53,821 nucleotides of DNA. Source: a virus. Its lineage: Duplodnaviria > Caudoviricetes. Shown here one piece after another: positions 1 through 53,821 of the stretch. The stretch is from positions 1 through 53,821 of the IMG/VR virus record IMGVR_UViG_3300006124_000002, one strand, 5' to 3'. Position 1 is the first letter of the stretch; the number at the start of each line of letters is the position of its first letter. The notes under the pieces were generated by a model. That model made no database searches. It had not been told where the DNA came from and worked only from the letters and a program-made list of their open reading frames with translations. A program made the translations under genes and the position numbers.

Positions 1-120
1 AAACAATGGTTTCTTGAACTTGCCCTCATAGTTCAGCGTTTCCAACTCTAACAAAGGCTTTTTCCTTTCCTGTAACCATTCCCTAGCCAAACGGCAATTT
101 CTTAAGTTAGATGGGTCACG
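1..120. repeat. Terminal direct repeat (identical to 53702-53821); indicates a circular, complete assembly
   Basis: 1-120 matches 53702-53821 exactly. It lies inside a coding frame, so it is most likely an assembly overlap. Confidence 0.95.
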
Positions 121-1509
121 ATGGAGTCCATCACCTTCCCAAAAGGACGGATGCCATTCATGGTAGATCAGATTCTCTATTTCCCTTCCTTGGGAAAGAT
201 TGAATAACTCCCTCATGATGCGATCCCAAGAGTGTCTACCCAATACCATATCGGGGAAAAGGTGATGGTTTCTCCTCCACCACCCAACCCTCATAGCGAA
301 CAGATCACACCCTGCATACTTTGCTCCTGCACTAATCCGATCATAGGAAAGCGGTTCATCCAGCCTCTTGAAGTCATGACGATAAGCATATGCTGGCAAG
401 GTTCCCTCTAGCCTCTGGATAAAGTTAGAGGCTACACAAGTATCCGTATTGGTCATCACCAAGACATCCGTATCATCCCTGCCAAGGCAAGCCAATCGGA
501 GCATATCCTTGATCATGGGTATCCTACGCTTCTCATCTGGTATAACTTCAGCGGAGCTTCTTACAAAGCAGTTGTCATCCAACCCAAGATCCACCCATCC
601 GATTCCTTTCCAAGTCTTTTCAGCCAAGGCATTGCGCCGCTTCTCATCCCCTGTAGCCCAAGGCATCCTCTGATAAACATGGACGATATTTGGTAGTGTT
701 GGCTTTGGTCTAGGGGTACGGATCAGATCCAATATCCGAGTCACATCCCTTGGGAAGTTCCTGTACCGGGTATATGAAGCGTAGAATGGTCTCCAAGCTG
801 TCCCATGCCACAGAGATGGTCTATCTGTCACGATTGCATGAACAGGCTTTGTAGTGGCGTATGCGAGGTGTAGAGGGCCGCTATCGGTTAGGATGAGTTG
901 CGCCGTGTTAGGATGATCCATGATACCTAAAATATCATAAAACTTTTCAGCCTTGATTTCAGCTAGGTCAATGATGTGGAACTCTGGAAGGCAGTTCTTT
1001 AAGATCTCCCATAGCAAATCATTGTATGGAAATGGTGAGGAGTTTCCCCCTGTAGACACAACGATCCAAGGCTTTGTCTTTGGAATGCCCCTGTACAGTC
1101 TCTTTTCCCTTTTCTTGTCCCGTATATCGAATACCAAAGGCAATTGGCGGGGCCATAGATCCAGCTTGTTAGCCAACCTCCAAGCATCTTGTTGGAAAGA
1201 GTCACAAATAATAGCAGGGCCATGATGGTTGCCGTAGACTTGGCTGACGATGACATCCGTAATCCCGACAACTTGGGTTGTGGTTACTGTATGCCCTAGC
1301 GTCTTGGCATAATCCAATGCGCCAGCAATGTCCTCAAAGGGGCCATCGTAGACTATTGGCTCCACATAAGAAACCCCATCTAGGATTTCAGCGTAGTCCT
1401 TGGATATGATCAGACTAGGTTTTGTGCCTGTCTCGTTGTACTCATTTTGGAGAACAGGAAGGAATGAGCATACATCTCCGTACCTTCCGAGGTTGAGATA
1501 TGTAGCCAC
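1..1509 (-). CDS. Two-domain glycosyltransferase (GT9/heptosyltransferase-like N-half plus GT-A-like C-half), ~508 aa, crossing the circular junction to a stop at 53684-53686
   Basis: Absent from the ORF track because it runs off the edge. Hand translation from GTG at 1509 gives MATYLNLGRYGDVCSFLPVL..., QLILTDSGPLHLAYA (GT9 DSGxxHxA motif), VLVMTNTDTC, GCDLF, GRHSWD, IYHEWH. Confidence 0.8.
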   Translation of the reverse strand, partial: MATYLNLGRYGDVCSFLPVLQNEYNETGTKPSLIISKDYAEILDGVSYVEPIVYDGPFEDIAGALDYAKTLGHTVTTTQVVGITDVIVSQVYGNHHGPAIICDSFQQDAWRLANKLDLWPRQLPLVFDIRDKKREKRLYRGIPKTKPWIVVSTGGNSSPFPYNDLLWEILKNCLPEFHIIDLAEIKAEKFYDILGIMDHPNTAQLILTDSGPLHLAYATTKPVHAIVTDRPSLWHGTAWRPFYASYTRYRNFPRDVTRILDLIRTPRPKPTLPNIVHVYQRMPWATGDEKRRNALAEKTWKGIGWVDLGLDDNCFVRSSAEVIPDEKRRIPMIKDMLRLACLGRDDTDVLVMTNTDTCVASNFIQRLEGTLPAYAYRHDFKRLDEPLSYDRISAGAKYAGCDLFAMRVGWWRRNHHLFPDMVLGRHSWDRIMRELFNLSQGREIENLIYHEWHPSFWEGDGLHRDPSNLRNCRLAREWLQERKKPLLELETLNYEGKFKKPLF

Positions 1510-1512
1510 GAC

Positions 1513-1815
1513 TTACTCGTACTTCTTATGGAAAATCAGCGTCAGCGGAGGGAAGTCTTTCTTCTCTTCTGGTTCTGGAGTCTCCTCCTGTTGCGGAGGG
1601 AGTTGACCATATTGCTTGGCATAACGGAGAGTCTCAACAACAAAGTAGTTCCTCTGCTCCAGCAGGGCGATAACGATAGCTTGGTAGAAGCTAACCTCTG
1701 GCAATTTGTTCTTCTCTCCCTGCTCACGAATCTCTCGTAGATTCAGATCGCCGGGGAACTCTGATTGTTCAAAGGGATATTTAAGGGAAGGAGGCAGTAT
1801 GTATTTTTTGCTCAT
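1513..1815 (-). CDS. Hypothetical protein, 100 aa
   Basis: ORF in operon orientation with an AACCAACCAC leader before the ATG. Confidence 0.7.
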   Translation of the reverse strand: MSKKYILPPSLKYPFEQSEFPGDLNLREIREQGEKNKLPEVSFYQAIVIALLEQRNYFVVETLRYAKQYGQLPPQQEETPEPEEKKDFPPLTLIFHKKYE

Positions 1816-1868
1816 GGCGTGGTTGGTTAAGCGGCAATCCTTTCCAATTTCTGTAAGGATGGCAAGGA

Positions 1869-4800
1869 TTATCGCATATCTCTCAAGAGATCCAATGCGG
1901 CGGCTGAAGTATCTTTTCTCCTGTCCTTTGCCCTATCATAAACAGATAGTTGTTCTTGGTTAAGACTGTTCAAGAAGTCTTTCACTTGATCCTTGTTTGG
2001 GAACAATCTCATAGAAGGATATGTGTTTTTATAATATTTTTGAATCGTTGAAGCTGGTTCTTTTTCCAGAAGTTTTTGCATTTCAATCCTAGCATTGGTC
2101 ATGTTTCCAATCATTAACGCATGATTTAGATCACGATATTTTGCTGAATGTCCAGCTTCCCTATCTTCAATTTTATTATCCAATTTGAAGTGATTTGCCA
2201 AAGTGTACATACGAGACTCATCACTAGGAGCTTGCTCAAGTTTAACACCAAATGTGGAGAACAATTGCTTTTGATATTGACCAGCAAATTGTTGATTCGG
2301 TTCACCACTAGCGGCTTCTTTAGCGGCTGAATAAATTGTAGCTCCAGCAATAGGAAGAGGAACAGAATCCTCTAGCATTCCTTTCCACTTCTGACCGGGT
2401 GCATAATATGTACCCAACATATTTTTGTTGGTAACAGCATCCCATACTGGACGCATAGGAACGGATGAACGACTACGGAAATAGTCCATTGCGGTTTGTA
2501 ATGCATCTCCAGTTCTCTCATATCCCTTCATCAAAAGATGAGTTGTTTCCATAGCAAGGGACATTGGATTAAGGAAGAACCCCGGCCCTCCCCAAGCATC
2601 TGGAATCCAAGCACTAATCTTTGCTCCAATTCCTTCCTCTGGATTTTCCCATGTAGGAGTTCCCCTTGTTGCGTAATTGATCATTTGGTTAGCAACAAAT
2701 TGTGCAACCATCATTCCACCAACTGATCGTGCAAGGACTCCAGCAAAAAGACGCTTGCCAGTTGCGGCATCAAGCAATGCCTTTCCTGTCTGACCCATTG
2801 CACCAAGTTCAGTACGGATTAGACCTTCGTTCCATTGAGGGGCAAGGAACATAAACCTAGCAGTATCTTGCATAGTTTTGCTTTTTAGAAGCCCCTGCCT
2901 TCCAAGATTTCCGAAACGAGTATTAAGATCCTTGCTTACCATCCTAGCGACATCAGCTTCTGGTAAACTTGGATAAGCATTACGATAGCGTTGGAACTCA
3001 AGCAACCAACTTTCGGACATTGCTCCACGCTGGAATTGATTAAAAAGCCAAGAGTTGAAGTCTCCAAGACCGGGTATTTTATGTACCCAATCTTGATGCA
3101 GAGCATCAGAAATACCACCAACATTGTATCCTGTCTTAACGGCAAGGTTTAAGAGACGCTTGTTTTCTAATAATCCTTTTGCCCATTTCTTTGGAATCTC
3201 TCCATTGGCAATCATCTTCTGCAACTCTGGTAATGATTGATCAAGAAGCGTTGCTCCTTTGCGATATGAAGGTACAGGAAGTTTGAATGTTTTAATTCCA
3301 AGTGCTTTGATCAAAGAATCCCAAATTGCAATACGACCAAGGTGATATGTATCCAACCCAAGAGTAATTGATTTGCCAGCACCAGCAGTCTTCTGAATGG
3401 TTTGACCAACCATGTTTTTGCTCCATGCAGAAGGGTCATTCAAAGCCCCAATAATGCCTTCATAACCATCTTTGATTGCCACACGCTGACCAGCAAGAGT
3501 CTCTTGTTTGTAACCTCTAGGAACTTGTAGATAGCTTGAACCATCTGGACGCTTGACGATTGAAACCTTGGTAGCAATAGGATCGCCAGATGCAGGGTCA
3601 ATAGTGCCTTTTAAGGAGTCAATCCAAGAACGATAGTTAATTGATTTCTGACCAGATGACAGACGCTTTTGGAGAAGATCAACAGCATTGATGCTCTTCG
3701 GGTCTATACCAGCGGCAATTGAATCAGCAAAGGTATCATAGGTACGCATTTTGCGAAAACCAGTTGCTGATCCTGCACCAGAACCACCAAAGAGTTCTTG
3801 TTCCTCTAGGTCTTGGTAGTGGGGAACATATCCATCACGCACAGGAGTATCTATTCCGTTAGCATTCTCTTGGGCTACTTGGTGAAGACCAATCTGTTCG
3901 TACTTTTGTGCTATAGGATCAAAGCGAGAGAAGTTTTTATCAGCAAAGTCAATTGCGGCTATGGCTTTCTTCTTCCATGCAGGATTTGCATCTGGAGAGT
4001 TTTCAATCTTTTGCCTCATGTTTGCCAACTCCATCTGATCTCCCTTGGCTTCAATTACGAATGAAAGAGCATCAGCGGCCTTATCTTTCTGGCCCTTGAA
4101 CTCACGCTTGAGATCATTAGCAACTTCATTGCTCTGTTGTTTTGAATAGATATTGGCGGCATTGTCACCAGCATCCCTCATGTATGAGATAGCTTCCTTG
4201 GCTGGCTTACGCTTGAAAGTATTTACGATGGTATTGCGAGTCTTCTTAACAACAGGTGTTGCTTGGAAACGAGTCTCAATCTCCTCCCGCTTCTTGGATG
4301 CCTCTTGTTCAGTAGGACGATCCTGCTGGAACATGGGCTGACCTTCTTTGGTCACGCTCTCACGCATCTCTGGCGTGATCTCGACTTTCCAGATTTTGGT
4401 AGCTGGTTTTTCTTCAACACGAATTTTGCCATCCAAAACATTATTTGAAAGATACTCTTCAGCAAGTTGCTTGTTTTGGAAATTTCTAGTTTTACCATTT
4501 TCAAGCTGAACTACATATTTACCAACATCACCTAAATCTGTTTCTTCAACCTTTGCGCCCCACTTCTTGACATACTTGCCAATCTCTTTGGGAAGGATCT
4601 GGTCGTAGAAGCCTTTCATGCCTTCGCCGCCTACTTTGAGGTCAACGCCTGAAAGGGTTCTAACTCCACCTTTGTATGGTGCATCGACAATCTTTTGTGC
4701 CGCTTCTTTTCCAATATAATCAGCTAATTTATCTGGAGTAACATCAGATGCTACTTCTCTTAAATGTATAGCATCTCCACCTTTTTCACGAACCCAAAGT

Positions 4801-7800
4801 TTTTTTCCAATAGGACTCCATTGAACTTCGTCAACTTGCTTACTCAAGTCATAGCGTTCGGACTGCGTGTCTCCTTTAGTCCAGCCTACCCACTCCTTGC
4901 CGCTTGCGATAGCATCACGCAAGGCTCGCTTAAACATCTGGACTGACCAATCTTTGCGGAAGGGAGCGTCAGGTACTCCAGATTTAGCCATAAGATCAGC
5001 CTTACGTTCTGCTTCTGCTTCGGTGTCTTCTTGACCTACAATTCTTCCATTTTCATCATAAATAGACCAGACCTCTCCCTCAATAGTATCTCTTGGCAGA
5101 ACCCTTAATTCTTTATTATTTTCTCCCTTATATCCTTGCTCCCTTCCCTGCTGATGCCTGTCAGACTGAATCTCTTCAATAAACAAGCCATTGCGTCCCT
5201 CGCTATCAGGACGCTCGTCTAGCCTCATGTGGGCTACATAGTTGGGGATGTCTCGGAAGTGAGAAGAGGTGTATTCAACTTTTGAACGACCCTGCGTTTC
5301 TTGTGAAAGGCGATTATATTCAGCAATGTTCTCTTCGGTATGTGGAAGAGATTTTAACTCGTTCATTCGCTTAATTCGCGAATCTGTTGAAGGCATCGTC
5401 AGCACAACCTCCCTGTAGTTTTCGCCATTAGGCAGAATCAAATCTCCTCTTTCATATTTTGGACGATTCTCAATACCAGCATCGTTAATCTCCAAGGCTT
5501 CCACACGGGCAGTCATGTGGTTAGCTTCTTTCCACAAGGCATTTGCCCTTGTCTGATTGCCAACACGCTGTGCTTGTCTAGCTTGCCTTTCAAATTCCTC
5601 TTGCTTTGCATACAGGGTATCAGCGGTACTCTTGTCACGGATGTTTTGAAGCCTCATTAACTCTTGGAATGTTCCGCTTCCAAGACGATCATCAATAGCA
5701 CCAAGAGGAGCCTTGGCATTTTCCTTCTCAAGATATGCAAGCCTTTCCTTATCGGCATTTGATAGAACTTCATCTGGTCTTGCACCAAGGCGAACCTCCT
5801 CAAACTTCACAGCACCCTCGTTCTTGAGGTAGTCAAGCACCTCCTCCTTGGTGACGCTCTTCTTGCCCTCTAGGAAGCCATCAATGTTGCTCCACTTGAG
5901 TTCGTCAGGCTTTACTCCACTTCCCTTTGCAGGGTCAATGATAGCCTTGATCTGCTCTACAGATGCCTTGTTCGGCATCTTGTCTGTTATCGTCCTTTGG
6001 AGTTGGGAGTAGAAGTCTTTGTTCCTTTTCTCTTCGTCCTGTTGGAACATTGGGCCTTTGCCTTCCTCTGGAGCAGACACAGGCTCATCCTTGCCTTCAG
6101 CAAACTTGCTCAATCCATCGACAAGCATATCCCTAGCCTTCTGGATGTCCTTGGTAAAGTCTCCACCCATCTTCCAATCCTTAAGTTGGTAGAGGAGTTT
6201 GTTCAGCCAATCAACGGTCTTGGTAGCAAGTTCCTTGAAAGACTTGGGATTCTTCTTGGCAAGATCATTCCAGAACTTCGGGTCTTGCATGGCATCCCCA
6301 AGGAAGTCTCCAATGTGTTCATCAAAGAAACGGGACTTGTCATAACCAGCCGCTTTGTATTTGGCTTCTAATCCTGCCCAATCCTTAATCAAAGGCGTAA
6401 TCTGCATTCGCAGACTATTTGCCAGCACAGGAGAGTTCAGTTCAATGTGATGCCACAATTCGTGACCAGCAGTAAAGAGATGCGGTCTAGCACCATCAAT
6501 CTTTAAGAAAATATAATCCTTGAGTGCAGGGTCAACACCCGTAGCACCATTGATCTTGGTTCCCTCTTCGCCTTTGTAGAGAACGATCTTCTTGCCAAAA
6601 ATCCCTGCTAATTTGTCTGCCAGTTTATAGGCAGGGTTGTTAATTAACTGGCGTAGATCTTGTAGGGTTGGGAGATGGAACCTTTGTCTGTTATTCGTTC
6701 GTGCATCTTCCTTATTGAGTCGCTGTAGTGCCTCGTTCGCTTCATCAAAGAAAGCCGTATTTGGCATCGCTGAACGCAGTTCAGCTTCGGTCGTTTGGCT
6801 TGTTTCACCTTCGCCTCCTACTTTTTCACCTTCACCTTGTGGCTGTGCAGTTCCCGCTTCAGCTTCTCCTTCTGGCTTGGCTTCAGCGGAGACACTTTCG
6901 ACAGAAGATACCCCACCTGTTTTTTGCTCTTGGTTTTGGGTTGTTGTTTCATCTTTTGGTGCAAATCGTTCATCACCTTGAGGGGTTGGAATCTCAATGT
7001 CAATGGGTTTTCCTTGCCTCAACAATTGCATCTGATCGGCAATCTTTGATGCTCTTGCCCTCAATGCAGGGCGGTCTTGATGATCTTCTGGCAAATTGCC
7101 AAGTTGATTTGCAACATCAGCGGCTTGTTGTTTCAACACACCCCATTGAGCATCCACCTTTTGTTGATCAACAGTCTGTGGTGCTGGAGCTTGATCATTT
7201 GCCCCGGCGTTAATCTTGGCTTCTTTTTCGTTTACAAAAGGATTTTTAGAAGGAGTCAATCCAGCATGAAGTCCAGCAAATGCACCAAATGCAATATCTG
7301 GAACAGCTTGCTCAATTGTAGGCATGACATTCTGTCCTTGAGCCGCACGAATGCCAGCAGATGTTGCCAGATTAACTCCAGCGGCGGCTGTACCTCCTGC
7401 AAGGCCCCTAACCAAAGGAGAAACCCCTTTTAACAAAGCACTTGTTGCTTTAGCAGTAAGTTCTCCACCAACTGTATATGCGGCAAGTGCAGGAACTGTG
7501 GCTAGTGCCGCTTCACTTCCTGCTCTGTGTCCAGCGGAATCAAGCTGTGATTGATCAGTCACTCCCTGCTGTTTTAATTCAGCAACCTTGGCATCATATC
7601 CTTCACCATAGGCTTGACTCCCACCCATAATTGCCATCGTTGGCAATGCCAATGGCCCTGCCAACATAGCTGGAGCTAATCCTACAACATTACCAACACC
7701 TCTTCCAAGCTGTGCCGCTATGGATGTGTCTTTTTGAGATACTCCAAATGCAGGAAACATTCCAGCGGCTTGTTCACTTAATACTCCCGCTTGCTGACCA

Positions 7801-8525
7801 ATCTGTTTCCTTTCCTGTATCAATGCTTGTTGTTGAGCATCAGAAGCGTATTGAGGAAGTTTAAGTGTTTGTTCTTTCTGTGCTTGAAGATCACCAATCT
7901 GTTGTTCCAGATCATTAATCTGATTTCCATATTCAGCAGTAGAGAATCCTTGCTTCTTAACAATCCCTTGAATGGCATCTAGGGATGCTTGCCTATCAGC
8001 AATTGCTTTATCAAAAGCAGATGTAGCTTCTTGAGTAGTTGCACCACGCTGGAAAGGAGCATTTACTCCAGAGATATCTGTTACTGGTGCGGCTCCTGCT
8101 CTCTCAAACCCACCAGCAGTTTGTATTGCTCCAGCGGCGGTCTGTGCGGCGGTAGACTTGGCAAGGTTTTCATACCAAGGAATTGCAGGAAGATTGATAA
8201 CCTTTCCTGTTTGCTCTGGAGCTACTACTGGCTCCATGAATTGAGCATACGGATTAGAACTTTGTTGTGGTTGCGGTGTAGCTTGAGGAACCGATTGCGT
8301 GTAATTGGAAGTCAGATCATTCGGATCAGACAATGGCAAGTTGTTAGAAGTTGCCTGTTGATTTAAGAATTGTTCATACGGATTAGCTCCATATGCATTT
8401 GATGCTCCAGTATTAGGAGGAAGATTTAATGGTTTACCACTTGGGCTAATTGGCCCTTCATCTGGAACTACAGCTTGCTGATCGTTTTGAGATGGAGCAA
8501 GGAACTGTTCATACACATTTGCCAT
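1869..8525 (-). CDS. Giant internal virion / DNA ejection protein with polyvalent-protein-type domains, 2218 aa
   Basis: Last and largest of three post-tail genes. N-terminal NxY(E/A)QF repeats, Ala/Gly-rich hydrophobic segment, HELWHH (HExxH) motif, and a central module containing NYREVVL, FIEEIQSD and GMKGFYD. Confidence 0.75.
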   Translation of the reverse strand: MANVYEQFLAPSQNDQQAVVPDEGPISPSGKPLNLPPNTGASNAYGANPYEQFLNQQATSNNLPLSDPNDLTSNYTQSVPQATPQPQQSSNPYAQFMEPVVAPEQTGKVINLPAIPWYENLAKSTAAQTAAGAIQTAGGFERAGAAPVTDISGVNAPFQRGATTQEATSAFDKAIADRQASLDAIQGIVKKQGFSTAEYGNQINDLEQQIGDLQAQKEQTLKLPQYASDAQQQALIQERKQIGQQAGVLSEQAAGMFPAFGVSQKDTSIAAQLGRGVGNVVGLAPAMLAGPLALPTMAIMGGSQAYGEGYDAKVAELKQQGVTDQSQLDSAGHRAGSEAALATVPALAAYTVGGELTAKATSALLKGVSPLVRGLAGGTAAAGVNLATSAGIRAAQGQNVMPTIEQAVPDIAFGAFAGLHAGLTPSKNPFVNEKEAKINAGANDQAPAPQTVDQQKVDAQWGVLKQQAADVANQLGNLPEDHQDRPALRARASKIADQMQLLRQGKPIDIEIPTPQGDERFAPKDETTTQNQEQKTGGVSSVESVSAEAKPEGEAEAGTAQPQGEGEKVGGEGETSQTTEAELRSAMPNTAFFDEANEALQRLNKEDARTNNRQRFHLPTLQDLRQLINNPAYKLADKLAGIFGKKIVLYKGEEGTKINGATGVDPALKDYIFLKIDGARPHLFTAGHELWHHIELNSPVLANSLRMQITPLIKDWAGLEAKYKAAGYDKSRFFDEHIGDFLGDAMQDPKFWNDLAKKNPKSFKELATKTVDWLNKLLYQLKDWKMGGDFTKDIQKARDMLVDGLSKFAEGKDEPVSAPEEGKGPMFQQDEEKRNKDFYSQLQRTITDKMPNKASVEQIKAIIDPAKGSGVKPDELKWSNIDGFLEGKKSVTKEEVLDYLKNEGAVKFEEVRLGARPDEVLSNADKERLAYLEKENAKAPLGAIDDRLGSGTFQELMRLQNIRDKSTADTLYAKQEEFERQARQAQRVGNQTRANALWKEANHMTARVEALEINDAGIENRPKYERGDLILPNGENYREVVLTMPSTDSRIKRMNELKSLPHTEENIAEYNRLSQETQGRSKVEYTSSHFRDIPNYVAHMRLDERPDSEGRNGLFIEEIQSDRHQQGREQGYKGENNKELRVLPRDTIEGEVWSIYDENGRIVGQEDTEAEAERKADLMAKSGVPDAPFRKDWSVQMFKRALRDAIASGKEWVGWTKGDTQSERYDLSKQVDEVQWSPIGKKLWVREKGGDAIHLREVASDVTPDKLADYIGKEAAQKIVDAPYKGGVRTLSGVDLKVGGEGMKGFYDQILPKEIGKYVKKWGAKVEETDLGDVGKYVVQLENGKTRNFQNKQLAEEYLSNNVLDGKIRVEEKPATKIWKVEITPEMRESVTKEGQPMFQQDRPTEQEASKKREEIETRFQATPVVKKTRNTIVNTFKRKPAKEAISYMRDAGDNAANIYSKQQSNEVANDLKREFKGQKDKAADALSFVIEAKGDQMELANMRQKIENSPDANPAWKKKAIAAIDFADKNFSRFDPIAQKYEQIGLHQVAQENANGIDTPVRDGYVPHYQDLEEQELFGGSGAGSATGFRKMRTYDTFADSIAAGIDPKSINAVDLLQKRLSSGQKSINYRSWIDSLKGTIDPASGDPIATKVSIVKRPDGSSYLQVPRGYKQETLAGQRVAIKDGYEGIIGALNDPSAWSKNMVGQTIQKTAGAGKSITLGLDTYHLGRIAIWDSLIKALGIKTFKLPVPSYRKGATLLDQSLPELQKMIANGEIPKKWAKGLLENKRLLNLAVKTGYNVGGISDALHQDWVHKIPGLGDFNSWLFNQFQRGAMSESWLLEFQRYRNAYPSLPEADVARMVSKDLNTRFGNLGRQGLLKSKTMQDTARFMFLAPQWNEGLIRTELGAMGQTGKALLDAATGKRLFAGVLARSVGGMMVAQFVANQMINYATRGTPTWENPEEGIGAKISAWIPDAWGGPGFFLNPMSLAMETTHLLMKGYERTGDALQTAMDYFRSRSSVPMRPVWDAVTNKNMLGTYYAPGQKWKGMLEDSVPLPIAGATIYSAAKEAASGEPNQQFAGQYQKQLFSTFGVKLEQAPSDESRMYTLANHFKLDNKIEDREAGHSAKYRDLNHALMIGNMTNARIEMQKLLEKEPASTIQKYYKNTYPSMRLFPNKDQVKDFLNSLNQEQLSVYDRAKDRRKDTSAAALDLLRDMR

Positions 8526-8531
8526 ATCATT

Positions 8532-9533
8532 TTATGATACCAGTTCTTGATCTTGACTGCTACCCTCAACTGCTTCTGATTCATCTGCCTGTTCTGGCGA
8601 TTGTTGAGCAACTTGACCACTCATTCCGCTATCAGTAGATGCTTGAGGATTAAGTAGTTGTTGTGCCGCACCATGTCCAAACATAGCATCAAAATCATTT
8701 GCTGTGTTTGGATTCTTTTTAAGATAATCAATAGCCCTTTGAGGAATAACAGGGCCAGTACCTTCTTTTGCGGCTGGCAATTGTCCACTAATTTGAGGAG
8801 CGTTTTGAAGAATGTTTATCTTGTTCTGCAATGATTCAATGTTGGCTTTATTAGGGCCACCCATTCCAAGAATGCTTTTTTTAGCTTGTTCAGTTTTTAA
8901 TTGATTCTTTAATGAAGATATATCAGTTGATGAATCTATTGGAGGAAGATTGACTTTGGCTCCAAGGCTGTTTCTTAAATTCTGCCTTTGTTGGATTATG
9001 TTGTTATAGGTAGCTTGATCATTTTTCCTCAATGCAGATGATTGATCTTGTTCCAACTTGGTATCTAAATCGTAAGCATTTTTAAGATCAGTAACAGTTG
9101 CGGATTTCTGTTGTCCCTGCCAACTAGGATTCATTCCAGCAGGGGGTTCCATTAATCCAGAACCATACTTTCCATATAAAGCGGCATTTCTACCTTGTAG
9201 ATACATTTGAGTCCTCAACAAATGTTGCGTGTTTAGATTGGCAGACTGTGCCATGTTCACAGCGTGATTTGCCATAGGAGCAAGCAAAGGGTTCTGTGAT
9301 CCAACTAATGCGGCATTGTAGACATCTCCAAGTCCATTAGGATCTCCAGAGGCAATCTTCTGCATACCCTGCTGGTACTGCTGTTGAAGCATTGGCAACA
9401 TTGCCTTTGCCGATTGCGTGGCGGCATGAGTCTCAATTGCATTGCCAATTTGTTGACCAAGGCCAGCAAGGGAATTAACCGTCTGGAGATTGGCTTGTTC
9501 GATTGTTGAAAATGGTGCGTATCCGATTGGCAT
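8532..9533 (-). CDS. Internal virion / ejection protein, 333 aa
   Basis: Q/A/N-rich helical protein between the pilot-like gene and the giant gene; C-terminal AIDYLKKNP...FDAMFGHGAA motif. Confidence 0.6.
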   Translation of the reverse strand: MPIGYAPFSTIEQANLQTVNSLAGLGQQIGNAIETHAATQSAKAMLPMLQQQYQQGMQKIASGDPNGLGDVYNAALVGSQNPLLAPMANHAVNMAQSANLNTQHLLRTQMYLQGRNAALYGKYGSGLMEPPAGMNPSWQGQQKSATVTDLKNAYDLDTKLEQDQSSALRKNDQATYNNIIQQRQNLRNSLGAKVNLPPIDSSTDISSLKNQLKTEQAKKSILGMGGPNKANIESLQNKINILQNAPQISGQLPAAKEGTGPVIPQRAIDYLKKNPNTANDFDAMFGHGAAQQLLNPQASTDSGMSGQVAQQSPEQADESEAVEGSSQDQELVS

Positions 9534-9538
9534 ATGTT

Positions 9539-10546
9539 TTAGTATCCCATGTTATACAATGCTCCCGGTGGAGCTTGTGAAATTGGAGTCATATTCATCC
9601 CATTGTATTGTGTTAATGGGCTTGTTGCGGCAGGAATTCCTCCAAGAGTTGCGGCGGCTCCCTGTCCAGAAGGACTCAACGAGTTCAAATAATTGGCTTT
9701 GTTCATTGCGGAGTATCCTTCCAACCCAAGTTGACCCAATTGTAATCCAAGCTGATTCTGTTGCTGGTTCTGCAACTGGTTGGCTTGATACTGGTTAAAT
9801 CCTGCTTGGTATTGACTCTCTGCCAATTGATTGCCTTGTCCAGCGGCGGCATTGGCAAGTTGTGCCCCTATTCCAGCGGCTGATAGCGTACCTTGCAATC
9901 CCGCTTCAAATCCAACAGTCGGGGAAACCACCATTGTATTTGCCAATTGTTGCCATGTAGGGGCGGCACTCAATCCATATTGGGAAAGGCCAAGGCTTGT
10001 CTGACCAATGTTACGGGCAAAATTCTGTGGGGCTTGTCCACCACCAGAGAAAAGATTGAATCCTCCACCAAGATTCTGTGCTACTTGGCGATTGATATTC
10101 TGCTGAACATCTTGTGGGATTTGACCTTGGATGTAGGAGTTGATTTGCTTTTGAGCAAGTTCCCTTTGCGCTTGTGATCCCGGCGTTACACGATTCTGGA
10201 GATTGATTTGCTGTTGAGTTGCTTGACGAGCAAAGTCTTGTCCAAGATTCAAAGCATTTTGAGATGCTTGACCATACAGATTCTGACCAAATTGGGATGC
10301 TTGTCCCGCCATTTGAGCATATTGTTTGTTCTCCAAATCCAATGCCTGTTGAGGATTGAATTGAGGAACACCAGATCCTGTACTAGATCCACCGCCAAGC
10401 AAACCAGAACCTCCTAATCCACCAATTAGCCCACCAGCAATTGCCCCCACAGCAGTACCAATACCGGGCACTACGGAACCCAATGAAGCTCCTGTTGCGG
10501 CTCCCCCTAAAGCCCCTCCTGCTGTTCCCATTGTTGAAAATGCCAT
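9539..10546 (-). CDS. Ejection / DNA pilot-like protein with N-terminal glycine zipper, 335 aa
   Basis: GTAGGALGGAATGASLGSVVPGIGTAVGAIAGGLIGG followed by Q-rich helices; position fits podovirus ejection proteins. Confidence 0.65.
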   Translation of the reverse strand: MAFSTMGTAGGALGGAATGASLGSVVPGIGTAVGAIAGGLIGGLGGSGLLGGGSSTGSGVPQFNPQQALDLENKQYAQMAGQASQFGQNLYGQASQNALNLGQDFARQATQQQINLQNRVTPGSQAQRELAQKQINSYIQGQIPQDVQQNINRQVAQNLGGGFNLFSGGGQAPQNFARNIGQTSLGLSQYGLSAAPTWQQLANTMVVSPTVGFEAGLQGTLSAAGIGAQLANAAAGQGNQLAESQYQAGFNQYQANQLQNQQQNQLGLQLGQLGLEGYSAMNKANYLNSLSPSGQGAAATLGGIPAATSPLTQYNGMNMTPISQAPPGALYNMGY

Positions 10547-10577
10547 ATTCGTGTTATATTATATTTGTTTAATTATA

Positions 10578-11585
10578 TCAATAGGGCCATGTAGCCCCAT
10601 CATCCCACACATATGTCGGAATCAGAGCATTGAGCATCATGTTGTTTGAGAACTGGCGAATCGTGCTACCAGTAGGTTCTTCCCTATCAGCGGTTTCCCT
10701 ATTGACTTCAAATATTGCATTCTGGAGAGAGGTAGCATAAAGTTGGTCGCTACCTTTGTTCTCACGATAGACAACCGCCATCACAGCAGAGATCATTGCC
10801 TCTGGCGTAAACTCCACTTGGTCAGTCAGATTGAACAAGTCTTGGTAATTCTTCTTGCAGTACAGGATCACCGAATCCCTTACTCTACCCTGTATGGCAT
10901 ACTTCCTAAAGGATGGGTTGACATCCTGTGGTTGATAAATGGACAACAACATCAAGGCATTGTTGTCGGGATTCCAAGAATACAACCTTACCCTGCCAGT
11001 AGTTTGGGTCTTGGTGACTTGGAAAACGGTCTTGAAGAAGTTGGTCGAGTAAGTATATGCAGGAGCAACTCCAAGTGTGATCGTCTCGCTGATCCTCGTT
11101 CCGTATGCGTCTTCGCCAAAAAAGGTGAGTTGCGCCCCGGCATCGGTAGGAGACTCGGCTTCTATGGCGAGTTGATAGGGTGCGTAATCGTAATTCTGGA
11201 AGGTGATGTGTTTGCCGCCAATCTCAATGAACTTCTTGTTTCCACCATTCCAAGCATATCCCTGTCCCCAACCGTTCCCATATCCACCGCTCGCGGCATC
11301 GCCCCATGAGTCTTGGGGAATGCTCTGATACCATTCGTTGCCAAGGGATACAGGAACTCCATCAATCCATGCCAACCTTACTTGCTTGTACAGGCTAGGA
11401 AGCGTCAGAACATTGTTGACGCACTTGATGCAGACATATTCGCAAGTAGCATCCGTATCGGTCTTGTTCCAGAGCAATGATCTTGCCTTATTCATGTATT
11501 GCAATTGCAATACTTGGTTACAAGTGCCGCTATTTCCCGCATAGGGACGGATAGCGTTCAGAATGTATGCCACATCGTAGAGCAT
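10578..11585 (-). CDS. Virion structural protein, probable head-tail adaptor (tail tubular protein A-like), 335 aa
   Basis: Helical N- and C-termini around a beta-rich core; located in the tail module. Assigned from position and pattern. Confidence 0.45.
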   Translation of the reverse strand: MLYDVAYILNAIRPYAGNSGTCNQVLQLQYMNKARSLLWNKTDTDATCEYVCIKCVNNVLTLPSLYKQVRLAWIDGVPVSLGNEWYQSIPQDSWGDAASGGYGNGWGQGYAWNGGNKKFIEIGGKHITFQNYDYAPYQLAIEAESPTDAGAQLTFFGEDAYGTRISETITLGVAPAYTYSTNFFKTVFQVTKTQTTGRVRLYSWNPDNNALMLLSIYQPQDVNPSFRKYAIQGRVRDSVILYCKKNYQDLFNLTDQVEFTPEAMISAVMAVVYRENKGSDQLYATSLQNAIFEVNRETADREEPTGSTIRQFSNNMMLNALIPTYVWDDGATWPY

Positions 11586-11589
11586 AAGA

Positions 11590-11757
11590 TTAGATCATTT
11601 CGCCACGGTTAATCGGATGGCCCGCAAGATTGCGGGTCATTGGACGCTTTGGCCCTGTTACGGACTTCAAAGCATTGAGCTTAATTGATGGAGCCGCTTT
11701 AACCTTGAGCATTTTGCCCCTCATCGCTCCAAGTTTTGGGAGCTTTGGGAGAGGCAT
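11590..11757 (-). CDS. Small basic protein, 55 aa (MPLPKLPKLGAMRGKMLKVK...)
   Basis: Hand-translated; fills the gap between adjacent genes; below the ORF-track cutoff. Confidence 0.6.
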   Translation of the reverse strand: MPLPKLPKLGAMRGKMLKVKAAPSIKLNALKSVTGPKRPMTRNLAGHPINRGEMI

Positions 11758-11760
11758 ATG

Positions 11761-12012
11761 CTAGAGGAAATCGCTATGGAAGGGAGATCCCTTGCCCATA
11801 GAAGTCTCATTGGCGGGGCCACCTACAGAGAAAACTCTTTGGTTGGCTTCACCAATGGCTTTGATACGGGCGGTACGGGCATCCTTGTAAGCACGAATCG
11901 TAGGAATGTCTCCCTTGATCTGAACGCTCTGCATTGGTTGAGGCATTGCATGATCAGAGACAATCCCACGCTCGGTCTTATCAACCGTGTATTGAACGCC
12001 GTGAGATGCCAT
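11761..12012 (-). CDS. Hypothetical protein, 83 aa (MASHGVQY...)
   Basis: ATG at 12012 lies just after the stop of the upstream ORF. Confidence 0.65.
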   Translation of the reverse strand: MASHGVQYTVDKTERGIVSDHAMPQPMQSVQIKGDIPTIRAYKDARTARIKAIGEANQRVFSVGGPANETSMGKGSPFHSDFL

Positions 12013-12013
12013 A

Positions 12014-12196
12014 TTATTTCTTGGAAGATCCACGACCGGGGCTGGTCGGTTCGGGTTGGAGCTTGCCAGCATAGAAAATGCCGCTGAACTCCGTACCGCG
12101 AGGATTGTTGCTCATGTTTTCCTTGACGGTTCCACGGGTGGAAAAGCCTTCGGATTGGAGCTTGGGCTGTGTTGCCCTATTGATGTCCTTTGCCAT
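12014..12196 (-). CDS. Hypothetical protein, 60 aa
   Basis: ORF with an A/C-rich leader, tightly packed in the operon. Confidence 0.65.
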   Translation of the reverse strand: MAKDINRATQPKLQSEGFSTRGTVKENMSNNPRGTEFSGIFYAGKLQPEPTSPGRGSSKK

Positions 12197-12227
12197 ATGG
12201 GTTGTTTAGTTTGGGGTTATGTTGAGG

Positions 12228-12716
12228 TTAAGATGTTGTTAAAGAGAATACTTGCCAGTTAATGGAAGTAATTGCGTCACCAGCGGCTATGTCTGTTCTT
12301 AATGAAAATCCTGTGGCAGTTTTTGTTCCACCAACAATTGCCCACATTTGAGGAGTCGTTCCAGTATTTGTTGCAGTAGAAGATACAAATTCAATGTAAA
12401 TCTGATAATTTGAATTTGGCATTGGAGAGGAAAATGTAATTGCATTTACATTTGTTCCAGTAGCGGGAGATGGAATTGTTCCGCTTCTAATGTTGCTCGT
12501 CAGAGCATCATATTCATTCTGTAGATTCTGGATGTTCTGATTGATTGTAGCAATCTGTTGAGGCGTAACTTGTCCAAGGCCGGGGATATTTACCGTACCA
12601 TTGTTCAGATAAAGCTGAATAAAACTGTTCAGAATGTCACTCCACTTGCCCTCTGGACAATAGTTAGCTGGCACTACTGGAAACAATAGTTGGGCTGGTG
12701 AACTCTGATTCTGCAT
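12228..12716 (-). CDS. Tail-associated protein with a short coiled coil and a C-terminal fibre-type beta domain, 162 aa
   Basis: C-terminal ITFSSPMPNSNYQI...KTATGFSL...INWQVF pattern typical of fibre tip/H-type lectin-like domains. Confidence 0.55.
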   Translation of the reverse strand: MQNQSSPAQLLFPVVPANYCPEGKWSDILNSFIQLYLNNGTVNIPGLGQVTPQQIATINQNIQNLQNEYDALTSNIRSGTIPSPATGTNVNAITFSSPMPNSNYQIYIEFVSSTATNTGTTPQMWAIVGGTKTATGFSLRTDIAAGDAITSINWQVFSLTTS

Positions 12717-12760
12717 AATTGGTTAAGTTATAGAGTTGTTTTTGATTTGAAGCAATACTT

Positions 12761-14962
12761 TTAACCAGCAACTGAATATACCGCTGTGGACAGAGGGACA
12801 ATTCGGTAGTAATCAAGATCGGGTTGGCAGGAACATTGGATTGGAGTTGGATCATTATAGAAAGTATCCGGGCAATCTCCCTGTGGAAGATCCAGAGAGT
12901 CATTGAATATGCCAGAAAGCCTTACCCTATCGACAATGCACGAACCTTGAATATCAATCTTCAATTGAAACTCTGCTCCTTCTTGATTTGAGTTCTGTGC
13001 AAAAGTTTCACACTCATTGATGTCTGGAGAAGGGAATTTAAGTTGCTGATAGCGGGGCTGTGATACAGCAGGAACGCATCCGTTTGTCACAAGGGTACAT
13101 TCATCCAACCCAACCGTGATGGGTTGAGAAAGCGTGGTGAAGCAGGGATAAGAATCTGGTCTAAACTCGCAAGAGATAGTAACGGCTTCCTTTAGGTTTG
13201 AAATCCAGACTTCTCCACCAGCAAGTTGTTTGCGAACAAACTTTGATGCTCCGGGGTTGGGAACAAAGTCAAAACGCTTGGTAATAAAATATGATCCAAT
13301 TGGAACGCTACCATATTGGACAGAGTAATCATCAACTCCTGTGAGGAGTGAACTGCTGTTGGCAAGTTCATAAAGCCTGTTCACGCCATCAGCATCAAAC
13401 GAGAAAGCAAATCCACGCTGTACCCCATTGATTTGAGCAGTAGCAAGTTGTGTGGGTTGTGGCCCCTCCCAAAGACCATTCCAGCGAGTAGGCATGGAAG
13501 CATCTGGTGATATCCTGCTTTCTTGCTCCACATCCAGAACAATCATTGCCCTGCTAGGACGATGAAGCCCATAATTTGGATTGGAATTGGCAACTGTGAA
13601 TGGGGAAACCGTAGCAATCAGTCTATTGTCAAAGAACATTGCTGACTCAAATTGCCTCAACCAAGGAGTATCGTAATTAACCCAAGGCTGAACCTCACGG
13701 GAGATTTTGCGGAATGACAAAGCCTCATAGAAATCTACTTGAGCATTGTTATAGAAAGCCCATCCATCGTCAGAACGGAAATAGACATCGTTGTTTACTC
13801 CACAAATACTCCAAGGAGAACGGCAACCTCTTCCAATTAGGGATACCTTTTGAATGTTGTTGGCTTGCCAAGTTGTCCTGTCTTGAGAGAGATCAAGCGT
13901 GAATGATCCATTCTCACAAAAGACCACAAGTTCACCCTGTCCACGCACATTGATATTGAGTGAAGGCATTACCCTCATCCCTGTAATCAATCCAAGGTTA
14001 GCAGGGGGAGTAAATGATCCTCCCTCGGCCCAATAGGTTTGTTCCGTGAAGTTTTGGGTATTGGATGTGGTTGTGAATCCGTTTCCGTAAATGATGTCGG
14101 AAACATAAATGTTGTTTGCGGCGGTACTCACGGCTACGCGCCCGTATGCATATGCCATGATTGTCCCAATAGGCATCTGTTGCTTTACGGGATTGAGCCT
14201 GTATACCGTGTTGTTTTGTGCCGTTGTTTGGGAAATATTGGATGCGGCAGTCGTAGCAATGTTTGACCAAGGGGTAAACGATCCATCTGGATATACGCTA
14301 CGAACTTGGAATGCGTATGATTGAGTAGATGAAGATGCGCTAAAATTATAGCGGGTTTGATTGTATGGTACGGATGCCACATCAAAAAATACGCTACCGT
14401 TGTATTGGCATTGTATTTGATTGGTTTTTGCTCCCGGTGCATTGTCAGTCCAAGTCAATGCAATTGTTGTTAATCCATCCCCTTGTGCTTGAAGATTGGT
14501 TGGTGTTCCAGAAATGTCTCCAGACCATGCAATAGGATCTTGGTATCCATTTTGGATGTACATCCAATCCTCTGCTTGCACAAACCAAGTGTGCATCATG
14601 GTCGGATCGTTTCCGCTAATCAATTTATATAGCGTCCCAATGTTGTTGACTATGGAAAGGAAATAAATAGTTCCAGCAACAGCTACAACAAACCCATCCG
14701 CTGATCCTGTCTTTATTGATTTGTAGGGCCAAGCTCCTTGGAAGTTTCCAGTTTGGAAATCAGAAAGTATTGATGGGTCTTGCCCATATGCTGGCGTGAT
14801 TGGAATCTCCGTAAACGGAGGACGAGTCGAATTAATACCTTGGCGAAAGGATCTGTTTACGCAAGACGAAACATATTCTGCTGGCAAGATTGAAGGATGC
14901 GTTTCCGCATCCATTCCAATCGTTACAGTAGAGCCATCGTAAACTCTTCCATCCTGTGCCAT
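12761..14962 (-). CDS. Tail nozzle / DNA stabilisation protein (tail tubular protein B-like) with an inserted fibronectin type III domain, 733 aa
   Basis: Beta-propeller-like repeats (GRGCRSPWSI..VNNDVYFRSDDG..., ISREVQPW); FN3-like segment TPTNLQA...LTWTDNA...YAFQVRS...WSN. Confidence 0.65.
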   Translation of the reverse strand: MAQDGRVYDGSTVTIGMDAETHPSILPAEYVSSCVNRSFRQGINSTRPPFTEIPITPAYGQDPSILSDFQTGNFQGAWPYKSIKTGSADGFVVAVAGTIYFLSIVNNIGTLYKLISGNDPTMMHTWFVQAEDWMYIQNGYQDPIAWSGDISGTPTNLQAQGDGLTTIALTWTDNAPGAKTNQIQCQYNGSVFFDVASVPYNQTRYNFSASSSTQSYAFQVRSVYPDGSFTPWSNIATTAASNISQTTAQNNTVYRLNPVKQQMPIGTIMAYAYGRVAVSTAANNIYVSDIIYGNGFTTTSNTQNFTEQTYWAEGGSFTPPANLGLITGMRVMPSLNINVRGQGELVVFCENGSFTLDLSQDRTTWQANNIQKVSLIGRGCRSPWSICGVNNDVYFRSDDGWAFYNNAQVDFYEALSFRKISREVQPWVNYDTPWLRQFESAMFFDNRLIATVSPFTVANSNPNYGLHRPSRAMIVLDVEQESRISPDASMPTRWNGLWEGPQPTQLATAQINGVQRGFAFSFDADGVNRLYELANSSSLLTGVDDYSVQYGSVPIGSYFITKRFDFVPNPGASKFVRKQLAGGEVWISNLKEAVTISCEFRPDSYPCFTTLSQPITVGLDECTLVTNGCVPAVSQPRYQQLKFPSPDINECETFAQNSNQEGAEFQLKIDIQGSCIVDRVRLSGIFNDSLDLPQGDCPDTFYNDPTPIQCSCQPDLDYYRIVPLSTAVYSVAG

Positions 14963-14965
14963 GAA

Positions 14966-16375
14966 TTAGAAGATGCTTAAACTGCAACCAGCAACAGTTA
15001 ATTGAATCAATGGGCTATTTGTCGTTCCCTGTGCAACTGCAAGATTGATATTGTATCCAAAAGAACCAGCAACAGGGACATCAAAATTAGCATAGTTTGA
15101 GCTATTTGCCGCTATTCCGGCAACCGTGCATGATCCATAAACTTCTTGATTGTATGCAACCCATGTATGGGTTGTTCCGCTTGTTCCATAACTATTGGAT
15201 ACGGCACAAGTTATGTATTGGTTTACTGGTTGATTTAGTGCGGACAAAAGCAATGTTGCTTTGGAGGCAATTGAAGCAGGAGGAAGTCCCGTAACTTGTC
15301 CACCAAAGAAAACATAAGTGCTTGCGTTTAAAGTGGGGGAACTTTGTGGTTGATCAGTTAAACCAAAATAAACATTTCTTCCGTATTGAGTATAATATGA
15401 AGAAATCTGGTTATTGAAACCACTATAGAAAACACCAATCAGCCTGTAATAACCTGTTGCTCCTCCATATCCACCAAGGTTTGTTTGGCTTGGTTGTGAG
15501 CTTTGGCTTGATCCAACAACACTAAATGAGGAAGTTGCGGAATTGTAAATGGCATAAACATAATAATAGTTACTTGCCGTTGTAACTGCTGTATCCATTG
15601 AACCAGCACCTGTAGCCGTATTGATGTTCAACTGATAAGTAGCTCCACTTCCACTTTTTACAATTTGCGCTCCTGTAGCAAAATTGGTCAATACCAAGCT
15701 ACCATAAGAAACAAGAATACTATTAGCTGTATTGTAAACCAAGCTGATTGATTGGGCATCAATGAAGGCTGGTGTATTTGGTGTGGCAAATGCGGGAACA
15801 CCGCTAACCATTGTCAAAACTTGACCATTAGTTCCAAGTGATGCCTCAGCAACCGTTCCACTAGACCTATAAACAACACCATCATTTGGGATAATGTTGT
15901 CAATGGTTCCCCAAGTAGTCGTGCTTCCGCTTGGAGCAACAACAGGGAATTGGGCTTTAGATAAAAGGCTTGATGCGGGAGCAAGTTCCACCAATTGCCC
16001 GGTTGCCGTTGTCGCTTGCAAACTAACTCCTGTAGTTCCATACACAGGAGATTGATATGCTTGACCCGTTGCCGTGTTGTCTGGAGGAGCAATATAAATT
16101 GGCTTGCTTGAAGAACCATCCCCCCAAGAAACATTTCCAACATTATTGTAGGTCAGAATGCTTTGCGCTTTAGTGTTTGTAGCAGTTGCAGTAAAAGTAG
16201 GAACTGTGTACTTGCAAAAAGAGGAATCTTCACCAACAAGACGAACAATATTCCCATCGTTAAGTGCGGTGCAATAAGTTGGGAAGTTGGGATTGCAAGC
16301 CGGGGGAGCATACTGAACGGTGTTTGCACACCCGCATCCTCCACCCCATCCGTTGTAGTTGTTTCCGCAAGACAT
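14966..16375 (-). CDS. Tail fibre protein, 469 aa
   Basis: S/T/G/N-rich; GTNGQVLTMVSGVPAF fibre motif; YYYVYAIY...YYRLIG pattern. Confidence 0.65.
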   Translation of the reverse strand: MSCGNNYNGWGGGCGCANTVQYAPPACNPNFPTYCTALNDGNIVRLVGEDSSFCKYTVPTFTATATNTKAQSILTYNNVGNVSWGDGSSSKPIYIAPPDNTATGQAYQSPVYGTTGVSLQATTATGQLVELAPASSLLSKAQFPVVAPSGSTTTWGTIDNIIPNDGVVYRSSGTVAEASLGTNGQVLTMVSGVPAFATPNTPAFIDAQSISLVYNTANSILVSYGSLVLTNFATGAQIVKSGSGATYQLNINTATGAGSMDTAVTTASNYYYVYAIYNSATSSFSVVGSSQSSQPSQTNLGGYGGATGYYRLIGVFYSGFNNQISSYYTQYGRNVYFGLTDQPQSSPTLNASTYVFFGGQVTGLPPASIASKATLLLSALNQPVNQYITCAVSNSYGTSGTTHTWVAYNQEVYGSCTVAGIAANSSNYANFDVPVAGSFGYNINLAVAQGTTNSPLIQLTVAGCSLSIF

Positions 16376-16423
16376 AGATCAATAAGTTGTATTTGGTTTA
16401 TGAGAAATTTGCAATATAGATTG

Positions 16424-17245
16424 TTATCTAACTCGACGAGCTTCAATTGTTCCAAAAGCAGATAAAGATCCAGAAAAATTAGAAGAGGCAATAAGATAAA
16501 CTACAGTTGTAGTAGATGCTGGAATATTTACCCTTTGAATCCTAATTGGCATACCAAGAGTGCTAACTCCAAGTACTCCTAAAGTAATTTGAGACATTTG
16601 CAAAATACTGTAAGTATCTTGGCCTCCAAAAGCATTTGGTGTTCCAACATTAATTCCTTGTTGGATAAGTGTTACCAGAGCAGTTGCTGTTGTAGATGGA
16701 TTAACATAATCTACTTGTCCTCGAACATCCCAATCTCCAGAAGTAAGAGTAATTGAAGTTACAGTTTTTGGAGCATTTCCACTTAAAGCTACTGCTGATG
16801 CTTGAGCAACAGATGATGTAATAAACTCTCCATACAATCCAGTTCCACCAACTGCTGTATTTGTGCCATTGCTTGTAGATCCATTTGTAACTCCTGTTAC
16901 TCCTGTTTGCCATAAAGTTGCAGTTCCACTAGAATTAGTAGTAAGGATTTGATTTGGCGTTCCCAATCCAGAAACAGTTTGATTATAAAAACCCCATTTT
17001 CCAGAAGAATTTGCACCTAAAATAAATGTTGGAGAACCAGATACTTGTTGAATGTTTGGCAACGAAATAGGAGATTGCGCTGACCCATCACCAAATCGGG
17101 TAACGCTACCATCGAACAATACCAACGATGGGTTTAATGGCGAATTAAGCCTGTTGATCTGGCTACCATTCTGCCATACAAGCGGCCCCTGTCCCTGGGC
17201 GGTAGGAGGGATAATGCTAATTGGTACTGTATTGAAGCAGGGCAT
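16424..17245 (-). CDS. Tail fibre-like protein, ~273 aa
   Basis: GTPNQILTTNSSG fibre motif; C-terminal TSITLTSGDWDVRGQV...TVVYL...GTIEARRVR domain; likely start MPCFNT at 17245. Confidence 0.6.
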   Translation of the reverse strand: MPCFNTVPISIIPPTAQGQGPLVWQNGSQINRLNSPLNPSLVLFDGSVTRFGDGSAQSPISLPNIQQVSGSPTFILGANSSGKWGFYNQTVSGLGTPNQILTTNSSGTATLWQTGVTGVTNGSTSNGTNTAVGGTGLYGEFITSSVAQASAVALSGNAPKTVTSITLTSGDWDVRGQVDYVNPSTTATALVTLIQQGINVGTPNAFGGQDTYSILQMSQITLGVLGVSTLGMPIRIQRVNIPASTTTVVYLIASSNFSGSLSAFGTIEARRVR

Positions 17246-17246
17246 A

Positions 17247-17522
17247 TCAGTTAAATGAGGATACAGGCACAAGAGAAAGAGTGCCAGTAGCGGTTACTCC
17301 AACCACAAATTGGATGTTGGAACGAGTAGTTTGCTGAAGGTACGGAAGGGAAATAGGAAGCTGAACCGATCCATCTGCCACAACAAACGCTTGACCATTC
17401 CATGTCTGGAGAGATGGGTTAGATCCCGGCACAATTGGATACGGTTGCCCACAACCACAATAGTTACTGCTCCCGCCAAGCGGGTTGTTACTGCAACAAG
17501 ATTGTCCGTTCTGGTAATTCAT
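17247..17522 (-). CDS. Small Cys-rich tail-associated protein, 91 aa
   Basis: Shares the DGS..PISLP..QQ motif with the downstream fibre gene. Confidence 0.6.
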   Translation of the reverse strand: MNYQNGQSCCSNNPLGGSSNYCGCGQPYPIVPGSNPSLQTWNGQAFVVADGSVQLPISLPYLQQTTRSNIQFVVGVTATGTLSLVPVSSFN

Positions 17523-18079
17523 TATGCAAAGGTTTTGACCATCTGCTGGTCACGATTCAACCAACCGCGCAGATTATTACGCAAGTCGGGCCTTCTGTCA
17601 GCAATATCTTTATAATGCTGATCATTGTATTCAGCAATCTTGAGTGCCAGTTGGTGAGCATCTTCTTGAGATGCGGCTTTTTCTGTTTGAGGGCCAATCT
17701 TTCCATCAATCGTGATGTGAACTCCCAAAGCATTGATTGATTGTTGGAGGATCTTAAAAGCGGTTCCTAGCCCCTCATTTACGGCTATATTGGCAATCTC
17801 TTCTCCTACTCCATTGGGAAGAAGATCAGCCCTAGATTCAGCCCAATAGCTATCATGATAAGTATCTGCAACCCATTGAGGAGTGGGATGGTCTGGAAGC
17901 TGATCATCCCTTTGGGTCAGTCCACAGAATGTGATCCCGGCCCCATCGTGATCATCCTCCCTCAAAATGTTTCCATCCTGTCCAATCGTAGCTTCAGCCT
18001 CACAAATGAAGTTCAACCAAAAACAAAACCTTTCGGGGAATTTTGTTTTAGCCGCACTAATGATGTCGCTGATTGTCAT
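17522..18079 (-). CDS. Endolysin, glycoside hydrolase family 108-like with a C-terminal peptidoglycan-binding region
   Basis: E...D.DGAGITFCGLT, YHDSYW, AVNEGLGTAFKILQ, IDGKIGPQT and NLRGWLNR motifs. Confidence 0.8.
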   Translation of the reverse strand: MTISDIISAAKTKFPERFCFWLNFICEAEATIGQDGNILREDDHDGAGITFCGLTQRDDQLPDHPTPQWVADTYHDSYWAESRADLLPNGVGEEIANIAVNEGLGTAFKILQQSINALGVHITIDGKIGPQTEKAASQEDAHQLALKIAEYNDQHYKDIADRRPDLRNNLRGWLNRDQQMVKTFA

Positions 18080-18381
18080 AGATCCTTGGTCTGAATTGGG
18101 TGAGTTGGTTCTATTGATTCGTCTTGATTATCAATGGAGTCAGACTCAAATGGCTTCTGAATCAGCTTTGATCCACGATTGGCGGCAAAAATGGATGCTA
18201 CCCAAGTCAATGCTGATGAAGGATTAAATTGATTCTCTGGATGGAAGTGATGAGAAATCACGGTGTATCCAATAAGAACAGTAAAGGCACAAACAAGAAT
18301 AATTTCCCACACAAGAAAGGAAATACGGAGACTTGATGGAGTCCCGTTGCTTTCGCTTATAATGCCCTTAATGAAATTCAT
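18076..18381 (-). CDS. Holin-like membrane protein
   Basis: SxGxPSSxR followed by two hydrophobic segments; ATGA-coupled to the endolysin. Confidence 0.6.
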   Translation of the reverse strand: MNFIKGIISESNGTPSSLRISFLVWEIILVCAFTVLIGYTVISHHFHPENQFNPSSALTWVASIFAANRGSKLIQKPFESDSIDNQDESIEPTHPIQTKDL

Positions 18382-18815
18382 GGGATAAAGTGAGAAGCCC
18401 AAACAAGGAAATATCTTCCAGCGGCATATGCGGCGGCAAATCCTAGTGCAAAAAATCCTGCTTCAATTGCCCATTTCCAAGGAGGAAGCACAGGAATCTG
18501 GAAGTTTTGGTATCCAGAAAGGAACCAGAATCCGCATATCACGCTGAACAAATAGATAAGAACATCTCGTTGTTTTGCGTTAGCGTGAGCTTCAAGTTGC
18601 CATTTGTTGGCAAGAAGTGTTTGTTCTTGGAGTTTGATTGCCTGTTCTTGATAATCCGCTTGCGCTTTTTGGAGTTGGATTTTTTCGTCCTGTGCCAACG
18701 CTTGCATATGGCGAACGGTTGCCAGAATATCTGCTCTGCTGATTTCGGCTTTTGATGTGTAAAGAAATGTCGAAAACATCGACATAACGGCAATGATGTG
18801 TACGAGTTTTCTCAT
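18378..18815 (-). CDS. Membrane-anchored coiled-coil protein, possible spanin component
   Basis: N-terminal signal/TM segment, coiled coil and two C-terminal TM segments; inside the lysis cluster. Confidence 0.45.
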   Translation of the reverse strand: MRKLVHIIAVMSMFSTFLYTSKAEISRADILATVRHMQALAQDEKIQLQKAQADYQEQAIKLQEQTLLANKWQLEAHANAKQRDVLIYLFSVICGFWFLSGYQNFQIPVLPPWKWAIEAGFFALGFAAAYAAGRYFLVWASHFIP

Positions 18816-18976
18816 TTTGTAGACATGAGGTATTTTTCTACAACGACTGCTTTTCCATCTATCCTATCAATATCAGAAATGGCGGCATTCAAATGCGGGT
18901 CTTGTGTGGGGAATGTACTCACAGGGGCATGAGTGCATCCAACAAAAAACATAACAATGAATGGAAGGTATTTCAT
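18812..18976 (-). CDS. Small lipoprotein, possible o-spanin, 54 aa
   Basis: MKYLPFIVMFFVG-C lipobox; true start probably 18976 (ATGA overlap with the upstream stop). Confidence 0.55.
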   Translation of the reverse strand: MKYLPFIVMFFVGCTHAPVSTFPTQDPHLNAAISDIDRIDGKAVVVEKYLMSTK

Positions 18977-19248
18977 CGACCAGAAGGAGACTCGCCCTTG
19001 ATGTGGCTTTGAGTTGCGTCCACACTTTCCGACATATCTGGATGACTCTTGTACCAAAGTGATTGAACTCTTGGCTTCATCCAATCGGTATCTTCCGTAA
19101 CCCTTACAAGACTGAAGTGATCTACCAGAACAAACCAAATACCAGCAAAGAAAATAGAGATTGTAGCCAATCCATAAGCCTTGATGTACCCAAGGATTAG
19201 ATTTAGTATTGCTGGTACATCATTATTTGGAGGAAATTCGTTTGCCAT
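18973..19248 (-). CDS. Membrane protein, possible holin/antiholin, 91 aa
   Basis: One strong TM segment; first gene of the lysis cluster. Confidence 0.45.
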   Translation of the reverse strand: MANEFPPNNDVPAILNLILGYIKAYGLATISIFFAGIWFVLVDHFSLVRVTEDTDWMKPRVQSLWYKSHPDMSESVDATQSHIKGESPSGR

Positions 19249-19251
19249 AAA

Positions 19252-19623
19252 TTAAGATGTTGGATTTGATGGTTTAGCAGGAGGAGTCTTAACTGCTGGA
19301 GGAGTCTTGTATAGCTTCTGCAACGATGCGGAAATATCTTCTGGTGTAGATCCAAGTAGTTCAGTCAATCGGTTGTTGACATCAGTATCGGTAAACTCTC
19401 CAGCGGCATCGTATGCGGCTCCAGACCAAAGATTGACCACAAGATTGACCTTTTTGATGATGGCAAAGGCAATCTTTTTGGAGTTGTCATAGGTGACTTG
19501 ATAATCAAGATCCCCAGTAATTGTTATTGGATCAAAAGTTTTTACCATTCCATCCTTTTGGGTAAGGGGAGGAGGTGTAACAACTATGGTTTTTGGTGTT
19601 GGGGCTATAGGAAGAAGGCTCAT
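19252..19623 (-). CDS. Hypothetical virion-associated protein, 123 aa
   Basis: Follows the spike gene; contains an LWSGAAYDAAGEFTDTDV motif. Confidence 0.55.
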   Translation of the reverse strand: MSLLPIAPTPKTIVVTPPPLTQKDGMVKTFDPITITGDLDYQVTYDNSKKIAFAIIKKVNLVVNLWSGAAYDAAGEFTDTDVNNRLTELLGSTPEDISASLQKLYKTPPAVKTPPAKPSNPTS

Positions 19624-19626
19624 AAG

Positions 19627-22152
19627 TTATTTGTTAATATAAAACGGCAGTTTCAACAATGACGAAACTCCAAAAGGATTGGTTTTCCCAAGAATGTAGT
19701 TGAGTGGGAATGGGAAGTTCAGCATCACAAAAATGTTTACCGTGGGTTTGCTGGTAGCACCATGATAAGTAATGGTTCCAAGAACGGTAGCTTGGAGGGG
19801 TGTCTGTGCCGGGTAGTAAACATTTGCGTTGCCTGTAATCAAACACACAGGGATTCCGCTTGCTCCCGTATTTTGGACAAAGATGGCATTTCCTGTCACA
19901 GTTGCTCCAGACTGCATGAAGTCCGTCCCTTGGAACTTCCAAGTCGTAATGACATTGTTTGCGGAGTCGTAGGTTAATCCATTGACCGGGCCGTTTGCAT
20001 ATCCCGTAATGTCTACAGCAACACCGCTGGTTGCAGTAACATAACGGAAACGAGCATTTCCAGTAACCAATCCAATGTTGATTGAGGTATCATTAAAGTC
20101 TCCGTTGGATATTGCTCCTACATATCCTGTAAATGGATATGTGCGTCCTGCCCCGCTATTGTAAAGGGCAGTTACTTCAGATTGGGACAAGGCACGATTC
20201 CAAATACCAATTTCATCCATCTGCCCATTAATAAAATAAGCTCCATCATTTTCTGAACCAAACAAACTTCCAGATGTGTTTCTAATATTAACAACATCAC
20301 CACTTGTAGAATTAAAGAAAACTTGTGTTCCATCCAAATACACAGCAACAGTTCCACCATTAACTTTTCCAGTTATAATAACATTATGCCAATTTGAATC
20401 AGAAATTGTTGCACTTGTTGAATATCCAGTTGGGCTACCTCCATATAAAGCAAGCGCAATAACTCCAGATGGATCAAGATAGCATTGCATTGCCAAAGAT
20501 GGAATTGTTCCGCAAAAAACTTGGTAAGTTCCAGTTGCTGGATTAACAAACTTTACCCATTGAGAAATAGACCATTCTCCAGTTGTTTGATTAGAAAGTG
20601 TTGGAATGCCAAGTGTATTTGTTCCATTAAAAACAGCATCTCCTCCAATAATTCCAGTTCCTAAAGCAACGCCACCATTGTTAGTTAGCGTGTTTCCATT
20701 TCCAGTAGAATCTAAAAGACTTACTCCACCAGATCCATTGTTGTTAAGATTCCAATATGCCAATGCTCCAGCAGTCAAAGGATCACCACCAATTACTCCT
20801 TGGTTTTGGGAAGCATCGTGGAAAGATGCCGTAGTGCCTCCAGCAGTTCCTACTTGTCCAGAGTTGTAGGAATTTCCATAGAAAGCACTTGTTCCAGTTA
20901 CAATGCCAGCATTGTGGGAGTTGTCTCGGAAGGTAAGAGATATATTATATCCAGTACCGGGATAACTGATTGTTCCGTTATTGTAGCTGTTGTTAAAAAA
21001 CTGAACAGTTCCATTGGTTAGCGTTCCAGCATTGTAACTGGAATCATAAAAATATACTTGTTGAGCATTTCCTCCAGTAGACCCTGTGCTGGTAAAAAAC
21101 GATGTGTTATAAAAATACGCATCTCCAAAAATTGCTATAGGAATAGCAAATTGAGTAGGGCCATGAAGATATAGTGCTAGAAGAGATGCGCTTCCAGATG
21201 AGTCTTGTGTAGGCCAGCAGTCAAAGAAAGTTACTTGGTCATCATTTGCGGCAGTAGGGATAGCGTTTCCGCTAATTCCATCATTGCCAAACCAGTTTGT
21301 ATATTCATTCCATTCACCGTTAAATTGTCCTCCCGGCCCGTAATCACTAAAATAGACACCATATCCAATATAAACTGCCCCTCTATTACTATTTGTATTA
21401 TATTGCCCACCAACTACCACATTAGGATTTGGATAAACTACGAAAGGAAGATAATCTAATGTTCCAAAGTTTTGGGAGTAGTCATGAAAACTAGCACTTC
21501 CAAAAATATAACTATAATTAGCTGTGGAATTGTAAAAACGAATATCTATATCTCCTTGAGTTCCTCTTTCATTTTCCATGTATCCATGAAAATCAGTATT
21601 AATAAAATTAACAATTTGAATTAAATGATTAGCAGAGTCATATGCTCCTCCATCAGCCCACCCAACTCCATATCCAGTAACATCAGTTATTTGCCATATC
21701 CCACCATTTAATGTTGCCGTAAGGTAATTAAATTTTGCAGTTCCAGAAACCCCATACCCACAATATGAAGTATTATTAAATATAGCGTTTCCAGCTAATC
21801 CATTATTATTTGATATTAAAGGAGAAGAAACTGGATCTGTATAAGAATTACCATTAAATGTGGCTAAATTACAAGCCAATCCATATCCATAATTTGGATT
21901 AATATTAGTTGCTAAATAAGTATTGTTATTAAATACTGCTGTATTAACTCCTATAACCCATGATTGTCCTCCATCTCCGGGTGTTGTAACATAGCTACTA
22001 TCTCCAAAAATTGGAGTCTGGACAATAATATTGTCCGTAGCAACAGGCAATACGCCAGCAGGAACCGTAGCTCCTACATTTGTCCACCAGTTAGCGGTGT
22101 TCCCGTAATCACCATCCCCGCTTACTGTAGCGTTAAAATAAAGCGTTGCCAT
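19627..22152 (-). CDS. Tail spike / receptor-binding protein: beta-helix-like repeats plus a LamG (concanavalin A-like) domain, 841 aa
   Basis: Repeats of F(Y/H)D.S.N.G; LamG pattern AYWNLN...WSISQWVK...WHNV...VYLDG...GQMDEIGIWNRALSQSEVTALYN at about 20130-20770. Confidence 0.7.
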   Translation of the reverse strand: MATLYFNATVSGDGDYGNTANWWTNVGATVPAGVLPVATDNIIVQTPIFGDSSYVTTPGDGGQSWVIGVNTAVFNNNTYLATNINPNYGYGLACNLATFNGNSYTDPVSSPLISNNNGLAGNAIFNNTSYCGYGVSGTAKFNYLTATLNGGIWQITDVTGYGVGWADGGAYDSANHLIQIVNFINTDFHGYMENERGTQGDIDIRFYNSTANYSYIFGSASFHDYSQNFGTLDYLPFVVYPNPNVVVGGQYNTNSNRGAVYIGYGVYFSDYGPGGQFNGEWNEYTNWFGNDGISGNAIPTAANDDQVTFFDCWPTQDSSGSASLLALYLHGPTQFAIPIAIFGDAYFYNTSFFTSTGSTGGNAQQVYFYDSSYNAGTLTNGTVQFFNNSYNNGTISYPGTGYNISLTFRDNSHNAGIVTGTSAFYGNSYNSGQVGTAGGTTASFHDASQNQGVIGGDPLTAGALAYWNLNNNGSGGVSLLDSTGNGNTLTNNGGVALGTGIIGGDAVFNGTNTLGIPTLSNQTTGEWSISQWVKFVNPATGTYQVFCGTIPSLAMQCYLDPSGVIALALYGGSPTGYSTSATISDSNWHNVIITGKVNGGTVAVYLDGTQVFFNSTSGDVVNIRNTSGSLFGSENDGAYFINGQMDEIGIWNRALSQSEVTALYNSGAGRTYPFTGYVGAISNGDFNDTSINIGLVTGNARFRYVTATSGVAVDITGYANGPVNGLTYDSANNVITTWKFQGTDFMQSGATVTGNAIFVQNTGASGIPVCLITGNANVYYPAQTPLQATVLGTITYHGATSKPTVNIFVMLNFPFPLNYILGKTNPFGVSSLLKLPFYINK

Positions 22153-22160
22153 AAGTTGTC

Positions 22161-22400
22161 CTAGCTACGGACAACCGAAGTCAGATTGCCGCTACCATCG
22201 TAAGTAAGGGTCAATGTCAAAACGACACTACCATTGGCATCAAAATACTGAACCGTACCGGGATTGGTTCCCGAATAATTAGAAAGGGTAATGCTTGTCC
22301 AAGCTGGATTGGTTCCAGAGATAGCATTAAAAATCTGCCAATTTTGTTCACTACTTGTGGTATCAACAAATGGGGCGAATGCAAGAGGAGTATAAGACAT
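22161..22400 (-). CDS. Small virion protein, 79 aa
   Basis: C-terminal LTLTYDGSGNLTSVVRS beta motif. Confidence 0.6.
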   Translation of the reverse strand: MSYTPLAFAPFVDTTSSEQNWQIFNAISGTNPAWTSITLSNYSGTNPGTVQYFDANGSVVLTLTLTYDGSGNLTSVVRS

Positions 22401-22419
22401 GACAGATTATAGTTAGATG

Positions 22420-22445
22420 TAGCGGGGGCTTTTACACCCCCGCTA
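22420..22445 (-). terminator. Intergenic hairpin (terminator or stabiliser) after the capsid/decoration genes
   Basis: 9-bp stem TAGCGGGGG/CCCCCGCTA; no clear U-tract. Confidence 0.45.
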
Positions 22446-22458
22446 TATCAATCAGTTT

Positions 22459-23151
22459 TTACTGAAGAAGACCGACAACATACACATCACCCGTCAGCGC
22501 ACCAATGCGTCCAGCGGTATCAGCCGTGGAAGCCTCGGTCGTGAGGGAAGGATTGTAGTACGAGAAGGTCGTGCTAGTCGTGGAAATAACAGTAACAAAA
22601 CCGTTATAAGCTGCATTGCCAACCGTAAGAACCTTGACTTGAACACCAGGAACCAGCCAAGAAGGAACACTAGACACCGTGAGGGTGCTGATGTTGTTGG
22701 CAGTAACACGATTTGTAGTAGCCAGCGCAGGAATAGCGGCGGTGGTAACATTGACTCGCAGATACTGTGTAGCGGCGGCTCCATTACTAGGAATTGTCGT
22801 GGAAACAGGAACTTGTCCAAGGACATAACCGTTTCCGCTTGCGGCTTGTGCAGTAAGAAGCTGTTGCGACAAGTTTCCAATAGCATTTGGGCTAGTAGCA
22901 ACAGGTGCGGCAATCAGCGTTCCCGTAGCAATGTTTTCGTTGGTGGTTCCATTGTCAATGGCAACAACGGCTTGAGTGCCATTGGTTCCAAGGGCATTGG
23001 TGTAAACAATGAACGAAGCGGTGGGAATAAAAGTATTCTCATCGTAGTTAATGTTTCCAAGGTCATAAGTCCCGGTCTTTGTGAAATCGACCGAAAGAGG
23101 GCCGAAACGAACAAAGGTGAGATTATTAGGAGTGGGTTTAGGGACGGACAT
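22459..23151 (-). CDS. Capsid decoration / structural protein, 230 aa
   Basis: T/A/V-rich beta protein downstream of the MCP. Confidence 0.5.
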   Translation of the reverse strand: MSVPKPTPNNLTFVRFGPLSVDFTKTGTYDLGNINYDENTFIPTASFIVYTNALGTNGTQAVVAIDNGTTNENIATGTLIAAPVATSPNAIGNLSQQLLTAQAASGNGYVLGQVPVSTTIPSNGAAATQYLRVNVTTAAIPALATTNRVTANNISTLTVSSVPSWLVPGVQVKVLTVGNAAYNGFVTVISTTSTTFSYYNPSLTTEASTADTAGRIGALTGDVYVVGLLQ

Positions 23152-23171
23152 ATTTTTTAGTTTGTTAAGTT

Positions 23172-23504
23172 TTAGTAGTAGCTAGGAGTGTTGTAAATGA
23201 CATTGTTCAGAGTATAGCTGACATAGACATTGTCCGATCCCACATCCGATACAACAATCGGGTTTGCGAGAGGGCCATTTCCAGACAGACTAGCAGAACC
23301 AACAAGAGAAACTCCATTGACCGTGCAAGATCCCGTTCCATTAGCCGTAACCGACCATGAAAGCGCACTTGTAGGAATGGTGAAACTATTGCCAGTTGTG
23401 ACTGAAACAAAGTACGGAGTCAACGGTTGCCCGTACCCTGCGTAAAGCAGGGCCGGGGCGTTGAGGACACTCGACGGAGCGTAATTAGCGTTATTGAGTG
23501 ACAT
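23172..23504 (-). CDS. Capsid decoration / structural protein, 110 aa
   Basis: Directly downstream of the MCP; beta-rich. Confidence 0.5.
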   Translation of the reverse strand: MSLNNANYAPSSVLNAPALLYAGYGQPLTPYFVSVTTGNSFTIPTSALSWSVTANGTGSCTVNGVSLVGSASLSGNGPLANPIVVSDVGSDNVYVSYTLNNVIYNTPSYY

Positions 23505-23523
23505 AGGATGTTACCGTATTTGA

Positions 23524-24933
23524 TTAGATGGGCTGGCTAACCGTGCTGGAGCAAGCGTAGCAATCCGGGGTGTATTGCGGGGCGTAGCTCGGAGACAGGG
23601 TGCAAGGAGCAGGGATGATGAGCCTGCTGGTGTTCAACCTGTGAAGGATTGAGTGCATCAGCGTAGGATCTTGGAACTGCATACCCATACGGAACTGGTT
23701 CCAGAAGAAACCTTGGTCACGCTTGATGTTGCACTCCCAATCCGGGTTCTTCCACTCCCAATCACCAGCGTAGTTCTGGGTCATGCCTTGGGCTTCACCG
23801 ATTCCGCTCTGGGACGGGCTGATCCACTTGATCATTGCCTTGTTGACCCAAGGGTTGGTGATTCCGAAGTCCGCATTGTTGTAAGCGGGGTTTTGGACAT
23901 ATTTGCAACCAAGCTCGGTCGTGACAGGGATGTACGGAAGAACACGCACCAGACGGGGCCAAGTGGTCGGATCATTCACATTGAAGGTAGGAAGGGATGC
24001 ATTGTACACCCAATCCACCGCAAGGCGAACACCGTTGATGTCGTTGCAGAAAGCGTAGTTTCCGATCACGCGATCAATACCCAAGGAGTACTGAAGTTGC
24101 TTGTCATCGAAATCGCTAACGCTCTCCCACCATCCACCGCTTTGCTTGGCATACTGCCAAAGCTGACGAAGGACACGGGCATCTGGAACGATCACCTCAA
24201 GAAGAGGGCGACCAGCGGCTTCAGAAACATCCAGACGATAAGCATCGTCCTCACGCTGAAGGTTGATGAGGATGTCATCAAGCGTATCAAGCGAGAGAAG
24301 GCCAATGTTACCAAGCTGGCTGGCAGGGAGTTTCACATAAACATAGCCCATGTTGAAGGAACCCTCGTTTGTTCCCTCGAAAGGCTGAACGATGAACATC
24401 TGATCATCTTCAGCAACGCAAGAGACAAGGCTCTGACCGTTGGAGATAGGAACCCACTTGTGACCAGCACCACCGATCCAGTTGGAACGGGCGAACTCCT
24501 CATGGACATTCTTGGTGATGTTGACATTGGTAGCCATGATGTGATCCATCTCCTCTTGAGGGAAGAGACGATACATGAAATCAGTAAGCTGATACCAATC
24601 GGTACGCATTGCCTTGGTGAAGAGGCTGAAGCTATACGATTCGGTTCCGGGGTGAGCAATCGTCTCAAACTGAACATCGTCAGCATTCTGGATGCAACGA
24701 CCACTTTGAACTTGCTCCCAAGGTTGATCGGGATTGTACCATCCACGACCGAAGCGGAATGCTTTCTGTGTCGGGAGAGTATTCAGAGGCCAAGTCTCTG
24801 TCTCAAGACGACCATAATAGATCGAATTGATTGCCATCTTTTTGATAAAAAACGGGTTGTAGTACGTCCTAGCCTCACGGAAGAGGGTATCGACATCTTG
24901 GCAACTCGAAAAAGTTACACCATTTTGTGCCAT
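23524..24933 (-). CDS. Major capsid protein, 469 aa
   Basis: Follows portal and scaffold, has strongly biased C-ending codons, a suitable size, and its own promoter and long leader. Confidence 0.75.
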   Translation of the reverse strand: MAQNGVTFSSCQDVDTLFREARTYYNPFFIKKMAINSIYYGRLETETWPLNTLPTQKAFRFGRGWYNPDQPWEQVQSGRCIQNADDVQFETIAHPGTESYSFSLFTKAMRTDWYQLTDFMYRLFPQEEMDHIMATNVNITKNVHEEFARSNWIGGAGHKWVPISNGQSLVSCVAEDDQMFIVQPFEGTNEGSFNMGYVYVKLPASQLGNIGLLSLDTLDDILINLQREDDAYRLDVSEAAGRPLLEVIVPDARVLRQLWQYAKQSGGWWESVSDFDDKQLQYSLGIDRVIGNYAFCNDINGVRLAVDWVYNASLPTFNVNDPTTWPRLVRVLPYIPVTTELGCKYVQNPAYNNADFGITNPWVNKAMIKWISPSQSGIGEAQGMTQNYAGDWEWKNPDWECNIKRDQGFFWNQFRMGMQFQDPTLMHSILHRLNTSRLIIPAPCTLSPSYAPQYTPDCYACSSTVSQPI

Positions 24934-25025
24934 ATAATTAAATTGTTGTTGGTTTGGTTATGTGCCTCAAAGAAGTCGCCTTCTCCAAAACACGGTTTTG
25001 GTTTGAAGCGACTGGCAACCTCGCA

Positions 25026-25139
25026 GGATCTTTGTTTTCCAATTGCTGATGTCAACCTCACACCCCGCTTATTTTTTTACATCGGTCGCTATCCGATACG
25101 GTGCTTTGGCTGAAATCAGTAATTGTTAAAACAATGACC
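25026..25139 (-). ncRNA. Long rod-like hairpin in the MCP 5' leader (candidate cis-regulatory RNA or processing site)
   Basis: Nested complementary blocks on the minus strand: GGTC/GATC, TTGTTTT/AAAACAA, CAATT/AATTG, CTGAT/ATCAG, TCAGCC/GGTTGA, GCACC/GGTGT. Confidence 0.5.
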
Positions 25140-25151
25140 AATCCAGATGTT

Positions 25152-25185
25152 GTGACGATTATAAGAAAACTCAAAAGTCGTCAAC
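25152..25185 (-). promoter_or_regulatory. Sigma70-like promoter for the MCP transcript
   Basis: TTGACG...TATAAT on the minus strand (15-nt spacer, short) just upstream of the structured leader. Confidence 0.45.
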
Positions 25186-25684
25186 TATATTTTTTTATGT
25201 ACTCAATTGCTTTAGAAAGAAGCTCAACGGAATCTTTAAGTTTTCCTATTCCTGTATTGCATTCTACACACAATAGACCCCTTACCTTTCCTGTCCTGTG
25301 GCAATGATCAACTGATAATGCATATCCAGATGGACAACTTTTATTGCAGATCTGGCATACACCATTTTGTGAAATCAGCATTTGGTTGTACTCATCAAGA
25401 GTAATTCCATATCTGTATTTCAAAAATTGATTTCTATATTTTGTGGGATTTTTTTTGTAAGACTCTCGACTTCTTTTCAGTATTTTTTCTCTGTTTTTAA
25501 GCCTCGTTTTGTCCAAATGAGCTTTAATTTTGTCTGTATTTTCGGATGCCCATTTTCTTTTTGCATCTTTCATTTTGGCAAATGTGGATGGTTTCATCCA
25601 GCATTCACCATTCTTGCTATTTTTATCGTAACGATAAAATATTTTGCCATCATCTCTAATGGCTCCTCTTTTAAGATCTCCCAT
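25181..25684 (-). CDS. Endonuclease VII-family (His-Me finger) free-standing homing endonuclease
   Basis: YGITLDEY...QNGVCQIC...LSVDHCHRTGKVRGLLCVECNTGIG; AT-rich relative to its flanks. Confidence 0.9.
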   Translation of the reverse strand: MGDLKRGAIRDDGKIFYRYDKNSKNGECWMKPSTFAKMKDAKRKWASENTDKIKAHLDKTRLKNREKILKRSRESYKKNPTKYRNQFLKYRYGITLDEYNQMLISQNGVCQICNKSCPSGYALSVDHCHRTGKVRGLLCVECNTGIGKLKDSVELLSKAIEYIKKYS

Positions 25685-27006
25685 TACTTATTGCGAAACT
25701 TGGCAAAAAGGGCGGCAGGAGTACGTTCTTCAACGTCTTGTGCTTTGCCAGCAGAAGATGATCCGATTGTGCCTTCACTTGTGGAAGACCCTCTCATCTT
25801 CTTAATTGTTTCTTGCAATTCAGCAATTTGTTTTTCTTGTGCAAAAGAATAAGCCTTTAGTTTTTTATATTTCGAGCCTTGGGTAAGAACCTTCGTTATT
25901 TGTTCTGGAGCATAATTGCTATTTTCACGCAATGCGGCTTCAGCAATCATCTCATCTTCCGTTGTGTCATCATCAATGCTTTGTGATGCAATGATCTTGG
26001 CGATCTCTTCCGGGTATTTTACGGAATCTTCAAGCGACTGTTTGGCTTGAATAAAAGCATCTTGCCAACGCTTTTGAATTTGATTCTTGCTCATGGATGC
26101 ACGACGAGCCTTTTCCTCATCAGCCTGTGCTTTGGTTACTTCCCAATTTTGGAGAGCATTGATACGAGCCTCGACTTTGCCAAGTACATCGTAAGCCGTG
26201 CTATTGAATTTAGCCTGTTCCATAGGAGACAGATTCTCGTAGATGGAATTAAGAGTCTGTTTGGAAATCTCACGCTGTCTGACTCGTTCATTTGGATCTT
26301 GAGTGCGGAGTGATGTTTCGTATGCGGCAACTGCTTTCTCAAATTCGGTGATGCTGGTCTGATCATCACCAATGATCATTTTGACTTGGTTGTAACCGTT
26401 TAGAATTGGCGCATCATAGCTTTCCTTAAAGACAGGATCAGCAGGGAGATTAAGGAATGCGTTTGCCTTGCGAAGTTGCTCAAGATCGTTTGTGAGGGAT
26501 TCTTCACGCTCCTGCTTTTCCTTGACTGCCAATTCCAATTCTTTCTGGAGCTTCTCCATTTGCTTCTTGGTTTCGGAGTCATCAATCTTTGCCCGAAGCT
26601 CCTCGATTTCAGCTTTCGATTTCTCATATTCTGCAACCTTTGATTTGAGTTCAGCGGCTTCTTTAGCAAGCTGTTCATTGGTTTGTTTAAGGGATTTGAT
26701 GTATCCCGGCTTTTTCTCATCATCAACAAGCGAAGATTTGACTTCTGGTTCAGGACGGTTTTCTTCCGCTTCAAGTCTAGCTTGCTTTTCTTCATCAACT
26801 TTTTCTTGGAATGCAGACGAATCTTGATTGAGCTTCTCTGCCATCTTTTTGAAAAGATCAGATGGATTACCCTTGGGGGCTTCACTCATCTTTCCCTTAA
26901 AAAAGTTATCCGCTTGCTTTACAGCGGCATCCCTCGCGGCTTTATCAGCGGCAGATGCGGCGGTAAGATTAGGATTCAATGCGGGTTCAGCTACAGCTTC
27001 AGACAT
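25684..27006 (-). CDS. Capsid scaffolding protein, 440 aa
   Basis: E/K-rich coiled coil between portal and MCP, with a short C-terminal helix (ALFAKFRNK). Confidence 0.65.
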   Translation of the reverse strand: MSEAVAEPALNPNLTAASAADKAARDAAVKQADNFFKGKMSEAPKGNPSDLFKKMAEKLNQDSSAFQEKVDEEKQARLEAEENRPEPEVKSSLVDDEKKPGYIKSLKQTNEQLAKEAAELKSKVAEYEKSKAEIEELRAKIDDSETKKQMEKLQKELELAVKEKQEREESLTNDLEQLRKANAFLNLPADPVFKESYDAPILNGYNQVKMIIGDDQTSITEFEKAVAAYETSLRTQDPNERVRQREISKQTLNSIYENLSPMEQAKFNSTAYDVLGKVEARINALQNWEVTKAQADEEKARRASMSKNQIQKRWQDAFIQAKQSLEDSVKYPEEIAKIIASQSIDDDTTEDEMIAEAALRENSNYAPEQITKVLTQGSKYKKLKAYSFAQEKQIAELQETIKKMRGSSTSEGTIGSSSAGKAQDVEERTPAALFAKFRNK

Positions 27007-27030
27007 ATTTTTTGTGGTTGTTTGTGGTTG

Positions 27031-27315
27031 TTATTTGCGACTAGAAAGTTCTTCTTGAGTCAAGGAGTCATCAAGATCGGGATCAAGATCCAAGTCGTGT
27101 GTGCTTACCCTTGAGACAACGGATTTAGGTCTCTCAATCTTCTCAAATTTATTGTCTTCTGCTTCCGTTGCCCACTCTTGGAGTGTCTTGAATACAGCTA
27201 CTACGGTTGCGTGGTCTTTGTTGACCAACTCCTCATAGATTGCCGTCTTTAGATCCGAATACCTTTTATCGTTTACGATAGATGCCGATAGGTTTGTTGC
27301 GTTAATGTCAGCCAT
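27031..27315 (-). CDS. Hypothetical protein, 94 aa
   Basis: ORF overlapping the portal stop. Confidence 0.7.
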   Translation of the reverse strand: MADINATNLSASIVNDKRYSDLKTAIYEELVNKDHATVVAVFKTLQEWATEAEDNKFEKIERPKSVVSRVSTHDLDLDPDLDDSLTQEELSSRK

Positions 27316-29923
27316 TTTCTTGCCCGATGCCGGGATTTTGCGTGGTTACTTGTTCTTGTTGTGCAATAGCGGCTTGCTGTGCCGCCATGTCTTGAGCGTT
27401 CATCTGCTGTTGCTGATCAAGCTCCTGTTCATGTTGATCCTGCATGGCTTGCATATTGTGTGAAGCCTTTGCCCTGTGAATCTGAATATCGTTTGCGGCT
27501 TTTGCCCTCTTGGTTGCAAGGTCAGTTGATGCTTTCTCCATTGCATTGACATTATGAAGTTGGGCTTTCTGTGCCATTGCCGCCAGCTTGATGTTTTCCT
27601 TCTTCTGTAATGTGTCGGTAATGATTGCTTCCTTGGCAACAAGTGCTTGCAACTTGATCGTGTGAGGATCTTTATCTCCACCTTGACCCTGCTGTTGCTG
27701 ATTGGCTTTCTCAATCTGTGCAAGCTGGCTACCAAGCTCATCAACTCCACGCTGAAGCTGTTGCATCTGCTGACCAAACTGTTGAGCAATTTGCTTCTTG
27801 GTAGGATCTTTCTGGATGAATCCAAGGTGAGCAACAAGATGTGGCCCCTTGAAGCGCATGAGGCAAGCGTAGATGTCCTTGATAAGCTCCACAGCTTCCT
27901 CGGATACTCCTTGTGCGGCTTGCCCACGGGTTGGTGCTTGAGGATTAACGCCGGCACTTTGAAGGGCCGCTTGAGCCTCCTGCATTGATACGGCGGCATC
28001 TTGGATGTGACCCTTAAAGTGTTCCACATGGTTCTGATCTGGATACACCCTAAAGTTTGCGGCGTTTCCTTTTGGATCAGTCATACCAATGTTTTCCATT
28101 GAGATGATTCCTTGTTCGTCTGGAATATCAACCTTGGTGTGTTGGAAATAACGGGTGACATTTTGGCGACCATTGAGTGCGGCAATCGCATCTTCAATGG
28201 CGTTGGCTTGACCATCATTCATTGGTGTCATGCCCGTGAGAGAAACAGTCTGCTGTGCCGCCATCAGCTTGTAGGACGGGCTACCAGAACCAGCAAGCAT
28301 ATTGGACTCAAGATTCTCAATGTTTTCCCACTTCCATGCTTCTTTTGGAACTCCATTTTCATCCATGAACTCCACAAAACGCTGTTTGAGTTTATAACCA
28401 TATCCACCTTTTGTGGTACGGCTCATGCGTTTGTACAGGAGTTTAAGCCAACGGGTTTGATTATCATTGAAGCGGCGAATCTGTGTGCCTTGAAGTTTGG
28501 CACTTTCAGCCGCATCAAGTTGTGCTTCTCCTTTTGTCCTTTGCTTTCCACCCTTATTTGCCATTCCAATGTTGTAAGCACCAATTCCACGATAGAGATC
28601 GGATTGGTAGAATTGAATGCCAGAAAGAACCTCATTGAATGGTATGTTTACATTAACTTGAACAGGATCAACATCTTGTGGCAAGATAAGCATTGGCGAC
28701 CATTCCATTTGCTTCAGCTTTTTGGTTGCTTCAGCAGAACCACCCTTGAACATTAACCGGGTATTCCAATCAACAGCATCCATGAAACGGTTCATATGGA
28801 TGTCGTATGCTCGGCATTGGATAAAAATAGCTTCAGCAAGACCTTGAATCTCATGCCAGATTCCAGATCCAGTTGAATCAGTCATGGGAGCAATAATGTC
28901 TTCCCAACCATCTTCATCCTTTTCTACCCAATCTTTCTTATAATAAAGGAATCCAGTTTGGTCACGATACTCTTCTTCCGTAAGATCCTTGCGTCCATTT
29001 TCTTTGTAACCAAGGACAAGCCCACCGTAATTCTGGAGGAGCATCATCTTGGAAATGCTTCCGTTGAACTCCATGATGTAAAGCTCATACAATTCAATGC
29101 GGAGCGTATATAATCGGGAAAGGTTCATGTTGCCGCTTGCCACATCCCTCAACCATTCGGTGTTGGTATATGTGTTGCGGTAGTTTGTGGTGAACATTCG
29201 GAGTGCATCCACACAAGCCCAAAAGTTCCAACCCATATCGGTTGCGTGTTGCTGTGCTTTTTCTGGATCTTCTTCTCCACCCGTAATCTTCAACCAGAAC
29301 TCAAGTGGCGTATAGCTACGCTTGATACACATTTCGCCAAGGTTGGTAAGATCGGCAAATGTCTTGTCTGGAATAAGAACATTGGAGTTATGGAAACTTT
29401 TTGTGGGCCACCCGTCCCGGTCTTCAGCAATCTCAAAACCTTTTCCATACAGGCTCATTTCCTCAACATCCAATTCAACATTGTAGTTGTAGGATGACCA
29501 AGATCGGAGCATTCGATCAAATCCAACGCCAATCAAATCACTCCAAATTTTCTTTTCGGTAGGATTTCCAATCTTGGTTGTAATGGTAGCGGCGGTATTG
29601 CGCTCCATCACCATGTCAACAAAGCTGGACTTTTGATTGTCCACAATGAACTTCATTTGACGGAACGGGACATTGCTTTGTCCCTGCATCTGCCTTGCCG
29701 CTACTTGGCTATAATCGGTAGGGGGGAAACCTTTGTAACATTTGTAGATGCGTCCCCACTTGCGCTCACGACCGGCATTATCAAGACGCAAGTTCCAACA
29801 AATTGTAAACGCATCATTGGCAGTTTGGACTCGGCTAGTAGGAGCAACGCCATTTGAGTTGATGGTATTGAAACCCCAACTTGAAACTCCCTCCCGATTA
29901 ACGATGCGTTTTGTTTTTGCCAT
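27308..29923 (-). CDS. Portal protein, 871 aa
   Basis: First large head gene; T..E...(AESAK) portal-type motif, DQNHVEHFKGH, and a long Q-rich helical C-terminal barrel. Confidence 0.75.
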   Translation of the reverse strand: MAKTKRIVNREGVSSWGFNTINSNGVAPTSRVQTANDAFTICWNLRLDNAGRERKWGRIYKCYKGFPPTDYSQVAARQMQGQSNVPFRQMKFIVDNQKSSFVDMVMERNTAATITTKIGNPTEKKIWSDLIGVGFDRMLRSWSSYNYNVELDVEEMSLYGKGFEIAEDRDGWPTKSFHNSNVLIPDKTFADLTNLGEMCIKRSYTPLEFWLKITGGEEDPEKAQQHATDMGWNFWACVDALRMFTTNYRNTYTNTEWLRDVASGNMNLSRLYTLRIELYELYIMEFNGSISKMMLLQNYGGLVLGYKENGRKDLTEEEYRDQTGFLYYKKDWVEKDEDGWEDIIAPMTDSTGSGIWHEIQGLAEAIFIQCRAYDIHMNRFMDAVDWNTRLMFKGGSAEATKKLKQMEWSPMLILPQDVDPVQVNVNIPFNEVLSGIQFYQSDLYRGIGAYNIGMANKGGKQRTKGEAQLDAAESAKLQGTQIRRFNDNQTRWLKLLYKRMSRTTKGGYGYKLKQRFVEFMDENGVPKEAWKWENIENLESNMLAGSGSPSYKLMAAQQTVSLTGMTPMNDGQANAIEDAIAALNGRQNVTRYFQHTKVDIPDEQGIISMENIGMTDPKGNAANFRVYPDQNHVEHFKGHIQDAAVSMQEAQAALQSAGVNPQAPTRGQAAQGVSEEAVELIKDIYACLMRFKGPHLVAHLGFIQKDPTKKQIAQQFGQQMQQLQRGVDELGSQLAQIEKANQQQQGQGGDKDPHTIKLQALVAKEAIITDTLQKKENIKLAAMAQKAQLHNVNAMEKASTDLATKRAKAANDIQIHRAKASHNMQAMQDQHEQELDQQQQMNAQDMAAQQAAIAQQEQVTTQNPGIGQENG

Positions 29924-29924
29924 T

Positions 29925-30368
29925 TTAGAGTTTCATTCTATTCAAATGCTCTCGATTTGTAAAAGTTTTTATTCTATGGCAATTTGCACATCGAACAACA
30001 CACTTTGCAATCTCGGTTAATGCCAAGTCCCAATTGTTGTATTGGGATACGCATCTGGTTTTTTTACCATTAACATGATCAAACTCAAGTGCATAAGCAT
30101 TTTCTTTATACCCACAATCTATGCAACCCAATGCCAACTTGTATTCATCAGATTTTTTTCGGAACTCTTCTCGTTTTTCTTTAGTGTATTTTTTGTAATA
30201 CTTTTGCCCATTTTTTTCGTAATTTTTACGACCATTTTTACGGCATTGTTCAATATTTTTGTGATAGTATTCTCTAGCTTTTTTGTTTTCTTTGTCTTTG
30301 TTTGCCCTTCTTTTTTCATTCCTGTTTTTGTTATACAGGGCAATTTGTTCAGGAGTTTTTTTTCTCAT
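29925..30368 (-). CDS. HNH homing endonuclease
   Basis: K/R-rich N-terminus, then GCIDCG...LEFDHV...KCVVRCANCHRIKT; AT-rich. Confidence 0.88.
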   Translation of the reverse strand: MRKKTPEQIALYNKNRNEKRRANKDKENKKAREYYHKNIEQCRKNGRKNYEKNGQKYYKKYTKEKREEFRKKSDEYKLALGCIDCGYKENAYALEFDHVNGKKTRCVSQYNNWDLALTEIAKCVVRCANCHRIKTFTNREHLNRMKL

Positions 30369-30754
30369 CCCAAAACTTGATTTAATGCCTGTCTTCTTTT
30401 TTGACACGCCGTGCAACCTTTTGCAGTTTGTTCAAGATTGCTATTCACTCCCAAACTTTGGGCAACCCTATCTCCCAAACTTGCAAAACTGTGTATCACA
30501 TTCGCAACTTTGTCTCCTGCTTCTTGCCAGCAGTATTGGCTAGGAATCCTACCGCAAATTTGTTGTTCGATCAAGTAATCTAAATTATCTGGCACAGCAA
30601 CATTGTTAATTGTCATGTCGCTTGCAACTTTTTGGGAGAACAATCTTCCATAAGTCATCTCCATTCCATTTACACGATAGCGGTTGCCTTTATCGTCGGA
30701 GTATTCGTACCAGAGTCCTTGTGGGATTGGGCCGTTACGGTCTTTTAATCGCAT
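30365..30754 (-). CDS. Hypothetical Cys-containing protein, 129 aa
   Basis: First gene of the virion arm; ends GCTACQKRRQALN. Confidence 0.7.
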   Translation of the reverse strand: MRLKDRNGPIPQGLWYEYSDDKGNRYRVNGMEMTYGRLFSQKVASDMTINNVAVPDNLDYLIEQQICGRIPSQYCWQEAGDKVANVIHSFASLGDRVAQSLGVNSNLEQTAKGCTACQKRRQALNQVLG

Positions 30755-30806
30755 AGTTGATGCAAATACTTGTCTTTGTTTCTAAAAGTTGTCAATACTT
30801 TTGGAC

Positions 30807-32732
30807 ATGGAATATAACGGATTTTCTTTAGAGCAACCAAAAGATACAAATTACGGAATACCAAATTTGATTCATGTTCCACAAATGTTTCGTGAGCTAA
30901 CGGCATATCGTTTGACTCGTGGAGAGTTTGGAAGACGTGAAAGAATCAAAAATGGTATTAAATTAGAACAATCTGGTTTGTTAAATCCTGCACAGCACAT
31001 GATCAATGCCTTCCAATTGATCTACGGCAATGATGTTTTGCTCCATTCTCAAGGAATACCCAACAATTATGCCATAGACATTATTGATTTGTTTTGTAAT
31101 GAGAACGATTGGGGCATTGCAGGGTGTGCAAGTAGTGGAAAAACCTTTTCAGTTGCCGCTTGCATTGTGATTGATTGGCTTTGCGCCCCCGATTGTACAT
31201 CCACATATGTTGCTTCTACCTCTTTGGACGCATCAGAAGACCGTCTTTGGGGTAAAGTATGTACGCTTTACCGTACAGCAATGAGGAATATTCAAGCCCA
31301 ATATGGTGCAAATCAGAGTATTGGAAACCTTGTAGAGTACCGTAGAATGATTGTTTTTGAGACAATTGACACCAAAGATACGGAACGAGACTATACAAAT
31401 GCTATTAAAGCATTGGCTTTTCCCAAGGGTGGTGAAGGAAAACGGTCTGTAGAAAATACACGGGGTAGAAAGAATGCCAGAATGCGGTTGTTTTTGGACG
31501 AATTGGCTGAAATGGATCTCTACGCATTGGATACCCGTGTCAACCTTGGTGCTAACCCCGATTTTATCTTTGGCGGCATGGCAAACCCAGCGGCTACCGC
31601 AAACAATCCCCATACGGAGCTATGTCAGCCCGATGATCCTATGGAATGGGATGCCGTAACCCGTTACACAAAGAAATGGAAGACTCGTACAGGAGTAGCA
31701 TTGCATCTTTCTGGAGAAGATAGTCCAAACTTCAAGGTTCCAGATGCTGAAATACCCCCATTTGATCGTTTCCTTACCGTCCAAGGAGAGGCCGCTACTT
31801 TAAAACGATGCTATGGCAATAAGAATGCCCTAGAATACTGGCGAAATGTCTATGGATGGTGGCCCGATTCTTCCGTAGAACTCACAATCTTCTCAAAACA
31901 GTTCATTCAAGCGTGTGATATTAATTGGGAACCCGTATGGAGTAACAGAACACGGGTAGTTTGCGGCTTTGACCCTGCATTTACGGCAGGAGGAAACAGA
32001 TGTGCGGCTACATTTTGCCGATTTGGGCCAAATGATACCGGGAGAAACCTTGGATTCTACCTTGGAACCCGTGAATATACCTCATCTGTGGGTGATGTTT
32101 TTGAGGAAAGCATTGCAATGCAGTTGGTTAAAGATTGTTTGGAATATGGAGTCCATCCAAGGGACTTTGGATTGGATATTTCGGGTGATGGCGGCAAGAT
32201 GATGAGGGCAATTATCATCGAATGGAGTAAGTTCCATCCAGAAGCCATGTTTGTATTCCCCATTTCCTCAATGGGAATGCCTACGGAAAGGAAAATCAGC
32301 AATCTGGATAAGCGAACTTGTAAAGAAGCGTATGATCGGTTGGTTACGGAGTACTGGTTTGCCGTCCATACGGCCCTGTCTACACGCTCTTTGGTTGGTA
32401 TTGATGTAGAGAAGCACTCTCAAGTAGTAAACGAGTTGTGTAGCCGTCTGTACTACCACAAGGGAAGGAAGGTTGCCGTGGAAAAGAAGCTGGATATGAA
32501 GCATAGGTTGAAGAAATCTCCCGATTTGGCTGACTCTTTGACCTATGCCGTCCAGATGCTTCGCCGGGCAGGACTAGAGTTTTCGTTTGAGGAGGAGTCA
32601 GAATCTTTGGACATCCAAGAAATCAGCGATTGGGAGAACCGATTGATCCATTCCAAAAACAACACCCAAGAAAAACTTGAGGATGATGAATGGGGATATG
32701 GTGGCAAGGGTTGTGATGAGGACGGCTTCTAG
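30807..32732 (+). CDS. terL: Terminase large subunit
   Basis: Walker A GCASSGKT, Walker B LFLDELAE, motif C MANP, nuclease CGFDPA and KSPDLADSL. Confidence 0.9.
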   Translation: MEYNGFSLEQPKDTNYGIPNLIHVPQMFRELTAYRLTRGEFGRRERIKNGIKLEQSGLLNPAQHMINAFQLIYGNDVLLHSQGIPNNYAIDIIDLFCNENDWGIAGCASSGKTFSVAACIVIDWLCAPDCTSTYVASTSLDASEDRLWGKVCTLYRTAMRNIQAQYGANQSIGNLVEYRRMIVFETIDTKDTERDYTNAIKALAFPKGGEGKRSVENTRGRKNARMRLFLDELAEMDLYALDTRVNLGANPDFIFGGMANPAATANNPHTELCQPDDPMEWDAVTRYTKKWKTRTGVALHLSGEDSPNFKVPDAEIPPFDRFLTVQGEAATLKRCYGNKNALEYWRNVYGWWPDSSVELTIFSKQFIQACDINWEPVWSNRTRVVCGFDPAFTAGGNRCAATFCRFGPNDTGRNLGFYLGTREYTSSVGDVFEESIAMQLVKDCLEYGVHPRDFGLDISGDGGKMMRAIIIEWSKFHPEAMFVFPISSMGMPTERKISNLDKRTCKEAYDRLVTEYWFAVHTALSTRSLVGIDVEKHSQVVNELCSRLYYHKGRKVAVEKKLDMKHRLKKSPDLADSLTYAVQMLRRAGLEFSFEEESESLDIQEISDWENRLIHSKNNTQEKLEDDEWGYGGKGCDEDGF

Positions 32733-32737
32733 GAAAC

Positions 32738-32779
32738 ACGGGGCGTGAGATAGCTTGCATTGGCAGAGGCCCGCCCCGT
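32738..32779 (-). ncRNA. Small structured motif 3' of tRNA-Trp (core GCCTCTGCC-N-GCAAGC)
   Basis: 8-bp outer stem ACGGGGCG/CGCCCCGT enclosing a core that recurs at 36966-36985. Confidence 0.45.
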
Positions 32780-32788
32780 CTCCTAAAA

Positions 32789-32865
32789 TGGCACAGCCTG
32801 TTGGAATCGAACCAACCCAGTCGGATTTGGAGTCCAACTCGCCCATCCTTGGAACATGAGACTGC
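32789..32865 (-). tRNA. trnW: tRNA-Trp (CCA)
   Basis: Acceptor GCAGTCT/AGGCTGT, anticodon arm TTGGA-CTCCAAA-TCCGA, T arm GTTGG-TTCGATT-CCAAC, G73, encoded CCA. Confidence 0.88.
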
Positions 32866-32871
32866 GATAAA

Positions 32872-32909
32872 AATTTATTGTTGACGCATGGATTCGTCAA
32901 TGCCAAAGT
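32872..32909. promoter_or_regulatory. Overlapping divergent promoters on a TTGACG...CGTCAA palindrome
   Basis: Minus strand: TTGACG-17-TAAATT ahead of tRNA-Trp. Plus strand: TTGACG-17-CAAAGT ahead of the 32913 RNA. Confidence 0.55.
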
Positions 32910-32912
32910 CAC

Positions 32913-33096
32913 TTCATTCTGAATGGTGACGCATTCTGACAAGACTTTCCTCACAACAAAAGAAAGCCCCGCTGTAGTGCGTCACCACTCGGCGGGGCTT
33001 GTCCGTTATAGCAAGTGAGGATGGATGTGAATGCGTACCACATGATCCAATAACTCGGCTCTGGAGAACCAAAACTCCTTACCCGACGAGAATGAA
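32913..33096 (+). ncRNA. Candidate ~185-nt structured RNA with loop-loop complementarity
   Basis: Closing stem TTCATTCT/AGAATGAA; internal stems GAATG/CATTC, CCTCAC/GTGAGG, AAGCCCCGC/GCGGGGCTT, ATGTG/CACAT, GGAG/CTCC. Confidence 0.55.
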
Positions 33097-33224
33097 AAGA
33101 AGCGAACAGCATCCAGCATAGCGGGGTGTTGTGGTTTCTTTTCCTTACTCTTTCCTTTCCCGCTATGGAGTGGGGGGTAATGGGGGGTGTTTCCTTTCTC
33201 CTTCGGTTTTCTTTAGCGTTAAGA

Positions 33225-33253
33225 TTGACCAGTTAATAAAACACAGGCATAAT
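33225..33253 (+). promoter_or_regulatory. Sigma70 promoter of the pentein gene (near-leaderless mRNA)
   Basis: TTGACC-17-CATAAT, ending 10 nt before the ATG at 33264. Confidence 0.65.
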
Positions 33254-33263
33254 TTTAACACTT

Positions 33264-34232
33264 ATGGCGAAATTCACACCGCAAGATTACAAGAATGGAT
33301 CATCTATCCCATCTGTACTTGTGGGTGACTCATCTGTTGCCTCCCTTATCAAAGGCTCTTCTTCTGGTATTGCACCTAACCATACCGCAGGAGAACTCTA
33401 CAAAAGGAAACCACAATTCGTGATGTGTCCTCCAAAGTATCTTTCCACTCGCATTCCGAACAATGTGTTCATGAAAAATGAGAAGGTGGATACGGAAAGG
33501 GCAATGCGCCAGTATACCCGGATCAAAAGAAAAATCACCGCACTTGATGTTCAAGTGTTGGAAATCCCCCCGCAGAAAGATTGTCAAGATCAACACTACA
33601 CCGCCAACATTGGCATAGCCTTAAACCCATTCATTGTTCTCGCCAAGTTTTCCGCTGATGGCAGGACACAGGAAGAAGCTCCAGCAAAAAAGTTTTTTGA
33701 AGGACGAGGCTATACGGTGATCCAGCCCCCACACCCATTTGAGGGAGAAGCCGACCTCAAGAAATGGCAAGATGGGGTGTATTTCGGCGGTCATGGAAAG
33801 TTCAGCGATTGGAAAGCGCATGAATGGATCATGAAAAAAACGGGTGTTGAGATTATCCCAATCCGTGAAACATCCGATTCCCTTTACCATCTTGATTGCT
33901 CACTCTTCGTGATTGATAAGGAAAACTTTATGGTGTGCAAGGGAGGCATGGATCGAGAGTCATTCAAGCGTCTTGAAAAGGTTGCCAACATCATTGTGGT
34001 TCCAGAGGATGTCATGGCTACAGGAGCAACCAACTTGGTCAAAATCCCAGGCAATAAGAAGATCATGTTGTCTGGTATGTTCCAGCCAGAGTTCCCCAAC
34101 TATAGAAAAGGAATGGAGTGGATGTTGACAACTATGGATAAGTTTGGCTATTCCATCATTTTCTGTGACATTGATGAAGCCGACAAATCCGGGGCCGACA
34201 TATCCTGTATGGTCATGCATTTGGATTTTTAG
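33264..34232 (+). CDS. Pentein superfamily enzyme (amidinotransferase / dimethylargininase / arginine dihydrolase-like), 322 aa
   Basis: MCPP..., DQHYTAN, FEGEAD, YHLDC and C-terminal KSGADISC; the catalytic Glu/His/Cys residues appear intact. Confidence 0.85.
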   Translation: MAKFTPQDYKNGSSIPSVLVGDSSVASLIKGSSSGIAPNHTAGELYKRKPQFVMCPPKYLSTRIPNNVFMKNEKVDTERAMRQYTRIKRKITALDVQVLEIPPQKDCQDQHYTANIGIALNPFIVLAKFSADGRTQEEAPAKKFFEGRGYTVIQPPHPFEGEADLKKWQDGVYFGGHGKFSDWKAHEWIMKKTGVEIIPIRETSDSLYHLDCSLFVIDKENFMVCKGGMDRESFKRLEKVANIIVVPEDVMATGATNLVKIPGNKKIMLSGMFQPEFPNYRKGMEWMLTTMDKFGYSIIFCDIDEADKSGADISCMVMHLDF

Positions 34233-34236
34233 ATCC

Positions 34237-34407
34237 ATGAACAATTTCCTCAAATGGTTAATTGGGGGAATTGCTTATCTTAACGGGAACTGTCCCGAAT
34301 GTTGGAAAGAAATGAATACTTGTCATGGTGATCCTTGCCACGTATGCCGTGTCGGTGGAATTTTCCCGCCCAAAGACATCTGGCGTAGATTTATACAATC
34401 AAAATAA
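34237..34407 (+). CDS. Small Cys-rich (zinc-binding) protein
   Basis: CPEC...C...CHVC. Confidence 0.55.
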   Translation: MNNFLKWLIGGIAYLNGNCPECWKEMNTCHGDPCHVCRVGGIFPPKDIWRRFIQSK

Positions 34408-34413
34408 AAACCC

Positions 34414-34731
34414 ATGACACCAGAACAAGATGCCCATGAAATTTGGAACAAAGCATCAGAAGCTGGTTTAGAAAAATACTTTGCTGGAAGCAGGGAACAC
34501 AGAACCCAATTTTGGACTGCTGGTGCAGGATGGTATGCCAAGAACCTAAAGGACGAGCAATTAGATCTTGTCAGTTACCTTCACCATCTTACCAACAGGA
34601 TTGAATCCATCCAGTTCCTTGCCCAAATGATGGAGGAAGACAATGTGTCGTTGAGAGATGCGGCAACAATCCTAAAGGAACTTGTTTCCGATAGATCACC
34701 AAAAGACATTCCCCATCAATCCAATGACTAA
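34414..34731 (+). CDS. All-alpha nucleotide pyrophosphohydrolase-like (MazG-like) protein
   Basis: GLEKY..G...LKDEQLDLVSYL resembles the GxxKY...EExxD..xYL pattern. Confidence 0.45.
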   Translation: MTPEQDAHEIWNKASEAGLEKYFAGSREHRTQFWTAGAGWYAKNLKDEQLDLVSYLHHLTNRIESIQFLAQMMEEDNVSLRDAATILKELVSDRSPKDIPHQSND

Positions 34732-35527
34732 AAAACCCATTGTCGGGGCAATTGTTGCATCCGATCTCCATTGCGGATCTACCGTTGGTCTATGGCCCGA
34801 CGGCTTTGAAACCAAAAGCGGCAACAAGGTTGGTCTTGGAAACAACCTTCACCAACAATGGTTATGGCAATGTTGGCAGGACTCCACGGAAAAGGCACTC
34901 AAGCACTTTGGTAAAGACCCGTTTGCCTTGTTCCTTAACGGCGATCTTCTTGAGGGACGGCATCATGGTACTGATCAAATCGTTGCCGCTGATTGTCTCG
35001 ATCATTCCAATGCGGCAATCCAATGTCTCCAACCTCTGGTTAAATCCGCATCTGTCATTTACCTTACCGCTGGTACGGAATGCCATGTCAAAGATTGGGA
35101 ACAGTATATTGCCAAACAAATTCATGGAAAGTGGTGTGGTGACAAAGCACTCATCGAAATCCACGGAACTCTCATTGACATGGCCCACCATATGCCAACG
35201 AGTTCTAGGGCATACCTAGAAGCAGGAGCAATGTCTATAACAATGGGCAACGCCCGTCAGAATTACTCCCGTGTCGGGCATAGGGTTCCAAAAGTTTATT
35301 TACGAGGCCATCGCCACACGGGGGGAATCTTTAACGATGGATCTGGAATCTTCATGGTCACACCAGCATGGCAACTACTGACCCGCTATGCCCACAAAGT
35401 TGTGGGGGATTCCATATGCCGTCCCGGTATTGGCATCCTAGATTGGCGTGGATGTGACCAAGGAGAATTACCAGCAACCAAACTAATCCAACATGAACCG
35501 AAAGAAACTAGACCCATCAGAAGCTGA
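34724..35527 (+). CDS. Calcineurin-like metallophosphoesterase
   Basis: SDLHCG, NGDLLEG, GTECH, AHH and GHRH motifs. Confidence 0.8.
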   Translation: MTKKPIVGAIVASDLHCGSTVGLWPDGFETKSGNKVGLGNNLHQQWLWQCWQDSTEKALKHFGKDPFALFLNGDLLEGRHHGTDQIVAADCLDHSNAAIQCLQPLVKSASVIYLTAGTECHVKDWEQYIAKQIHGKWCGDKALIEIHGTLIDMAHHMPTSSRAYLEAGAMSITMGNARQNYSRVGHRVPKVYLRGHRHTGGIFNDGSGIFMVTPAWQLLTRYAHKVVGDSICRPGIGILDWRGCDQGELPATKLIQHEPKETRPIRS

Positions 35528-35786
35528 ACTACGCCAGAGTGCCATTGAATCAATCAAGGCAATCTTGACAATCCCAACGGAAGAAGAAATTGGAATAGGT
35601 GATTGGGTATCGGTAAACCAATTGGTCAAAGAATTTAAATTAAGCCGGGACATTATTGCCAAAAGATTGGATCGTAGGGTTGCGGCTGGCGAGATGGAAA
35701 TGAAGAAAGAATCCTGTTTGTCCAAGGGAAAAGTATGCGTCATGAACTTCTATCGCATGGCAAATGAAATTACCCGCCCGTATTAA
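35493..35786 (+). CDS. Putative winged-HTH protein, 97 aa
   Basis: WVSVNQLVKEFKLSRDIIAKRLDRRVAAGEM helix-turn-helix-wing pattern. Confidence 0.5.
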   Translation: MNRKKLDPSEAELRQSAIESIKAILTIPTEEEIGIGDWVSVNQLVKEFKLSRDIIAKRLDRRVAAGEMEMKKESCLSKGKVCVMNFYRMANEITRPY

Positions 35787-36015
35787 GATAGAAGATAGAA
35801 AATTGGGGAGGGAGCGCAATGACGGGCAAGCTACCTTTGCCGACAAAAAGATAGAAATAGATCCACGCCTCTCAACCAAAAAAAGGTTGAATATCGTTCT
35901 CCATGAAGGGATACACATCCTTGACCCTAACTTTCCAGAATTGAAAGTAAGAGCCTACGCCAACCGGCTCTCCGATCTGCTCTGGCGAGACAGGTGGAGA
36001 AGGCTGGAGAAATGA
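35764..36015 (+). CDS. Mini zincin (HExxH) protein, 83 aa
   Basis: IEIDPRL...VLHEGIH...E. Confidence 0.6.
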   Translation: MKLPARIKIEDRKLGRERNDGQATFADKKIEIDPRLSTKKRLNIVLHEGIHILDPNFPELKVRAYANRLSDLLWRDRWRRLEK

Positions 36016-36216
36016 TTATGTGTATTGCACCAATTGCCCTTGATGATGAGCAAGGAGTTGGAGTATTGCCTTTCCTTCCGCAGTAACGATATGACCGCTA
36101 CCTTGGCACTTCCAGCATGGTTCTCCACTTCCCTCATCGTACCAGTTACGACCCGTGCCTCCGCACTCATCGCAACTTTTCTCTAGGGCATTTGATGTAT
36201 TGAATAGTGCATTCAT
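36016..36216 (-). CDS. Anti-TRAP (RtpA)-like DnaJ-type zinc-finger protein, 66 aa
   Basis: LEKSCDECGGTG...GEPCWKCQGSGHIVTAEGKAILQLLAHH parallels the B. subtilis anti-TRAP layout (two CxxCxGxG motifs plus a TxxG helix); GGAG upstream. Confidence 0.65.
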   Translation of the reverse strand: MNALFNTSNALEKSCDECGGTGRNWYDEGSGEPCWKCQGSGHIVTAEGKAILQLLAHHQGQLVQYT

Positions 36217-36273
36217 ACAAATCTCCAACTAGCAGATTTTTTATTTTCCCGCAATACCTTTTTTATTTTCTAA

Positions 36274-36501
36274 ATGAACAGACAAGACGATGCATTTGAG
36301 GAAGCAAAACAACTTGCCAGGGAAGGCAAGGAATATTCACACTTGATCAATCGGATGTGGGTAATAAACTCCGACCAGTTTGACCACTTCTTAACCACGC
36401 TAGACCCAGAGATTGCCACCAAAACCATTTACGGAATGCTGGCACTCAAACGGAGACAATCCAAAACAATCCCCAAAGGCCGGGGAAGACCACGCAAATA
36501 A
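36274..36501 (+). CDS. Hypothetical protein with a C-terminal AT-hook-like GRGRPRK
   Basis: ORF track and motif. Confidence 0.6.
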   Translation: MNRQDDAFEEAKQLAREGKEYSHLINRMWVINSDQFDHFLTTLDPEIATKTIYGMLALKRRQSKTIPKGRGRPRK

Positions 36502-36538
36502 GTTCATACTCTAATTTTATTGGTTAAATTTTAGACTA

Positions 36539-36612
36539 TACCGATTGGTGTAACGGTAGCACAGGGGACTTTGACTCCCCTAGTCATGGTTCAAATCCAT
36601 GATCGGTAGCCA
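36539..36612 (+). tRNA. trnQ: tRNA-Gln (TTG)
   Basis: Acceptor TACCGAT/ATCGGTA, anticodon arm GGGGA-CTTTGAC-TCCCC, T arm CATGG-TTCAAAT-CCATG, encoded CCA. Confidence 0.93.
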
Positions 36613-36952
36613 ATCAAAGGCTTTAGAAAAGGACGCATTTTCAATAATCCGTCCTTCTGAAAAGGATAGATACCCTGCTACCATTCAAGAGTGGTGGAAA
36701 TGGTTTACTCCCAAATTGTAGTAGGATGTCCAATCTACTTTTTTTGAAGGAAATAGTGGGTAGTTTTTCTTTCAGGAATGTAGCAGTTCATAGACATATT
36801 TGCGTTCACGGTAGCGCGAACACTACACTCGTCTTGTTTATCGTGCAGTCTGGAAGTGTAGCATGATTTGATTAGCGGATGCTGGGATAATCACCCATGA
36901 GGGGAATCCAACTACTAATTGTAAACATTTTAGTAGTTCTTTATAAATAAGA

Positions 36953-36994
36953 ACCCCCCTGGTGCGCTTGCTCACAGGCAGAGGCGTGAGGGGT
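36953..36994 (-). ncRNA. Second copy of the small GCCTCTGCC-N-GCAAGC motif
   Basis: CCCCT-CA-CGC-CTC-TGC-loop-GCA-A-GCG-CACC-AGGGG, 3' of the CCA-ending RNA. Confidence 0.45.
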
Positions 36995-37007
36995 ATAATT
37001 ATAAAAT

Positions 37008-37246
37008 TGGAGTCCCGCTGGGCGAACCATGTGGAATCGAGTTTCCCCGATACGGGACTGTTGAGGACGGCCCGCTATTGTGCGACCTATCGCCTATCCT
37101 TTGGCTATACGGCTATTCCCCGATCCGTAAAGGGCTGGAATCGTTCGCTTCCGATTCTGTAAGGACTCATCTCTGGCGGTAGTTTCCTACCCTATGGGAG
37201 CGACCCACCATCGGATATTTCCAATGCAACCAGCAATGATTCCGAT
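37008..37246 (-). ncRNA. Candidate ~240-nt multi-domain structured RNA ending in CCA
   Basis: Stems ATCGGA/TCCGAT, GGTAG-GAAA-CTACC, GAATCG/CGATTC, TCCTT/AAGGA, AGTCCCG/CGGGACT, ATCGGG-GAAA-CTCGAT. GNRA loops occur on this strand; TTGCAA-17-AATAGT lies upstream. Confidence 0.6.
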
Positions 37247-37264
37247 TGAACTATTAGGAATTCC

Positions 37265-37474
37265 CTAAAAATTTGCAAGCCCCTTCTCAATACCAAAAGT
37301 AGCATTTTTCCACATCTTCACCTGTCCCGTATTAAAGTGCTTCACGCTCCCATCAGCACACATACACACCGTCCACACATCATTGTCAAATACCCCACTA
37401 CTCTCCACATAAATAGCATACCCATCTCCAACAGGAGTCAGCACAGGCATTGGATTACGGAATTCGTGGATCAT
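37265..37474 (-). CDS. Hypothetical phage protein, 69 aa
   Basis: Compact beta protein (TPVGDGYAIYV...NDVWTV). Confidence 0.7.
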   Translation of the reverse strand: MIHEFRNPMPVLTPVGDGYAIYVESSGVFDNDVWTVCMCADGSVKHFNTGQVKMWKNATFGIEKGLANF

Positions 37475-37479
37475 AAAAT

Positions 37480-37695
37480 CTACTCCAATCCCCGAATCAT
37501 ATCCCTATCCCAATCAGATAGCCTAGGATCATTTATATGCTCCTTCAAAATCTTACTCAACCTCTTCCTCTCCATCTTCGCCCCACCATAGCCTCCCGGC
37601 TCTTTACTAGCCGTTTCACCAAGCTCCGTAGCAAGACTCCTCAACAACATGATGCTAGGCTTTGTAAACTCTTCTGGAGGGTATCTCAAACTCAT
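37480..37695 (-). CDS. Hypothetical protein, 71 aa
   Basis: ORF track; adjacent to the 37265-37474 gene. Confidence 0.6.
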   Translation of the reverse strand: MSLRYPPEEFTKPSIMLLRSLATELGETASKEPGGYGGAKMERKRLSKILKEHINDPRLSDWDRDMIRGLE

Positions 37696-37915
37696 TACAC
37701 ACTACTTTGCACATTCAGCAATCTATTGTCAATCTACTACACATCTACAAAGTTCTAAAATAAGGAGAAGTTTCCAGATACTGATTTTTTTTGGGTGGCC
37801 TATGTCGCACAAGCTAGCCCCGTATAATGGTGTATGTACCCCTCCCAACCACCCGTAAGGAATTCTTATGGGAGAGCCTACCATGAGAGGTTAGTTGCCT
37901 AGCTTAAACGGGAAA

Positions 37916-38461
37916 CTAACTAGGGATTATCTCTGATTCTATAGTGTTGGAGGGGCTTCCTAACTGTTGCTGATTCGTTAGGTTTATACCCTTGGAAAGA
38001 CCCACTATAAACTGGAAGTAATTAGTTGTCCCGGTGTCGTGCTTGTCAGAGAAGTTATCCCCTGCCATCTTGTTATCAATATTAATAGCTTCCAACTTGC
38101 TAACTACCTTCAACTTCCTAGTTGTCCCTTGCTCTCCTTGAGTCTCTACTAACTCCTGTATCAGGTCAGCATCGGGATTGCTAATGTCGCACCTAACTGC
38201 CCTAGCTAAAAAGTTACGCTTTTCGGCAAGAGTTAGTGCATTAGCTAGAAAGCTACTTTCCTTTAGAGTAGCAATATAGGAAGCTACTCTGTTATCTGCT
38301 TCTAACTTACAAGCGGCTGAACCAGCCTGTTCAGAGTTAGCGGCTTTATACCCTGCTAACAGATATGATCTAGCTTTGTTTTCACCCTTTGCTCTGTGAG
38401 TACAATAGGCTAGTTGTTTAGTTGTGAGGCTAGGAAGTGAAGTTGTTTTTTGCGTAGTCAT
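37916..38461 (-). CDS. terS: Terminase small subunit
   Basis: LTTKQLAYC...G...SYLLAGYK....A.SAA.KL.....V..YI HTH pattern, followed by KLEAI....KM.G. Confidence 0.75.
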   Translation of the reverse strand: MTTQKTTSLPSLTTKQLAYCTHRAKGENKARSYLLAGYKAANSEQAGSAACKLEADNRVASYIATLKESSFLANALTLAEKRNFLARAVRCDISNPDADLIQELVETQGEQGTTRKLKVVSKLEAINIDNKMAGDNFSDKHDTGTTNYFQFIVGLSKGINLTNQQQLGSPSNTIESEIIPS

Positions 38462-38879
38462 TAGGGGTCTTTTTACCTAGCGAAATTATCTCTGTCAATC
38501 TCCGTTGCTGGAACCTCGCTTCGCTCGCACGTTCGCTTCGCTCACTAGGTGTGAATTGTTAAGGTGTGTGAAATGTTTTGATCTGTTAAGAATCAGCACT
38601 TCCTCCGTGTTGTTGTGTTGTCTCCTCTCTGGTGTTCCTCGCCCGGTGGCTCGGAGTTTAAAAAGACCCCTTTTGAGTGTCAAGTCTTTTCTCTGTAATG
38701 GTCATTTGAGCTAGTGTTTATGGGCTTACAGGGCTGGATGCTGATAGAATGGGCTTGTGCGGGTTGCTTTGATGCTTTTAGATTGTGCAAGGGCTTGTTA
38801 TAGTGTTGTTGTTTTGTGTATTACAAATGGGCTTTTGCGCTTGTGTTCATGCCCTATAAAAATAGTTAAAAGTTTTTTG

Positions 38880-38908
38880 TAGACAAGTTGCATGGGTTGA
38901 TATAGCTT
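38880..38908 (+). promoter_or_regulatory. Early promoter
   Basis: TAGACA-17-TAGCTT with an A/T-rich upstream region; precedes the structured leader of ardC. Confidence 0.55.
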
Positions 38909-38926
38909 TAATGAATCGACGGAGAA

Positions 38927-39076
38927 CTGGTGACGATCTCACCCGATGGTTTTCCCGATAGTCAGGACTCGATTCTGGCTTTGTTCTTTGACATTCTGAC
39001 CTTGCTGGTTGACTGGTTCATTCCCGAACTGGTTCCTGACCTTACCCTACCGACAAATGCTGGTGACGATCTCACC
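38927..39076 (+). repeat. Two identical 17-nt hairpins CTGGTGACGATCTCACC (38927-38943, 39060-39076) flanking a boxA-like element (38982-38993)
   Basis: Exact repeat with a GGTGA/TCACC stem; TGTTCTTTGACA matches the boxA consensus TGCTCTTTAACA at 10 of 12 positions. Confidence 0.7.
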
Positions 39077-39276
39077 ATGTGGCATTAGGTAGCAAGTGAC
39101 AATGGAACCCCCTCTAGGGTGAGCATTGGTTGTAAATCCGTTGCAAGAGACGCTATAAACTCATAAAAGCTGTTTTGATAAATTGCCCTTTTCTAGTTCG
39201 CTAGGAGAGGGCAATAATCAGCACAGAAAGTGGTGAGCGTTCCCTACGCTTTAGGGTATCAAAATAAGGAGAAAAT

Positions 39277-40131
39277 ATGAGCAAAGAAAAAGTTGACGTA
39301 TATCAAATTGTAACTGACAGAATCATCGACTTGTTAGAAGATGGTGTTGTTCCTTGGCACAAGCCATGGGCGGGAGGTAGTAATCAACTACCCATGAACC
39401 TTGTGAGTAAAAAGGCTTACAGGGGACTAAATGTATGGTTACTCTCATGCTCTGGTTATGCTTCCCCTTATTGGGTAAGTTACAAACAGGCAACAGAGTT
39501 AGGTGGACAAGTTAGGAAGGGTGAGAAATCAACCCTTGTGGTCTACTGGAAGATGTTTGAAACAATCGACAAAGACACAAAGGAGAAAAAGGTTATCCCG
39601 ATGCTCCGTTACTATAATGTATTTAATGTTAGCCAATGTGACGGAATTAATGTCCCAGATACGGAGACGCAACCAACGATAGATTTCAATCCTATCGAAG
39701 AAGCGGAGAAAATCGTAGCTAATATGACGAAGGTTCCACGCATCACTCATATTGAGCAACAGGCTTATTATAACAGGTCAAGTGACCATGTTAATATGCC
39801 ACAGAAAGAAACCTTCAAAGGTGAGGCTGAATACTACTCGACCCTGTTTCATGAGTTGACGCACTCAACTGGCCATGAATCCCGGTTAGGGAGGTTTCAG
39901 AATCAAGTTAGTAAATTCGGTGATAGCAACTACGCAAAAGAGGAATTGATTGCCGAGATGGGAGCTAGTTATCTGTGCGCGATGGCTGGCATTGTTGATC
40001 GCACAATCGACAATAGTGCCGCTTATATTGCCAACTGGTTGACCAAGCTACGCAACGACAAAAAGCTAGTAGTTAGTGCGGCGGGAAAAGCCCATGCCGC
40101 TTGTGATTATATCCTTGGAGTTAGTGCCTAG
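39277..40131 (+). CDS. ardC: ArdC-like antirestriction protein (ssDNA-binding domain plus zincin domain)
   Basis: VTDRII..LE.GVVPWHKPW, YRGLN, GGQVRKGEKS, VFNVSQ, YYSTLFHELTHSTGH, YAKEELIAE; AAGGAG SD. Confidence 0.92.
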   Translation: MSKEKVDVYQIVTDRIIDLLEDGVVPWHKPWAGGSNQLPMNLVSKKAYRGLNVWLLSCSGYASPYWVSYKQATELGGQVRKGEKSTLVVYWKMFETIDKDTKEKKVIPMLRYYNVFNVSQCDGINVPDTETQPTIDFNPIEEAEKIVANMTKVPRITHIEQQAYYNRSSDHVNMPQKETFKGEAEYYSTLFHELTHSTGHESRLGRFQNQVSKFGDSNYAKEELIAEMGASYLCAMAGIVDRTIDNSAAYIANWLTKLRNDKKLVVSAAGKAHAACDYILGVSA

Positions 40132-40211
40132 ATACATAGCCCTCTCTGAAAGGGGAGGGCTAGAATCTGTGCAATGACGCATAGAAACAAACAGCAAACA
40201 AAGGAGTAAAT

Positions 40212-40436
40212 ATGAACCACAGTATCAAAAAATCAGATATACCTAAACTTTCCCAATGCCTCCCCGTTGAGGGAGTGTGGACAAGTTCACGGGCACACGA
40301 TCAAATCGCGCAAGATATTGCCGACGAAATTCAGCAGTTTACCGATTTTTCGGTGACTGTAAAACTGTTCCGTGACAACGGCGAACACCTCCAAGGAGAT
40401 GAACGCACGGGCACAATGGTCGTGATCAGAGATTAA
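40212..40436 (+). CDS. Early hypothetical protein, 74 aa
   Basis: AAGGAG SD. Confidence 0.7.
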   Translation: MNHSIKKSDIPKLSQCLPVEGVWTSSRAHDQIAQDIADEIQQFTDFSVTVKLFRDNGEHLQGDERTGTMVVIRD

Positions 40437-40602
40437 TCATGAATCTAATCATCAATGTTATTGGTATCCTATCAGTAGAGGCTTTAGTATCCTTTATCTT
40501 TTGGGCATTGTTAAGTTAGTCTCGACCCCCTGCTTCTGTAGCAATACAGGAGCAGTAGCCGAGGCAATTACGCCGAGGACAACACAACAACGAAAGGAAA
40601 CC

Positions 40603-40947
40603 ATGAAAACGCTACACATCACGCCAGAAATTTATTTCTGCAACAACACCACAGATGCTACGAAAACGCTTTTTGAACCGATCAACGGGCGCACCGCATC
40701 AGGAACATTCAAGAAACTAAAGAATCAAATCCGATTATTTGACCTATCAGGAAAGCTATTTGCTTCCCTTGTCAAAAATAAACACGGGGAAATTATGCTA
40801 GTATCCGCAATCCAAACGGAAAAGGGAGTTTTGTATTCTTTCGGACTAACCACGCCCGACGAAAGAACGCTAGGACTTTCGGGCCTTTCCTATTTTCAAA
40901 CAACGGAAGTTGTCGAAAAGCTATGGGAAACCGCCGTTGCTTTGTAG
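40603..40947 (+). CDS. Early hypothetical protein, 114 aa
   Basis: AAAGGA before the ATG at 40603. Confidence 0.7.
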   Translation: MKTLHITPEIYFCNNTTDATKTLFEPINGRTASGTFKKLKNQIRLFDLSGKLFASLVKNKHGEIMLVSAIQTEKGVLYSFGLTTPDERTLGLSGLSYFQTTEVVEKLWETAVAL

Positions 40948-41056
40948 TTAAAACAGAACAATCAATAAAACTTGTTTATCAAAAATCCTTTAATTTTAAC
41001 GACAACGCAAAAACGGAAAAAGAATAAAAAGAATAAACTAAAGAATAAAAAATAAT

Positions 41057-41278
41057 ATGACCACGCAAACCACGCCAGAAACCATAACAAACCCGAACGG
41101 ATGCAACGAAAACCATTGTTTCTGTGACCGACTCGACGAGTACGGAGACATTAATTGTGTCCTAGACAACCCACCCAAAGATATGTCCATTGAGGGCATT
41201 CTGAAGCGTTTAACGGATGCTTTAGACGAGCAAGCCAGACAGATTGAGGCAATCAAATCCACACTAGATCGCAAATGA
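41057..41278 (+). CDS. Hypothetical protein, 73 aa
   Basis: ORF track; A-rich leader. Confidence 0.6.
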   Translation: MTTQTTPETITNPNGCNENHCFCDRLDEYGDINCVLDNPPKDMSIEGILKRLTDALDEQARQIEAIKSTLDRK

Positions 41279-41499
41279 AAACCGAAACCAGAGAATTAGT
41301 CACCACATTGGAACCGCTATTTTATAGTCTCCTCCGAGGGGCCGAACACCACAATCTAGACGAAGTGTGTATCAGTACAGCTAGGGCAAGAGAGATCCAC
41401 ACGGATCTTTTAATACTAAAAAAGAAACTGAAAGAAACCACGCCACAAACAACCCCAATGACCATAGATCGGCATTTAGATTCGATCTTCAACCTATGA
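41275..41499 (+). CDS. Hypothetical protein, 74 aa
   Basis: ATGA-coupled ORF. Confidence 0.65.
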   Translation: MKTETRELVTTLEPLFYSLLRGAEHHNLDEVCISTARAREIHTDLLILKKKLKETTPQTTPMTIDRHLDSIFNL

Positions 41500-41617
41500 A
41501 TAACGATACCTTAAAAAAATATGATGAATTGCAGTACCAAATCTCCTTACTCAAACTTGAATTAGAAATACTTAATTCAAGATTGGATCGTTACGAACAA
41601 CTCTTAAATAAACCACA

Positions 41618-41818
41618 ATGATACTTGATTATACTTGCCGAGATTGCGAATGCGAACACGAATTTGAAATTCGTTACTATGCTTCCCAACCGCACCGGGG
41701 GATGCATGGCACATTTGAGGATGCCATACAGGGGCATGGAGCCTACACCGAGCCAGAAGAGTGTCCCAAATGCGGGAGAGATGTGGATACGGATGCCGTC
41801 GAGGAAAGATTCCTATGA
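41618..41818 (+). CDS. Zinc-ribbon protein, 66 aa
   Basis: YTCRDCECEHEFE...ECPKCG. Confidence 0.65.
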   Translation: MILDYTCRDCECEHEFEIRYYASQPHRGMHGTFEDAIQGHGAYTEPEECPKCGRDVDTDAVEERFL

Positions 41819-42014
41819 GACTTCAGACACTTAAACAATACTCCTCCCCGAAAGGGGAGGGGTATAAACCCTGTATCTACTGGTTTGCTTTCCTTAAAAA
41901 AATGGAACGCAATCGTCGCTTTTTTCATTGCCCTCGATACCAGAAAACAATATACCCCCCTCTGAAAAAGAAGTTGACAGAAGCAACAAACTCTTAAAAG
42001 ATCATCACTCAATT

Positions 42015-42197
42015 ATGAATCCAGAAACAACCACACCAACCGAACCACTACAACTTAAAAGCAACAGTTACCTTGGCATCTACATTCCGACCGAGATCAA
42101 GTTGCGTCTTACTATCGCCGCAAAACAGGCAGATGTCTCTCTCTCAAAATATGCTGTTCGCCTGTTCAAGAGTCACCTAGAATCCCTCCCTCAATGA
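42015..42197 (+). CDS. Ribbon-helix-helix DNA-binding protein
   Basis: YLGIYIPTEIKLRLTIAAKQADVSLSKYAVRLF; TTGACA upstream at about 41974. Confidence 0.7.
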   Translation: MNPETTTPTEPLQLKSNSYLGIYIPTEIKLRLTIAAKQADVSLSKYAVRLFKSHLESLPQ

Positions 42198-42261
42198 GTC
42201 CACGCTTTGTTGCCGCTTTTATACTCGCACTCACTCTAATCACCCTCGCAATTTGTACCCT

Positions 42262-42408
42262 ATGAAAGATGGACTATACGCAAATATCGCTCGAAAGAGA
42301 GCCAGAATCAAAGCTGGTTCTGGTGAACACATGAGGAAGGTTGGTAGCAAGGGCGCACCAACAGCAAAGGCTTTTAGAGAAAGCAAGAAAACCGCTAAAA
42401 AGAAATAA
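42262..42408 (+). CDS. Small basic phage protein, 48 aa (MKDGLYANIARKRARIKAGSGEHMRKVGSKGAPT...)
   Basis: Hand-translated; below the ORF-track cutoff. Confidence 0.75.
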   Translation: MKDGLYANIARKRARIKAGSGEHMRKVGSKGAPTAKAFRESKKTAKKK

Positions 42409-42412
42409 TACT

Positions 42413-42676
42413 ATGGCATCAGAAAAATGGCAGACAAAAGCAGGACAGAACCCCAAGGGTGGACTCAATGCCGCTGGTAGGGCATCCTATAATAAGGCTC
42501 ATGGAGGGCATCTAAAACCCCCTGCACCATCACCCAAGACCAAGGTAGATGCAGGACGAAAGGCTTCATTTTGCGCTAGGATGAAAGGACTCAAGAGCAA
42601 GCTGACAAGCGAGAAAACAAAGCGTGATCCCAACAGCAGGGTAAACAAAAGTTTAAGAGCTTGGAAATGTCACTAA
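42413..42676 (+). CDS. Basic phage protein (DUF6321-like)
   Basis: WQ.KAGQNPKGGLNAAGRASYN...RKASFCARM...DPNSRVNKSLRAWKC. Confidence 0.7.
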   Translation: MASEKWQTKAGQNPKGGLNAAGRASYNKAHGGHLKPPAPSPKTKVDAGRKASFCARMKGLKSKLTSEKTKRDPNSRVNKSLRAWKCH

Positions 42677-42894
42677 TGAGAACATATCTAAACGATCTTC
42701 TTGTATCAAAGTTGCTACAAGAGAAACCACAACAAACCAACACAATGACACTAGCCGAACTAAACAATATCGCACAGGAGATCGCCAATAAACTTGGTCA
42801 CATCTCACAAGAACTTCTTCTTGAGGTTCATGCCCTCATCCACAAGGACGAGGCTCCGACACCAGTAGCACCGACTCCTCACGCTTCCGAGTAA
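42676..42894 (+). CDS. Hypothetical protein (start 42676 or 42745)
   Basis: Coupled to both neighbours by TAATG overlaps. Confidence 0.55.
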   Translation: MRTYLNDLLVSKLLQEKPQQTNTMTLAELNNIAQEIANKLGHISQELLLEVHALIHKDEAPTPVAPTPHASE

Positions 42895-43052
42895 TGTTGG
42901 ACGCTATCAAGGAACTGATTCGTAAAAAGCTGAATCATACGACCATCGAAACAAAAGAAATACCTCCTGCTAAAAAGCAGAAGATCCGTAAGGAAACAAC
43001 CAAACCAGAAACCAAGGGCCGAAAACCCAAAACCAAAACCAAACGCAAATGA
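42894..43052 (+). CDS. Lys-rich small protein, 52 aa
   Basis: Hand-translated MLDAIKELIRKK...KPKTKTKRK. Confidence 0.55.
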   Translation: MLDAIKELIRKKLNHTTIETKEIPPAKKQKIRKETTKPETKGRKPKTKTKRK

Positions 43053-43168
43053 AGAAGATGATGACCAAGGGCAAAATGCCCAAGATGGAGAAGGCCAAAC
43101 CCGCCGCAAAAGCAACCAAGATGAAGTCCGCTAGTTCAATGATGAACAAGGGCGCAAAGAAGAAATAA
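43049..43168 (+). CDS. Lys/Met-rich small protein, 39 aa
   Basis: Hand-translated MKKMMTKGKMPKMEKAKPAAKATKMK...; ATGA-coupled. Confidence 0.55.
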   Translation: MKKMMTKGKMPKMEKAKPAAKATKMKSASSMMNKGAKKK

Positions 43169-43182
43169 GGAGTTAAAAAGGA

Positions 43183-43214
43183 TCGGGCGGGAGCCATGAA
43201 CAACTCCCGCCCGA
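43183..43214 (+). terminator. Strong intergenic hairpin before the recombination genes
   Basis: 11-bp stem TCGGGCGGGAG/CTCCCGCCCGA; no U-tract on the plus strand. Confidence 0.45.
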
Positions 43215-43243
43215 ATATGCAGAGCAACCACGCACCACAATAC

Positions 43244-44053
43244 ATGAACACAAATACTAATACACTCGCTGTTAGTCAACCCTCTATGGGGGAAATGGAA
43301 AAGATGGCACTTGCCATCGCAAAATCGGGCCTTTTCGGGATGAAATCTCCCGAACAGGCACTCGCACTTGGACTCCTTGCAGTATCCGAGAACAAACCAT
43401 TCGCCAGCATTTGCGCCGAATACGATGTTATCCAAGGCAGACCAGCACTCAAGTCACAGGCTTGCTTGGCTAGGTTCCAACAGGCAGGGGGAACCATCCA
43501 ATGGATCACCCGCACCGATAAGGAATGCACCATCGAAGGCAAACACCCCGCTGGTGGTACTCTCAAAGTAACTTGGACTTGGGAAAGAGCGACCACCGCT
43601 GGACTTACGAACAAGTCAAATTGGAAGCAGTATCCGACTGCAATGCTATCTTCACGATGTGTTGCTGAATTGGTTAGGGCAATCTATCCCGCTTGCCTAA
43701 ATGGAGTGTATCTTGCCGAAGAGGTACAGGATTTTGATACCAAGCCGCTTGGAAGTCCTCTTGCTCGTATTGAAAAGCCTGTAATCAAGGCTGAAGAGGC
43801 AACCCCTATCGTTGCCGAGTTGGTAGCGGAAACCGAGCCACAGGAGGCTCCAGAACTTCCACAGACCCCGGTTGATATGCTCATTAGCATGATGACTACG
43901 GACAACATAAGCGACGATCATGTTTTGCATTTCCTGTATGCGAAGAAGGCAATCAAAGATCGGAATATCTACATTTTCGACATTCCCGAAAAGATAATAA
44001 ATCGTCTCATCGAAAAGTGGGATGATGTCAAAGCATTTAAGCCAGCAATCTAA
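43244..44053 (+). CDS. RecT/Red-beta-like single-strand annealing recombinase
   Basis: IAKSGLFG...VIQGRPAL...A..AGL..K.NWKQYP.AML..R....VRAIYP...GVY.AEE. Confidence 0.75.
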   Translation: MNTNTNTLAVSQPSMGEMEKMALAIAKSGLFGMKSPEQALALGLLAVSENKPFASICAEYDVIQGRPALKSQACLARFQQAGGTIQWITRTDKECTIEGKHPAGGTLKVTWTWERATTAGLTNKSNWKQYPTAMLSSRCVAELVRAIYPACLNGVYLAEEVQDFDTKPLGSPLARIEKPVIKAEEATPIVAELVAETEPQEAPELPQTPVDMLISMMTTDNISDDHVLHFLYAKKAIKDRNIYIFDIPEKIINRLIEKWDDVKAFKPAI

Positions 44054-44340
44054 TGATTAAAAACATAACCCACAGAGAATTAGTCTTAATCCTTTTGCAG
44101 ATTCATCAGGAGATTCCTTCAAAGTTTATTAAACATTGGATAAAAATCACGATAGTAAAACTTAATAGCTATGAAGAAAGATCCAACAAAGCAGAAAAGG
44201 AATTGGCTTTCTACAAACACTCTTTTGAGTTGATTCAGAAAGCAGAGAAAAAAAGCAAACAATACAGAAGGATTGAAGGAAATAACTTTATTCAAAGGTT
44301 TCTTCAATTTTGCAAAAAAACTGCTCAAAAAAATGACTGA
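44053..44340 (+). CDS. Hypothetical protein, 95 aa (AT-rich)
   Basis: ORF inserted between the recombinase and the exonuclease. Confidence 0.55.
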   Translation: MIKNITHRELVLILLQIHQEIPSKFIKHWIKITIVKLNSYEERSNKAEKELAFYKHSFELIQKAEKKSKQYRRIEGNNFIQRFLQFCKKTAQKND

Positions 44341-45406
44341 CGAACGCAAAGGAAAGCCGTCTTGTAGCGGAATCTCTCGACTTGCTCTCTGTGCAGGATC
44401 GTGGAACCTAGAGTCCACGCTACCTCCACAGGAGGAGAATAAGTATATGCAGTTGGGAACGGATATTCATGCCGTTTTAGCTGGTCAGAAAGACTTTGAT
44501 TCCCTCACCGAAGAGGGTCAAGAAATCGCAACCAGATGTTTATCTCAATACGGTGAGTTAATTGCTCAATTGGACTTGGGAGAACGCACTAGGGAGATTG
44601 TTGAAGAGCGGTATTGGTACAATGATCTATTCTCTGGAGCAATTGACAGGATCGACTTCTTTGGCGAGGAGACAGCACTCATCACCGATTACAAGACAGG
44701 TCGAAACGCACAGAGCAATGCCGCTGAAAATTACCAACTCCGAGCATATGCGGTACTGGTCAAGAAGGCATTTCCTCAACTTAAAACCATCTATGTTTCA
44801 ATTGTGCAACCAATGGCAGGGGGAAAGACCATTGCGGAATACAATAAGGATGAGTTAGCACAGGCTGAAAAGGAGATTGTTGGCATCGTTAATGCTTCAT
44901 CATTTCCTAATGCTCCAAGAACTCCTTCTCCAGATGCTTGTAAGTGGTGTCGCGCTAAAAGCATTTGTCCAGAGGCTTATGGCAACCAGCAAGCCGCTAC
45001 AACAACGCTACAGGTAGCCTCTACCGTTGCCGTATCGACCTTATCCAATGAGGAATTAGCTTCTTTGGATGCCAAGGCCGAGGTAGTTGAGGATTTCATT
45101 GACGAGATCCGAAAGGAACTAAAGGCAAGGCTTATTGCAGGAGCGCAAATTGCTGGACTGTCCCTGTCAAAAGGACGAACATCCAGAAGTGTCTCCGATA
45201 CAAATGCCGCTATCTCTGCACTTTCTGGTACTCTGTCACAAGATGCTATCTTATCTTGTGCAAAGATCAGCGTCACGGCATTGGAAAAGGCAATTGCAAA
45301 GGCAACTAACACAAAGGGCAAAGATGCAAAATCTAAACTCGACGAGGCACTTGGTTGGCTCATCGAAACAAGTGAAGGTGAACCATCCATCAAGCGTGAC
45401 AAATGA
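44333..45406 (+). CDS. PD-(D/E)XK Cas4-like exonuclease (DUF2800-like)
   Basis: GTDIH, SGAIDRI, ITDYKTG, QLRAYA, C..C.A...CP. Confidence 0.8.
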   Translation: MTDERKGKPSCSGISRLALCAGSWNLESTLPPQEENKYMQLGTDIHAVLAGQKDFDSLTEEGQEIATRCLSQYGELIAQLDLGERTREIVEERYWYNDLFSGAIDRIDFFGEETALITDYKTGRNAQSNAAENYQLRAYAVLVKKAFPQLKTIYVSIVQPMAGGKTIAEYNKDELAQAEKEIVGIVNASSFPNAPRTPSPDACKWCRAKSICPEAYGNQQAATTTLQVASTVAVSTLSNEELASLDAKAEVVEDFIDEIRKELKARLIAGAQIAGLSLSKGRTSRSVSDTNAAISALSGTLSQDAILSCAKISVTALEKAIAKATNTKGKDAKSKLDEALGWLIETSEGEPSIKRDK

Positions 45407-45599
45407 ACCTAATCCAGATGATCGGGCATTGTATATCCAATTCAAAGGGCGGGAATGGATCGTCCTTTATAGCAAAAACAATTTCCTCGCAACTCCAGCA
45501 GACCATAGAAGGGTCAAGGAGCAAGAGGTAAGAAATCTGTTTCAGTACCTAACCAATGAAGGATTCATTGATGGTGGTGAACCAGCAACAACAACATAA
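45396..45599 (+). CDS. Hypothetical protein, ~67 aa
   Basis: Likely GTG start at 45396; YLTNEGFI motif. Confidence 0.5.
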   Translation: MTNEPNPDDRALYIQFKGREWIVLYSKNNFLATPADHRRVKEQEVRNLFQYLTNEGFIDGGEPATTT

Positions 45600-45610
45600 A
45601 AGCAACAAAA

Positions 45611-45937
45611 ATGATAACAGGAAAAATTGATGTAACGAAGATCCTCAAGGAAGAACTCTACCAAGGAAAGACTGCAAAGTATCTTGATCTGGTTATGTTC
45701 CCTAACAAGGACGAACTAGGCAACGAAGTTCCCGACCAGTACGGAAACGATGGAGTGATTAAGCAGTCACTATCCAAGGAGAGTCGTGATTCGGGTAAGA
45801 AAGCCCCTATCCTTGGAAACTACAAAGTGAAGGCCGCTAGGAGCTTTGCCGACAATATCAAACCAGCACCCGCATTCAAGAATCGTCCGAAGCCTGTTGT
45901 GCAGGAAGATGACGAGGATTCAGAAATACCTTTCTAA
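45611..45937 (+). CDS. Single-stranded DNA-binding protein-like
   Basis: KIDVTKI...KYLDL...DQYGNDG...PILGN, with an acidic tail ending EDSEIPF. Confidence 0.7.
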   Translation: MITGKIDVTKILKEELYQGKTAKYLDLVMFPNKDELGNEVPDQYGNDGVIKQSLSKESRDSGKKAPILGNYKVKAARSFADNIKPAPAFKNRPKPVVQEDDEDSEIPF

Positions 45938-45966
45938 CCACAACCCAACCAGCAACCACGCACCAC

Positions 45967-46221
45967 ATGACCACTAGAAAACCACGCACAAAGAAAGTAG
46001 CACCCATCTCCCTTGAGGAGAAAGTACTTCAATTAGAGGCAGGACTTGACTTTCAGAATCGGGAGTCAACCCATCTCCTTGAGACTGTTCGGCATCACCA
46101 CACAGAGATCCTTGAGATTCAAGAAAGAGTTGAGGATTTGCTGACGATTGGAAGAATTGTATTTATAGGACTTCTTCTTGGAGTCATCACTCTCATCACC
46201 ATTATTTCTCTCCACAAATGA
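45967..46221 (+). CDS. Coiled-coil protein with a C-terminal TM segment
   Basis: ORF track; hydrophobic C-terminus. Confidence 0.65.
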   Translation: MTTRKPRTKKVAPISLEEKVLQLEAGLDFQNRESTHLLETVRHHHTEILEIQERVEDLLTIGRIVFIGLLLGVITLITIISLHK

Positions 46222-46445
46222 TGGTTCCAAGGTATTGCTCCTGTCTGGAAGTCGCATTCCAGCAGGAGGTTCCTGTCTGGCATAACTGTGAATATATTGC
46301 CGAACGCAATAAACTCATACCAAATGCCGAGGCAGAAGCGAAAGCTATGTCTAAAACAGAAGCAGGAAAGCTGGATCAGAATAGGTTCACTTACCTTTTC
46401 TCAACATTCATGGATCGTGCGGCAATCGAAAATGGACTTGTATGA
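46218..46445 (+). CDS. Hypothetical protein, 75 aa
   Basis: Coupled ORF. Confidence 0.6.
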   Translation: MMVPRYCSCLEVAFQQEVPVWHNCEYIAERNKLIPNAEAEAKAMSKTEAGKLDQNRFTYLFSTFMDRAAIENGLV

Positions 46446-46660
46446 ACTACTCTAGAGAAGCACATGAATACATCAATGGTGAACACATCCGTTTCCTTGG
46501 GGAGAATAATCGTATTCCCTCCTTGGAAGAAAGGGTCATGGCGGCATTCGATGCAGGGGTTAAAAGCGTCCACAGAAACAATTGGTACAATGCTTTTAGT
46601 AAGCTGAATGCCATTGCTTCAGATAAATGCAATATCAACTTTCCTAAAATCAATGAGTGA
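46442..46660 (+). CDS. Hypothetical protein, 72 aa
   Basis: Coupled ORF. Confidence 0.6.
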   Translation: MNYSREAHEYINGEHIRFLGENNRIPSLEERVMAAFDAGVKSVHRNNWYNAFSKLNAIASDKCNINFPKINE

Positions 46661-46994
46661 CCAATTCGACTTTGACTTCTCCCCTATTGAGGAGAATCCC
46701 TTGGACGATATGGCATCCCGGTTTGACCGATTCCATGACAATAATCCCCATGTTTACAAAAACCTAGTCAACCTAGCTAGGAAGTTTCGGGAGCGTAGAC
46801 CAGATGCCGTAGTTGGTATCGGAATGCTTTACGAAGTACTCCGCTGGAACTACTACATGACCACAGAATCCGAGGAGGAATACAAACTCTCCAATGATTT
46901 TCGTGCGGCATATAGTCGTTTGATTATGAGACAGGAACCAGACCTTGAAGGCATCTTCAAGTGCAAGAAATCTGCATACGATGAGACGCTTTAG
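46653..46994 (+). CDS. Conserved-type phage hypothetical protein
   Basis: FDRFHDNNPHVY...EVLRW...YKLSNDFRAAYSRLIM...PDLEGIF. Confidence 0.7.
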   Translation: MSDQFDFDFSPIEENPLDDMASRFDRFHDNNPHVYKNLVNLARKFRERRPDAVVGIGMLYEVLRWNYYMTTESEEEYKLSNDFRAAYSRLIMRQEPDLEGIFKCKKSAYDETL

Positions 46995-47322
46995 GGCTAG
47001 AGGAAACACTACCCGCCGAGTGGCGGGTAAGATGAACAAGACTGAAGAGGCTTATTCAAATACTCTACAAGAAAGGAAACTCCGAGGAGAGATTCATCAT
47101 TGGAGCTTTGAAACAATCACCTTAAGATTGGCAGACAGAACAACCTATACGCCAGATTTCTTTTTGATGTTACCTAACGGAGAGATCCAGTTCCATGAAG
47201 TCAAAGGTTTCTGGCATCAAGCTGGACGCATTAAAATAAAAGTAGCGGCTGAAAATCATCCTTGGTTTGACTTCCAAGCAGTACAACTCAAGAAAAAGGA
47301 GTGGGTCTATGAGCAGTTTTAA
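46981..47322 (+). CDS. PD-(D/E)XK endonuclease (DUF1064-like, possible resolvase)
   Basis: MNKTEEAY...TYTPDF...FHEVKGF. Confidence 0.75.
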   Translation: MRRFRARGNTTRRVAGKMNKTEEAYSNTLQERKLRGEIHHWSFETITLRLADRTTYTPDFFLMLPNGEIQFHEVKGFWHQAGRIKIKVAAENHPWFDFQAVQLKKKEWVYEQF

Positions 47323-48004
47323 TATTAATAATAAATGGTCTGTTCAACAGATTTCATTTTCTGATGTTGAGCCTTGGTTATTGAAACGCCATTATGCCAG
47401 AAGGATTCCACCTATTTCTTATGCATTTGGTGCATTTGAGGGTAATAATTTGATTGGAATTATTACATATGGAGTTCCTTTAAGCTCCACATTAAGAACT
47501 GGAATATGCGGTGAAGAATATGAACATTTAGTTCTTGAGCTTAATAGGCTTTGTTGCAGGAATGAAAAAAATATAGCAAGTAGATTAGTTTCCAACTCTA
47601 TGGATTTAATTCGAAAACCAAGAATAATTGTTAGTTATGCAGATACATCACAAGGTCATGTGGGATATGTGTATCAAGCAACCAATTTTATTTATACTGG
47701 ACTCACGGCAAAAATGATGGATTGGAAGGTTAGGGGTAAAGATTCTCTTCATCATTGTTCTATTGGTGATGAGTTTAGGGGACAGGAAAATAGATCCCAA
47801 AAAATGAAAGAAAAGTATGGAGACCTTCTTTACCAAGAGGAAAGATCCAGAAAGCACAGATATGTTTTTTTTATAGGAAATAAGAAAGAAAAAAAGAAAA
47901 TTAAATCAGTATTGAAATACGAAATAAAACCTTATCCAAAAGGTGAAACAAAAAAATATGATTCAAGCGGGTATATTGAAACTCAAATGCTTTTAATTTC
48001 ATGA
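47309..48004 (+). CDS. mom: Mom-like DNA adenine modification enzyme (GNAT fold)
   Basis: HYA.R.P...AFG...GIITYG.P...LELNRL...IVSYAD..QGHVGYVYQATNFIYTG...KHRY. Confidence 0.8.
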   Translation: MSSFNINNKWSVQQISFSDVEPWLLKRHYARRIPPISYAFGAFEGNNLIGIITYGVPLSSTLRTGICGEEYEHLVLELNRLCCRNEKNIASRLVSNSMDLIRKPRIIVSYADTSQGHVGYVYQATNFIYTGLTAKMMDWKVRGKDSLHHCSIGDEFRGQENRSQKMKEKYGDLLYQEERSRKHRYVFFIGNKKEKKKIKSVLKYEIKPYPKGETKKYDSSGYIETQMLLIS

Positions 48005-48498
48005 ACGAGGAACATTCTGATGACAAATGCCCCTGCTGTGGGCGACCATATGATGAACCAGCAGGAAAGAAGCCTAGACGCAATCTGAAAGCTATTGGAG
48101 AGGCTTTTGATGTGTTCTGGAAGGCTTATCCTAGAAAGACAGGAAAGGGGGCGGCAAGGGCGGCATGGGCCAAGAACAACCTACCTCCACTTGAGGACAT
48201 CCTGGCGGCACTACGGAAGGCTATTGCCTCTCCAGATTGGCAAAGAGAACAGGGCAAGTTTATTCCTCACCCTTCCACATGGATCAATCAAGCTCGGTAC
48301 GAGGATGAAGGAATGGACTATGCGGCATTAAGCCAAAGACCACAAAGACCAGTATTCAATACTCCTGTATCGAATACGGACGCACAGGCATTCAGAGAAT
48401 GGATGATTGAACAGGGTTATCCAGCCCAATTTCTGGATACTCCGTTCAAGGATTGTCCTAGCCATGTTCAGCAACAATATAACAACCGAAACAAATGA
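48001..48498 (+). CDS. Replication initiator C-terminal-like domain protein
   Basis: FDVFWKAYPRKTGKGAARAAW...W..EQGKFIPHPSTWINQARYED. Confidence 0.65.
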   Translation: MNEEHSDDKCPCCGRPYDEPAGKKPRRNLKAIGEAFDVFWKAYPRKTGKGAARAAWAKNNLPPLEDILAALRKAIASPDWQREQGKFIPHPSTWINQARYEDEGMDYAALSQRPQRPVFNTPVSNTDAQAFREWMIEQGYPAQFLDTPFKDCPSHVQQQYNNRNK

Positions 48499-48659
48499 GT
48501 GAAGATACGCAAACAGAATTAGAATCAGAACTACGACTCAAGATCATCTATCTTGAGGAGGTTATCAAAAAAGTTATGGAATTTAACAGTATGGGAAAGA
48601 CGCTGAAGATCCATGAACTCTGTGCAACGGCATTGGAAAACATGGAGGAAACCAAATGA
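48495..48659 (+). CDS. Hypothetical protein, 54 aa
   Basis: Hand-translated; ATGA-coupled at both ends. Confidence 0.55.
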   Translation: MSEDTQTELESELRLKIIYLEEVIKKVMEFNSMGKTLKIHELCATALENMEETK

Positions 48660-48916
48660 ACCCCGACACCACACCAACACCGAGGACGGAAATCTATATT
48701 CTCGACCCTCTTCCTCCATGCGTTCCCGCTGAATTTGCTTGTGATCTAGAACGCGAACTCACAGAGAAAAACAACGAGGTCGCAAGGCTCAGGAAGCTTC
48801 TGAACCGAGCGATTGAAGCCATTCCAGATTCTCTCATGGATGAAGACGGGGGGCTTTACGAGAACACCGAACACACGAAGCTCAAAGCAGAACTGATCAA
48901 AAAAAGCAAAATATGA
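48656..48916 (+). CDS. MNPDT/NEVARLR modular protein, 86 aa
   Basis: ORF track; contains both repeats. Confidence 0.7.
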   Translation: MNPDTTPTPRTEIYILDPLPPCVPAEFACDLERELTEKNNEVARLRKLLNRAIEAIPDSLMDEDGGLYENTEHTKLKAELIKKSKI

Positions 48917-49497
48917 GCGACAACGAATGGCGAGAGCTTGGCCCTGACGAGATCCCACAAACAGGAGACCAATCGTATGACGGCAATCTTTTTGAATGGG
49001 TTCATATTAAGTATTCAACCAAGGAGCCAGCGAGTAAGTTTTTGTTTCCTATCCGCACCCGCCGCCCGTTGCCAAAGCGGGAGGCGAAACCCATCGACAA
49101 CGAGATCGTAAGGCTCAAAGAGATGATTAAAGAAGCCGCAAAGCGTGGCGACGAAATGGCCGAGCATTGGAAAGAGCGAGCCGAGAAAGCTGAAGCACTC
49201 GTTAAACAACTCCACCACCTAGCAAAACTACTACCCGAAGCTAGTAAAACCGAATTACCACACACCGATAGTATGTCAACGAGCACAGACAATTTACAAA
49301 TGACAACGAACAATGACAGCGAGGTCGCAAGGCTCCGTGAGCTTTTGAGCCGAGCGATTGGTCATATATACCAACTGTATTTGGATATTGATCCATCTGA
49401 CTACCCAGAAGGCCACGAATATTATAAAAGAGAAATAGAAGACCTTGAAAAATTAACCCGACTCGCCCCCGCTCCAGAGGAACCTTGCAAATGTTAG
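48913..49497 (+). CDS. Modular protein with two NEVARLR-type repeats, 194 aa
   Basis: ORF track; N-terminal WRELGPDE....GD module. Confidence 0.7.
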   Translation: MSDNEWRELGPDEIPQTGDQSYDGNLFEWVHIKYSTKEPASKFLFPIRTRRPLPKREAKPIDNEIVRLKEMIKEAAKRGDEMAEHWKERAEKAEALVKQLHHLAKLLPEASKTELPHTDSMSTSTDNLQMTTNNDSEVARLRELLSRAIGHIYQLYLDIDPSDYPEGHEYYKREIEDLEKLTRLAPAPEEPCKC

Positions 49498-49632
49498 TTG
49501 AAAATCTACAAGAAATACTGAAAAACATTAGAGAATCTGTATGAGTATAATTTTTCCTCATACATTTTTAGAATGGGTTGCGCTTTTGTTAGGTTTCGCA
49601 ATTTATAAGCTAATTAAACACATAATAACAAA

Positions 49633-50043
49633 ATGAACCCCGACACCACACCAACGCCGAGGGATGAGCAAATCTGGACAACCGAATATCACCATGAACT
49701 GTGTGATGTGGTTGATATGGAATTTGCCCAACAGCTAGAACGCGAACTCGCCGAGACAACCAACGAGGTCGCAAGGCTCAGGAAGCGGTTAGAAAAAGCC
49801 GAAGAACTAATCCGAGGTCTGCACGATGGGTGGAAAAAAGCAAGAAAAGCTCACCTTGAAACCTGTAAAAATGCCCAAGCGGAAATTGAAAAGCTCCACA
49901 CCGAAAATGTCTGCCTTCAGGAACTCATCCAAGAGTTCTACGAGTGGACTAGGCGAGACTACCCAACGGAAGCCGAAGTCCGAGAGATCATGGATCGCTA
50001 CTACGATCTACTAAACCATAACCCGAACAATAAACCATCCTAG
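49633..50043 (+). CDS. MNPDT/NEVARLR modular coiled-coil protein, 136 aa
   Basis: ORF track; contains both repeats. Confidence 0.7.
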   Translation: MNPDTTPTPRDEQIWTTEYHHELCDVVDMEFAQQLERELAETTNEVARLRKRLEKAEELIRGLHDGWKKARKAHLETCKNAQAEIEKLHTENVCLQELIQEFYEWTRRDYPTEAEVREIMDRYYDLLNHNPNNKPS

Positions 50044-50096
50044 TTTACTGAAACACCACAACAAATAGAAACATCAACACCACATTCAATAATAAT

Positions 50097-50729
50097 ATGA
50101 ACCCCGACACCACCAAAATGGAAACGCTAAATAAAGAACTCAACTTCATAGGCTTCCCTAAGATTGCACGGCTTAATCGCCAAGTCATCGTCACCGAGAA
50201 GATCGATGGAACTAATGCTCAGATACGCATCACTAAAGATGGTCAATTCCTAGTGGGGTCTCGCTCTCGCTGGATAACTCCTGATAACGACAACCACGGA
50301 TTCGCTAAGTGGGCATACGCCCATAAAGACTCCCTGATGGAGCTAGGCGTAGGCTCCCACTTCGGAGAGTGGTGGGGAAGTGGCATTCAGCGTGGCTATG
50401 GATACACGCAGGGAGAGAAATTCTTCTCCCTATTTAACGTACAGCGTTGGTGCTTGGAGGGAAGTGCCCCGCAAAAGATGCCTACCGCTGACCCTCGCAT
50501 TGAGAAATACCAAGACGTTCTTCCTGCTTGCTGTGGCCTTGTTCCGATTCTTGGAGTCGGAGACTTCAACGAGGCGAACAAGCAGATTGAGCGGCTAAAG
50601 ATCGAGGGGAGCCAAGCCGTAAAAGGATACATGAATCCAGAAGGAGTGATTGCGTTTCACGTTGCTGGAAATGTGGGATTCAAGGTCACGATTCAAAAAG
50701 ACGAGGAACCGAAAGGAAAAACAAAATGA
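50097..50729 (+). CDS. RNA ligase (Rnl2-type adenylyltransferase domain)
   Basis: FPKI.R, motif I TEKIDGTN, GSR.R, FGEWWGSGIQ, F.LF, PEGV, FK. Confidence 0.85.
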   Translation: MNPDTTKMETLNKELNFIGFPKIARLNRQVIVTEKIDGTNAQIRITKDGQFLVGSRSRWITPDNDNHGFAKWAYAHKDSLMELGVGSHFGEWWGSGIQRGYGYTQGEKFFSLFNVQRWCLEGSAPQKMPTADPRIEKYQDVLPACCGLVPILGVGDFNEANKQIERLKIEGSQAVKGYMNPEGVIAFHVAGNVGFKVTIQKDEEPKGKTK

Positions 50730-50932
50730 ACCCCAACAACAGCATTACCGAGTTCAGCAATCAACTCCTCGACGTTTGCGTCGAGTACCGAAAGCAACTC
50801 GACGAAACAAACAACGAGGTCGCAAGGCTCCGTGAGCTATTGGAGAGGCTATGCGATTCCGTTTTTGAAAATTGGGATGAAGGTATCGCCAATTATTTCC
50901 GCGAGGAAGCCAACAAGCTACACAACAAATAG
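50726..50932 (+). CDS. MNP/NEVARLR modular protein, 68 aa
   Basis: ORF track; contains the repeat. Confidence 0.65.
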   Translation: MNPNNSITEFSNQLLDVCVEYRKQLDETNNEVARLRELLERLCDSVFENWDEGIANYFREEANKLHNK

Positions 50933-50960
50933 AAACATCAACACCGAATTCAATAAGAAA

Positions 50961-51470
50961 ATGAACCCCGACACAAACAAATGCCCCAACTGCGGTGCTG
51001 AATTTGCAACACTCACAGACGGAACCACATTTACCTGCGGAACCAACCGCCACCCAGACGGGTCTCACTCTTGTTCCGACCTCTGCCGCGAGCGCGAGGA
51101 GAACACCAAGCTCCGAGAACTTCTCCATTGTGCGGCTGATGATCTCCAGCGGGATGATGCGGTTCGCGCACAGGCCCAGCGCGCACTTTACAAATTTCTG
51201 AAAAAGGGAGTCCGACTTACCCACGCTCCAGAGGAACCAACTAATCCGACTTGCCATAACACCACGCACAAATTCAGCCATTGCGATTGTAACGAACCTG
51301 TCAGTTTAGATCCTGCATCAAAAGTCACCCATGAGGGGAATGTCCATGCAAAGGATAAACAGCAAACCAACGAGATCGCAAGGCTCCGTGAGGAGATTGA
51401 TAAATTATGGGAGGCTTTATCAGAAAAAGAAGACCGAAGGACGTCAACGGCATGGTTCCAACTCAAATGA
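50961..51470 (+). CDS. MNPDT modular Cys-rich protein, ~169 aa
   Basis: Start at the repeat ATG 50961; CPNCG...FTCGT, APEEP, NEIARLR. Confidence 0.65.
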   Translation: MNPDTNKCPNCGAEFATLTDGTTFTCGTNRHPDGSHSCSDLCREREENTKLRELLHCAADDLQRDDAVRAQAQRALYKFLKKGVRLTHAPEEPTNPTCHNTTHKFSHCDCNEPVSLDPASKVTHEGNVHAKDKQQTNEIARLREEIDKLWEALSEKEDRRTSTAWFQLK

Positions 51471-51874
51471 GCCAATTCACTCAAACAGAATGCGAGCTTA
51501 AAAGGCTTTATGGATCGCATGAGAATAAAAGAAAGCCAGTTCCTGCTCTGTTTGCAATTAGGCTGGAACAACAACTGGAAAAGAAAAAACTAAAATTTGA
51601 ATCACTAAAGCACCTTTTGAAATTACAAGAAAAGTCTTGTAAGAAGATGGGGCAAAAAATCAATAGCTTAAATAAAATAATATCTTCACAGAATGGTGCG
51701 TTAAATCAAATAACTGCGGACGCAATAAATCTCCGTGAACAACGAGACAGAGCGATTGAGATTGCGGATGAGTTTTGGAAAAACCAAAAGCAAGCCGTGA
51801 CCGTTTGGCATTATGAGTTGGCAGATGAGCTTCAAGCCATCCGAGACGAGATCCAGAAGCTGAAATCCAAATGA
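51467..51874 (+). CDS. Coiled-coil hypothetical protein
   Basis: ATGA-coupled; VPALFA..LE...EQRDRAIE. Confidence 0.6.
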   Translation: MSQFTQTECELKRLYGSHENKRKPVPALFAIRLEQQLEKKKLKFESLKHLLKLQEKSCKKMGQKINSLNKIISSQNGALNQITADAINLREQRDRAIEIADEFWKNQKQAVTVWHYELADELQAIRDEIQKLKSK

Positions 51875-52101
51875 GCGACACACCACAGTCAGACAAATTC
51901 GGGGAAGCATTGCGCCACAACTGGATTGAAAACCCGCATTGGGAGGACACAAGGGATGCCCATGATCTGTGCAGGAAGATCGAAGGGCAACTCACTAGGG
52001 CAGTAGCAATCTGTGATGCTATGATGGCATGGGAAACCCCACAGGATGCTAGGAATACATCCAAGGATCTTTCTAAACTCAAAAAGGAAATCAACGAATG
52101 A
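51871..52101 (+). CDS. Hypothetical protein (MSDTP...), 76 aa
   Basis: Coupled ORF, distantly similar to the DT.TP modules upstream. Confidence 0.6.
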   Translation: MSDTPQSDKFGEALRHNWIENPHWEDTRDAHDLCRKIEGQLTRAVAICDAMMAWETPQDARNTSKDLSKLKKEINE

Positions 52102-52280
52102 CCGACATATCCAAATGCCAGAACACAGATTGTCCCTCGCATATTCAATGCTGGAGGTATCTAGCCCCGGCATCAGATTACCAAGCATATGCAGACTTTA
52201 AGCCAGAAGAAGGACAAGACAAATGCGAATACTTTGAACAGGCTGATTGGCACTACAGCAAAAAGGGATTCAAAAAATGA
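52098..52280 (+). CDS. Small Cys-rich protein, 60 aa
   Basis: DISKC....CP....CWRY...Q.Y..F......CEYF. Confidence 0.65.
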   Translation: MTDISKCQNTDCPSHIQCWRYLAPASDYQAYADFKPEEGQDKCEYFEQADWHYSKKGFKK

Positions 52281-52567
52281 AATCACCAATTGATGACATA
52301 CTAAAAGAGATTGGGTTAGAGACTCCCGATCTTCCTCCAATAAACAAGCGGGAAGCTATCGAAATGGGTCTTGTAGAGGGTCGCGAGAAACCCAAGAAAG
52401 GCATTTGCGGCAAGAGTGTCTATCCCTCTCAAGCCAAGTGCAACCAAGCCATCAACCACTTACTCAAGAACGGCAATTCCAACACCAGTTTCCTCCGGGC
52501 ATACCAATGCGACGAGTGCAAAGGAGGATGGCATATGTCTAGCTTTAACCCAAACAAACGGAAATGA
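52277..52567 (+). CDS. Zinc-binding hypothetical protein
   Basis: CGK..Y.S...RAYQCDECKGGWHMSS. Confidence 0.65.
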   Translation: MKSPIDDILKEIGLETPDLPPINKREAIEMGLVEGREKPKKGICGKSVYPSQAKCNQAINHLLKNGNSNTSFLRAYQCDECKGGWHMSSFNPNKRK

Positions 52568-52776
52568 ACCCACTATACTCAATCATAACAGCAGGAGCTT
52601 TATACACGACTCCTATCCAAACACAGACCATCTATGTCTCTAACCTATCGGCAACAGATGGCAGGGATTGCGGAGCCTACTACCAGGTCACCACTCTTCC
52701 CCAAATCGTTCCCGTAACTCCAGCAGTTATCCCGTTAGAGCAACCAATCCAAGAACAGGAACACGAAAATGATTAA
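52564..52776 (+). CDS. Hypothetical protein, 70 aa
   Basis: Coupled ORF. Confidence 0.55.
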   Translation: MNPLYSIITAGALYTTPIQTQTIYVSNLSATDGRDCGAYYQVTTLPQIVPVTPAVIPLEQPIQEQEHEND

Positions 52777-52978
52777 GCAACCTAAAACATTAACGACATT
52801 AAAGAAATATCGCTATGGAGTCACCGAGAAGTACCCCAAGGGGTCAGCATATGACCCGGCACTATGCGGTTGGGTAGTCGTTGACGAGAAAGCTAAAACA
52901 AGTTGGCAATGTTCTAGAAAGAATGGTTACGGAAGAGATGGTCTATGGTGCTGTAACCACGGGCCACAGACTATTTGA
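52769..52978 (+). CDS. Hypothetical Cys/His protein, 69 aa
   Basis: C...WQCSRKNGYG..GLWC..H. Confidence 0.6.
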   Translation: MIKQPKTLTTLKKYRYGVTEKYPKGSAYDPALCGWVVVDEKAKTSWQCSRKNGYGRDGLWCCNHGPQTI

Positions 52979-52983
52979 ATCAC

Positions 52984-53703
52984 ATGATCATTACCTCCCA
53001 ACCATTCCTTAACGAACTTGACCAACTAGAAATCAAGTTTGAAACACTAAAAGATGTTGTTGATCTCCATGTTGTATATGAATCTTCAGTAACATTTAGC
53101 GGGGTAAACAAGCCTCTTTACTTTGAGGAGAATAAGGAAAGGTTCTCCAAGTACCCTGTGCATTATATCAATGTTGATCATCTTAATGATAAGACAGAAA
53201 AGATGTACTGTTGGGACAGGGAATATGCTCAACGAGAAGCTGTAATCAATGAGCTAAATAAGATTAATCCAGAGATTGTAATCTTTGGAGATGCTGACGA
53301 AACAGTCAAACCAGAGATGGTTGAGAAATTCAAAAACCTCAAATGCGAAACTGCCAATTTGGAGCTAGATATGCTTCTCTATTATTTCAATCGAAAACAT
53401 ACAGATCCTTGGCCTTATCATCGCATCACCTATTACAGAAATAAAACTCCAGATAGAGGCAACTGGTCATTCCCAAAAATCACAGATGCTGGATGGCACT
53501 TTGAGTATTTTGGTAGTCAGCAAACTCTGTTAGAAAAGATCAATGCAACATCTCATGCCATTGAGACAGGAGGTAGAGAGTTTTATAAACAAGTCAGAAG
53601 GGGAGAGAAACCGGGGATTGAATTATGCTCTGAATATCCCGACCAAAATCTACCTAAATTCGTTTTAGAAAATAAACAACGATTTAAGAATTGGTTTGCT
53701 TAA
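52984..53703 (+). CDS. Glycosyltransferase family 17 (beta-1,4-GlcNAc transferase-like)
   Basis: FLNELDQLEI..ETL.DVVD..V..ES..TFSG..KPLYF, W.RE..QR, GDADE (DxD), GWHFEY. Confidence 0.82.
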   Translation: MIITSQPFLNELDQLEIKFETLKDVVDLHVVYESSVTFSGVNKPLYFEENKERFSKYPVHYINVDHLNDKTEKMYCWDREYAQREAVINELNKINPEIVIFGDADETVKPEMVEKFKNLKCETANLELDMLLYYFNRKHTDPWPYHRITYYRNKTPDRGNWSFPKITDAGWHFEYFGSQQTLLEKINATSHAIETGGREFYKQVRRGEKPGIELCSEYPDQNLPKFVLENKQRFKNWFA

Positions 53704-53821
53704 ACAATGGTTTCTTGAACTTGCCCTCATAGTTCAGCGTTTCCAACTCTAACAAAGGCTTTTTCCTTTCCTGTAACCATTCCCTAGCCAAACGGCAATT
53801 TCTTAAGTTAGATGGGTCACG
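53702..53821. repeat. Second copy of the terminal repeat (= 1-120)
   Basis: Exact match. Confidence 0.95.

Follow-up and report, generated by a model that had tools for sequence, protein, structure and literature searches.

The minus strand of the window, as we call the whole 53,821-nt stretch of phage DNA that was analyzed, carries two hairpins of 42 nt, one following a tRNA-Trp gene (copy 1) and the other following an RNA of about 240 nt (copy 2). Both lie at convergent gene junctions. The two sites comprise:

32729..32917, no strand assigned: promoter, tRNA-Trp and copy 1 as one cassette (window compared with the loci by blastn)
32738..32779, minus strand: copy 1, type C hairpin (69.8 bits with model R3, which had copy 1 in its training set)
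32753..32770, minus strand: core of copy 1, GCCUCUGCC-AAU-GCAAGC (pattern search)
32789..32865, minus strand: tRNA-Trp with CCA anticodon and encoded 3' CCA (ARAGORN)
32872..32900, minus strand: promoter-like TTGACG-17-TAAATT ahead of tRNA-Trp (consensus scan; a consensus match only)
36539..36612, plus strand: tRNA-Gln (UUG) (tRNA scans)
36953..36994, minus strand: copy 2, type B abiF-like hairpin (Rfam abiF)
36966..36985, minus strand: core of copy 2, GCCUCUGCC-UGUGA-GCAAGC (pattern search)
37008..37244, minus strand: RNA of about 240 nt, no family assigned (from sequence; fold z of -2.4 for the 3' domain)

The pattern GCCTCTGCC-N(1-12)-GCAAGC has exactly two matches in the window, both on the minus strand at the core positions, against none expected from 100 dinucleotide-preserving shuffles, so the pair of motifs described in an initial annotation of this DNA is real. 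The 9-mer by itself, with one mismatch allowed, is unremarkable (14 observed, 9.0 expected). The hairpins have GCCUCUGCC..GCAAGC in common, and we rejected a recent duplication of one into the other because their flanks and outer stems are unrelated. A plus-strand promoter overlapping the motif, for which the scan offered TTGGCA-18-TAAAAT and CTCACA-17-TATAAT, was likewise rejected because, by eye, spacing and hexamers differ between the two copies and the other type C loci. As single sequences the two hairpins fold with ordinary energies (z of -1.65 and -0.75), and our case for structure is drawn from the covariation of their relatives instead.

Copy 1 begins 9 nt beyond the encoded CCA of tRNA-Trp. 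Its 8-bp outer stem P1, ACGGGGCG/CGCCCCGU, encloses in order P2 (GGC/GCU), CUC, P3 (UGC-CAAU-GCA), an A and a 6-nt 3' bulge, AUCUCA. The hairpin is directly followed by GUUUCCUA, with four U in eight, and the sequence downstream is antisense to the terminase gene. The tRNA-Trp falls below the Rfam tRNA threshold, its best match being to tRNA-Sec at 32.9 bits, where the threshold is 47. By blastn, L005 and L003, the closest relatives, have 43 nt in place of the entire cassette.

Copy 2 occupies the convergent gap between tRNA-Gln on the opposite strand and the 240-nt RNA, beginning 13 nt beyond a CCA at 37010-37008. The CCCCT/AGGGG stem initially assigned to it does pair, but the actual outer stem is longer, ACCCCUC/GGGGGGU, with 7 bp including one G-U. 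Inside it follow an unpaired A, P2 (CGC/GCG), CUC, P3 (UGC-CUGUGA-GCA), an A and a 5-nt bulge, CACCA; UCUUAUUUAU comes directly 3' of the hairpin, and the sequence beyond is antisense to tRNA-Gln. The 5' end of the 240-nt RNA is a by-eye estimate from a promoter-like TTGCAA-16-TAATAG at about 37251-37278, and an 8-bp helix followed by the CCA makes up its last 52 nt. The primary transcript probably extends through copy 2. Rfam at E ≤ 10 returned no family beyond noise for this RNA, which is conserved in L005 and L003. The CCA, part of its initial description, is present in the window but is not a conserved feature, reading UCA or UUA in the closest relatives (UCA in L005 and L003).

Kinship of copy 2 with the abiF RNA

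Passages of PMC13064643 and of other sources describe AbiF as a toxin of abortive infection, an Abi_2-family HEPN RNase, and the abiF RNA as its RNA antitoxin, which AbiF processes and whose bulge nucleotides block the active site. The Rfam abiF model (RF03085) aligns copy 2 in register at 22.6 bits, under the gathering threshold of 37, and the same small-RNA region of four relatives holds abiF hairpins above that threshold (L021, 55.4 bits; L068, 53.9; L041, 46.5; L026, 43.2). In L026 a canonical hairpin and the copy-2 form occur within one transcript region. A model built from five relatives with no window sequence (R1) recovers copy 2 at 26.1 bits (E of 4e-4 in 929 kb). When types A and B are aligned, 100% of the cells are paired and six of 10 pairs show compensatory changes; alignments across types were guided by the models, MAFFT having misplaced the 3' halves when given all types.

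The architecture of the abiF RNA consists of an outer stem, an unpaired A, a 3-bp inner stem (NGC/GCN'), a loop starting with CUCU and a 3' bulge, and copy 2 fits it throughout, with a bulge of 5 nt rather than 6. The hairpin of Rhizobium phage RHEph21 passes the Rfam abiF threshold at 38.0 bits; its basal part is nearly identical to that of copy 2, and loop length is the main difference. The 3' bulge reads CACCA in copy 2, CAUCA in RHEph21 and CAACCC in the bacterial Abi_2-linked variants, the abiF type being CAAAYC. In bacteria, hairpins that share the A-CGC-CUCU-G...GCG inner stem of copy 2 and have enlarged loops immediately precede Abi_2 genes, on the 5' side, in five of five cases (Pfam E ≤ 1e-44). 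Unlike the abiF RNA, both window copies carry an extra small hairpin (UGC..GCA) in the loop. A pattern search for type B gave 37 matches, and the 10 with a flanking stem all come from the phage group of the window. Judged by sequence and covariation, copy 2 is a divergent, long-loop hairpin of the abiF type, and we count its kinship as established; the label 'unclassified' given to the motif at first no longer applies to it.

Copy 1 belongs to type C, a class of 16 copies (six distinct sequences) found in phages only: the exact 20-base pattern has no match in 185,579 prokaryotic species genomes. P1 covaries in five of eight pairs with 100% of cells paired, and P2 and P3 are invariant, so that the covariation signal is limited to P1. 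A covarying outer stem around a fixed interior bears out the earlier suggestion of a conserved structured RNA. Rfam abiF does not match copy 1 at E ≤ 10, including in a 201-nt search, and the abiF-type models R1 and R2 miss it and the other type C hairpins even with filters off. Conversely, R3, the model for type C, detects none of the canonical hairpins when run on 628 kb of bacterial loci that carry abiF and on 885 kb of viral loci, and it scores copy 2 at 14.4 bits (E of 2.3). With its 8-bp stem, copy 1 fits the abiF architecture except for the unpaired A, which type C lacks, and the AUCUCA of its bulge is unlike CAACCC, CAUCA, CACCA or the CAAAYC-type bulge said to block AbiF. Both copies nevertheless carry the conserved abiF element xGC-CUCU...GCy (x/y being G/U in copy 1 and C/G in copy 2), and they have the apical CUC-UGC..GCA-A and the GC pairs of P2 in common. 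Type C hairpins (L056, L177) and canonical hairpins (L026, L062) take up a single position, just 5' of one and the same conserved downstream RNA. From these shared features we infer that copy 1, too, is related to the abiF RNA.

Placement beside tRNA genes and at transcript ends

The motif recurs in other phages, where it is tightly linked to tRNA genes, in support of the initial annotation. A same-strand tRNA lies within 10 nt of 13 of the 16 type C copies and within 20 nt of 16 of the 66 canonical viral copies (12 distinct sequences), against about 0.7% expected by chance for 20 nt. The remaining 50 canonical viral copies are not within that distance, and 44 of the 66 have no tRNA within 300 nt on either strand. 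In the prokaryotic loci, two of 44 canonical copies are within 20 nt of a same-strand tRNA. A position 3' of CCA-ending RNAs, the arrangement first noticed, holds for both window copies but not as a rule, since the hairpins of most other phages are found ahead of a tRNA at a distance of 4-10 nt, after the stop of an ORF or after a promoter. At 12 loci a tRNA gene begins 8-10 nt 3' of the hairpin, and in L317 and L341 the order is tRNA, 3-4 nt, hairpin, 4 nt, tRNA.

The main rival to an AbiF-related function is that the hairpins are nothing but intrinsic terminators or protecting 3'-end hairpins of the tRNA-Trp and 240-nt transcripts, with an interior kept through common descent of the cassette and without a link to AbiF. 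We consider this unlikely, although several observations fit it. The outer stems are rich in G+C and precede U-rich tails, with UCUUAUUUAU after copy 2 and at least five U in the next 8 nt after 15 of the 16 type C hairpins; type C hairpins mostly follow the stop of an ORF; and both window copies sit between convergent genes, where a terminator is expected anyway. However, a nearly invariant interior combined with an outer stem that covaries in five of eight pairs is the opposite of a plain terminator's requirements, and the basal part of copy 2 is that of the Abi_2-linked hairpins. At the 12 loci with a tRNA 8-10 nt after the hairpin, the gap is too short to hold a promoter, which means that the tRNA must be transcribed by read-through. 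Canonical copies in relatives, moreover, precede more RNA (L021, L026, L062 and L081) or sit between two tRNAs. The consensus terminator scan lists neither window copy, because their loops exceed its limit.

HDV-like theta ribozymes are small RNA elements that some phages place behind tRNAs, and a 3'-processing ribozyme was among the functions initially put forward for the motif. The broader form of this idea, in which the hairpins guide maturation of the neighboring tRNA or ncRNA as recognition or processing signals, through an RNase of host or phage that reads them or through self-cleavage, strikes us as improbable. What speaks for it is that the hairpins of many phages recurrently lie as close as 3-10 nt to a tRNA end, and AbiF is reported, in the passages cited above, to process its own RNA, which makes the fold a known nuclease substrate. 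Yet Rfam searches of 32600-37400 and 32700-32900 at E ≤ 10 matched no ribozyme family, with HDV-like, hammerhead, pistol and twister among those covered, the structure amounts to a simple hairpin with a bulge, and what is conserved in it matches the AbiF antitoxin RNA. The hairpins also lie on either side of tRNAs and, as counted above, often far from any; RNase P and the tRNA 3'-end enzymes require no such signal; and no candidate phage nuclease partner was found adjoining the copies. Among the options offered at first (ribozyme, nuclease signal or protein-binding site), the last comes closest.

Orphan status and possible antitoxin mimicry

Six-frame translations of the window and of 10 other phage records, of which six are estimated by CheckV at 90% completeness or more, gave no match to PF07751 (Abi_2) at E ≤ 1, and Abi_2 is absent from the three complete cultured phages S-CBS4, RHEph21 and Minerva. 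Our own Abi_2 profile matched in none of 161 loci of the window's group; as a positive control for the Abi_2 search, 10 of 20 ORFs adjoining bacterial motifs were Abi_2. An Abi_2-like ORF adjoins 16 of 27 assessable prokaryotic motifs versus none of 40 viral ones. In contrast to the abiF RNA of bacteria, neither window copy has an abiF gene 3' of it or anywhere else in the phage, and because the gene is missing we read the hairpins as orphan antitoxin mimics. Orphan hairpins above the Rfam threshold are also present in the cultured Mycobacterium phage Minerva and in RHEph21; that of Synechococcus phage S-CBS4 was assigned by sequence similarity and reading only.

Could the hairpins instead belong, as antitoxins, to a toxin-antitoxin or exclusion system that the phage carries in full, with a toxin too divergent to be recognized as Abi_2? 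Published work places AbiF systems in Clostridioides difficile prophages, and an Abi_2-like ORF is present in four of the 106 viral loci with canonical motifs. Given the empty six-frame searches, we regard such a system as very improbable here; bacterial toxin genes sit immediately beside the hairpin and on its strand, whereas here the downstream sequence is antisense to terminase (copy 1) or tRNA-Gln (copy 2). Less probable still is an action as RNA anti-CRISPRs against a Cas13-type effector with repeats thought to descend from the AbiF RNA, since, for all that phages are described as encoding solitary repeat mimics and AbiF and Cas13 are reported as relatives, neither copy matched any Rfam CRISPR-repeat family and the likeness found is to the abiF RNA itself.

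Our preferred reading, in which we place about even confidence, is that both hairpins are orphan mimics of the AbiF antitoxin that would neutralize a presumed host AbiF, with release by tRNA processing and a role at the transcript end as possible additions. Presumably transcribed at a high level as the 3' domains of the tRNA-Trp and 240-nt ncRNA transcripts, they would hold host AbiF inhibited when infection would otherwise free it, and the type B and type C versions may cover different AbiF variants. Where tRNAs flank a hairpin, RNase P and the tRNA 3'-end enzymes could excise it as a discrete small RNA, and this excision would substitute for AbiF's processing of its own RNA. Binding of AbiF, release by tRNA processing and an effect on defense are predictions from sequence. 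The hairpins probably double as terminators or 3'-end hairpins, placed where minus-strand transcripts must end. We extend the mimicry reading more tentatively to phages at large, which may widely use toxin-less AbiF-antitoxin decoys set in tRNA arrays for excision, type C being a phage-only class outside Rfam that would have diverged to target an AbiF-like or other HEPN defense nuclease.

There are precedents among phage RNAs. Pseudo-ToxI of phage PhiTE (PMC3475682) is a toxin-less phage RNA that mimics the ToxI antitoxin of a type III system and permits escape from ToxIN; there the function was shown experimentally, whereas for the window hairpins it is predicted, and the toxin ToxN is not a HEPN protein and the mimic consists of tandem 36-nt repeats rather than single hairpins. 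A hairpin from the cos region of lactococcal phage sk1 inhibits AbiF, according to the available passages of PMC13064643, the action we propose for the window hairpins. Those passages describe it as unlike the AbiF RNA, which the window hairpins resemble; though unrelated to them, it is the only phage counter-measure to AbiF that we found described in such passages. Racrs, the RNA anti-CRISPRs that occur as solitary repeat units in phages (PMC10651486), are similarly orphan copies, in viral genomes, of a small RNA that partners a host defense nuclease, but what they imitate is the CRISPR repeat, not a toxin-antitoxin RNA, and their targets are Cas proteins. An abiF-type RNA in a lytic phage genome has been annotated before, through Rfam, in cyanophage S-CREM1; the accessible part of that account (PMC9964418) proposes no role for it and holds nothing on orphan status across phages, tRNA adjacency or long-loop and type C forms.

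In the literature searched, we found no description of the almost invariably orphan state of AbiF-antitoxin-like hairpins in viral contigs, of their frequent placement a few nucleotides from tRNA genes, or of the phage-specific derived forms (long-loop type B and type C). If the hairpins are decoys, they would represent a common RNA-based anti-defense strategy and account in functional terms for some phage tRNA clusters, and if they are excised as proposed, the arrangement would be a natural tRNA-flanked system for releasing small RNAs. The cultured carriers of orphan copies make the decoy idea directly testable. A search of 50,697 cultured phage records with the TerL of the window phage gave no match. 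The best 'bacterial' match, labeled Rubrivivax, is itself a phage-like contig. In favor of the mimicry reading we also count that the window phage has other counter-defense genes, namely ArdC, Mom and an RNA ligase.

The two hairpins and their surroundings

The core GCCTCTGCC-N(1-12)-GCAAGC occurs twice in the window, at 32753-32770 and 36966-36985 and both times on the minus strand, where none was expected, so the repetition picked out by the initial annotation is real. Each core is enclosed by a 42-nt hairpin, termed here copy 1 and copy 2, and both hairpins are placed at convergent junctions.

Features of the window
30789-32732, plus strand: large terminase gene
32729-32917: cassette made up of a promoter-like site, tRNA-Trp and copy 1, absent from the closest relatives (loci L005 and L003)
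32779..32738, minus strand: copy 1, ACGGGGCG / GGC / CUC / UGC-CAAU-GCA / A / GCU / AUCUCA / CGCCCCGU
32789-32865, minus strand: tRNA-Trp (ARAGORN call)
36994..36953, minus strand: copy 2, ACCCCUC / A / CGC / CUC / UGC-CUGUGA-GCA / A / GCG / CACCA / GGGGGGU
39277-40131, plus strand: ArdC-N and zincin peptidase (counter-defence / RNA-repair family match)
47267-48004, plus strand: Mom-family protein (counter-defence / RNA-repair family match)
50097-50729, plus strand: RNA ligase domain (counter-defence / RNA-repair family match)

With its 53,821 bp and direct terminal repeats, the window is a complete viral record, in which the minus strand carries structural genes as far as ~30.7 kb and plus-strand early or replication genes lie beyond the terminase gene. 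IMG/VR holds more than 100 related contigs; the TerL of the window found 0 matches among 50,697 phage records, and thus no close cultured relative. The tRNA-Trp, which in distant relatives is part of a plus-strand Gln-Asn-Trp array, falls below the threshold of the Rfam tRNA model, its best Rfam match being tRNA-Sec at 32.9 bits against that family's 47. Its D-arm region appears atypical, and relatives keep the same tRNA-Trp.

According to the initial annotation, both copies lie directly 3' of CCA-ending RNAs. Copy 1 begins 9 nt past the encoded CCA of tRNA-Trp, and copy 2 begins 13 nt past a CCA that follows the 8-bp helix ending a promoter-preceded RNA of ~240 nt. In the nearest relatives, UCA or UUA stands in place of the latter CCA, so this part of the claim does not describe a conserved property of the ~240-nt RNA. 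The last 52 nt of that RNA (37008-37066, minus strand) have a fold z of -2.4, with the 8-bp helix followed by CCA (UCA in the tail of L005), and this 3' end is reminiscent of a tRNA acceptor-stem minihelix.

Small-RNA modules form a mosaic hot spot in the gap between tRNA-Gln and small minus-strand genes (36613-37280, minus strand), with counterparts in L005, L026, L031, L051, L056, L058, L060, L062 and L081. The modules comprise the 5' part of the ~240-nt RNA, abiF-type hairpins, a 'CCGUGAUCGAAAGGUUGCGUGAUGGGCAAGG' module and tRNAs; they are shuffled among related phages and inverted in strand in some. In relatives, a conserved RNA of ~180-200 nt, starting with GGGGGAAUCUUCGGUGAACC and ending with CCUCCCCCGACC and a U run, comes straight after tRNA-Trp or tRNA-Met (L031:15263-15440, L060:15603-15790, L058:13183-13380 and L051:16190-16390); an Rfam search of the L031 and L060 examples at gathering thresholds returned nothing except tRNAs. 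Also on the minus strand, amid plus-strand genes, 36016-36228 encodes a 70-aa protein of the Anti-TRAP / DnaJ zinc-finger family (E 2.7e-10).

Kinship of copy 2, and probable kinship of copy 1, with abiF RNA

The initial annotation had proposed a ribozyme, nuclease signal or protein-binding site and comparison with Rfam. When Rfam was searched permissively, the sole suggestive result was an alignment of copy 2 with abiF RNA (RF03085), whose score of 22.6 bits falls short of the threshold of 37. This RNA serves as antitoxin to AbiF, a HEPN toxin of the Abi_2 family (PF07751), and copy 2 follows its register of outer stem / A / NGC / CUCU ... GCN / bulge / outer stem. A structure-aware scan of TerL-related loci located hairpins of the type ACCCCUC-A-AGC-CUCU-N7-GCU-CAAACA-GAGGGGU in the same small-RNA region (33 matches versus 13-17 in shuffles, with family members picked out by eye). 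Four relatives exceed the Rfam threshold for abiF RNA: L021 (55.4 bits), L068 (53.9), L041 (46.5) and L026 (43.2). When a covariance model trained on five relatives, with the window sequence excluded, was run over 929 kb, copy 2 scored 26.1 bits (E 4e-4). In a model-guided alignment of 10 distinct sequences, all cells pair and 6/10 pairs show compensatory changes; its covariation score was reached by 0/500 shuffles, the alignment having been fitted to the structure and so biased in its favour.

Intermediate arrangements were also observed. L026 carries a canonical hairpin (RF03085 form) and, ~115 nt downstream, the copy-2 form, while L072 combines the loop of copy 2 with a canonical base (A-AGC...GCU-CAAACC). 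The hairpin of the cultured Rhizobium phage RHEph21, ACCCCCC-A-CGC-CUCU-CGAAGAA-GCG-CAUCA-GGGGGGU, passes as abiF RNA in Rfam (38.0 bits) and differs from copy 2 mainly in its loop, of 7 nt rather than 12. Among prokaryotes, scanning a single genome per species for the pattern yielded 89 stretches, and 49 covariance-model matches were found in the 80 loci searched. Five of these are long-loop hairpins, A-CGC-CUCU-G...GCG-CAACCC, and an Abi_2 gene lies immediately 3' in 5/5. On the strength of the relatives' model match, the covariation, the Abi_2-linked long-loop hairpins and the likeness to RHEph21, copy 2 is taken to be a divergent relative of abiF RNA with a long loop (type B), though it stands outside the family by Rfam's own cut-off.

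In several Clostridia, a single Abi_2 gene is flanked by two different abiF hairpins, with the long-loop CGC/GCG form ahead of the gene and a canonical one ~55 nt past the stop, resembling a repeat-gene-repeat arrangement (L242:1689-2771, L273:6135-7218, L221:5048-6120, L223:4798-5873 and L236:3996-5053).

Copy 1 belongs to a separate class, type C. Its pattern, GCCTCTGCNNATGCAAGCT, was found in 19 viral stretches, 15 of which form the same 42-nt hairpin; the matches in L170, L172, L175 and L180 were dropped because the stem is absent. With the window there are 16 copies (6 distinct sequences), carried by the window's group (L056, L177), by one 42.5-kb and one 63-kb genome with terminal repeats and by tRNA-rich contigs of 76-199 kb; a 20-base form of the pattern gave 0 matches in the prokaryote genome collection. 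The outer stem shows compensatory changes in 5/8 pairs with all cells paired, and the interior is almost invariant. The two inner helices show zero variation, so covariation neither supports nor contradicts them. Neither the Rfam abiF model nor two abiF-type models built here detected type C, and the type C model detected no canonical hairpins; its top score outside the class, 14.4 bits, fell on copy 2 and is not significant. We nevertheless lean, on indirect grounds, towards type C being a derived abiF-type hairpin, because it has the same architecture and xGC-CUCU...GCy core, shares its apical hairpin with copy 2, and has a G-initial inner stem also found in the hairpin of Synechococcus phage S-CBS4 (GGC/GCC). 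Slot replacement in related phages points the same way: the same conserved downstream RNA lies immediately 3' of type C in L056 and L177, a canonical variant in L062 and a canonical hairpin in L026.

Abi_2 genes beside the hairpins

Six-frame searches with Pfam Abi_2 (E≤1) found none in the window, in ten further uncultured records (five from its group and five from type C phages) or in three cultured carriers of orphan hairpins, Mycobacterium phage Minerva, RHEph21 and S-CBS4; according to CheckV, completeness is 90% or more for 6 of the 10 uncultured records. With our own profile, built from ten bacterial ORFs, an Abi_2-like ORF was present in 23/89 prokaryote and 4/106 viral loci with canonical motifs, and in 0/161 window-group, 0/18 type C and 0/35 type B loci. 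When the count was restricted to full-length motifs flanked on each side by 1,200 nt or more, such an ORF lay within 400 nt on the same strand in 16/27 prokaryotic cases (8 downstream, 8 upstream) versus 0/40 viral ones. Since loci were not de-replicated, the figures count copies rather than independent events. The top 'bacterial' match, L225 (a Rubrivivax-labelled MAG contig), has genes for psbA, for a major capsid protein of T7 type and for a tail tube protein within 2355-5650, and resembles a cyanopodovirus contig assigned to a bacterial genome during binning. Its orphan hairpin, that is, one with no Abi_2 gene, lies between psbA and the capsid gene.

An abiF sRNA has been annotated in cyanophage S-CREM1, in a paper that mentions three phage genomes in Rfam, and a later review calls its role unconfirmed. 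In the literature searched, we found no account of abiF hairpins being orphans across phages or juxtaposed to tRNAs, or of either type B or type C.

Association with tRNAs and possible function

The tRNA link proposed by the initial annotation is real, although hairpins usually lie on the 5' side of the tRNA, and for many copies there is none nearby. Of the full-length canonical viral hairpins, 16/66, representing 12 distinct sequences, have a tRNA on the same strand no more than 20 nt away, against ~0.7% by chance; among prokaryote loci the count is 2/44. Outside the window, a same-strand tRNA gene (Glu, Gly or Met) begins 8-10 nt downstream of type C in 12/15 cases, the hairpins mostly following an ORF stop (the terminase gene in L176), whereas in the window the tRNA lies 9 nt upstream of copy 1 instead. 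In L317:1359-1500 and L341:779-920, a canonical hairpin sits 3-4 nt after one tRNA and 4 nt before another, and tRNA processing alone would free it. In S-CBS4 (L411), Rfam identifies a Glutamine-II riboswitch aptamer (3206-3262, 44.9 bits) adjoining a tRNA.

abiF RNA is reported to bind AbiF directly and to lose neutralisation on stem-breaking mutations (10.1101/2025.04.15.648962), and to be processed by AbiF, with bulge nucleotides blocking the HEPN site (PMC12737573); a hairpin of phage sk1 is reported to inhibit AbiF (PMC13064643). Antitoxin mimicry would be the most economical reading of these sequences, because orphan copies occur in lytic-type phage genomes and sit in tRNA and ncRNA units that are probably strongly expressed. 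An inhibitor RNA supplied by the phage would keep AbiF blocked through infection, and tRNA borders would allow hairpin processing by RNase P and tRNA 3'-end enzymes.

The hairpins may instead be merely terminators or 3'-end hairpins, as the U tract after 15/16 type C copies and the position of both window copies at convergent junctions would suggest. The fixed interior and drifting stem argue against this, as do the tRNAs 8-10 nt further on, reachable only by read-through, and the canonical copies embedded inside longer RNAs. A double role, as decoy and as terminator or 3'-end hairpin, is likely, and the best explanation includes it. For antitoxin mimics, carrying at least two versions per genome (types B and C in the window, canonical and B in L026) could give cover for different AbiF variants, and the ArdC, Mom and RNA ligase matches in the same phage would be consistent with a counter-defence repertoire.

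Follow-up and report, generated by a model that had tools for sequence, protein, structure and literature searches.

Phage Genome and Locus

The window, which here means the whole stretch of DNA analysed, corresponds to an IMG/VR virus record that is complete at 53,821 bp and carries direct terminal repeats. Searches against PHROGs and Pfam placed a large terminase gene and, with a weak match, a small terminase gene, and also identified genes for an ArdC-like protein, RecT, an exonuclease, a Mom-like protein and an RNA-ligase domain, with ARAGORN finding only two tRNA genes, both between the terminase genes. A blastn search in distant mode of a phage GenBank collection found no similar deposited phage, and an Atlas query with the ArdC-like protein returned viral and mixed bacterial clusters only. 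The landmarks of the locus are as follows.

30789-32732, plus strand: large terminase (PHROGs/Pfam)
32789-32865, minus strand: tRNA-Trp (ARAGORN)
36539-36612, plus strand: tRNA-Gln (ARAGORN)
37265-37474, minus strand: 69-aa ORF, stop at 37267-37265
37916-38461, minus strand: small terminase, weak match (PHROGs/Pfam)

The RNA described below comes directly after the stop of the 69-aa ORF, lying on the minus strand between that stop and the terminator hairpin of the operon. Downstream of it, no gene on its own strand intervenes before tRNA-Gln, which is convergent. The surrounding region also contains genes for an HNH endonuclease and for terminase.

Several other features of the window were observed. 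The tRNA-Trp(CCA) called by ARAGORN at 32789-32865 (-) falls below the Rfam tRNA threshold, its best Rfam match being a sub-threshold one to the tRNA-Sec model (32.9 bits vs 47), and by eye it has an anticodon stem of 6 bp and an odd D arm. The non-coding stretch 36620-36950, between the terminator behind the RNA and tRNA-Gln, contains many CTAC/GTAG words and an inverted repeat, AACTACTAA...TTAGTAGTT, and may be a site of iterons or operators. At 36016-36228 (-) a 70-aa protein resembles Pfam Anti-TRAP (PF15777; 40.5 bits, cut-off 32), carrying a DnaJ-like CxxCxGxG zinc ribbon and being conserved beside the tRNA island in the related genomes G001-G003, G006 and G007. The RNA-ligase domain protein at 50097-50729 (+; PF09414, PHROG 548) is shared with G006 alone among the six genomes compared and may serve RNA or tRNA repair. 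Lastly, a 2218-aa ORF at 1869-8525 (-) has no PHROG family and no tblastn match among the six related genomes compared.

Architecture of the RNA

The RNA, referred to here as K RNA, extends over ~240 nt of the minus strand from about 37243 to 37003. Its modelled parts and flanking elements are listed in the order in which the RNA would be read.

37278-37251, minus strand: promoter-like site, TTGCAA (37278-37273), 16-nt spacer, TAATAG (37256-37251)
37243-37163, minus strand: 5′ domain, a four-way junction with closing stems P1 and P2 and hairpins P3, P4 and P5
37226-37209, minus strand: hairpin P3 of the 5′ domain
37208-37194, minus strand: hairpin P4 of the 5′ domain
37191-37178, minus strand: hairpin P5 of the 5′ domain, with a GAAA loop
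37157-37138, minus strand: hairpin P6, GAATCG-GAAGCGAA-CGATTC
37134-37062, minus strand: core K, 73 nt, modelled as an H-type pseudoknot and a 3′ half with hairpin H5
37134-37132 with 37121-37119, minus strand: pseudoknot stem S1 (CCC/GGG), interleaved with S2
37129-37125 with 37112-37108, minus strand: pseudoknot stem S2 (TACGG/CCGTA), interleaved with S1
37085-37072, minus strand: hairpin H5 in the 3′ half of the core
37059-37011, minus strand: 3′ three-way junction, stem AGTCCCG/CGGGACT and two hairpins
37051-37036, minus strand: GAAA hairpin of the 3′ junction
37029-37019, minus strand: small TGG-TTCGC-CCA hairpin of the 3′ junction
37010-37003, minus strand: tail, CCA (37010-37008), one A and TTTT, likely the end of the RNA or a first terminator tail
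36993-36943, minus strand: conserved downstream hairpin with TTCTTATTTAT tail, the resident terminator of the upstream operon
36962-37162, antisense: 66-aa ORF, frame not kept among homologues

A sequence-only reading of this DNA had drawn attention to a promoter-like site, GAAA hairpins, the TACGG/CCGTA pair, the terminal junction and its CCA, all of which are present at the positions given. Its observations that the RNA converges on a tRNA-Gln, at 36539-36612 (+), and shares a following motif with tRNA-Trp were likewise borne out, with a hairpin bearing GCCTCTGCC behind both tRNA-Trp (32865-32789, -) and K RNA. The core carries AUAG repeats in addition to the listed elements, and no tandem repeats were found in 36500-37400.

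The letters of the proposed promoter TTGCAA-17-AATAGT are present, being the same as TTGCAA-16-TAATAG, but a consensus promoter scan left the site uncalled, with 8 of 12 consensus positions on a direct count where the tool requires 9. Its -35 hexamer overlaps the end of the 69-aa ORF. By eye, promoter-like hexamers precede each version of the RNA, those upstream of it in L107, L108, L119, L083, L129 and L128 having the form TTGNNN-16/17-TAnnnn.

The minus strand folds with an MFE of -83.3 kcal/mol (z -1.30), equalled by 23 of 200 shuffles, while the plus strand gives z -0.55, and folding energy alone is within chance. It is because of its conservation and covariation, and not its folding energy, that K RNA is taken to be more than chance.

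Homologues and Horizontal Spread

Homologues were sought with nhmmer, as the sequence-only reading had proposed, in 103 loci fetched around relatives of two upstream proteins. The full RNA was found in five of them (L089-L091, L002 and L003), the central piece only in L082 and L083, and the downstream hairpin only in L004-L006 and L101, relatives that have the hairpin without the RNA. Pattern scans derived from the central piece brought the core to 13 IMG/VR contigs in all, with 10 of 13 metagenome matches carrying it and the other three (L122, L123 and L126) being chance matches without the rest of the core. In total 13 distinct versions of the RNA are known, all from freshwater samples and many of them close kin, and the 73-nt core recurs in unrelated phages.

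A covariance model of the core built here (R1), with the window in its seed alignment, scored the window at 112.5 bits and L107, L108, L120, L128, L129, G007 and G010 at 100-111 bits. It detected no further core over 94 other related loci or over 61 loci fetched for other modules. Since neither of two core patterns, of 20-25 nt, matched in 185,579 species genomes, K RNA has no evident bacterial counterpart and appears to mimic no bacterial RNA, with the reservation that the patterns demand exact matches at 20-27 specified bases so that divergent relatives would be missed.

R1 found one copy of the core each in G006, G007 and G008 (complete) and in G009 and G010 (partial), and none in G001, G002 and G003 (100, 100 and 91% complete) or in two fragments. 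Among the 81 ORFs of the window, no ORF occurs in every one of the other three complete genomes with the core while missing from the three without it, apart from a spurious antisense ORF over the RNA itself. G008 and the window have almost no proteins in common (26% for the terminase, 21% for an 871-aa protein), and their DNA shares only 528 nt in six blastn segments, the best of which is the core with the 3′ junction (136 nt, 94% identity, E 1e-53). L128 represents a further phage type with a T7-type head-tail connector. Because the core occurs in phages that share almost nothing else and no phage protein co-occurs with it, these sequence comparisons suggest that K RNA is an RNA gene of the phage tRNA island that is autonomous and moves horizontally.

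Besides the RNA, the only DNA that the window shares with the otherwise unrelated G008 lies at window positions 51233-51361, 50759-50836 and 48919-48951 (80-100% identity) and, as a fourth stretch, at 20633-20760 (70% identity); in G008 these stretches sit near the genome ends.

Conservation and Covariation of the Core

The core was examined in an alignment (A1) of nine distinct sequences over 93 columns, which omits the L089-type, L115, L121 and L127 copies, each being the same over these 93 nt as the window or L002. Of its columns 58 are invariant. Under the pseudoknot model all 180 of 180 cells pair, against 25-48% in slid controls, a control that flatters the model as the structure was derived from the same sequences. 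Seventeen of the 20 core pairs never vary, one changes on one side and two change on both: the S1 pair 12:26 is CG in seven sequences and UA in two, and the H5 pair 62:71 is GC in seven and AU in two, giving a covariation score reached by 1 of 500 shuffles.

All five pairs of S2 (TACGG/CCGTA) are invariant in the nine sequences, with the remaining changes in the pseudoknot part falling in the inter-stem loops and the loop after S1 staying A-rich. The core data are thus compatible with an H-type pseudoknot but do not prove one: both strands of the TACGG/CCGTA pair put forward in the sequence-only reading are present and S1 covaries, but S2 itself does not vary. In the 3′ half RNAalifold favours another pairing, in which a U-to-C change turns G.U into G-C, and the fold of this half is ambiguous between the H5 model and that pairing.

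A Modular Periphery around the Core

The 73-nt core (37134-37062) is the sole part common to all 13 distinct versions, remaining nearly invariant while the 5′ and 3′ domains around it are exchanged, lost or substituted. L107 retains the 5′ four-way junction and L083 lacks it, while in L129 the 5′ domain is shorter by exactly one hairpin, P3, and in L108, L119, L120 and L128 other GAAA-bearing domains stand in its place. A 28-nt deletion removes P6 in L002 and L003, showing it to be dispensable, and L120 has a different loop there. Where the outer helices are kept they change in compensatory fashion, P4 from GTGGG/CCCAT to GCGGG/CCCGT in L107 and P5 from GGTAG/CTACC to GGCTG/CAGCC in L129, and where they are lost, P3 and P6 go as clean hairpin indels. 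Compensatory changes thus support S1, H5, P4 and P5, while 17 of the 20 core pairs stay constant.

The 3′ junction is kept in L108, with a G.U to G-C change in its GAAA arm, and in L119 the GAAA arm is exchanged for a longer hairpin. L083 and L129, after an 85-nt insertion, retain only the stem with an 11-nt loop, and in L107, L120 and L128 the junction is replaced altogether. The terminal stem of L108 and L119 has CCATTTTGTTT behind it and continues without a break into the sequence that lies after the resident terminator in L005, and because of this the terminal stem reads as a terminator with CCA as part of its tail. The 5′ and 3′ domains are proposed to serve as exchangeable scaffolds or as modules for processing and termination, among them the GAAA-tetraloop junctions, the terminator-like stem and, in certain phages, the tRNA-like module. 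Judged by this pattern of conservation, K RNA is a structured RNA family outside Rfam, in which the part apparently under selection is the core and not the tRNA-like end.

Strand and Coding Potential

The orientation and pairing of the element point to the minus strand. Several pairs of the core are G.U on that strand, in L083, L119 and L129 the RNA lies directly behind tRNA-Trp in the same direction as tRNA-Gln/Asn/Trp, and in L107 it lies behind the promoter context that drives tRNA-Trp in the window. The alternative that the region is conserved as a 66-aa plus-strand ORF, raised in the sequence-only reading as a possible objection, is excluded because the core contains one-base indels and the overlapping ORFs of the homologues, 47 to 110 aa long, are split between two frames; the 28-nt deletion tells against it as well. 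K RNA is very probably a functional non-coding RNA.

Relation to Known RNA Families

Rfam 15 gave no match on K RNA at the gathering score, none at E<=2 over the whole window and none at E<=10 over 36400-37700, in keeping with the earlier suggestion of a candidate new structured RNA, and at E<=10 the L128 homologue matched no ribozyme or other known family. No Rfam 15 model for RNase P RNA, group I or II introns, GOLLD, ROOL, known ribozymes or riboswitches matched, and neither ARAGORN nor Rfam detected a tmRNA, so the earlier judgement by eye that K RNA is not a canonical tRNA, tmRNA, RNase P RNA or intron holds for these tools.

The one nearby match was of the abiF model (RF03085) to the hairpin at 36953-36993 (-), at 22.6 bits against a gathering score of 37. 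K RNA itself is unmatched and was rejected as an abiF motif, only the neighbouring hairpin matching and that below threshold. It was likewise rejected as a type III antitoxin, tandem repeats being absent and its neighbours belonging to no toxin family in Pfam or PHROGs. Inspection by eye also argued against several other candidates: the core appears not to map onto the HDV-like (theta) ribozyme fold, and a K-turn, SRP domain IV and a CRISPR repeat mimic were rejected. TRAP requires spacers of 2-3 nt between triplets, and the UAG/AAG triplets of the core, with spacers of 5, 3, 2, 4 and 9 nt, seem unsuited to its binding. GGA motifs such as those of a CsrA sponge are present, yet the first is GGG in L129, which speaks against that role. 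Pairing of the core with tRNA-Trp and tRNA-Gln (RNAduplex) was equalled by 46% and 28% of shuffles respectively, and a genome-wide pairing scan with the core returned only the antisense strand of K RNA itself.

In the main texts searched no tRNA-island pseudoknot RNA of phages was described, which does not prove absence. A survey of IMG/VR, the same data source, reported 8495 novel structured-RNA candidates of 29-151 nt, some of them tRNA-like and others terminators (Fremin et al. 2023, PMC10690425). These candidates are absent from Rfam 15, and K RNA or its modules may be among them.

Other RNA Elements of the Island

Further small RNA elements occur in the islands of these phages. abiF motifs (RF03085) score above threshold at L120:1443-1479 (+), with 42.5 bits, and L182:4291-4327 (+), with 53.9 bits, while the window (22.6 bits) and G006 (25.4 bits) have copies below threshold. 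An abiF-motif RNA is reported to neutralise its toxin by binding it directly (10.1101/2025.04.15.648962). A search of five complete genomes, a set to which the L120 and L182 records do not belong, turned up no Abi_2 gene, and the motifs may be orphan antitoxin-like anti-AbiF decoys or simply structured terminators.

A tRNA-like module, absent from the window, was found in 17 viral stretches (L177:599-676 (+), L128:10660-10737 (+), L181:11374-11451 (+) and others), either by itself after a promoter or preceded by other RNA domains. Its elements are U8, an acceptor-like stem of 11 bp interrupted by a single bulge, a GG-containing D arm, a covarying arm that closes on a small loop in place of an anticodon loop, and a canonical T arm whose loop reads TTCGATT. 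Over nine distinct copies 91% of cells pair and six pairs change on both sides, a score that none of 500 shuffles reached. A model of the module built here (R2), comprising the long acceptor-like stem, the GG D arm and the TTCGATT T loop, finds genuine tRNAs at E 1e-8 to 1e-4, while the stand-alone module scores 26 bits on the Rfam tRNA model against a gathering score of 29. A conserved domain of ~180 nt precedes the module in L182:7430-7607 (+), L180, L183, L186 and L188; it contains AAAGCGACCTGATCAATCG and had no Rfam match at E<=0.5 on L182, L186 and L188.

A second unclassified structured RNA, M2, of ~130-160 nt, was observed in 51 viral stretches, at L129:1989-2142 (-), L120:1617-1745 (+), L106:6370-6529 (+) and in 48 more, and is absent from the window. 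It starts with TCGgGGGgATCTTCGGTGAACC, ends with TAGCGACCTGATCC and a U run, and has no Rfam match at E<=0.5. In 21 aligned copies of 27 distinct ones, five of 22 predicted pairs change on both sides, and M2 lies downstream of the core in L120, L129 and L083.

Alternative Explanations

K RNA could be a self-cleaving or otherwise catalytic RNA that processes polycistronic transcripts of the tRNA and small-RNA island, possibly by freeing the trailer of tRNA-Trp or the 5′ terminus of the tRNA-like module. Invariance at the nucleotide level (58 of 93 columns) is typical of catalytic and ligand-binding cores, a pseudoknot with a GAAA-tetraloop periphery would suit such a role, and the RNA follows tRNA-Trp in L083, L119 and L129, with the core directly abutting the tRNA-like module in L128. 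Yet no Rfam ribozyme family matches at E<=10, the HDV-like fold seems not to fit by eye, the RNA is separated from tRNA-Trp by a spacer of 45-75 nt, and most versions have their own promoter-like site and terminator and thus no evident need for processing. Catalytic processing is unlikely on this balance.

A role as a tRNA mimic, whose 3′ junction and CCA are recognised by RNase P, the CCA-adding enzyme, a synthetase or tRNA-cutting nucleases, is closest to what the sequence-only reading had inferred and is quite unlikely. The terminal stem is present in 10 of the 13 versions and is followed by CCA in four, TCCA in two, TCA in two and TTA in two. The 7-bp stem thus leads into CCA or TCCA in six of its ten occurrences, and the RNA sits in a tRNA island of a phage that encodes an RNA-ligase domain (PF09414). 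In L107 and L128, moreover, the core is fused to the covariation-supported cloverleaf without an anticodon loop, whose model also finds true tRNAs and which when standing alone comes to 26 bits on the Rfam tRNA model (gathering score 29). Against this, near-identical relatives differ from the window almost only at the bases after the terminal stem (CCA, TCA, TTA), so that the closest relatives have TCA or TTA in place of CCA. The 3′ junction of the window is matched by neither ARAGORN nor, at E<=10, the Rfam tRNA model or R2, the last of which detects only tRNA-Gln in the window. The junction is also a plain hairpin in L083 and L129 and missing in L107, L120 and L128, the invariant part being the core and not the tRNA-like end. 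The tRNA-like CCA end claimed for the window was in this way not sustained, CCA following four of ten stems, and mimicry is weak for the window copy, though the fusions in L107 and L128 speak in its favour.

It is very unlikely that K RNA is a cis-acting element, that is a riboswitch, an attenuator or a 3′ UTR stabiliser of the operon of the 69-aa gene. Its place between the stop of the 69-aa ORF and the operon terminator hairpin, the terminator-like stem after the core and an aptamer-like level of conservation would all agree with such a role, but the neighbouring gene changes from version to version: the window and L002 have the 69-aa ORF, L089 has a different gene, L083, L119 and L129 have tRNA-Trp, and L128 has capsid-region surroundings. 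In addition, no same-strand gene follows the RNA before the convergent tRNA-Gln.

Conservation at the level of DNA (as a recombination, homing or packaging site) or of a small protein on either strand, to which the sharp island of identity between unrelated phages, the nearby HNH endonuclease and terminase genes and the antisense 66-aa ORF might lead, is highly improbable given compensatory changes that preserve RNA pairs, G.U pairs that would be A.C on the opposite strand, the insertion, deletion or replacement of whole hairpins, one-base indels and shifting frames, and the lack of tandem repeats.

Proposed Mode of Action

K RNA would be a gene of ~240 nt, presumably transcribed separately, and one cassette among the small structured RNAs kept in the tRNA island between the terminase genes of freshwater tailed phages, with the 73-nt pseudoknotted core as its putative working part. 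It would act in trans, needing no phage protein of its own, with the invariant core binding some conserved component of the host, which could be a protein or a small molecule. The chances that K RNA acts in trans by binding a host component are judged to be about even.

K RNA is plausibly a decoy or sponge in phage-host conflict, an anti-defence role suggested by context and analogy because the RNA is accessory, mobile and partner-less and because of its RNA neighbours. In its most specific form the proposal makes the core an aptamer or a catalytic fold, active with no phage protein and carried between unrelated phages as a mobile anti-defence cassette. It might be an abundant sponge for a host immune-signal nucleotide, or might neutralise a host defence nuclease of RNA-guided or RNA-regulated type, and taken together these particulars have a low probability. 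If it is true that the core binds a host defence component or signalling molecule, counter-defence by RNA would gain a new class with K RNA. Along with the tRNA-like module, M2 and the orphan abiF motifs, K RNA suggests a phage toolbox of RNA cassettes kept beside the tRNAs.

Comparison with Known Systems

K RNA resembles tRNA, tRNA-like RNA and tmRNA in sitting in a tRNA island and in having a TTCG-type hairpin and a stem that ends in a CCA-like tail, and some of its relatives carry a tRNA-like cloverleaf behind the core. It differs in that the window copy has no cloverleaf, anticodon arm or T loop and in that its CCA is not conserved. The stable species 1 and 2 RNAs of phage T4 are small, stable RNAs of unknown function that are co-located and co-expressed with the phage tRNAs, and K RNA, compared with them by description only, is alike in its co-location with tRNAs.

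The antitoxin RNA ToxI has a pseudoknot. Like K RNA, type III antitoxins such as ToxI and the abiF-motif RNA (RCd22) are small structured RNAs, reported to neutralise a defence toxin by binding it directly (10.1101/2025.04.15.648962). abiF-like hairpins adjoin K RNA, but K RNA has no tandem repeats, no toxin gene nearby and no bacterial counterpart found in the species genomes scanned.

A parallel in setting is with GOLLD and ROOL, and structured RNAs of this kind in phage tRNA islands are a standing puzzle. Both are phage-encoded, often near tRNA islands, and have no known protein partner, with GOLLD comprising a universally conserved part and a variable part (10.1101/2024.12.08.627333, PMC5737381). 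K RNA differs in having no match to their Rfam models. It is like them in being phage-encoded, in its place in a tRNA island, in having conserved and variable parts (as in GOLLD) and in having no known protein partner, while at ~240 nt, against ~580 to >800 nt for theirs, it is much smaller and experimentally tractable.

Follow-up and report, generated by a model that had tools for sequence, protein, structure and literature searches.

Analysis of a complete metagenomic phage genome (IMGVR_UViG_3300006124_000002; 53,821 nt, referred to below as the window) revealed that the products of an array of small genes in this freshwater phage belong to a large and as yet unnamed family of modular early proteins of the coiled-coil type from uncultured freshwater phages. 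Sequence comparisons indicate that, across the population, recombination over short homologies at GC-rich in-frame linkers probably reshuffles such small coiled-coil proteins, the linkers themselves evolving in concert within gene pools. This reading is built on features observed directly: the anatomy of the array, the DNA-level identity of its repeats, the near-random association of the modules that they join, the breakpoints at the repeats, and the indels and chimeras of related phages.

The region upstream of the array encodes a RecT-like single-strand annealing protein (43196-44053; phrog_4171, E 5e-16; phrog_561, E 1.3e-14), an exonuclease that is its likely partner (44273-45406; phrog_69, E 4.3e-47), a resolvase, a Mom-like protein and replication proteins; the annealase was already recognized in the initial annotation. 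The array genes belong to the early replication/recombination region. The GC content of the array region is 46%. The window occurs in 24 runs, all of them freshwater metagenomes of 2017, possibly from one campaign. All features whose coordinates are given here lie on the + strand.

The recurring in-frame DNA repeats described in the initial annotation are real: its three repeat types (start, core and end modules) and a LEREL module were all found where they had been placed, as were six copies of the core 19-mer CAACGAGGTCGCAAGGCTC with 0-2 mismatches. The copies begin at 48772, 49098, 49317, 49761, 50812 and 51368 (0, 2, 1, 0, 0 and 1 mismatches, respectively), all on the + strand (a search of the whole genome gave 6 forward matches and no reverse match), each in the frame of a + strand ORF, while none of 100 dinucleotide-preserving shuffles gave any match (0 expected versus 6 seen). 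The 18-mer linker AACGAGGTCGCAAGGCTC, encoding NEVARL, is exact in copies 1 (48773-48790), 4 (49762-49779) and 5 (50813-50830), and altered in copies 2 (49099-49116; NEIVRL, 2 mismatches), 3 (49318-49335; SEVARL, 1 mismatch) and 6 (51369-51386; NEIARL, 1 mismatch).

The start module ATGAACCCCGACAC occurs in exact form at 48656, 49633, 50097 and 50961, and with 2 mismatches at 50726 (chance expectation 0.26 matches); its first two copies are alike at 29 of 30 nt (94% over 36 nt). The corresponding linker, AAATGAACCCCGACACCAC, is located at 48654-48672, 49631-49649, 50095-50113, 50724-50742 and 50959-50977, and was found in 31 distinct contexts in other loci. The LEREL module CTAGAACGCGAACTC is exact in both copies (48746-48760 and 49735-49749). 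The end modules at 49458 and 51212 (27 nt, 89% alike) contain a linker encoding LAPAPEEP, at 49462-49484 and 51216-51238, for which other loci provided 36 distinct contexts and viral contigs 35 stretches. Two elements were absent from the initial annotation: (i) an RTRRPLP linker, ATCCGCACCCGCCGCCCGTTGCCAA (49051-49075; 25 distinct contexts in other loci), and (ii) a 61-nt repeat (50057-50117 with 50921-50981; 90%) covering a gene end with its stop codon, the intergenic spacer and the start module. The sequence CAAATGAGC is located at a stop/start overlap (51464-51472) and again at 51868-51876. Inverted repeats in the window are weak and scattered (I1-I9), and the repeat search of the window gave no long repeat pair with adenine-specific differences, such as the template and variable repeats of a diversity-generating retroelement have; a reverse transcriptase was likewise not seen among the ORFs scanned. 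Scanning of 47900-52600 identified 4 promoter-like sites versus 5.3 expected, although the promoter types of the host may differ, and 5 terminator-like sites versus 6.1 expected; none of these coincided with the repeats on the + strand.

Each copy in the array lies in a complete ORF that has an ATG and a stop codon of its own, and neither a silent cassette nor an expression site was found. Gene 1 (ORF 48656-48916; 86 aa) consists of a start module, LEREL, a core and a C-side module (RKLLNRAIEAI...), and has no family match in Pfam, NCBIfam or PHROGs. Gene 2 (48913-49497; 194 aa) contains the RTRRPLP linker, the cores NEIVRL and SEVARL, and the end module RLAPAPEEP. Gene 3 (49633-50043; 136 aa) is composed of a start module, LEREL, a core and a helical C domain, the latter joined in other contigs to more than 10 unrelated N sides. 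Gene 5 (50726-50932; 68 aa) comprises an N module, a core and a C module. Gene 6 (50961-51470; 169 aa) has a start module, a Cys-rich N part, the end module RLTHAPEEP and the core NEIARL, and gene 7 (51467-51874; 135 aa) encodes a coiled coil with a decayed core, AINLREQRDRAIEIADEFW.

The remaining gene, 50097-50729, also opens with the start module (MNPDTT), a point absent from the initial annotation, and encodes an RNA ligase. Its match to PF09414 (E 1.2e-13; 52.1 bits versus a curated cut-off of 27) places it in the Pfam RNA_ligase family (RNA 2',3'-cyclic / ATP-dependent RNA ligase), in agreement with phrog_548 (E 4.3e-31), and its translation contains the KIDGT nucleotidyl-transferase motif. 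Relatives of this ligase in four other loci retain ATGAACCCCGACA, with different flanks on both sides.

The repeats are conserved at the DNA level, including synonymous sites. With the codon usage of the window (AAC.43, GAG.39, GTC.17, GCA.35, AGG.25, CTC.13), a single NEVARL peptide would use exactly these six codons with a chance of about 3 in 10,000; since all three NEVARL copies use the identical set, the synonymous identity exceeds codon bias.

The 18-mer AACGAGGTCGCAAGGCTC is not private to this phage: it was found in at least 118 stretches of viral contigs, the loci with this first core allele coming, apparently, mostly from related freshwater data sets. About five among the listed stretches are unrelated contexts (three portal genes, L009 and L104). 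In prokaryote genomes, a screen of 596 billion bases yielded 23 stretches versus about 17 expected by chance, with family-like copies on one contig only. Among the matches listed, 183 distinct xE[VI]ARLx peptides use GCA in 177, AGG in 174, GAG in 171 and CTC in 167 cases, counts that are biased because the exact motif was used to find these stretches. Loci reached independently, through the end linker, a C domain or an adjacent gene, form a small set (86 peptides) in which AGG is used 75 and GAG 79 times, compared with a background AGG usage of 17-25%. The Arg codon directly after the core varies (CGT 99, AGG 32, CGC 9, CGA 7, AGA 3). The codons of the core hardly vary, even in loci that were found independently of the motif. 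Variation at the first core codon is mostly amino-acid changing.

Flanks of the core were clustered at 80% identity over 60 nt. Among the matches listed, 198 distinct contexts fell into 125 upstream by 105 downstream clusters in 187 combinations, and the 10 members of one upstream cluster had 10 different partners. Among 20,503 pairs of these listed contexts, 85 had only the downstream flank in common, 60 only the upstream flank and 5 both. The shared tract started within -6 to +5 of the 18-mer in 61 of the 85 listed pairs and ended at +18 to +29 in 54 of the 60. Each of the six cores of the window has 1-8 contexts elsewhere with only one flank in common. The exchange exactly at the repeats that the initial annotation proposed to look for in related genomes is therefore found, with near-random association across the core, and the fixed gene order without breakpoints at the repeats, which would have spoken against it, was not seen in the related contigs.

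A second linker allele, GCCGAGGTCGAGAGGCTY (AEVERL), was detected in 73 stretches, mostly on other contigs, and behaves likewise, its 65 contexts forming 62 combinations of 56 by 47 clusters. When two copies lie in one locus, their alleles agree in 79.8% of 99 pairs versus 52.7% after shuffling (0 of 2000 shuffles reached the observed value). An unguided 14-mer scan identified four more sequences whose flanks are diverse on either side, namely a second core allele and three other linkers; all of these have a GC content of 59-78%. Along one C-domain lineage, nucleotide identity is 0.842 in the core and 0.848 in the neighbouring domain, and identical codons among same-residue pairs amount to 0.80 and 0.72, respectively. 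The core is no better conserved than this domain, and thus nothing indicates that the linker is under special purifying selection. The equal divergence is compatible with concerted evolution but weakens any claim that the linker is "kept for" recombination.

The closest relative (L089) is 92-93% identical to the window in the shared parts, and three indels set it apart from the window within the array, each having linker repeats (17-nt, 25-nt or 9-nt direct repeats) at its two ends: (i) 1441 nt (three genes) between two start modules, (ii) 291 nt between two cores, with a 25-nt overlap, and (iii) 404 nt between two copies of CAAATGAGC, the copies that flank gene 7, which is missing in this relative. 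At the gene 5 core, L089 carries two extra inserted modules. Another contig (L074) contains three in-frame chimeras of the window's own modules: the N side of gene 3 (97% over 301 nt) joined to the C side of gene 5, another N side joined to the C side of gene 3, and the N part of gene 6 fused at APEEP to gene 2-like modules.

Taken as a model, the array would be a local sample of a large pool of small helical early-region phage proteins, assembled from interchangeable modules, the joints being a handful of short, GC-rich DNA linkers in frame, namely the core (AAC)GAGGTCGCAAGGCTC (NEVARL), the start linker, the end linker and the RTRRPLP linker. Modules and whole genes would be swapped, inserted and deleted with the frame kept, inside 17-35-nt identity tracts, by (i) recombination between co-infecting or resident phages, (ii) unequal exchange between copies in one genome, and (iii) single-strand annealing between direct repeats. 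Because every product would carry a hybrid linker, the linkers would evolve in concert, with identical synonymous sites between unrelated flanking modules. The exchange may be carried out by phage single-strand annealing proteins and exonucleases (RecT-like in the window, Erf-like elsewhere), the linkers may persist because they recombine, and the core peptide is a putative oligomerizing zipper.

Rad52-like phage recombinases are described as recombining short and diverged homologies, and the minimal efficient pairing segment of Red-beta as 23-27 bp, in the available text of De Paepe et al. (2014; PMC3945230). In 18,779 pairs whose flanks are unrelated, the exact tract across the core is 18 nt or longer in 42% and 23 nt or longer in 14%, so that 86% of pairs lie below the Red-beta segment. 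The commonest same-strand neighbours within 8 kb of the arrays are an exonuclease (15 loci), an Erf-like annealase (14), a second exonuclease family (9) and a RecT-like annealase (9); an annealase lies within 8 kb in only 23 of 154 loci, many of which are short, and these are raw counts, uncorrected for how common such genes are in phages of this kind.

An interpretation of the array along the lines of the initial annotation, as a programmed system that shuffles cassettes at high frequency within each genome and rearranges in the course of infection, giving a library of variants per burst, appears unlikely. Several direct repeats of one orientation and frame within 3 kb, an annealase and an exonuclease encoded nearby, and linker alleles homogenized within loci are compatible with it, as are contigs of the same metagenomes that join the left side of one core to the right side of another (e.g. 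48790>50812 and 49779>50804); but these joints are equally explained by other phages, because their sides are short (20-54 letters) and the contigs were assembled from mixed communities. Moreover, several runs and loci contain identical, unaltered window-type arrangements (L101 and L172 at 100%), and no dedicated recombinase, reverse transcriptase or invertase was found in the subset of ORFs scanned. What stands of cassette shuffling is the in-frame exchange at the DNA level; the evidence for it is all comparative, between genomes of a population, and the copies are complete genes, none silent and none associated with an expression site. It is very unlikely that the conserved 15-18 nt form a cis-acting site, either a GNRA-capped RNA hairpin (GGUC-GNRA-GGCU) or protein-binding DNA, with coding and homology as by-products. 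A GNRA loop is indeed present in 244 of 283 core copies (commonest variants GCAA 186, GAGA 42, GAAA 10 and GTAA 3), each of the four stem pairs forms in between 245 and 283 of these copies, the fold is predicted for GTC-bearing copies, and the AGG codon that the hairpin needs for Arg is used in 87-95% of copies. The hairpin is nevertheless weak (-2.5 to -6.3 kcal/mol; z +0.2 to -1.5; 15-106 of 200 shuffles fold as well) and lacks compensatory double changes, the frequent Ile variant giving an A-C mismatch in 38 copies and A-T in only 3. All of the approximately 200 core copies lie in one frame on the coding strand and none is intergenic, which a pure site would not need; two gene pools have different alleles, the core diverges in step with the neighbouring domain, and there is neither an Rfam match nor an excess of promoters or terminators.

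Ordinary paralogous or orthologous domain shuffling, i.e. random illegitimate recombination with selection for in-frame joins at a protein-level zipper, would attribute the DNA identity to recent descent. The motif plausibly acts at the protein level as a heptad coiled-coil segment, and both the amino-acid changes at the first codon and the divergence of the core at the rate of the neighbouring domain along one lineage agree with this proposal. It is nonetheless distinctly improbable: codon identity across unrelated flanks far exceeds codon bias, shared tracts stop a few bases from the identical stretch on both sides, the indels of the close relative are flanked by the repeats themselves, linkers that are not zippers (the start codon region, APEEP, RTRRPLP) act alike, and linker alleles are homogenized within loci. 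All the sequences are metagenome assemblies with junctions at exact repeats, as expected for assembly chimeras formed at shared repeats, but such an artefact is hardly credible. Repeats of only 17-35 nt are shorter than reads and the final k-mers of the usual assemblers; 76 of 203 distinct 258-nt contexts recur in at least two loci, the reading frame is open in 171 of the 203, and contigs of other runs bridge the window cores without difference (e.g. 48622-49653 in X9 and 50192-51097 in X14).

As regards function, a search of 132 family members gave no match to a real Pfam family, and NCBIfam and PHROGs also gave nothing; the anti-defence library envisaged in the initial annotation thus found no support. 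No structural family match was obtained for the array genes. The shared coiled coil proposed there is plausible, whereas hetero-association of two paralogues received weak model support only. A protein language-model atlas gave a lead to Ead/Ea22 (0.83, below the atlas bar of 0.9), and PF13935 (Ead_Ea22) was matched by 0 of the 132 members at E<=0.001.

Borrelia vls and Neisseria pilE/pilS combine one expression site with silent promoterless cassettes and one-way gene conversion. The array resembles them in having in-frame variable segments with short conserved repeat borders that form chimeras, but every copy is a complete ORF. Nor does it resemble an integron, with its integrase and its attC sites (imperfect inverted repeats where cassettes end), as no integrase was found in the subset of ORFs scanned and the inverted repeats are weak and scattered. 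PeSL mobile regulatory cassettes of T4-type phages were reportedly also dealt with by Comeau et al. in 2014. In these cassettes, according to the accessible part of Arbiol et al. (2010; PMC2839356), short repeats flank small genes of unknown function, the units are intergenic with a sigma-70 early promoter and a terminator stem-loop, and mini-circles were demonstrated by inverse PCR. On that description, both systems have short repeats flanking small genes, no integrase (in the window, among the ORFs scanned), and indels or replacements in close relatives explained by recombination between copies; the start module, with its 61-nt repeat and the three-gene indel, is the closest counterpart, and repeat-bounded indels are present (three between the window and L089). 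Unlike PeSL as so described, the main linker is within coding sequence, in frame, and yields chimeric proteins known from assembled contigs: the six cores lie inside ORFs, only the start module/61-nt repeat reaches intergenic DNA, and the 47900-52600 scan showed no enrichment of sigma-70-like promoters or terminators and none at the repeats on the + strand, with the reservation on host promoter types made above.

T-even adhesins are shuffled at the glycine-rich motifs of gp38 and at gp37 motifs (Trojet et al. 2011, PMC3157838, citing Tetart et al. 1996, 1998), and as in the array, conserved in-frame motifs part variable segments and exchanges occur at the motifs. As far as that text goes, the adhesins are virion proteins encoded by one gene per phage, with a fixed motif order and a known selective reason (host range), whereas the array consists of many small early genes per phage, with several linker types and modules that are unrelated in sequence and assort almost at random; its early position and the lack of a structural family match also separate it from tail-fibre adhesins. 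Lambda Ea22/Ead, as portrayed in the available part of PMC10834534, is an oligomeric early protein encoded beside the exo/recombination genes, with a short variable N end, a central coiled coil and a mosaic C domain. The likeness is architectural only (early, beside exo, coiled-coil centre, variable C domain); sequence membership is lacking, and that part of the source describes no DNA-level linker for Ea22.

In the "linker" model of modular phage evolution (Botstein 1980; Susskind and Botstein 1978, as summarized in PMC2839356), homologous exchange at conserved flanking linkers keeps a module correctly placed, as here. Classical linkers, in that summary, lie between genes or functional modules, whereas those of the array are 17-25 nt long, within genes, frame-preserving and common to well over 100 contigs. 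Relaxed recombination, in which Red-beta, RecT and Erf-type annealases make mosaics, is likewise related, since such genes adjoin the arrays; the homologies in the available text of PMC3945230 span hundreds of bp with identity tracts of 11-298 bp, compared with isolated 18-35-nt islands here.

A possible, if doubtful, extension of population-level shuffling at linkers is that the linkers form a protein building-block kit. They may persist as annealing handles for the phages' own annealases, through second-order selection or GC-biased conversion at hotspots, so that any N, internal and C modules could be joined in one step. The same linker would encode a zipper that oligomerizes the products, including different paralogues from one cell, and each phage would have a quickly renewed, combinatorial repertoire of early effectors, both homo- and hetero-oligomers, whose most plausible use is host take-over or counter-defence, with the NEVARL and AEVERL alleles as separate compatibility pools. 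If the linkers are indeed annealing handles, they would provide a ready-made design rule for in vivo domain shuffling.

An old dispute on phage mosaicism opposes homologous exchange at conserved linkers to random illegitimate joins sorted by selection. The array locus is an unusually clean natural case of the linker route, inside genes rather than between them. With hundreds of observable junctions, several linker types and two alleles marking separate gene pools, it makes the question of how phage mosaicism arises directly testable.

The core 19-mer CAACGAGGTCGCAAGGCTC, which encodes NEVARL, was recovered from the window in six copies (48772-51386; 0–2 mismatches), all on the plus strand, with 0 matches in 100 shuffles as a chance control; across the complete genome there are six forward and no reverse copies. 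The start module ATGAACCCCGACAC is exact at four gene starts and has a fifth copy with two mismatches (0.26 matches expected by chance), CTAGAACGCGAACTC stands 5′ of two cores, and the end module occurs at 49458 and again at 51212 (89% identity over 27 nt). The core, start, LEREL and end modules were all found where the initial annotation had located them, and every core copy lies in the reading frame of an ORF, as had been claimed. The same holds for the conservation of synonymous positions: the exact six-codon spelling of NEVARL is expected at ~3 in 10,000 from the codon usage of the window, and 3/3 NEVARL copies there use it.

A repeat absent from the initial annotation, the RTRRPLP linker ATCCGCACCCGCCGCCCGTTGCCAA (49051-49075; ~72% GC by consensus), was found in 25 distinct contexts elsewhere, its flanks being diverse on both sides in other loci. 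Gene 7 (51467-51874) contains an apparently decayed core, behind which the C-side module (AINLREQRDRAIEIADEFWKNQKQAVTVWH) is intact; in locus L067 this module stands behind an exact core. Judged on these sequences, gene 7 seems to be a copy that no longer takes part in the exchange. Downstream of the gene 3 stop codon, CACAACAAATAG (50041-50070) reproduces the 3′ end of gene 5 with its stop codon (HNK plus stop). It looks like a remnant of another gene's end at a cassette boundary, and is part of a 61-nt repeat.

The array forms the final part of an early, co-oriented gene block in a complete virus record (53,821 bp) with direct terminal repeats. This block also encodes an anti-restriction protein (39277-40131; phrog_7245, E 1.3e-82), a RecT-like annealase (43196-44053), an exonuclease (44273-45406), a Holliday-junction resolvase, a Mom-like DNA modification protein (47267-48004; phrog_1384, E 1e-55) and a gene resembling a replication initiator. 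Two tRNA genes, tRNA-Trp (CCA; 32789-32865, minus strand) and tRNA-Gln (TTG; 36539-36612, plus strand), flank a group of small ORFs that separates the packaging genes from the early region. On the structural side (1-32700, minus strand), 8/10 large ORFs had no PHROG family at E≤1e-5, the only recognisable products among the ten being the large terminase (30789-32732) and a tail-fibre-like tail end. A blastn search with 48000-52500 gave no nucleotide match in 50,697 deposited phage records. The phage belongs to a very divergent lineage.

Conservation of the core at the DNA level was examined in loci from other contigs. Among 183 distinct xE[VI]ARLx peptides in loci collected by the exact motif, the codons GCA (177), AGG (174), GAG (171) and CTC (167) prevail, and the Arg codon after the core is CGT in 99 cases, AGG in 32, CGC in 9, CGA in 7 and AGA in 3. 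The codon count was redone on loci found by other routes, anchored on the gene 3 C domain, a neighbouring gene or the end linker; since the Mom-like neighbour, chosen as an anchor for unbiased relatives, gave only two loci, the C-domain and end-linker anchors were used. The 86 distinct peptides from these independently found loci have AGG in 75 cases and GAG in 79 (background usage of AGG, 17–25%). Conservation forms a sharp island, although the sampling of the copies partly determined its centre: the commonest base reaches ≥0.9 over the 18-mer, is partly raised 3 nt before and 6 nt after it, and falls beyond these edges to the background of 0.3–0.45. Along the gene 3 C-domain lineage, nucleotide identity is 0.842 in the core versus 0.848 in the domain (synonymous codon identity, 0.80 versus 0.72). 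As the core thus shows no stronger conservation than the domain in this lineage, the linker is no universally constrained site. It is instead homogenised within gene pools and drifts between them, a pattern characteristic of concerted evolution.

The joining of segments at the core was analyzed in 203 distinct 258-nt contexts (core with ≤3 mismatches). Context pairs with only the downstream flank in common numbered 85, those with only the upstream flank 60, and those with both flanks 5. The shared tract starts at −6 to +5 of the 18-mer in 61/85 pairs and ends at +18 to +29 in 54/60 pairs, so that the predicted exchange at the repeats is seen in related genomes. Clustering of the flanks (80% identity, 60 nt) placed 198 contexts in 125 upstream by 105 downstream clusters with 187 combinations, and flank clusters of 10 members had 9–10 different partners each. 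Both clusters are shared by 15 pairs, compared with 2.9 under random pairing, and the upstream-downstream association is thus weak, but not nil. Each of the six window cores has 1–8 contexts elsewhere with just one flank in common, and the gene 3 C domain, used as an anchor, stands behind more than 10 unrelated N sides, the change occurring at the core. The 138 distinct complete proteins that carry a core range from 17 to 569 aa (median 129), and many have two to four cores in a beads-on-a-string layout.

Locus L089, the closest relative of the window (92–93% identity in shared parts), shows three differences within the array: (i) genes 1–3 are missing, with the junction in the start module, a copy of which bounds the 1441-nt segment of the window on either side; (ii) its gene 5 has the N and C modules of the window with two extra modules between cores (291-nt insertion, 25-nt overlap); and (iii) gene 7 is missing, with the junction at CAAATGAGC, likewise present at both ends in the window. 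Another locus, L074, carries three chimeras, in which the gene 3 N side is followed by the gene 5 C side, a foreign N side by the gene 3 C side, and the gene 6 N part, joined at APEEP, by gene 2-like modules. In view of these indels and chimeras gene order is therefore not fixed; the opposite outcome considered in the initial annotation, a constant order without breakpoints at the repeats, is absent, the L089 and L074 changes lying at linkers. A strict indel scan (blocks ≥88% identical) detected seven events, five of them distinct, a low number because most modules fall short of the 150 nt required of a block.

A 14-mer scan blind to these results picked out four more sequences whose surroundings vary both upstream and downstream. 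One is a second allele of the core, GAGGTCGAGAGGCT (AEVERL); the others are the end, start and RTRRPLP linkers. All linkers have a GC content of 59–78%, compared with 46% for the array region. The AEVERL allele was found in 73 stretches, mostly in other contigs, and its 65 contexts (56 by 47 clusters, 62 combinations) follow a pattern like that of the first allele. Copies within a locus carry the same allele in 79.8% of 99 pairs versus 52.7% after shuffling with loci, not contigs, as the unit, a value reached in 0/2000 shuffles. One array member, which encodes an RNA ligase, also starts with the start module. Its relatives in four loci (L065, L089, L180 and L053) all start with ATGAACCCCGACA; the stretch from MNPD to the conserved FPKIARLN varies from one to the next, as does the upstream DNA. 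Since both sides differ around this common beginning, the start linker also serves an enzyme gene. Its conservation could be owed in part to selection for efficient initiation of translation.

The 18-mer with one degenerate position was detected in at least 118 stretches of viral contigs. Among the matches listed, unrelated contexts were limited to five loci: three portal genes, L009 and L104. The portal-type genes (L012, L033 and L099) carry the 18-mer in an Ile form encoding INEIARLY, within a protein of an entirely different kind, probably by chance among the matches. The median aligned fraction of a locus to the window is 4.4%, with matches concentrated on 48.5-51.5 kb; because the loci otherwise have little in common with the window, the motif marks a sequence pool common to otherwise dissimilar phages. 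In prokaryote genomes (596 billion bases), the 18-mer without the degenerate position gave 23 stretches, close to the ~17 expected by chance by our own arithmetic. The sole prokaryote contig with family-like copies (L134/L138, 35.7 kb) belongs to a Spartobacteria MAG. Its two copies are LERDLVEKT-NEVARLRELLN and NEVARLRELLDE, and the contig may be a prophage, hinting at Verrucomicrobiota as hosts, or a mis-binned phage contig.

Apart from the RNA ligase, the array proteins gave no family beyond weak coiled-coil look-alikes in Pfam, PHROGs and NCBIfam; similar weak look-alikes were all that Pfam returned for 132 family members, and 25 sequence relatives of the array proteins had no informative names. 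The gene 3 model in the protein atlas (pLDDT 0.81) is nearest to long helical hairpins and dimeric coiled coils, all below the bar for naming a family. A zipper role for the core peptide fits, since NEVARL belongs to the leucine zipper of GCN4. A two-chain model of the gene 1 and gene 5 products scored 0.40 (best of three controls, 0.15), where the mark is reached by 51/78 solved complexes and 2/108 mismatched pairs, and at ≤0.60 by only 5/78 solved complexes and all 4 passing mismatches (of 180). Contact agreement between runs was at least 47% and partner pLDDT at least 63; this weakly supported, putative hetero-association is a lead only. The hexapeptide also occurs in papers whose titles concern tagging tools and coiled-coil designs.

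Comparison of the loci shows that exchange and indels happen at the linkers with the frame kept. The agent would be pairs of phage annealase and exonuclease, acting through short-homology recombination or single-strand annealing; we infer this because such pairs are present in the window and are the commonest array neighbours (exonucleases of two families in 15 and 9 loci, Erf-like annealases in 14, RecT-like annealases in 9; raw counts, uncorrected for background). Rad52-like phage recombinases are reported to act on short, diverged homologies, with a minimal pairing segment of 23–27 bp for Red-beta (PMC3945230). In pairs with unrelated flanks, 42% have an exact tract of at least 18 nt through the core and 14% one of at least 23 nt. 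A programmed shuffler acting within the genome has a small chance of being correct, as nothing in the data requires one: the assembled contigs of 24 runs contain many core-to-core joints, but these have short sides (20–54 letters), and other phages in the sample therefore explain them as well as rearrangement in this phage does.

A cis-acting RNA or DNA site at the core would fit its potential to fold as GGUC-GNRA-GGCU (48776-48790 and others), with the GCAA, GAGA, GAAA and GTAA variants keeping the GNRA loop in 244/283 copies. However, the hairpin energies are weak and the fold is not significant, compensatory changes are not seen in the core copies, and these are strictly in the coding frame, which makes such a site very improbable; there was no Rfam match, and the array region had no excess of promoters or terminators. 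We give equally little credence to illegitimate recombination followed by selection, which accounts for neither the codon identity nor the repeat-flanked indels. Assembly chimeras are unlikely, given that 76/203 contexts were found again in two or more loci and that contigs of other runs span the window cores without difference.

Exchange at conserved linkers, as seen in the array, matches the classical linker model of modular phage evolution, which has been studied best in the PeSL cassettes and in the conserved motifs of T-even adhesins. PeSLs are intergenic and carry a promoter and a terminator, whereas the array linkers are intragenic and have neither; unlike the T-even motifs, they do not lie in an adhesin. 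The array belongs to neither system. Its proteins are like lambda Ea22 in architecture and position, with no membership of the Ea22 family by sequence. A literature search (supplementary files outside its scope) found no paper on the motif or the system, including linker sequences and intragenic mosaics, and no phage paper on the array peptide strings. Within the linker model, the array stands out by its scale, by linkers that preserve the frame and by having two compatibility alleles.
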